From Eledone cirrhosa (lineage: Eukaryota): a stretch of DNA of 64,000 nucleotides. Both the position numbers and the translations under genes were made by a program. The notes beneath the pieces are model-generated. The model was not told the DNA's origin, did no database searches, and saw nothing but the letters and a program-made list of their open reading frames with translations. Shown piece by piece: positions 1 to 64,000 of the stretch. The DNA lies in contig OZ024741.1 in assembly GCA_964016885.1 (NCBI GenBank), forward strand, positions 125,922,001 to 125,986,000. The letters run 5' to 3'. The number at the start of each line of letters is the position of its first letter. Position 1 is the stretch's first letter.

Positions 1-665
1 AAATAAAAAAAAATTATCTAAAGTCTGTCTCGAACCCAGAGGCTCATATGACTGGTGCTTATCCCGGTTTCCTTGGTGTGAAATAACTGAGACTACAAGA
101 CTCCCACTGAACAAGATGCCAGTCCATCGCAGGGTTAAACCCCCAGCTATTGTTAGTATTCATTTTTGAAGTGTTTTGCTCAAAAACACAACATACAACC
201 CAGTTATAAATCGAACCCATGACGTTATGATTGTTAGTCTAACACCCTTACCACTAGTTCAAGATGGACAAAGGTTATTTCTAATGATGGTGATTATGTT
301 GTTAATGAATAAATTTGCTAACAGCTAACAAAAAAGCGACATTACTCTCCAGTATTCCTATTATATACTGCATGTGTTAATTCATATACACATTTACGCA
401 GTCTCAGATATACTGTATATATACAGATATATATTTATCATATACTTTGGCTGCTTAGTGCACAACTTAATATATTACATCATATATATATATACATACT
501 TCCTTGTTTAGCAAAATAATTTCTACCCACTTTCTATTGCCAAAGTTGTCCTTTACTAATGCTGATGGCCAATCTGAGCATTTTAAACAATTTGACCATG
601 CCAATAATTTCTGTAAAGCTACACCACCGATTTTCTGACAACTAATGATCTGGCACCTCTTTTGA

Positions 666-874
666 CCCTTTAGCATTTAAACTGGCCATATCTGGCCAGA
701 ATTCTCTTACCTTTTTCTGTTCAAACTGGCTGTAACCAGCCACTCATACTGATGTTAAGGTATTGTTCTCAAAATAAATATCAAAATCTCATAGATTCGA
801 TATTATGTGAGGTAAAACCTTTACCATGAAAATATAATACCATGAAAATATAGAGTAATGTAAATGCTAAAGGG
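666..874. mobile_element. piggyBac-type MITE family 1 (about 200-210 bp)
   Basis: ttga|CCCTTTAGCATT...AATGCTAAAGGG|ttaa; other copies at 8433-8642, 16621-17364 (with nested inserts), 33954-34167 and 36480-36677. Confidence 0.8.
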
Positions 875-2658
875 TTAATCTACATACAGTTATGAGTGGA
901 CACTTTAATTTCCCTCTGGCTCAGTTAGCTTGTTTATCAGATGGCCACAGGCAGCACAGTGTCTGTTAATTGCAACCACTTAAATATCTAGATATTATTG
1001 ACTGTTACAGCTCTGATGATTTTGGAAAATTCCTTGCCTATTTTGTGTACATATATCTTCTAGCTATGGCTCCCAAGTATAATGCAAGGGTGGTGTAAAG
1101 TGTAATGATAATTCCATTGGATGAGGGTCTTCTTTAGTTGTGACTGACTTCAAGGCTACAATCCTGGATAAAGTGTTTTGTGAAAGACCGGCAGTCGCCC
1201 ATGCATATTAGTCTCCTCTCTCTATGCCACCAATGTTATCCAAGTGAAAGGCAAAGAAAGGTTGATACAGCTTGGCACCAGTGTCATTGTTGCAACTCAT
1301 TTTTTTCCAGCTTAGTGGCCTGGAACAATGTGAAATAAAGTGTCTTTCTCAAGGACACAACACACTGCCCAGCTCAAGAATGAAACTCATGAGCCCAACA
1401 CCCTAACCACTTATCAGCTTATTGATGCAAGAAAATGTAGAAGTCGTGAAAGAACTGGAATGCAGTGTTTCACTACAAAAGCTGTTTGAGGTATATGGTG
1501 TTGGTTCCAAGGCTTAAAATGTAGAAGTGGTGAGGGAACTGGGGTGCAATGTTTTGCTACAAAAGCTGTTTGTGACATATGGTGTCGGTTCTCAGGCTTA
1601 AGATGGGTTTAAATTTAGTTTGCATCTTCATATTAAAACAGAGGGCGTAGGAGATATCTTACTGTCTTCATTATGTTTCTAGTGAATAAACAAAGCTATG
1701 TTGTGAAGATTTAGGAGCAAAAAACTTCATAATAGTATGGCTTCACTCCCCTGAATTAATTTAACTTGACTTCTGTGAGTTTAAAAAAAAAATGGATAAT
1801 TTGACTTGACATAGATCTGGAACCAAGGGTGCTAGAAAATCGGTGGTGTACCCACATATATATATATACACATGCATATATATATATTTCTACTGCTTAG
1901 TGCACCCTGGTATACTAACAACTCTCAAGCAACTTGTATAATTATAATTCTCACTTTTTTTCTATCTTTCTTTGTTTGCATTTTATTTATTTATTTATTT
2001 GCTATTTATTGGATTTGCATGATACTTTTTTTCTTATTTTGTGAATCTACAAAACCTCAGTTCATAATATATAGTTAGTGACAGGAACAGTGTCCAGCTA
2101 TAGAAACCTTGTTAAAAAAGGTAAAGGGCACAACAACCTCTTTAATATTGGTGATATGATGAAACACACCCAATATGCTCTGTAAAGAGGTTGGTGATAG
2201 AAAGGACATCTAGTTGTAGATTTGCCAAACAGCAGGTCAGGAGTACTCTTCAGTTGTGTCAAAGACATGACAACCTCCTTATGCTGCCGTTATAAAATGC
2301 ACCAGATGTACTCTATAGAGTGCAGGAACATTTGTAAGTAGGATGTGACTACCTTGACCCATCTGATTGGTCTGTAGTGATGACCTGCCTCATCCATCCT
2401 AGCAAATAGAATGGACATTAAATAAAGACAATGATTATTCATATGTACATGGAGTGGATGGGTATTGAAATGTATCAAGGCTGGGATAATTGAAGGGATC
2501 ATTCATTTATTAGCTTTTTTTGTGTTGTATTTTTTATTTTATTTTATTTAAAATAACATCAACATAGTATTAAAAAAATGGAAACATTGAACCAGCTAAG
2601 AACATTCATGTTTTTTTTTTCAGCTTTTTAAAGAATGAATACATATAAAAATGAGATA

Positions 2659-3157
2659 ACTCATTGCTAGAACAGCCATTAAAATAGTCAAATGCTGTCA
2701 AAGGCAGCGATGGGCAAATTGCCCCAGCGGCCAGTGGTCAACAGAGAGACAAACCACAAGGTGGGTGACAGGCAGATGAAATATAGAAAAGATTGAAAGA
2801 GGAGAAGTGCGCTGGCACACAGAAGTGACTGGAAGAAGGAAATAAAGAAAGGTGATGTATAAGACAACTTTACACACACACATCTTCACCCTCATCAGCT
2901 CTCAAACCAGCAAAATGGTTTTGCACAAAGATGTGTGTGTGTGTAAAGCTGTCTTGTACATTGCCTTTCTTTATTTCCTTCTTCCGGTCACTTCTGTGCA
3001 CCAGCACACTTCTCCTTTTCATTTTCCTCTTTCAATCTTTTCTATATTTCATCTGGCTGTCACCCACTGGCTGCTGGTTTCTGTCCTCTGAGGCATTTTT
3101 GCCCATCACTGTCTTTGCCAGCATTTAACTGCTTTAACAGCTATTCCAGCGATGAGT
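2659..3157. repeat. Long imperfect inverted repeat (foldback/MITE-like)
   Basis: Arms about 2659-2886 and 2928-3157 are reverse complements with small indels; 41-nt spacer. Confidence 0.9.
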
Positions 3158-4276
3158 ATGTATTCAATCAAATACACTCTTGCTTCATCTTGATTAGAGA
3201 CAATATTGTTTTAATTTTTTTAATTCTCTTTGTACTGTCTTTTTGTGTATGCTTTCTTTCTTTCTCTCTGTATATAATCCTTTTAGTCAAAGGAAAATCA
3301 TTGTCTTGTATATTTCAAAGTGAATCTCTCCCCTACTCCTTACAAGCTTTGTTCTTTTTACTCTTCAGCTTATCACACTAACATCACTTGCATCTTGTTG
3401 AAAACATTTTAATTTCCCTCCTCCTTTTCTTTTACTTTTTTTACAGCAGAAATTATTGTTGTTAGTGGTGGATTGGTAGAATCATTAGAGTCTCAGACAA
3501 ACTGCTTTGTGACATTTGCTCATAGCTCTTTATATTCTAAGTTTCAAAGACCACAGAAGTCAACTTTGACTTTCATCTTTCTAGAGTCAATATAATCGAC
3601 TTTCCCCTCTTCTGTAAATTGCTGGTCTTGTGTAAAAATTAGAAACCATTGAAGATGATAGATTGGTAGAATCGTTAGAGTATCAGACAAAATTGCTTTG
3701 TGGTATTTCTTTCGGCTTTTTACTTTCCAATTGAAGTCAACTTTGCCTTTCATCCTTCTGATGTCAATAAAATAAAGTACCAGTGAAGAACTGGGGTTGG
3801 TGTAATGAACTTTCCCTTTCCTGCAAAATGTTGACCTTGTGTCAATGTTAAAAAGAATTATTATTATTATTATTATTATTATTATAATTTAGCATTAACA
3901 CAGACAATTAGTGTTACATGTCTGGATTATTATCAAAGTACCAGTAATGTACTGGGTAATTACTGGCCTTGTGCCAAAAGTAGAAACAATTATTATTATT
4001 ATTATGGCAGTGTCAGTAGAGCATTGGACAACATTTTGTGGCATATAGTTACATCCCTTTATGTTCTGAGTTCAAATCCAGCTGAGGTTAGCTTTGCCTT
4101 TCATCCTTACAGGGTCAATAAAATAAAGTACCAGTGACACACTAGTGTCAATTTGATCGACTTTCCCTCCCTACCCTCCAAATTATTGTCCCTGTGCCTA
4201 AATCAGAAACCATAATTATTTGCTTGTCACACAGTATTTGTTGTTGATGCAATTCTGGTGCCACAACTAGTACACT

Positions 4277-5225
4277 TAGGAGGCACCTTCAATTGTCAAA
4301 CACTTTTTTGAGTATCTTAGCTGTTCCAAGGAGTGTTGTTTTTTGTAAGGGTTTTTCTTCAGGTTGGACCCAACTTTTAAAAAATAACTTTCGATTCTGG
4401 TGCTCACAATACCAAGCATCCTGACCACAACTTGGATCACCTCAACATGTTTCATTGCTCGCAAATGTTTTATCTTCATTTTTATTATTATTATTATTAC
4501 TTTTGCATACACCATATTGATGTGTTCATTTTAGTTACATATGTCTTATGATCTTTCTACACTGTGCATAGCTGTCCTTACTTTGTGTCAATGACTTTTC
4601 AGTTAAACAGCTTCTTTTGCAAGATATCCTCTCTCAGATTAAGGTCTAGTTTTCAAAGTCTTTCTTTGAAATTATTCATATTAGTTTCCAGTTCCATGGC
4701 TTTGATGACAATTGACAAGACCATAACCTCATTAATTTCCTTTTCCCAGCACTTGAGAATTTTATATTTCAAGTCAGCTCAATCCTCTATGTTTTTCTTC
4801 TCCTGTTTGTTGAAAATGAAGCCATGTGGCTTAGTGGTTAGAGAATTGGATTCGCAATCGTGAGGTTGTGAGTTTGATTCTCAGACCGGGTGATGCATTA
4901 TATCCTTGAACAAGACACTTCATTTCACATTGCTCTTTCTGCCACAAGTTGCTACCGGTAGATAGTATCAGCATTAAAGAGACAAATGGAAACATTATTT
5001 CCTTGCTCCAATTTGATGAGTTGCCCCCTACTCAGTTAGTGAATGAGGTCTGGGATCTTGTCAATCAATTTGTTGAAAACTCTAGTATGAACTAAGAATG
5101 CTGTCAATTATTATTCTTATCAATGGCCACAATATCCAGCTTGTGCTGTATTTTTCTCTCAGGAAATCTTCCATAGCAGTCTCACTTCATTGTTTTCAAG
5201 GATTTTCATTTCTGTTTCAAAAAAT
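4277..5225 (-). mobile_element. Degenerate R4/Dong-like (restriction-like endonuclease) non-LTR fragments, interrupted by a SINE
   Basis: Minus strand: ILENNEVRLLW..HKLDIVAIDK (about 5100-5225); EVIQVVVRMLG..LQK..LLGTAKILKKV (about 4280-4480); a second C-terminal piece at about 4565-4810. Confidence 0.6.
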
Positions 5226-8200
5226 TATTATAGTTCTTTTTATCATTTTCTTGATGGACTGCCAGTATCAGTAGAGTGTCAGACAACATGCTTTGTGGCA
5301 TACAGTTATAGTCCTTTTACGTTCTGAATTCAAATTCCACTGTGGTTAGCTTTGCCATTCATCCTTACGGAATCAATAAAATAAAGTACCAGTAATGCAC
5401 TGGAGTCAATTTAATTGACTTTCTCCTCCCCCCAAATTGTTGACCCCATTCCTAAATGAGAAACCATTATTATTGTGATGGATTGGCAGAATAGTTAGAG
5501 CATTGAACAAAATGCCTTGTAGTTGTTGAGTTGAAATCATTCCATGGTCAACTTTGCTTTCCATCCTTCTGAAGTTGGTAAAATTAAGTACCATGCTAAC
5601 ATCATTTTCTGTCCCTTTTCCATGTTGGAAATATATATATATAAGTTCTGTAGCAAAGCATAGTTTATACCTTTCATAAATAAAATACCGACTCCTTCCA
5701 AATTTGTAGTAGAAAGATATCCTCAAACAAAAGAGCTGGTCCAAATGCTTTCAACAAAGTGGTTCCCTCTTTCTTCCATGACTAAACAGTTTAAAAAAAG
5801 ATACATTTTATTCAGTTAAAACCTTCAATGTGGCCATAAGTGCTTTTGTCTCTTCTTTCTTTTAACTAATATACATAATTCTATATTTTTGTTCCATACT
5901 TTAGCATTCAGAATAGCCAAAGACTGGCTTAATTCTTAAAATTCTGTACCATATGAACTCACTTTAACAAGGCATTCTTGAAAAATACAAAACAGCACTA
6001 TGACTGCATTATATTAGAAATTAAAGACTTTACTCTAATAATTGCAAATTTTTGTAATCTGTCCACTAGTAAAAATACTATAAATATTTGAATTAACAAA
6101 CCATGTGAAACCTTATATGCAAGAGATTCTTGAACGATACAAAACAGCACTATTCCTGCATCACATTAAAAATTGAAGTTTATATTTTAGTTTATTGCAA
6201 ATTTTTGCAAAGATTTGTCCTTAAGTAAAGATACTGTAAACATTTGAATTAAAAAAACATAGATATTTTCTGCTAAATCATTCCTGGATGTTAAGAGTTA
6301 ATAAAGACTGTGCTATTTGTTCAATCAACCATAGTGAATGTGTGCGGTCTGGTGGTAAGTGTGTTGGACTTATGATCATAATGTCATGGGTTCAATTCCT
6401 GAACTAGGTTGTGTTTTGTATTCTTGAGCAAAACACTTTATTTCACGTTCCTCCAGCTTACTCAGTTGAAAACGAATATCAACAATAGCTGGGGGTTTAA
6501 CCCTGGGATGGACTGGCATCCTGTCCAGGGGTTGGGGTAGTCTTGAACTCTTCTGTTGCTTAATGCCACGGAAACCAGAATAAGCACCAGTCTGATGAGC
6601 CTCCAGGTTTGAGACAGACTTTAGGACCATGTGTGCAAGCATGGAAATGTGGTTATGTTCATTTTGCAAACATATAGTTATCAGCTTAATTTCACTGCAA
6701 ACCACATTAGACATTTGGTTTTCTACCATTGCCTTAATTTCACTGATGTCTTGTGGTTGAAGTTTGTTAGATGAAAGCTTTTCAGGGGCATGTAACTTGT
6801 AACCCCTTGATTGCCGAGCGAACTTCTTAACCATTGGAACAATGGATTTGTAGACTAACAGTAGCACACCCGATTAAATCATTATTATCAATGTTTAACA
6901 TCCATTTTCCCTGCTAGCAAATGTTGGAAATGTTGTCACGACCGGTCAGTACTGAAGCAGAACCTCTGACCTCTAAGTGGACCGGCTGCATGACATACGA
7001 TTCTGTGGTCTACCAAATGTATTATATCATGGAGCCAAACATTAGGGAAGTTGTCATGTCTTTGTCACAGCTGAAGAGTCTTCTTGACCCTTTGTTTGAC
7101 AGGTTTTCAATGGCTGGATGTTCTTCATATTTAAAGGAGAGTTTGTAGAATGCTAATGTTTGATTGGGGGGGGGGGGGGGGGGAGCATGGTAGATGGTCT
7201 AACATGTGTGTAGTATTTGGTTTTAAATATTTCTGCATGTTGTAAGAGATGGATAAAAGAATTGGTGCCAAGAAGGGTATCTGACCATATAGCATTGCTT
7301 CAAAAGAGACCCCCATATTTAGCATGAAGTTAGCAAGTTTAACCTCTGTTTTAGCAGGGAAAATGGCCCTAAAACGTTTGTTTATCATGTAGTTATTGTT
7401 TAAGTAAAACATTTCCTCTTCCTCCTGGTGCTGATGAAAATGTAGCCTTTCATGGATCCCACTAGTTTAACCCCAGATTTAGCAGTGAATATGCCCTTAA
7501 AAAGATTGCTGCTACAGTTGCAGAGACTAGAGAATGCTGAAGTTGTTAACCTAATTGTTATTTAGGTTAACAACTTTGTCTTTCTCTATTGAAGGACAAC
7601 AGCAAAAAATGTTAAAATTTCCACTGTCCACAGCAATTCTATTTAATGATATTCTACTACAAGGCTTCTTAATGAAGGCACATGCCATAATGTTTAGGGT
7701 TTGGGGCTCACAATTGTAAGGTTGTGGGGGGAATTCTTGGACCAGTGGCATATGTCCTTGAGCAAATCACTTTATTTCTCATTGCTCTAGTTTACTCAGC
7801 TGCAAAAAATGAGTATCATCTGCAGCTGGGGCTTAACCTTGTAAAACCAGTGAAACTGGGTTGAGCTCCAACCCGATGAGCCTCTTCGCTTATGACAGAC
7901 TTTTAACCAACTAATAAATGCTTTTGAATTACTTGTTAATAACACAGACCCACACAACTTACCTCCGATTCCATACTTTTGTCTTTTAGAGGTGGCAAAG
8001 AAATGCTTTGTAGTATTTGTTTTGATTCTCTGTGCTTTGAGTTCAAATCCTAAGTAGGTGATCTTTGCCTTTCATCTTATTAAATAAAGTACTCGTCTAG
8101 CGGCAGGGATGGATCGGTCGAATTGTTAGAGCATTGGATGAGATTCTTCACAGTATCTGTTCCGTTTCTAAGTATTCTGTGTTCAAATACTGCCGCCTGT

Positions 8201-8739
8201 CATTGGAAAAGCAGTGGTACCAACAGATAGTATTAATAATGAAATTACCCATGGAAACATAGTTTCCTTGGTCCTGTTTGGAATATACTTTTCTTTCCTT
8301 TCCCTATTGTTTTTAATCTATCAACTATACTACTTCACTGTATATGTGTGACTTTGTACCAAATTCTTGATTATTTTCAGAGAAAATAATAGGTAGTATC
8401 TGTTATTAGAAATATGGTAGTAAAAAGGTTACCCCTTTAGCATTCACATTATTTTATATATACTATTATATTTTCATGGTAAAGGCTTTACCGCACATAA
8501 TTATCTCACATAATATCGAATCTATGAGATTTTGAAAGTATTTATTTTGAGAACAATACCTTAACATCAGTTTCAGCGACCAGTTACAGCCAGTTTCAAC
8601 AGAAAGAGGTAGAGAATTCTGGCCGATTTGAACACTAAAGGGTTAAGGTGTTTATATTTTTCTAAAAGCCTATCATAATTTTATGTGAGGGCCATTGTTT
8701 CAAACATCAGCTTAATAATGAGAAGGTTAAATTATTAAC

Positions 8740-8990
8740 CGTTTCATTGTCATATTTCTCATGAAAGACACTGTCTATGATTTTCACATAATTTTTTAAA
8801 TAATCAAGAATTTTGAGAGATTTAATAATATAACTAACTTTTTCATTATTAAGCTGTTTGGAGCATAACTTAACAAAGCTTCTTACATAAAATTATGGTA
8901 TGAGGTTTTTAGATAAATATAACACTTTAAAACAAGCAGTTTTGTATCTTAGAATCAGGGGTGGTTTCAGTTGGTTTGGTAATGAGAGGG
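8740..8990. mobile_element. TTAA-flanked MITE family 2
   Basis: ttaaCCGTTTCATTG...GGTAATGAGAGGGttaa; relatives at about 19284-19548, 18850-19012 and 9670-10060. Confidence 0.6.
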
Positions 8991-9104
8991 TTAAATCCTT
9001 TCAAATTCTTGATTATTTTCGAAATCATGGGTCTGTATGTTTTATTTAAATTACAGTAATGAAAGGGTCACTATAGCTCTCTTATATGAGAATTAAATAA
9101 AAAG

Positions 9105-9615
9105 GCTTTCAGTATTTGGTAATCAGAAGGGAGGTAGGCATAAAAGCCAAACACTATCTTCAATTCAGTATTCATACCAAACCTTACCTATGATCATGAA
9201 TCTTGGGTAATGACCAAAAGAATATGATTCTTTCTGAAATGGGGTTCCTCCGAAGGGTCTATGGAATAATGTTACTCTATAGAGTGCGTAGCTCTAAGAT
9301 CAGAGAGTTGCTCCAAGTAAGTAGAGCCACTACTTCTCTGAATTGAGAGATCATAGCTCCAATATTATCGATATGTGGTTATAATGTTTCAGGCAAAACC
9401 AGCTGGCAGGAGACCAAGGGGTAGACCCTGAGCAAAATGGTTCGATAACATTCATGAGCTCGGCTGGTTTCACTTCGGGATCCAGCTGGATTAATTGGAG
9501 ACAGTTGCTTCTGACAAAACTTGCTGGAAGGAGTGTTTGTTGACGCCTCCACAACCCTCTTGGGAATATGTGGGCGAGGAAGAAGGCTTTCAATATCTGT
9601 GTTGACTGCACTCAA
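9105..9615 (+). mobile_element. Degenerate RTE (Expander/Rex3-like) 3' fragment
   Basis: IFNSVFIPNLTYDHESWVMT and GRRPRGRP motifs; homologous to 20985-21690. Confidence 0.75.
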
Positions 9616-10258
9616 TAACTATTAGGAGTTACTTCTGTAGAATGAAACTAAAATATATTATTTCATGTGTCCATTTGGTTACTATATTTTTCATGCAAGA
9701 CGCTGCCTATGATTTTCAAATAATTTTAAAAATAATCAAGAATTTTAAGAGATTTAGTAATATAACTCTCTCCCAGGAGGAGTTTTACTTCATCTGATCT
9801 GATGATTGGTTCCTTTCTTCTGTCAGCAGTTGCAACCATAGATAGTATCAGCAATGGAAAGACCAAATAAAACGTTGCTTTTTTGGTTCAATCTGATGAT
9901 CAGCTACTTTTTTTTTGTAATATAACTAACTTTCTCATTATTAAGCTGGTGTTTGGAACATAACTTAACAAATGTTTTTACATGAATTTATGATAGAAGT
10001 ATTTTAGATAAATATAAACACTTTTAAACAAATAGTTATGTATCCTAGAACCATGGGTGGTTTGCTATCAAACTAGTTACTCAATTGTACCATTGTTTAC
10101 ATTCAGTATTATTCCTAACCCATGGACTGATATGTACTGTAATAGGTTGCTCCTTGTTGATGTTCTGCTGAGGGAATGCAAATCTTTCTTTGTTATATTT
10201 CTACAAAAGCTAAAATACAGAAGGTAGTAAATTAAGAGTTGTAAAAGCATTGGATTAA

Positions 10259-10478
10259 CTCTTAATGCCCTGTATCACATGAAATCATATTAGCAAAACA
10301 TTTTTGAAAATAAAACAGCACAATGTCTGCATCACATTGAGAAATTAAAGTCTTTACTTTAGTTTACTGCAAATTTTCACATCAATCTGTCCAGTAGTAA
10401 AGGTTTTAATTAATAACATTTGAATAAATAGACTTGTGTTAAGATATCTTCTAATAAATCATTACAAGGTGTTAAGAG
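10259..10478. mobile_element. TTAA-flanked MITE family 3, inserted in a tRNA-SINE
   Basis: ttaa|CTCTTAA...TTAAGAG|ttaa; relatives at about 5930-6300, 27143-27330 and 33383-33570. Confidence 0.7.
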
Positions 10479-11124
10479 TTAAATGCCTTGCAGTAGTTCC
10501 GACTCTCTGCACCCTGAGTTCAAATCCCACCAAGGTCAACTTTGCCTTTCCTCCTTTCAAGGTTGATAAAGTAGCTGTCTGAAGGTGGTGAATTGGCATA
10601 ATTATTAAAAAAACAAAGAGAATGCTTTAAATTAACTGTTCTGGCTCTGAGCATTCTGAGTTCAAATCCCATCTTCTTCTGCCAGGGGCTGCGATTAGCA
10701 GATGTTATCAGTAATAATACAAAGATCAATGAAAACACAGTTTTCTCGATCCCATAGGACAGTTGGTTACTTTCCCTTCTCATTATTAACGTTAAGGGGT
10801 GAATTGGTAGTATCAGTAGAGCGCAGGACATTACGCTTTGCGGTATATAATTACGTCCTTTTACATTCTGAGTTCAAATCCCATCAGGGTTAGCTTTGCC
10901 TTTCATTATCGCGGAGTCCATAGAATAAAGTACTAGAGTCGATTAAATTGACTTTCCTCTCTCCCTAAATTGTTGGCCTTGAGCCTGAACTGAATCAGAA
11001 GATATTTAGAGCGATTTGAAGATCACAGACAAGTTTTATTGCTTTTGTATCCATCAGATGTGAAATAGTGACGCTTGATCAGCACACTTTTTGTCTTTTT
11101 GTTATATCCAGAGTGCTTCATTTG

Positions 11125-11745
11125 GTATGTATACATCTGGTTTGGGCTACATACATTTAGTTTAGGGCTATATTATGCCTGATTTAAGGCTATAAATCTT
11201 TGATTTAGGGCTGTATATATCTGGATGGGGCTGTGTATGTCTAGTTTAGGGCGATATACATGACTACTTTAGGGCCATATATGTCAGATTTGGGGCTGTA
11301 TACATCTGGTTTAGGGGTGCATATGTCTGGTTTAGTGCTATATATGTATGGTTTGGGGTTGTATATGTTTGGTCTGGTTTAGTGCTATATATGTCTGGAT
11401 TAGAGCTGTATTGACTGGTTTGAAATTCTTAATTGTCCTTATTTTATTTTTGTTATTTTTGCAGGGAGCGTTTGGAGCGACTTGAGTTGGAACGGAGAAT
11501 GAGGGAACAACGGGAGATACGGGAGCAACAGAAAGAACGAGAAAGACAGGCTCGAAAGAAAGAGGAGAGAAGGAACCAAGCACTGCGTAATGAAGGTGAG
11601 AATCACACTGCTTTTGTTGTTGTTCAGCCTCTATATATATTTAGTTAGGGTGTATATATGCCTGATTTGTGACTGTGTGTGTTTGAGTTAGGGCTAATTA
11701 TGTTTGGTTGGCAGGCTGTATACATATGGTCTGGTCTAGGGCTGA
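11125..11745. repeat. Degenerate tandem repeat of about 22-24 bp on both sides of exon A
   Basis: TTTAGGGCTRTATATGTCTGG-like units at about 11125-11420 and 11640-11745. Confidence 0.7.
11465..11595 (+). CDS. CDK11: CDK11 internal exon A (RE-rich region), phase 2 to 1
   Basis: ttttgcag|G...GAAG|gtgaga; encodes ERLERLELERRMREQREIREQQKERERQARKKEERRNQALRNE, resembling the RE-rich N-terminal part of CDK11p110; phase matches exon B. Confidence 0.85.
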
Positions 11746-13105
11746 ATCAAGCATTCTGATGGGCTCTCCCGCAAACGACGATGTATGAGCTGCCAGTTGT
11801 TCGATCAACTATACAACTTACTCATTGACTTAACATTCATAGTGTCTGAGTATTGTATAAACATATGTAACCATAACATAATCCTTAAGTGGGATCAGTG
11901 AGATGCAGAGCGATATGGCTCCCCCCCATGAATTACAGGTATGATCCATTCTGTACAGTTTTTGTCTGCCCAGTTTCACCCACAAAAGATGCTTGTCTGA
12001 CATACCATGCAATGAGATTAAATCTGGGACTTGATAATTCCGAAACAAACTTCTTAACTTGGCCATACCTGCATCCTCAGCCATGCTTGCATCCTAGTAG
12101 ACCTATAATCAACAGTGACTATATTGTTAACAATATATGCTAATACTAACTACAAAGTCCCTTTCATTGTCATTATCATTATCATGACACAACAAAAAGC
12201 ATCCAGTCCACCCTGTGAGGTGGTCATGCTAGTGACACAATGAAAAAGTACCTAGTCCAACCTGTCAGATGGGCATTTTGGTGCCATGATAAAAAGCATC
12301 CAGTCATAGAAACCAAGCCAGAAACAGTTCTGTGTGAGAAAATGGACGTTAAACGGTGATGGTGATGATTTTGTCTGCTTTTCCATGTTGGCATGTGTTG
12401 GAGGGATCTTTACAAACTAATCCAGTATTTAATCACAGATACTGTTCCCCTAGACTGATCAGATGACTAGGTGCCCTTCCTAATACCAACTACATTACAG
12501 AATGTACTGGGTGCATTATATTGTGGCACCAGTTCCGAGGATGATTCATGTCATTGATATGACTGAATGATTTGCTTTACCTTACGTTATCTTCAGTCTA
12601 TTGTCAACTGCTTTACAAAGTGTTTTTGGATATATCTTATTATAGCACCAGCACTTAAGAGGTTGGAGGAATTTAGTAATGTAATTAACTTTATTATTAA
12701 GCTGGTGTTTGGAACATAATTTAACAAATGTATCATCACCATCATCATAACGTCTGCTTTCCCTGCTATCGAGTTGGATGGGTCTATTTAGACCATGTCA
12801 GCATTGAAGTGGAGCTACTGATCTCCCATACAGGCGAGGAATCTGCATCTCTCTTGCGTACAGTCTCATGTTCTACCAAGTGTACAGGAAAGGTTGTCAT
12901 GTCTTTGATACAACTGAAAGGACCTCCCAATCCTTGTTAAATATATTTATATAAAATTATGAAGGAAGGCTTTTTTTAACTAAATATAAACACTTTAAAG
13001 TATACAGCTTAGTAGAGTAGAAATGATGGTATTTTCAAGCAGTTTCCAATCAAAAGATTTAAACACTTTGGGAAAACATTACTTGACATTTTTATCTTTC
13101 TCTAG

Positions 13106-13243
13106 AACTTGAACGAGCAGAGCGACGAAGGTTGAAACGTCACTTCCGAAGCCGGAGTCCGAGTCGAGAAAGCCGACACCATGATCACATGAATCGGTGG
13201 GATGCAAAGGCCCGGCCCAGAAAGAGATCTCCTGATGAGCCAC
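13106..13243 (+). CDS. CDK11: CDK11 exon B (RS-rich), phase 1 to 1
   Basis: tctttctctag|AA...CCAC|gtatgt; ELERAERRRLKRHFRSRSPSRESRHHDHMNRWDAKARPRKRSPDEP. Confidence 0.85.
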
Positions 13244-13799
13244 GTATGTATTTAGGTTTTTCTATGTCCATCATCTTGACTAGAATTTCATCTCGAATTT
13301 CTTCAACATATTCATACTGGTGCAAATACATTGAAGTCTATGCTTTGCTGAGAAGATCTAACAAGATTGAAACATGTCTGGAGTTATCTGACTTTCTTTT
13401 TGAAATGATTAAAATAATATTAATCATTATCATTATTGCTTGTACATCCGCTTCTTCATGCTGGTGTGGGTTAAATGCAACTTTCTGAGCCAATGTTTTA
13501 CAGCTAGATGCAGTTTTTAATGTCAATTTTTTTAATTGCTGTTTATGACACCAGAGATACAGTGTACATAATCCATAAACCAGAACACTCACCATTTATT
13601 CATCTGCTCTTTCATACTTGCATGGGTTCAACAGGTCCTCTCCAAAATAACATCTCACTATTTATTTGTAATTAGACATTTTAGGCCCACTTCATTGAAA
13701 ATGCATTTTTTTTTCATGGTCTTGTAACTCCTGAGGGAGTTGTAGGGGTACTGTATCGACATACAACATTTCTAGGGCATTTTAAAGCCTGGTGGAGTC

Positions 13800-15035
13800 T
13801 ATTGTCTGGTGATCCTGAACCGCATGCGTGGCATGGTAGACCGGGAACTGCGAGAACAACAGGCAGAGTTCCGGCTAAAACGTTTCTGTCCAGAGCAGAT
13901 CTTTACGTTACGCCAGAGGCGAATTCCAGAGGCCCCTCGCCATCAGCTTCATCGATTTCTCCAAAGCATTCGATAGCATTCATCAGCCGTCGCTCAGGAG
14001 CATCATGCATGAGTAGGGTCTGCCCTAGAAAGTCATTTCGGCAATCAAATAGATTTATGCAAACTCCAAGTGCTGCATACGGACAGGATGGTTACAGTGA
14101 CTGGTTTGAGGTGGTTACTGGCGTGCGTCAAGGTTGCTCGCTCTTTCCAATTCTCTTTGCCATAGCCATTGACTGGGTACTAAGAAGAGCGTCTAAAGAC
14201 CAGGGTATATCTTGGGTGGGAGAGCAAAAGTTGTCTGACCTGGACTTTGCGGACGATATTGCTGCACTTGCAGAGAACACAGTTGACCTGCAAATCATTA
14301 TGAACAATATCAATGTCGAAGCAGGAAGCTTAGGTCTCAATATCAGTGCCAAGAAGACCAAAAGCATGTTATCTGGGACACACCCACCACCAACCAGTGT
14401 CTTCATTGAACAGCGGGAGGTGGAGATAGTGGACAACTTCTCCTACCTAGGAAGCTCCATTAACGATGAGGGCACCATGGATAGTGAATTGCAATGTAGA
14501 ATGGGAAAGGCTTCAGCAGTATTTAACCAGCTTGACAAGATCTGGAAGAGCAGGAAGTTCACCCTCAAAACAAAGATGAGATTCTACAACAGCAACATGC
14601 TGTCCACACTCTTGTACGGAAGTGAAACATGGGACCTTAAGACCAGCCAAGAGAAGAAGTTGGACACATTCGATTCCCGATGTCTGCGAAAGATCCTGGG
14701 GATTAAATGGAGTGACCATGTAACAAACCAGGAAGTCAGGAACCGCACCAACCAGCAGCTAATCTCTTCTACCATCTGCAAGCGACGCCTGGGCAGGTTT
14801 GGACACGCTTTGAGACTTCCCTCGGAGAGACTGGCGAACCAAGTACTTAAATGGAGCCCGCAGGGAAGCAGACGGAGAGGGCGACCCAAAATGAACTGGC
14901 GCCAGACATTTGAGAGGGATCTGCGAGCGACAAACAGACAATGGCGGGACGCTGTGCAACTGGCTGCTGACCGAACGCAATGGCACACTATGATTGCCTC
15001 ATGCGTCGCAAGACGCGGGAGCTTCTGAGTCCGAA
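13800..15035 (+). mobile_element. 5'-truncated RTE-clade LINE (RT to C-terminus), frameshifted at its 5' end
   Basis: GVRQGCSLFP, LDFADDIA, YLGS, LLYGSETW, RRRGRPK..W motifs in ORF 13802-15028; EQQAEFR..QIFTLRQ and FIDFSKAFDSI in an alternative frame; candidate TSD TGGAGTC at 13793-13799 and 15036-15042. Confidence 0.93.
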
Positions 15036-15499
15036 TGGAGTCCATCCCATCCCCTCTCCTGGTCTGAATACTGCAGATTTCTCATAGAGAAGTGTCTTAA
15101 TTTCAAACTATCATGAAATATAGTGGCTTTCCTAAAACAATGTTAAGCCTTTCATTGCTATAGTTCTAATGATTGATCGACAAGATCTCAGACCTCATTC
15201 ACTTACCGAGTGGGGTGGAACTCACCAAATAGAACCAAGAAAACAATGTTTCCATTGGTCTTTCCATTGCTGATACTATGTACCAGTCGTAACTCCTGAC
15301 AGAAAGGACATAACACATTGCCTGGTCCGGGAATTGAACTCACAACCTCACAATTGCGAATCCAATTTTCTAGCCATTAAGTCACATATCTTTACTAATG
15401 AAGGATTTAGTAAAATGACTAACTGTTGGTACCACTATTCTAAGACATTCTGTATGCATGTTTTATATAGTAAAGTTTCCATTGATATTTATTTCACAG

Positions 15500-15670
15500 A
15501 AGCCCATTCTCCAATTGGTCCCCATACTCCAGAAGAAGTTGAGGATGACCATGATGTAGAAATCATGTCTGATGGTTTAGAAGAGGAACCTTATCCAATC
15601 CGACCAACAGAACCAGAATATGTTTCAGAAGTTAGTGAACCATCACGCTCCAATTCAGAAGCAGAATCTC
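15500..15670 (+). CDS. CDK11: CDK11 exon C (acidic), phase 1 to 1
   Basis: atttcacag|AA...TCTC|gtaagt; QAHSPIGPHTPEEVEDDHDVEIMSDGLEEEPYPIRPTEPEYVSEVSEPSRSNSEAES. Confidence 0.85.
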
Positions 15671-16136
15671 GTAAGTGCCCATTGTTGTTTTCTTTCAATT
15701 TGTTTATTTCTCTTTTTCCTCTTTCTTCATATTGATAATTCTTGTTGAAGGAAACTAAACTCTCTTAACCATTTTGTTACCATGTTTTTAATAGAAGACA
15801 CTGCCTTTTACACACACACACACGCACATATATATATATATATATCATCATCATCATCATCACCGTTTAACATCCACTTTTCCATGCTAGCATGGGTTAT
15901 GTATATATATATAGGTTACAAAAGATTCAGCAACAGAACCTTCTAGCTGCTTTACAGCTTCCCTTGCTTTTTATATTTTTTTAATGCTTATTTTGCCTCC
16001 CTTTGGCATTTATGTTTCCCTATTTATGTTTTACTATTTTATTTTGAATTTTTCTATCTATTCTCTTATCTCTATCTATCTTGTTTTTTTTTCGGTGGGG
16101 TGGGGGTGGGTTTCTCAACCATAAGAAGTACTAGAT

Positions 16137-16282
16137 CAGTCATGAGCAAACTGCAGACTGTTTGGCTTTCTCAATGGCATGCCTAATTTCAAAGTTGCTT
16201 TGAATTTTTTAGTAGTCTGGCCTGCCTTATGATGAACCACATCCTATGCAGCCCACTGCTTGAAAAAGGTTACCCATGCTTG
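16137..16282. mobile_element. hAT-type MITE
   Basis: Imperfect TIR CAGTCATGAGCAAAC / GTTACCCATGCTTG with perfect 8-bp TSD TACTAGAT. Confidence 0.75.
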
Positions 16283-16664
16283 TACTAGATACTTCCCCTT
16301 GTCTGTCATGGCTTACTAGCTCTATACGGACGTTTATATTAATTAAATAAATAAATAAATATGCTAATCCTCTGCACAGTTTCTGTCTTCTGAATTTCAC
16401 TCAAAATGCATTGGTCAACCCAACATTACAGTAGAAAACACTTGTACAATGTGTTGTGTAATGGCAATTAAAGTCTGAATGACATGCTTGCTAAGTAAAT
16501 GTCTTAAGCACACATCCATACCTGGTGTGCCCATATCTTCACAATGAAGGCTGGCCTACTGCTAAACGACAACTTATGCCCTGTGTTAAACTAGGTTTAT
16601 TTAACTCTTTGGATGTTTAACCCTTTAGCATTTACATTACTCTATATTTACTATTGTATTTTTC

Positions 16665-17133
16665 TGGACCGAGATCGTTGGCGCTACGCAGTAATACAGA
16701 AGACTCGCCTTGCCTATGTACATAGCAAAACTTACAGTCAGTAGGCACCTCTTAACCAAATATACACCCCCATCCCACTACCCCTACTCCACCCACCCCC
16801 CACTCCCACTAACACCACCCTCTCTCTGTAAAGTTATGTTGGTGTCACAACATCCAGTCCAAAATAAATGAGGTCGTGTAGGGGTCACAACAAAAAAACA
16901 CACAGTCCACGCTGTAATGTGGCCGTGTAGGCAACACGGTAAAAACCTCCCAGTCCACACTGTAAATGTGGTTGGTGTTAGGAAGGGCATCCAGCCGTAG
17001 AAAACCTGCCAGACAGTCCTATACGAGCGAGACATTGTCTCCCAACCAATCTTGCCCCAAGTGGGACAATTCCCGTCTAAACCCATGCAAGCGTGGAAGA
17101 TAGACGTTAAACGATGATGATGATGATGATGAT
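16665..17133 (+). mobile_element. RTE LINE 3' end with 3'UTR and (GAT)n tail, nested in a piggyBac MITE
   Basis: DRDRWRYAVIQKTR followed by UTR ending in (GAT)n; homologous to the inverted copy at 46355-46842. Confidence 0.65.
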
Positions 17134-17438
17134 GGTAAACACTTTATCTGACATAATTATTTCACATAATATCAAATCAATAAGATTTTGATATTATTTA
17201 TTTTGAGAACTGGGTAATTGCTGGCCTTGTGCCTAAAGTAGAAACAATTATTTATTTTGAGAACAATACCTTATATAAGTATGAGCAGCTGGTTACGGCC
17301 AGTTTGAACAGAAAGAGGTGAGAGAGAATTCTGGTCGGATACAGCTGGTTTAAATGCTAAAGAGTTAAATTGATTAAATAGATAGATAAATAAAATATAT
17401 ATATATATGTATATATATATATAGGTTTCTGTTGGTAG

Positions 17439-17534
17439 GTTCGCGATCACCAAGTTCTGCTCCAAGCTCCAGTAGCAACAGTGTTATTAGCAATGATGAA
17501 CATAATGGAGTTAGTCACAGTAACAAATACCATC
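17439..17534 (+). CDS. CDK11: CDK11 exon D (Ser-rich, 96 nt), phase 1 to 1
   Basis: gtttctgttggtag|GT...CATC|gtaagt; RSRSPSSAPSSSSNSVISNDEHNGVSHSNKYH; open and phase-compatible, perfect donor, weak acceptor; absent from the ORF track. Confidence 0.65.
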
Positions 17535-19594
17535 GTAAGTATATCTTTCTCTTTGTATTTTGTTAAACACTGTTGTCTATTAACATGGCTGGTCTAGTGG
17601 TTAGTGTGTTAGACTCATGATCATTCATGTTGCGACTGACAGCTTTTTGGAGGGTCTGATTTGATGACTGTTTCCTTTTTTTTCTTCTGTCAGGATATAC
17701 AACTGACAGATAGCATCAGTTATGAAAAGACCAAACATCATCATATATCTATTCTATACTTGCATGGGTTAGATGGGTTGTTTCATTATGAAACAAATCA
17801 GGCTTGGAGACCATGTCATGCTCAATGTAAACACAATTTCCCTGGTCTAATTTGATGATTGGTTCCTTTTTTTTAACTAGTAAAGTTAGCAGGTTTTCAG
17901 TTTTATGAATTAAGAATAATGTTATCACCATCATCATCATTTTTACATCTTCCTTTCTCATCTATCCATGCTAGCATGGAAGAATGGACGTAAAACGGTG
18001 ATGTTGATTTTTTATGCTGGTTGGGTGGGTTCTCTGAGATCAGTTCTCACCTCTTCTGCTCGGGTTTTCCATGGTATTCCTCTTTAATGGCTATCTTCTA
18101 CTTGGTGCTCTTGGCAATTCTTCACCTAATGACCATTATCCATACCAGCATGATTTTCTCTCTTTCCATACTACATCTGATTCCTCTTATACCCAGTGTT
18201 TCCTTTAACTCGTCTGTGTTTTTATTGGTCCTGTACACTAACATTACACATTGAATGGGACGTGTTCACCTCTTGGCCATTCTTCACCCTACAATTATCA
18301 TCCATAAACATCATACCAGCATACATCTAATTCCTTTTATGCCAAGTGTTTCCTTTAACTCATCTGTGCTTCATTGTTTATCTGCATTAACATTTTGTCA
18401 TGTCATATTTACCAGCCAGCCTATCAGAGCTGTTGATAGCATTGGAATCAGTAAAGTTAAACTGAATCCCTATTATCTTTTGCAGTTTTTTCCTCTGATA
18501 AAACGGGTCTCAGTCTGGAATCAGGTATGTATTCTTTAAGTTCTTTATACGTGTTTGTACTTATCGAGATTTTTAGGCTAGTGGGCTAGCCTAAATTATA
18601 GGGTCATAGATTCATTTCACAGACTGGGGGGGGGGGGGGGGGGAAGCATTAAGTCATTAAGCAAGATACTTCATTTCAGGTTGCTCCAGTTAACTCAGCT
18701 AGAAATGAGCGCTAGTAGTAACTCGGAGTTAGCTGTGTGGTCGACTCGTGTCCTATCCAGGGAGTAGTCTTGTACTCTCAGTCACTTCTTGCCCATGAAA
18801 CGAGGAAAAGCTCCTGCCTTCATCCAACTCATACAAAAAAATCAGGTATAAAATGATAACTAACTTTCTTATTGTTTGGAGCATAACTTAATAAAGGTTC
18901 TTATGTAAAATTATGATGGAAGATTTTTAGATAACAATAAACATTTAAAATAAACAATTTTGTATCATAGGACCAAGGATGATTTAAGACAGCTTGGTAT
19001 TCAAAGAGTTAAATAAACTTAGTTTAACAGAGGGCATGCGTTGTTGTTTAGTAGTAGATCAGCCTTGATTGAGAAGATATGGGCACAGCAAGCATGGATG
19101 TGTGCTTAAGACCTTTTCTTAGCAGGCACGTCATTCAGACTTCAATTTCCTTTACACAACACAGAAACTGTGCAGAAGACTATCATATATATGTAAGTAT
19201 GTGTGTGGGAATCAAACTGACTAGTTTCATTGTATTGAGGTATCACTTATTCCACTAGTAATAACAATTTTGCCTGTAACAAATTAATCCTTTTGTTACC
19301 ATACTTCTAATGTGATGTAATTAATTGTTACCATACTTCAGTGTGATGTAATTAATTTTGAAAATAATAAGAACTCAGTAAAATGATTAATTTTTCATTA
19401 AGTCAATGTTTGGAACATTACTTAAAAGGTTTTTATATAAAATTTTGATAGAAGAGTATAATTTAAATATGGCCACTTTAAAACAAACAGCTTTGTATCA
19501 TACATAGAACCTGGGAAATATCATGTGGTTTGGTGTCAAAAGTATTAAAACTTTGATGTTTTCATAGTATTTATTTCCTTACCTTTTTTTATAG

Positions 19595-19843
19595 ATCCTA
19601 AATCCAAATTTGACGACCACTCAGAAAATGAAAGCGGTACCGATTCAGTGCAGCCCTCTGAACATGAAGAAACACCTTTCAGGGAAGGAAGTCCACCTGC
19701 GTCCCCCATCGAGGATGACTCAGACCTGCCCCCCTATCTGCCGGCTATCCAGGGCTGCCGCAGTGTGGAGGAGTTTAACTGTCTGAATCGAATCGAGGAA
19801 GGTACCTATGGTGTGGTCTACAGAGCTAAAGACAAGAAATCGG
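19595..19843 (+). CDS. CDK11: CDK11 exon E (start of kinase domain, Gly loop)
   Basis: ttttttatag|AT...TCGG|gtaaat; ...[39 protein letters not shown], characteristic of CDK11. Confidence 0.97.
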
Positions 19844-19849
19844 GTAAAT

Positions 19850-20420
19850 TACCTATTTTTTATTTACCCACTTTTTACTCTTGCCTCCAGATTTTACTTA
19901 ACCCCTTTTTACCCTTACCTTCAGATTTTACCCACTTTTTACACTTGCCTCCCGATTTTATTTACCCACTTTGTACCCAAGCCTTTATATTTTACCCAAA
20001 CCTCTAGATTTTATTACCCTCTTTTTACCTAAGCATCCCAGATTTTACCCACTTTTTACCCTTGCTTCCATATTTTATTTACCCACATTTTACCTTTGCC
20101 TCCATATTTTATTTACCCACTTCTTACCCTTACTTCCAGATTTTACCCACTTTTTACCCATGCCTCCAGATTTTACCCACTTTTTACTCAAGCCTCCAGA
20201 TTTTATTTACCCACTTTTTACCCTTGCCGCCAGATTTTACCCACCTTTTATCCAAGCCTCCAGATTTTATTTACCCACATTTTTTACACTTGCCTCCAGA
20301 TTTTATTTACGCTTGCCTCCAGATTTTATTTGCCCACTTTTTACCCTTGCCTACATATTTTATTAACCTACTTTTTACTCAAGCCTCCAGATTTTATTTA
20401 CCCACTTTTAACCCTTGCCC
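19850..20420. repeat. Pyrimidine-rich minisatellite of about 30-35 bp filling intron E-F
   Basis: CCTCCAGATTTT(ATTT)ACCCACTTTTTACCCTTG units. Confidence 0.9.
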
Positions 20421-20532
20421 TCAAATTTTTGTTTACTCTTTTCTAAACTCTCACTTGTTAACTCTTTGTTCCCCTAACATTGAACATTTTTTTTTACTGT
20501 TATCTTTACTAATTTATGTAAATATTTTCCAG

Positions 20533-20654
20533 ATGAAATTGTGGCTCTGAAAAGATTAAAGATGGAAAAAGAGAAAGAAGGTTTCCCAATAACATCTTTG
20601 AGAGAAATCAACACCTTATTGAAGGCTCAACATCCTAATATTGTTACAGTCAGA
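20533..20654 (+). CDS. CDK11: CDK11 exon F (VALK, PITSLRE helix)
   Basis: ttttccag|AT...CAGA|gtaagt; [41 protein letters not shown]. Confidence 0.98.
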
Positions 20655-20984
20655 GTAAGTAGGATTTTGATCAATATTATTTTATCTTTTTACAGATTTC
20701 AGTAAATGGATTGGGACCTTATGTTACCCTATTTGACAAATTCCACCCCACTCAGTAAATGAATGAGGTCTGGGATCCTGTTGACATTAAGATGGTATTT
20801 GTAACATAACAAAATGTACTTATATAAAATTATGTTGGAAGGTTTGAATTTAAGTAGGTGCCTTCTAAAATTGATTGTTTTGGCTGGGTTGGTTTCAAAA
20901 GACTTAAAGACTCATTGCTCAGCTCAGTGGTTAGATGTGTGAAGATTCATACTTTACTTTAATAGAAATAATAAAAATAAAATG

Positions 20985-21690
20985 GCACTTGTCCACTCAA
21001 GGAAGCCTGAGTAGTGCCATCTATATAGGAGTAGAATTCCTCTGAAGCAGGTGATGTTCAGGTATCTCTAGGCCATATTCATGAATGATAGAAGGCAGGA
21101 GGCTGAATTAAGTGGAAGAATTGCTGGAGCTGGTGCAGTAATGTACCAGTTTCAGCATTGAGTCATCAAAGGATGGGAGGTAGGTGAAAAAGCCAAACTT
21201 GCTATCTTCAATTCAGTTTTTGTGCCCACTCTTACCTATAGTCATGAATCTTGGGTAATGATTGAAAGAATATGATAGCATATACAAGCAGCCAAAAGGA
21301 GATTCCTCCCAAGGATCCTTGGAGTAATGTTACTTAATAGAGTGCATAGCTCGGAGATCAGAGATTCGCTCCAGGTAGAGCTGCTATTTCTCCGAATTGA
21401 GAGATCAGAGCTCCAATACTATGGACATGTAGTTAGAATGACTAAGGAAAGAAATGCTGGATAGATTTTACAGGCAGAGCCAACCGGCAGGAGACCCAGA
21501 GGTAGATCCCGAGCAAGATGGTTGGATAACATCCATGAGCTCAGCTGGTCTCACTTAGGGATCCAGCTGGATCAATTGGAGACAGTTGCTTCTGATAGGA
21601 CCTGTTGGAAGGAGTGTTTTTATGACTCTCTCTCCACAACCCTGCAGGTATAAGTGGGTGAAGCAGAAGACGTGGAAGGGTATCTGGCCA
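20985..21690 (+). mobile_element. Degenerate RTE (Expander/Rex3-like) 3' fragment
   Basis: KAKLAIFNSVFVPTLTYSHESWVM...QYYGHVVRM...PTGRRPRGRSRARWLDNI with in-frame stops. Confidence 0.8.
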
Positions 21691-21933
21691 TAGAATTCCA
21701 ATGTGTCCAATTTTCCATGCCATCATTGAAAAATGGACAGGAAAATGACAATGATGATGATACTGGTGGTTATCATCATCGTCATCCTTTAACATCCATT
21801 TTCCACGCTAGGATAGGTAGGACTATGATGATAAGGACATTGATGACAGTGATGTCAACAAAATGATGATGATGACAATGATGATGTGTACTTGTTTTTA
21901 ATATCTGTCCATTTAAAAAAAAACCTTTTTCAG

Positions 21934-22039
21934 GAAATTGTTGTTGGTAGTAACATGGACAAGATCTACATTGTAATGGATTATGTGGAGCATGATCTAA
22001 AGGGTCTTATGGAAACAATGAAACAACCATTCCTGGTTG
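21934..22039 (+). CDS. CDK11: CDK11 exon G
   Basis: tttttcag|GAA...GTTG|gtgagt; [35 protein letters not shown]. Confidence 0.97.
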
Positions 22040-22310
22040 GTGAGTATCTCACTCTTCCTCTTTCTTTCTCTCTTTGGCTTTCTCTATTGTATACACTCCC
22101 TCTCTTCTTGTTTACTTTGCCACAGAACAACCTCTCATTTCCGAATATCAATAATCTCTCTCTCCTTCTCCCCCCCCCCTCTATATATATATCTATATCA
22201 GGGGCAAAGGGTCTATGTATGTACTGCATGCCTTACTTTTTCCAGGATAAATGATGTTCGTGTAATATCAAATTAATTATTCTCTATCCTCATTGTACTT
22301 GTGATACATA

Positions 22311-22836
22311 TCTATATATATAAAACTGTGGTTGTCTGTCTGTCTATCGATTTTTGGCACACATCTCCTCTTAGAATCTCTCACGGAATTGCACCGAAAT
22401 TGCTATACTTGTACATTGAGCCCTAGCGAAGACATCGGAAAAAAAATATTTCAAATTGACCCACCCTATGTGACGAAATCGAATATAATGTATCGATTTT
22501 TGAGCGTAAGTTATCAGTTATTTCCCTTTGTTCTGTTTACATTGAGCGTCTTACGTTGTTTTTCTCTGCGTTGCAGTGTTTACATTTTCGATCTTTGTTA
22601 ATAAATAACCAGTGCAGTTTTTATCCCCAGCATCCTTTTTTGTTATAACATTCGGGTTATCGTTATGTTTTCTTAACTTCATAAGGCATATTGTTGGTTG
22701 AGGGAATATTAATCAAAAACACCACATGCAAGTCTGCACAGTAGACACTACAGTTTTTAAGCCAAAAAAGAAACTTAACATTGTAACTTTAACACAGCTA
22801 CTGAGCGACCCCGAGCAACGCCGGGCTTTACTGCTA

Positions 22837-22837
<1 letters not shown>
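22311..22837 (+). mobile_element. Non-autonomous Helitron
   Basis: a|TCTATATATATAAAAC 5' end; GC hairpin CCCGAGCAACGCCGGG then CTAG|t; inserted at AT with no TSD. Confidence 0.88.
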
Positions 22838-22872
<35 letters not shown>

Positions 22873-23134
22873 TTTTCTATTTCTCATTCCTTTATTTCTT
22901 TGGATAAATTGTAAACAATTATTTAAGTAGAGAAAGCTCCAGTTTGTTTTGTGAAAAAAAGAATAAAAATCACTGAATTAGTTTCTTTCATTTTCTATGT
23001 ATGAAGGAGTGGGAGTGAGGTTAAAGAGAGAAAAGCAGCTCCCCTGCCCCACACTCTGCCATGGCAATTGGCTGGCATCATGGACTGTATGCCCTGCTTT
23101 CCATGTCACCCTTTGCTACTGATATATATATATA

Positions 23135-23531
23135 GGCTCATGGCTTAGTGGTTAGAGCATTGGGCTTGCAATTGAAAGGTTGTGCGTTTAATTCTCGGAC
23201 CGGGTGATGTGTTGTTTCCTTGAGCAAGACACTTTATTTCACATTGCTCCAGTTTACTCAGCTGTAGAAATGAGATGATAGGGACTGGGGTCCCTATCAT
23301 TCCACTGCAAAGTGGTCGTGCAGGTGCCACAGCAAAAAAGCACCCATCACTCACTGTAAATGAGGTTGGTGTTAGGAAGGGCATCCAGCTGTAGAAATCA
23401 AGCCAGAATCAGTTCCTGTATGAGCAAGACATGGTAAACCGACCTAACATTGCCCACAACAGGACAACCCGTCTAACCCATGCTAGCGTGGAAGAACGGA
23501 CGTAAAACGGTGAGGATGATGATGATGATGA
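23135..23531 (+). mobile_element. CORE-type tRNA SINE family B with RTE-derived (GAT)n tail
   Basis: TGGCTTAGTGG A-box; CCTTGAGCAAGACACTT..CAGTTTACTCAGCTGTAGAAATG resembles the MIR CORE; close to 29877-30221. Confidence 0.85.
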
Positions 23532-23770
23532 TATATATATATATACGGGATAACAGATTATTGTTATAGGTAGTCCACTTAGGTGTAGTCCAGTTAGGGT
23601 ACTCCGAGTAGTGGATTGTATCAACGCTTGGCTAAGTTTGACTCAACAAGGCGTTTCCATAGTGATGCTGCGCGTACGCATTGATTTCTATGTTGTTTAC
23701 ACTTGGAGTAATGATAAATCAAGAAAGAAGAGTGACACGGTTTGCTATACAAAAAAGGTTTTTAATCACT

Positions 23771-23880
23771 TTGCTGACAATTGTTTCTCTGAACTGGTAG
23801 GTCTAGAGATCGCTACCCGATTGTTTTCACGTCATTCGATCACCAATACATAGTTGTAACCAGTCAATTCATCAGAGCAA
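23771..23880 (-). ncRNA. Type I hammerhead ribozyme motif (long stem II, palindromic stem III)
   Basis: Minus strand: ttgct CTGATGA a ttgactggt [about 70 nt] accagttcag a GAA ACAATTGT C agcaa; stem I ttgct/agcaa, GUC site. Confidence 0.65.
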
Positions 23881-24598
23881 GCGAGAATGAAGGGAATACA
23901 CAGGCATGGCCTCTATATATAGTAATGGTGGCATTCAATTAGAACAATAAAAACAATACTAACAATGCTAGCAATAAATTATTTGAAATAATCACAACAT
24001 CAATCTAAGTAAGACATAGAGTATACTTAAGACTTTAGCATGTAAAACGAGTTGATATGAGGCAGATGTATGAAATTGACATGTAAAAGCTGTCATGGGG
24101 TGTATTATATATAGTGTAGAGATAAGCAGGGGCTTTAAACAATGTACCATTTCCTTTACCGTAGGTTTGGTGACCGTACAAATTATTTATTATTTGACAG
24201 ATAAAATATTTATCATTGTAGTGAGGATAGTAATATTTGTGGTGTGAAGTGGATTCAATATTTATGTGGTCTATATTAGATGAAGGGATTGTTAGTTCGA
24301 ATCATGGGGTTGTTTAGCTTTCACATCATCAATAACATACATGTATAAGATAACATTAACAGAGTAGCAATATAATAGGTAAGTTAATACAGAGGTTAAA
24401 GAGGCAATATATATATAGAGAGAGAGAAAACATGCTGACTACAATTATAACAGCAAGAGGAAGGTGATGTTTTACTTTGGTAGTATTCTGAAAATGTACT
24501 TGGATTTAGGTTCATCTGTTGAGAATCAAAGGTGAAGAAGTTGTGTTGACAGCAGCTGAGAAGGGATATATTTATGGGTTGATAAGATGTTTGCAGAC

Positions 24599-24646
<48 letters not shown>

Positions 24647-24989
24647 AAACGTAAACAGACAACAAAGCAAACACCACAGTACAATGAAGAAATATATTAG
24701 TTTAATACTTAATATAGTAGGAAAAGAGTCTTTATGTTTTGGACACTAGTCCTTCATCAGAAGATAGAATGAGAAATAAAAGATGAAATAGAAAGATAGA
24801 GAGTGAAAAGATGAAGAAACAAAAAAAATTATTTTTGAGAATAAGCATGTGTGTATTCAGTCAGTCATTTTTGTATATATATATATGTGTGTAAATAAAG
24901 TAATTCCATCGGAAAGGTCCAGGAAAAAAGAGTGCTCTATGTAGGTTACAGAACTTATTAGTTATGTAATAAACAACATAAGATAATTA

Positions 24990-25050
24990 TTTCATTTACC
25001 AGTGGTTTCTTGAAAGCAAACAAAATTTGCTCTCTGTCATCAGAATGAAA
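24990..25050 (-). ncRNA. Type I hammerhead ribozyme motif (compact)
   Basis: Minus strand: tttcatt CTGATGA ca gagagcaaa ttttg tttgctttc aa GAA ACC act GGT A aatgaaa; 7-bp stem I, 9-bp stem II, GUA site. Confidence 0.7.

Positions 25051-64000: not shown

Follow-up and report, generated by a model that had tools for sequence, protein, structure and literature searches.

Within the window, i.e., the whole 64-kb stretch of DNA analysed, the minus strand holds a unit of 1,056 bp that reaches from position 24602 to 23547 and represents a Penelope-like family labelled B (Table 1). The unit aligns to positions 1197-2249 of the family B copy at locus L031, where 115 nt separate the ORF stop from the equivalent of position 24602 further downstream; a search of the window for another copy of family B found none. 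Previously, the hammerhead-type motif of this unit had been placed in a block of about 370 bp between TA runs. This block does not represent a unit, since the TA run at 23913-23920 lies inside the element and homology reaches 24602 in 12 of 29 other loci. Two alternative 3' ends were found for family B, namely a short form ending at ~23715 (...CUUGAUUUA) and a long form ending at 23547 (...CUGUUAUCCC in the window copy), and the motif is located on the sense strand of the element, 61 nt upstream of the short-form end.

Table 1. Coordinates of the family B copy and of the hammerhead-type motif in the window.
Feature	Positions	Strand	Basis
5'-truncated, non-coding family B copy, 3' UTR only	23547..24602	-	94.7% identity to L031 copy
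(TA)n run adjoining truncated 5' end	24603..24650	.	sequence
G(TA)n run adjoining 3' end, target microsatellite	23531..23546	.	comparison of loci
Tail, short-form 3' end (~23715) to long-form 3' end (23547), 167 nt	23547..23714	-	ends of inverted partners
Internal TATATATA, earlier taken as element boundary	23913..23920	.	conserved sequence continues upstream in most copies
Whole hammerhead-type motif, type I (stem I open)	23771..23880	-	sequence; sole descriptor match in window
Helix I, 5' strand UUGCU	23876..23880	-	U at 23879 private to window copy
Core box C3-A9, CUGAUGA	23869..23875	-	sequence
Unpaired A between A9 and helix II	23868..23868	-	fold/pairing analysis
Helix II, 5' strand UUGACUGGU	23859..23867	-	pairing across aligned copies
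Helix II interior, 60 nt, imperfect hairpin predicted	23799..23858	-	folding
Helix II, 3' strand ACCAGUUCAG, one bulged U	23789..23798	-	pairing across aligned copies
Unpaired A, then G12-A13-A14	23785..23788	-	sequence
Helix III, palindrome ACAAUUGU (A15.1...U16.1), 8 nt	23777..23784	-	sequence
C17; predicted cleavage 3' of this base (23776/23775)	23776..23776	-	sequence; cleavage inferred
Helix I, 3' strand AGCAA	23771..23775	-	pairing of 23880-23876 with 23775-23771

Hammerheads are self-cutting RNAs. The minus strand from 23880 to 23771 reads UUGCU-CUGAUGA-A-UUGACUGGU...ACCAGUUCAG-A-GAA-ACAAUUGU-C-AGCAA, with boxes and flanks as described for a hammerhead in the first-pass annotation. All bases of the invariant core (C3 U4 G5 A6 N7 G8 A9 and G12 A13 A14) are present, A15.1 can pair with U16.1, and position 17, where any base but G is allowed, is the C of a GUC site. 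The palindromic helix III and the GUC site with its C at 23776, both proposed beforehand, are seen in the sequence. The long stem-II insert likewise proved real, being a helix II of 9 pairs (23867-23859 with 23798-23789, minus strand) that has a single bulged U and closes 60 nt, so that the distance from A9 to G12 spans 81 nt. Helix III is able to form 2 bp with a 4-nt loop in the monomer and 8 bp between two copies, the computed energy of the ACAAUUGU self-duplex being -7.8 kcal/mol. The G10.1-C11.1 closing pair is absent, its place being taken by A.A or, with unpaired As on either side, by U.G. Folding of the 79-nt helix II domain yielded -19.3 kcal/mol (z = -1.6), and the hammerhead fold (-24.3 kcal/mol) was found to lie 6 kcal/mol above the predicted minimum (-30.3 kcal/mol), corresponding to ~1e-5 of the ensemble. 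Of the sequencing runs listed for this animal, none is recorded as RNA; the contigs of the four runs, all from a single study, were short repeats uninformative about RNA ends or circles.

The Rfam models did not match a hammerhead in the window at the gathering threshold, nor in the region 23300-25300 even at E ≤ 10, which is likely explained by the 60-nt helix II insert. Rfam matches near the motif were to microRNA models and are located on an inverted repeat (24961-25156). A relaxed descriptor produced exactly one match in the 64-kb window, which is the motif at 23880-23771, and Markov-2 simulations gave a chance mean of 0.14 matches per window for a stem I of at least 3 bp and of 0.01 for at least 5 bp. 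Given the former value, the motif alone is not beyond chance in a large scan and its context counts; it is this context that makes the hammerhead motif credible. Short boxes and complementary flanks that arose by accident within a repeat and spread as its copies multiplied would be compatible with the simulated expectation in a scan covering very many windows, with the silence of Rfam, with the modest z value of the insert fold and with the lack of covariation among family B copies. However, the motif lies on the sense strand at a short distance from the 3' end, as do those of five other families at 34-66 nt, one of which exceeds the Rfam cut-off. Furthermore, a 9-pair helix II directly adjoins the core, a palindromic helix III and an extra base after A9 are typical of the hammerheads of Penelope-like elements (PLEs) in the consulted part of PMC4209133, and lineage-level variants are depleted in the hammerhead-defining columns (see below). 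Chance resemblance was therefore regarded as very improbable.

A first look at the genome for the family hosting the motif gave 3,140 candidates, and 40 of these, when scored, yielded 41 dispersed matches with 92-100% identity; a 19-mer spanning the CUGAUGA core box had 345 exact matches in the genome. Family B is a retroelement with thousands of copies. Truncation at the 5' side was frequent, homology ending before 24602 in 17 of 29 other loci. At the 3' end, at least four TA units were present in 26 of 30 loci and two to three in the remaining four. Inverted partner copies on the 5' side were detected in six loci, all six ending at the short end beside a TA run, and a composite of a ~1-kb inverted arm and a sense copy was identified in at least 9 of 13 loci. 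Sense copies reach at least 3.0 kb and hold ORF remnants, and the longer ones have a common boundary at L081:1289, behind the inverted arm. Intact autonomous copies were not found among the loci examined. The idea of a 2.25-kb unit lacking an RT and starting at L031:7215 was rejected, the L031 copy being itself truncated.

Regarding the encoded protein, P0001, the ORF remnant of family B, could be aligned with P0022, an ORF of 709 aa, over residues 439-707 of the latter (29% identity, E 3e-34), a region representing the C-terminal third of ORFs of the RT plus GIY-YIG type. The motifs RWK, DKT, CxCX5C and CxxC...CxH, described for ORFs of the Hydra clade in section 11 of PMC8557442, are visible by eye. 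An intact family B ORF was not found among 13 loci, the longest being 575 aa. The 714-aa ORF of family C gave an AlphaFold model with a mean pLDDT of 81, for which the seven best Foldseek matches were telomerases (E 3e-9 to 3e-8). According to this model, which was computed for the family C and not the family B ORF, an intact relative of the family B ORF is predicted to fold like a telomerase RT. Pfam searches with nine ORFs gave RVT_1 for one (E 3e-4) and GIY-YIG for one (E 0.025), neither of which reached the cut-off; profile searching of the ORFs against the sequences of solved structures likewise yielded no match above its cut-off. Look-alikes from the protein atlas, regarded as leads only, carry HTH_animal, GIY-YIG and RVT_1 domains.

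In total, the (TA)n targets, the 5' truncation, the inverted 5' partners, the two 3' ends and an ORF with Hydra-clade motifs represent Penelope-like traits of family B. The first-pass annotation had proposed a small ribozyme-bearing retroelement resembling retrozymes or pLTR elements. The Penelope (pLTR) part of this proposal stood, but the retrozyme part did not, because the copies are dispersed and 5'-truncated. A metazoan non-LTR retrozyme would be a short tandem unit, the transcripts of which cleave themselves and circularize into small circular RNAs; retrozymes were understood here as protein-free units of ~170-400 nt in head-to-tail arrays with a hammerhead in each, a description from which family B departs. 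Retrozymes do have type I hammerheads whose palindromic helix III is short, as stated in the consulted part of PMC7229834, and family G of this genome does form tandem arrays of ~530 bp. Nevertheless, family B copies extend to ~3 kb and include ORF remnants, the window contains a single copy, and short head-to-tail arrays of family B were found neither in 30 loci nor in the longer loci, which makes a retrozyme origin extremely unlikely.

Additional hammerheads are present in this genome. Among 74 genome candidates scored, 19 canonical type I hammerheads were over the cut-off of Rfam RF00163, and seven hammerhead families (labelled A, B, D, E, F, G and H) were distinguished in the loci examined, their A9 and G12 being separated by 14 to 81 nt. 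The cut site is located 34-66 nt upstream of a 3' end adjoining (TA)n in families A, B, D, F, G and a variant of E, and two alternative 3' ends were also found for families A and D. Stem I covaries between families D and F. Family G combines a helix II of 48-51 nt with an A before G12, i.e., the same mismatch-plus-A arrangement as in family B, and it shows one compensatory change from a G-C to a U-A pair. Family C is represented by a tandem pair with a period of 4,310 bp and by many head-to-head pairs.

Family A is canonical, with a 4-bp helix II, a 6-nt loop and a G10.1-C11.1 pair, and passes the Rfam cut-off with 34-38 bits, whereas family B obtains no Rfam score. Both families, in line with RF00163, feature the core boxes, a 3' half of the form GAAAC-A(A)UUGUC and a 3-bp proximal stem I. 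Moreover, the distance to the short 3' end is 52 nt in family A and 61 nt in family B, and both adjoin (TA)n and have short and long ends. Homology between the two was not supported, as BLAST found nothing and global alignment downstream of the cut site gave z = 1.4 (p = 0.11); for the tails, global alignment resulted in z = -0.3. Since these alignments were not significant, the same layout is claimed for the two families and common descent is not.

A second motif in the window, at 25049-24991, is a Penelope-like hammerhead of a family other than B. The A before G12, reported earlier as common to both window motifs, was seen in both (for the second, in 25043-25005) and recurs, unpaired or mismatched, in families B and G and in the window's family D copy. 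The accompanying suggestion that the two motifs belong to unrelated families was not upheld, because in tandem and full copies the D motif lies upstream of the family C ORF, which is 29% identical to the family B remnant. As for the recurring motif (CTAC...GAGTAC in sense orientation) pointed out at ~29230 and ~62635, it is indeed visible there beside minus-strand element ends adjoining TA runs, but BLAST found no significant similarity at the two sites, so that homology is not claimed.

Conservation was evaluated for 42 distinct family B copies (mean column identity 96%). CUGAUGA was intact in 34, GAAAC in 40 and the ACAAUUGU palindrome in 39 of the 42, and C17 in all. The perfect 5-bp stem I reported before is real in the window copy but private to it: the U-A pair of alignment columns 17/124 occurs in 1 of the 42 copies, and the other 41 have A for the window's U, resulting in a stem I of 3 bp, an A.A mismatch and then further pairs. 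Helix II is paired in 98.9% of alignment cells. No pair was changed on both sides within family B, the copies being too alike for covariation. Lineage-level variants affected 1 of 46 hammerhead-defining columns compared with 14 of 89 others (one-sided Fisher p = 0.013), most of them falling within the 60-nt helix II interior, and private substitutions per column amounted to 0.43 and 0.48, respectively.

One lineage carries C instead of U4 (CCGAUGA). Such copies make up 5 of 42 in the aligned sample, yet about half of the exact matches genome-wide (343 versus 345 for CUGAUGA), and these counts reject their interpretation as a minor sub-branch. An origin of CUGAUGA by CpG decay of CCGAUGA was also rejected, as the mirror product, the CCA version of the core box, has nine copies; this low number implies that the U and C states were both inherited from source copies. 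Pairwise divergence was 2.0% (n = 4) within the U4-to-C lineage versus 5.7% (n = 26) within the CUGAUGA lineage, and by this measure of sequence change the U4-to-C lineage is the younger one.

The conservation data bear on a second alternative, namely that the motif descends from a PLE ribozyme but is probably no longer catalytic, having been disabled by the helix II insert, the loss of G10.1-C11.1 and the weak stem I, while the element spreads regardless. The large share of the younger U4-to-C lineage, the private nature of the complete stem I and the non-G-C 10.1/11.1 position argue against a needed function, and the 3-bp stem I of 41 copies, the 6 kcal/mol penalty of the hammerhead fold and the missing Rfam match also fit a relic. 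In addition, hammerhead catalytic mutants were reported to have no effect on PLE insertion in vitro (PMC11167929). On the other hand, lineage-level changes, unlike neutral ones, are depleted in the core and stems, the remaining invariant bases are all kept and helix II has retained its pairing. Family G, showing the same arrangement with a long helix II, has a compensatory pair and tandem arrays, and the consulted part of PMC3088659 records a naturally occurring hammerhead that is active despite a U.U mismatch at 10.1/11.1. Loss of catalysis is thus a possibility to be taken seriously, albeit not the reading to which we lean.

The layout of the motif resembles that of the PLE hammerheads, in their min-HHR and small-palindromic-helix-III variants, described by Cervera and De la Pena 2014 (PMC4209133, here and below as far as the consulted part of that paper goes). 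These are likewise of type I, located on the sense strand in a terminal non-coding region and equipped with the invariant core. As in family B, their helix I is short and their helix II exceeds the usual length, A9 is followed by one additional unpaired base, and the short palindrome of helix III implies action as a dimer; they are described as cleaving poorly in vitro. However, the helix II domain comprises 81 nt in family B compared with stems of 6-8 bp, the G10.1-C11.1 pair, stated there to be highly conserved, is missing, an unpaired A precedes G12, and family B is barely seen or missed by Rfam and by a contiguous-stem descriptor.

Similarities to the C-terminal EN+ PLEs of the Hydra clade, in the part of Craig et al. 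2021 consulted (PMC8557442), include (TA)n insertion, partner copies that are inverted and 5'-truncated, the presence of hammerheads and a single ORF that would encode an RT and, C-terminal to it, a domain of the GIY-YIG type, the assignment to this clade being made via the motifs read by eye. Differences concern unit length (a family C tandem period of 4.3 kb and at least 3.0 kb for family B versus 'generally <3 kb'), the optional 3' tail (70-167 nt in this genome versus 30-40 bp) and the hammerheads themselves, which are reported as canonical in that paper and are non-canonical in family B. The Poseidon element PAc of Anolis (Frangieh et al. 2024, PMC11167929) also has a hammerhead a few tens of nt upstream of its genomic 3' ends, two alternative ends separated by a tail and an AT-rich target, but it belongs to another clade and its hammerhead overlaps the ORF start. 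Furthermore, the start sites of PAc were mapped biochemically, whereas those of family B, as well as any protein assistance, are deduced from genomic copies.

Considering these features together, we find it reasonably probable that the window motif is a hammerhead module in the 3' UTR of a 5'-truncated Hydra-clade Penelope-like copy and is predicted to cut the element transcript. The cut would be made after C 23776, likely only when two motifs pair or a protein assists. In read-through or multi-copy transcripts, the palindromic helix III may bring two hammerheads together, with cleavage following the GUC, as has been proposed for other PLE hammerheads. By analogy with PMC11167929, reverse transcription may start at two internal sites, one for each of the two 3' ends, and insertion would not need cleavage. 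The window copy itself would be a dead solitary fragment, with nothing to suggest a host role. Going further, we tentatively propose, while considering it rather doubtful, that an active subclass of hammerheads, defined by a 10.1/11.1 mismatch (N...A-GAAAC) and helix II domains of 50-80 nt and missed by Rfam and published descriptors, is present in the Hydra-clade PLEs of this genome. If such a subclass exists, PLE lineages reported to lack hammerheads or to have 'half cores' may carry ribozymes of this kind, and the protein encoded by the element could bind to the long arm, as would suit a ribozyme acting with protein assistance.

PLE hammerheads are already established, and family B adds a family to them rather than a principle. 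Because a hammerhead whose helix II domain spans 81 nt and whose 10.1/11.1 pair is not G-C escapes Rfam and size-limited descriptors, ribozyme censuses of invertebrates may undercount, and the same may apply to statements that some Penelope-like lineages are devoid of hammerheads. The younger U4-to-C lineage represents a natural experiment bearing on the need for cleavage in Penelope-like retrotransposition; it suggests that hammerhead cleavage is not needed for this process, in line with the in vitro results for the Anolis element (PMC11167929).

The minus-strand sequence of the focal motif reads UUGCU-CUGAUGA-A-UUGACUGGU...ACCAGUUCAG-A-GAA-ACAAUUGU-C-AGCAA and contains every invariant hammerhead position there (C3-A9, G12-A14, A15.1/U16.1, and C17). 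Helix II comprises nine pairs, with one bulged U, around a 60-nt insert, an 8-nt palindrome makes up helix III, and the 10.1/11.1 pair is not G-C. With the invariant core being readable from the sequence, the hammerhead-type motif described in the first-pass annotation was confirmed. The perfect 5-bp stem I described with it applies to the window copy, but not to the family, since 41 out of 42 copies feature A.A at the fourth pair. Rfam searches returned no hammerhead, either for the whole window at the gathering threshold or for positions 23300-25300 at E <= 10. A descriptor with relaxed settings, requiring CUGANGA, four or more contiguous pairs in helix II, GAAA within 120 nt, and two or more pairs in helix III, followed by H and stem I, yielded a single match in the window, namely the focal motif. 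Chance matches in Markov-2 simulations amounted, on average, to 0.14 per window at stem I >= 3 bp and to 0.01 at >= 5 bp; given the mean of 0.14, the focal motif alone is not beyond chance in a scan of many windows, and it is its surroundings that decide whether it is a chance or a real occurrence.

The 367-bp block around the motif represents a dispersed repeat of the 3.0-Gb genome, for which 3,140 first-look candidates were obtained; scoring 40 of them resulted in 41 matches with 92-100% identity. The proposal that the block of approximately 370 bp between TA runs is the unit was not upheld, because the TA run at 23913-23920 lies inside the element, a member of a dispersed Penelope-like family (family B), and, of 29 other loci, 12 show homology as far as 24602, the remaining 17 being shorter on the 5' side. 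As family B sequence also extends upstream past 24602 in 12 loci, the window copy is a 5'-truncated piece; it is 1,056 bp long, lies wholly in the 3' UTR, and begins 115 nt downstream of the ORF stop. Longer copies have a common boundary behind an inverted arm of approximately 1 kb in at least 9 of 13 loci, and their ORFs are broken, the longest comprising 575 aa. The 3' end carries at least four TA units in 26 of 30 loci and two to three in the rest. An inverted partial copy was found on the 5' side in six family B loci, and all six end at approximately 23715 (...CUUGAUUUA), adjoining a TA run, and not at 23547, indicating that family B has short and long 3' ends, 167 nt apart. A retrozyme-like element with tandem copies had also been suggested; in the loci examined, family B did not occur in short head-to-tail arrays, and this copy structure contradicts a retrozyme identity.

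Positions of the motifs, element copies, and boundaries considered
Feature	Location	Strand or remark
Focal hammerhead-type motif	window 23880-23771	minus
Family B window copy	window 24602 to 23547	minus
Family D hammerhead	window 25049-24991	minus
Inverted partner of the family D copy	window ~25064-25156	
Neighbouring abundant repeat	window 23303-23530	plus
(GAT)n(TA)n end of this repeat	window ~23514-23546	plus
TA-abutting element end ~29230	window ~29150-29300	minus
TA-abutting element end ~62635	window ~62480-62700	minus
Common boundary, longer family B copies	L081:1289	
Truncation point, not a start of family B	L031:7215	
Family B arms sharing rare changes	L039:68-202, 2882-3016	sense copy and inverted partner
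Family B copies with matching flanks	L006, L007 (G000 C1, ~211.7 and ~212.2 Mb)	
Family B copies with CCGAUGA	L017, L020, L027, L030, L043	
Family C head-to-tail pair	G000 C4:259413078 and 259417388	
Family G copies	L017:2941-3020; L093-L102	L093-L102 on G000 contig C1, several places

Rare changes are common to sense copy and inverted partner in L039, as well as in L002, L005, and L042 (CUCAUGA in both L039 arms, T at alignment column 84 in both L002 arms), so that the arms probably arose from a single template during a single insertion event. The flanks of L006 and L007 match on both sides, identifying them as segmental-duplication copies and not as separate insertions. The plus-strand element next to the window copy is arranged tail to tail with family B around one TA run; it is far more abundant (summed contig depth of approximately 2 million versus 30-180 thousand over family B) and also neighbours family B copies in L012, L022, L025, and L026.

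The ORF remnant of family B (P0001) aligned with residues 439-707 of a 709-aa protein (29% identity, E 3e-34) and with the C-terminal part of the 714-aa ORF of family C (29% identity), a lineage retrieved by an RT search (36,686 first-look candidates, 143 scored). Section 11 of Craig et al. 2021 (PMC8557442) lists RWK, DKT, the CxCX5C linker, and CxxC...CxH as motifs of the Hydra clade among Penelope-like elements (PLEs), and these can be seen in the family B/C ORFs. Pfam matches among nine ORFs were weak, RVT_1 and GIY-YIG being found in one each, both under the cut-off. For the predicted structure of the 714-aa ORF (mean pLDDT 81), the seven best Foldseek matches were telomerase RTs (E 3e-9 to 3e-8), and such a modelled likeness is the expectation for a Penelope-like RT. 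This ORF is intact at many places in the genome, suggesting that family C was recently active; one head-to-tail pair has a period of 4,310 bp, and many head-to-head pairs lie 1-5 kb apart. The (TA)n targets, 5' truncation, tandem and head-to-head pairs, and optional tail fit the copy structure published for Hydra-clade elements and further PLEs (PMC8557442, in the portions available; PMC11167929).

A genome search with Rfam RF00163 revealed canonical type I hammerheads, 19 of the 74 scored candidates being above the cut-off. These constitute family A, which has the sequence AUUGCC-CUGAUGA-GUCC-UAAAUA-GGAC-GAAAC-AUUGUC-GGCUAAU, has 52 nt between the cut site and a short 3' end downstream that adjoins (TA)n, and resembles family B in its long-form tail (approximately 100 nt in family A, optional) and inverted partners; no ORF was found in the 1.5 kb examined upstream. 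Its stem I (L047-L066) is AUUGCC, AUUUCC, or CUAGCC, depending on the subfamily, with pairs lost in some. In a scan of approximately 270 kb of loci, the A9-to-G12 spacing was 14, 18-21, 25-36, 48-51, or 81 nt, depending on the family, and the cut site was located 34-66 nt upstream of the TA-abutting 3' end wherever such an end was readable.

The other proposed hammerhead of the window proved to be of the Penelope type and belongs to family D, the same family that lies approximately 260 nt upstream of the intact family C RT-EN ORF in L068, L070, L075, and L078. It reads UUCAUU-CUGAUGA-CA-helix II-AA-GAAAC-CACUGGU-A-AAUGAA; helix II has CA...AA at its base, and stem I comprises 6 bp. The copy is a short 3' fragment, and its pairing with the inverted partner explains the microRNA-model matches obtained with Rfam for 23300-25300. 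Stem I covaries between families D and F (UUCAUU/AAUGGA versus CCUUGU/AUGAGG). Family G, with 2,579 exact 20-mer matches genome-wide, often shows a direct spacing of approximately 530 bp (about 520-545 bp, one strand), a retrozyme-like tandem arrangement. Its hammerhead features six helix II pairs and a long loop in a 48-51-nt domain, a C...A mismatch at 10.1/11.1, an A ahead of G12, a helix III formed by the 10-nt palindrome ACUAAUUAGU, and a 5-bp stem I; a compensatory helix II pair is G-C in seven and U-A in two of nine distinct motifs.

Considering its sense orientation and the 34-66-nt placement in the other families, the focal motif is situated where the Penelope-type elements of this genome keep their hammerheads. 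Furthermore, the focal motif has the traits that Cervera and De la Pena (PMC4209133) list for PLE hammerheads: helix II is long and helix I short, A9 is followed by an extra base, and helix III is palindromic. Covariation among the 42 distinct family B copies was not detected, because these are 96% alike. Lineage-level variants, defined as common to at least three copies and taken as source-copy changes, affected 1 of 46 hammerhead-defining columns and 14 of 89 others (one-sided Fisher p = 0.013, post hoc and on few columns), private substitutions being equally dense (0.43 and 0.48 per column, respectively). This pattern in the alignment suggests that the motif was under some selection in those family B lineages that spread.

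The most telling point against a needed, active ribozyme is the change of U4 to C, the single core variant common to several family B copies. Exact 19-mer counts genome-wide were 343 for CCGAUGA and 345 for CUGAUGA, approximately half of the exact-matching copies thus carrying the former; as CCA, the mirror product of CpG decay, was counted only nine times, both forms were inherited from source copies. The mean pairwise divergence of 2.0% among four C-lineage copies versus 5.7% among 26 others, a small sample, indicates that the C lineage is younger. Family B thus went on spreading after an invariant core base had changed, and the C lineage provides a natural experiment on the importance of the hammerhead core for spread. 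This agrees with in vitro results for an Anolis PLE (PMC11167929), in which hammerhead mutants were without effect on insertion and protein was needed for ribozyme cutting, and with PMC4209133, according to which metazoan PLE hammerheads are poorly active in vitro. Further points against such a ribozyme are the perfect stem I being private to the window copy and the pair other than G-C at 10.1/11.1. In addition, the hammerhead form is predicted to lie 6 kcal/mol above the minimum fold, which pairs CUGAU with GUCAG, and shuffled sequences fold only modestly worse than the helix II domain (z = -1.6).

The palindromic helix III could form an 8-bp intermolecular stem, in two-copy transcripts or between two transcripts, the computed self-duplex being -7.8 kcal/mol for family B versus -3.7 for family A. 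The paired RNA would then be cut at the predicted site 3' of C 23776. By analogy with PAc, the Poseidon PLE of Anolis (PMC11167929), in which reverse transcription was mapped to two internal start sites, the short and long 3' ends may reflect two such sites. Cleavage would be dispensable for insertion. The window copy, being solitary, truncated, and non-coding, is very probably inert.

Publications already cover PLE hammerheads, including their design as dimers and the uncertainty about their role; less usual in family B are the 81-nt helix II domain and the 10.1/11.1 mismatch. The main-text portions of PMC4209133, PMC8557442, and PMC3088659 describe stems of 6-8 bp for helix II, 'half cores' separated by 35-50 nt and left unresolved there, and one U.U mismatch; a comparable case was not found in these portions, the literature search not being aimed at absence.

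A CTAC...GAGTAC motif resembling the family B tail motif was observed at the two minus-strand, TA-abutting element ends near 29230 and 62635. The recurrence of this motif (as GTACTC...GTAG), noted in the first-pass annotation, was thus seen at both sites. Near 62635, GAAAC is also followed by a 5-bp helix III (ACGGC/GCCGU), GUC, and GGGAUCC, without a CUGANGA box, and, judged from these elements, the site is possibly a hammerhead remnant or a rearranged form.

Follow-up and report, generated by a model that had tools for sequence, protein, structure and literature searches.

The motif at positions 24990-25050 (minus strand) of the window, the 64,000-nt stretch of Eledone cirrhosa DNA analysed here, has the core of a type I hammerhead ribozyme, and at the base of its stem II a two-by-two internal loop, CA facing AA, stands in place of the G10.1-C11.1 pair. 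This raises the question of whether such a loop defines a variant hammerhead architecture in a mobile-element family or marks a decayed copy, an either/or in which a sequence-only reading of the locus had framed it. Each option holds in part, because the CA/AA loop is private to this copy while the family state is also not the canonical G-C; the two are not exclusive: the copy has decayed, and the family it belongs to is a variant one. We conclude that the motif is very probably the hammerhead of a Hydra-clade Penelope-like element. The copy that carries it in the CDK11 intron is truncated and inverted in part, has two private mutations in stem II and is likely inert at this place.

Direct re-reading of the DNA bore out the minus-strand sequence, core and stems previously described. 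Stem I pairs 25050-25044 with 24996-24990 (7 bp), the CUGAUGA core occupies 25043-25037, and stem II pairs 25034-25026 with 25020-25012 (9 bp including one G.U, to which the predicted fold adds a tenth pair). G12 lies at 25009, stem III consists of 3 bp with a 3-nt loop, and H17 is the A at 24997, with cleavage predicted between 24997 and 24996. The type I core is thus complete (C3-U4-G5-A6-N7-G8-A9, G12-A13-A14, A15.1-U16.1 and H17), and three stems surround it, with stem I open-ended and covariation present, as judged from the fold and from a comparison across types described below. What the motif does lack, as had been claimed, is G-C at 10.1-11.1, where C.A plus A.A are found instead. The minimum-energy structure of a 71-mer is the hammerhead itself, at an unremarkable energy (z -1.28; 22 of 200 shuffles equally good), and the six matches to a loose core pattern in the window are likewise unremarkable, that number being reached by 9 of 100 shuffles.

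Covariance models did not recover the motif. The Rfam check proposed with the sequence-only reading gave no RF00163 (Hammerhead_1) match in the window at the gathering threshold, nor did any Rfam hammerhead model match the window motif within 24000-26000 at E up to 10; low-scoring hairpin-type microRNA models were the sole Rfam matches near it. Across 20 family loci, no hammerhead match fell on any family motif among the 150 listed of 245 Rfam matches. One weak RF00163 match is among those listed (L091, 586-629, minus strand; 25.4 bits, below threshold), away from the family motifs.

Genome-wide pattern counts place the motif in a large family. Out of 1,421 candidates returned by a DNA search with 24955-25165 as query, 40 received a score. 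The core together with the start of stem II had 660 exact matches, and the core with stem III 3,856, with none for the reversed control in either case; the latter count excludes a chance match and disposes of the possibility, raised earlier, of a single genomic copy. Leaving the core free gave 5,909 matches (control 7), and sister types with other stem III loops gave 5,760 further ones (control 2) along with 140 more, decayed copies for the most part (control 3). Exact-pattern counts are lower bounds, in which inverted insertions are counted twice. Among the first 100 listed of the 5,909, for which eight positions were left free, bulk variation was confined to N7 (58 U, 40 G, 1 C, 1 A) and to the base after A9, which differs by subfamily (81 U, 10 A, 9 C); by hand count, 12 scattered changes fell on the 600 bases at the six conserved positions of the core. 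The repeat also occurs at high depth in contigs of two sequencing runs of unrecorded kind, which has no bearing on expression. The variant pattern matched 4 times in viral and 35 times in metagenome contigs, and we take these matches as chance because stem I never exceeds 3 bp in them.

Stem covariation, which had been suggested as a check, is present. A sample of 141 motifs fell into 20 types, from which the 8 with at least two members were kept and 12 singletons dropped. Across the 8 types, 43 of 48 stem I pairs are formed, compared with 30.0 +/- 2.7 after swapping arms between types, and stem II positions 2-8 pair in 44 of 56 cases, compared with 29.1 +/- 3.0; for neither stem did any of 5,000 swaps reach the observed pairing. 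Position 10.1/11.1, by contrast with these stems, is paired in just 2 of the 8. Since the types are mutually related and were retrieved by core patterns, the comparison backs the stems but should not be taken as a formal test of significance.

The base of stem II could then be compared between the window copy and its family. The 3' side of the loop lies at 25010-25011, and the A at 25010, immediately preceding G12, is shared by 3,806 of the 3,856 family matches (98.7%); just one of the 50 copies with another base has G and C at 10.1/11.1, by eye in an unrelated short stem. A canonical G-C consensus, which would have made this copy merely degenerate, is therefore not what the family has. The pattern with canonical G10.1-C11.1 at equal stem III spacing had 181 matches (control 46), against 9,616 for the family and sister types. 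On the 5' side (25035-25036), the position at which the family varies (U, C or A) is 25036. Because the A before G12 is near-universal and the base after A9 varies by subfamily, we read the family state at 10.1/11.1 as a single H-A position (U-A, C.A or A.A) that replaces G10.1-C11.1, above which the typical stem II begins with a U-A pair and runs to 10-12 bp. In the window copy a private change at 25035 destroys that U-A pair, and a second one at 25032 turns an A-U pair into G.U, still paired. The CA/AA state has 4 matches genome-wide, compared with 660 for the pattern admitting both states, and among the 4 the exact stem II of the window copy is seen in the window only. These counts identify the CA/AA loop as a mutation private to this copy and not as the family state, and the proposed variant architecture gives way to a copy-level change.

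An alternative register, with an extra base after A9 and then G-C as in Cervera-type hammerheads, yields at most one pair. Sister types have A.G, A-U, C.U, U.U and occasionally G-C at 10.1/11.1, and one type has a 2x2 loop. That is the TTT-loop type (L066, L067, L071 and L073, 1501-1556), in which such a loop at the stem II base is usual, and it is a better test case than the window copy for the idea of a loop-bearing hammerhead. In the GTC-loop type (L020, 1205-1274; L117, L118 and L127 from 1501), which has no tail box (see below), the 10.1/11.1 position spans G-C and U.U; a reading as a displaced G-C pair was dropped, as other pairs occupy that place in this type.

The insertion that carries the motif has a composite structure. 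Comparison of copies delimits the last 205 nt of a 5'-truncated element at 24893-25097 (minus strand), the window copy being identical to the natural copy L031 at 202 of 210 positions. It is followed by an inverted second arm at 25098-25159, in element sense on the plus strand and without the catalytic core, which was presumably lost through a jump between two CCACTG words; the arm stops at +38 from the cleavage site, where the family has its short end. The motif falls within an inverted repeat with arms of 62 nt (24959-25020 and 25098-25159, 90% complementary), a feature overlooked in the sequence-only reading. A tail at 24893-24958 (minus strand), about 65 nt between short and long ends, is present at one end only, and the whole is flanked by (TA)n/(TG)n at 24874-24892 and (TA)n at 25158-25175, the target microsatellite. 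Among 124 family 3' ends, 62 lie between +34 and +42 relative to the cleavage site (47 at +38 itself) and 61 reach +86 or farther, and 37 of 44 inverted pairs combine one long with one short end, in loci that were chosen in part for being inverted. An inverted truncated arm with a one-sided tail is a Hydra-clade feature, present in this family; the tail signature has been described for such elements (PMC8557442) and, in the account of an Anolis element, traced to two reverse-transcription starts (PMC11167929). Folding predictions for the entire minus-strand RNA have the inverted arm base-paired to stem III, to the cleavage site and to the 3' strand of stem I. The window holds a single copy of this hammerhead and no tandem repeats of the non-LTR retrozyme kind.

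Family comparison further revealed, within the tail, a box at 24927-24954 (minus strand), a small hairpin that ends in AGAGCACT (24938-24931), 59 nt past the cleavage site. At 58-63 nt beyond the cleavage site, a box with this ending is present, against a background of 3%, in 38 of 80 ACT-loop motifs, in 7 of 10 TCT-loop motifs, in 13 of 23 TTT-loop motifs (one probably by chance) and in 0 of 5 GTC-loop motifs, most of the motifs that miss it being short-end copies. It begins directly past the short end and recurs in L036, L058, L067, L074 and others. By hand count it also stands 57 nt past the cleavage site in the Hydra-2_Ajap consensus of a sea cucumber, and at the 5' start of Hydra-1_Ajap from the same source; it was not found in the remaining four consensus sequences of that file (PMC8557442). 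A text search of the literature for the box, a weak test, returned nothing. We regard the tail box as a candidate protein-recognition signal.

Longer copies, absent from the window, have upstream of the hammerhead a single ORF with a reverse transcriptase (RT) plus a GIY-YIG-type endonuclease at the C terminus. This linkage upholds the earlier assignment to Penelope-type type I hammerheads and contradicts the earlier proposal of a non-autonomous family. Ten loci were examined for the endonuclease stop, which in four of them precedes the motif by 1.0, 1.8, 2.4 and 4.3 kb; among the other six, two have no motif downstream in the DNA at hand and four no exact stop-word match. In copy L036, the RT is located upstream of the endonuclease. 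The RT translations of L043, L044 and L048 contain RWK and DKT motifs, family translations contain a CxCx5C linker as well as CxxC and CxH flanking conserved E and N, and insertions target (TA)n; these features together define the Hydra clade as described in PMC8557442, to which the family belongs as assigned by motifs. A Neptune-like reading of the endonuclease was dropped once RWK, DKT and CxCx5C matched Hydra. All 12 RT loci examined are interrupted by stops or frameshifts. Upstream of the motif in 6 loci of the TCT-loop type lies a related endonuclease (about 53% identity), and direct ORF linkage covers the ACT-loop family and this type.

No ORF of the element remains in the window, where tblastn was empty. 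Three ORF pieces matched no RT or endonuclease family in Pfam, a solved-structure search with the RT piece found nothing, and viral contigs held no RT relative; a homologue search returned 2,622 relatives, nearly all without names. More distant Hydra-like RT-endonucleases, with about 41% RT identity, occur at L038 5517-7197 (minus strand) and L077 1771-2811 (plus strand). Longer copies also show, some 75 nt upstream of the hammerhead, a pyrimidine tract ending in CAG (L031 at about 2190-2230, minus strand; L020, L021, L029), which resembles an intronic 3' splice site within the repeat of the element.

Among known systems, the Hydra-clade elements of Craig et al. 2021 (PMC8557442; including Hydra-1_Obim and Hydra-2_Ajap) share the ORF motifs, (TA)n targets and inverted 5'-truncated arms, a type I hammerhead near the 3' end with a 9-nt near-palindromic stem III and, in 15 of 25 families, a 10.1/11.1 mismatch followed by a Y-R pair. 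In our hand count of File S2 of that paper, in which two rows have identical sequence, the stem II base of the 25 Hydra families is U.U or U.C in 15, G-C in 7 and G.U in 2, with an extra base in 1; the 9-nt stem III is found in most of them, and a Chara element has C.A. A relaxed 10.1/11.1 pair is thus typical of the Hydra clade and is already tabulated there. Whereas the Hydra mismatches in that file are U.U or U.C with a stem II of 3-5 bp, the family described here has U-A, C.A or A.A (sister types A.G, C.U and 2x2 loops) with a stem of 10-12 bp, and its 3' untranslated region is longer and microsatellite-rich. The Hydra-1_Obim hammerhead differs in sequence, and the family here is therefore another one, which we place, by sequence comparison, as a new family within the known Hydra clade.

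The minimal Penelope hammerheads reported by Cervera and De la Pena 2014 (PMC4209133) are likewise of type I, lie in Penelope repeats as dispersed single copies, form opposite-strand pairs and were proposed to cleave as dimers. They differ in that A9 of their consensus is followed by one further base and then by G10.1-C11.1, with hardly any stem III, whereas the present family has an additional base on each side and a stem III of 3 bp. Figure S3 of that paper shows U.U at the base of the stem once, in the Hydra magnipapillata row. Short-stem-III variants of Lunse et al. 2017, as related in PMC6765202, are also Penelope-linked, with a short stem III and dimer cleavage. The Anolis Poseidon element PAc (Frangieh et al. 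2024, PMC11167929) has the same two preferred 3' ends that produce a tail, with the hammerhead upstream, but belongs to another clade and has a tail of 30-40 nt compared with about 65 nt here; its ribozyme was assayed and reported to cleave with the help of protein, whereas that of the present family is predicted. Rfam Hammerhead_1 (RF00163) and animal non-LTR retrozymes share the core nucleotides and type I topology, and the family differs from them in having no Rfam match and in its dispersed, inverted copies, with no tandem arrays seen. A literature search found no assay of a Hydra-clade hammerhead; Lunse et al. 2017, outside that search, may cover and have assayed the variant. The main text of an octopus repeat annotation (PMC13282606) does not mention hammerheads, and the accessible parts of a 2026 retrozyme preprint and of PMC6155905 contain nothing on assays of the Hydra-clade kind.

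The window contains a second hammerhead, at 24723-24765 (minus strand), within a different repeat at about 24645-24860 that has 2,736 candidates. It is of the classical minimal Penelope type, with an extra base after A9, a G-C pair and a 4-bp stem II; this copy has lost G12 and 16.2 through CpG-type changes, both of which its relative L168 retains. Other decayed pieces lie at about 25790-25950, 29366-29460 and 43456-43552. Elsewhere in the genome, another repeat family, with an example at G000:C1:116213790-116213845, has a hammerhead core with a G-C base pair and a different stem III. A low-GC stretch (24%) and strongly G-skewed stretches at 46001-48000 and 54001-60000 of the window are likely simple repeats.

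The host gene is as had been described. Kinase exons lie on the plus strand on both sides of the motif, the one exon tested has CDK11B as its best match (E 2e-16; next CDK2, 4e-10), and the intron, with GT/AG ends, runs from 22040 to 26510. As plus-strand CDK11 exons flank a minus-strand motif, the motif is antisense to its host gene, with the two splice sites about 2.9 kb and 1.35 kb away. On the pre-mRNA strand, 24959-25159 (plus) forms a 62-bp near-perfect hairpin, which is a possible RNA-editing substrate.

From these observations we envision the following course for the source element. Its transcript would fold into the hammerhead and cleave slowly after GUA, either helped by the element's protein or as a dimer joined by the near-palindromic 9 nt of stem III, and the ribozyme would cope with U-A or a mismatch at 10.1/11.1. 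For the 9-mer of stem III, the predicted energy is -8.2 kcal/mol as a self-duplex and +0.4 kcal/mol as a hairpin; the model does not require a dimer, because stem III of the monomer in context is predicted at a probability of 0.5-0.8 for the window's family. For the TCT-loop type, the best predicted fold is not the hammerhead. Reverse transcription would start at two downstream sites, +38 and about +102, which would account for the tail, as reported for the Anolis element. For the window copy, the host pre-mRNA would contain only the antisense strand of the ribozyme, and in a minus-strand RNA arising by read-through, the inverted arm would base-pair over the cleavage site. On balance we expect that RNA typical of the family probably cleaves, and consider cleavage of the window copy in vivo very improbable.

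The alternative that deserves most attention is that the family motif is a catalytically dead relic, retained as a protein-binding or folding signal for retrotransposition, which we consider doubtful. G10.1-C11.1 is counted as highly conserved in Penelope hammerheads (PMC4209133), so its loss may mean weak activity, and the canonical pair is rare here relative to the family and sister types, as counted above. Penelope hammerheads are moreover reported to cleave as dimers and with low activity in vitro (PMC4209133; PMC6765202), and cleavage mutants left insertion of the Anolis element in vitro unaffected (PMC11167929), for which cleavage is accordingly dispensable. Against a dead relic, the catalytic positions are fixed although N7 shifts between subfamilies, and H17 remains A; the same Anolis motif does cleave with protein, and a natural U10.1.U11.1 hammerhead is among the variants reported as tested in PMC3088659, which also notes that searches usually reject such matches. 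A more specific proposal, somewhat less doubtful to us than a dead relic but still tentative, is that the Hydra clade holds a functional hammerhead subclass without G10.1-C11.1, in which a mismatch or 2x2 loop forms the stem II base and the 9-nt near-palindrome mediates dimerization. The subclass would be coupled, over a fixed 57-62 nt, to the tail box, which is shared between this genome and a sea cucumber and would be where the RT-endonuclease recognizes the RNA.

The remaining explanations concern the window copy. Adoption of the insertion by the host for CDK11 regulation, as an antisense ribozyme or through the 62-bp pre-mRNA hairpin acting in editing or splicing, could draw on the long plus-strand hairpin inside the intron (z -12.5); yet the same inversion occurs in many family copies, the window copy is decayed as others are, and the splice sites are far off at the distances given, which makes adoption highly improbable. 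We give even less weight to the first proposal for this locus, a CA/AA loop as the distinct functional architecture of its own family: the TTT-loop sister type does normally have a 2x2 loop (MC/CA; 11 motifs), but the few CA/AA matches in the window's own family refute it there, and in other respects the window copy shares 96% identity with ordinary copies. As for a chance match or a piece of a DNA-transposon-like foldback, the fold energy is unexceptional, and the TA flanks and long terminal inverted repeats have a MITE-like look. The inversion junctions nevertheless vary by copy, the ends are asymmetric, the reversed-pattern controls gave 0 matches, and copies run into the RT-endonuclease ORF, a link that refutes this reading and leaves it a negligible probability.

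Taken together, a decayed Hydra-clade hammerhead in a truncated insertion remains our preferred reading, and the window locus by itself matters little, being one decayed copy among thousands. If the proposed subclass is real, about ten thousand such motifs per genome would be invisible to Rfam. The family offers a natural series (U-A, C.A, A.A, A.G, U.U, G-C and a 2x2 loop) with which to probe how far hammerheads tolerate losing their best-conserved flanking pair, and the tail box provides a concrete target for how Penelope-like elements may pick their RT start and what the ribozyme does for them.
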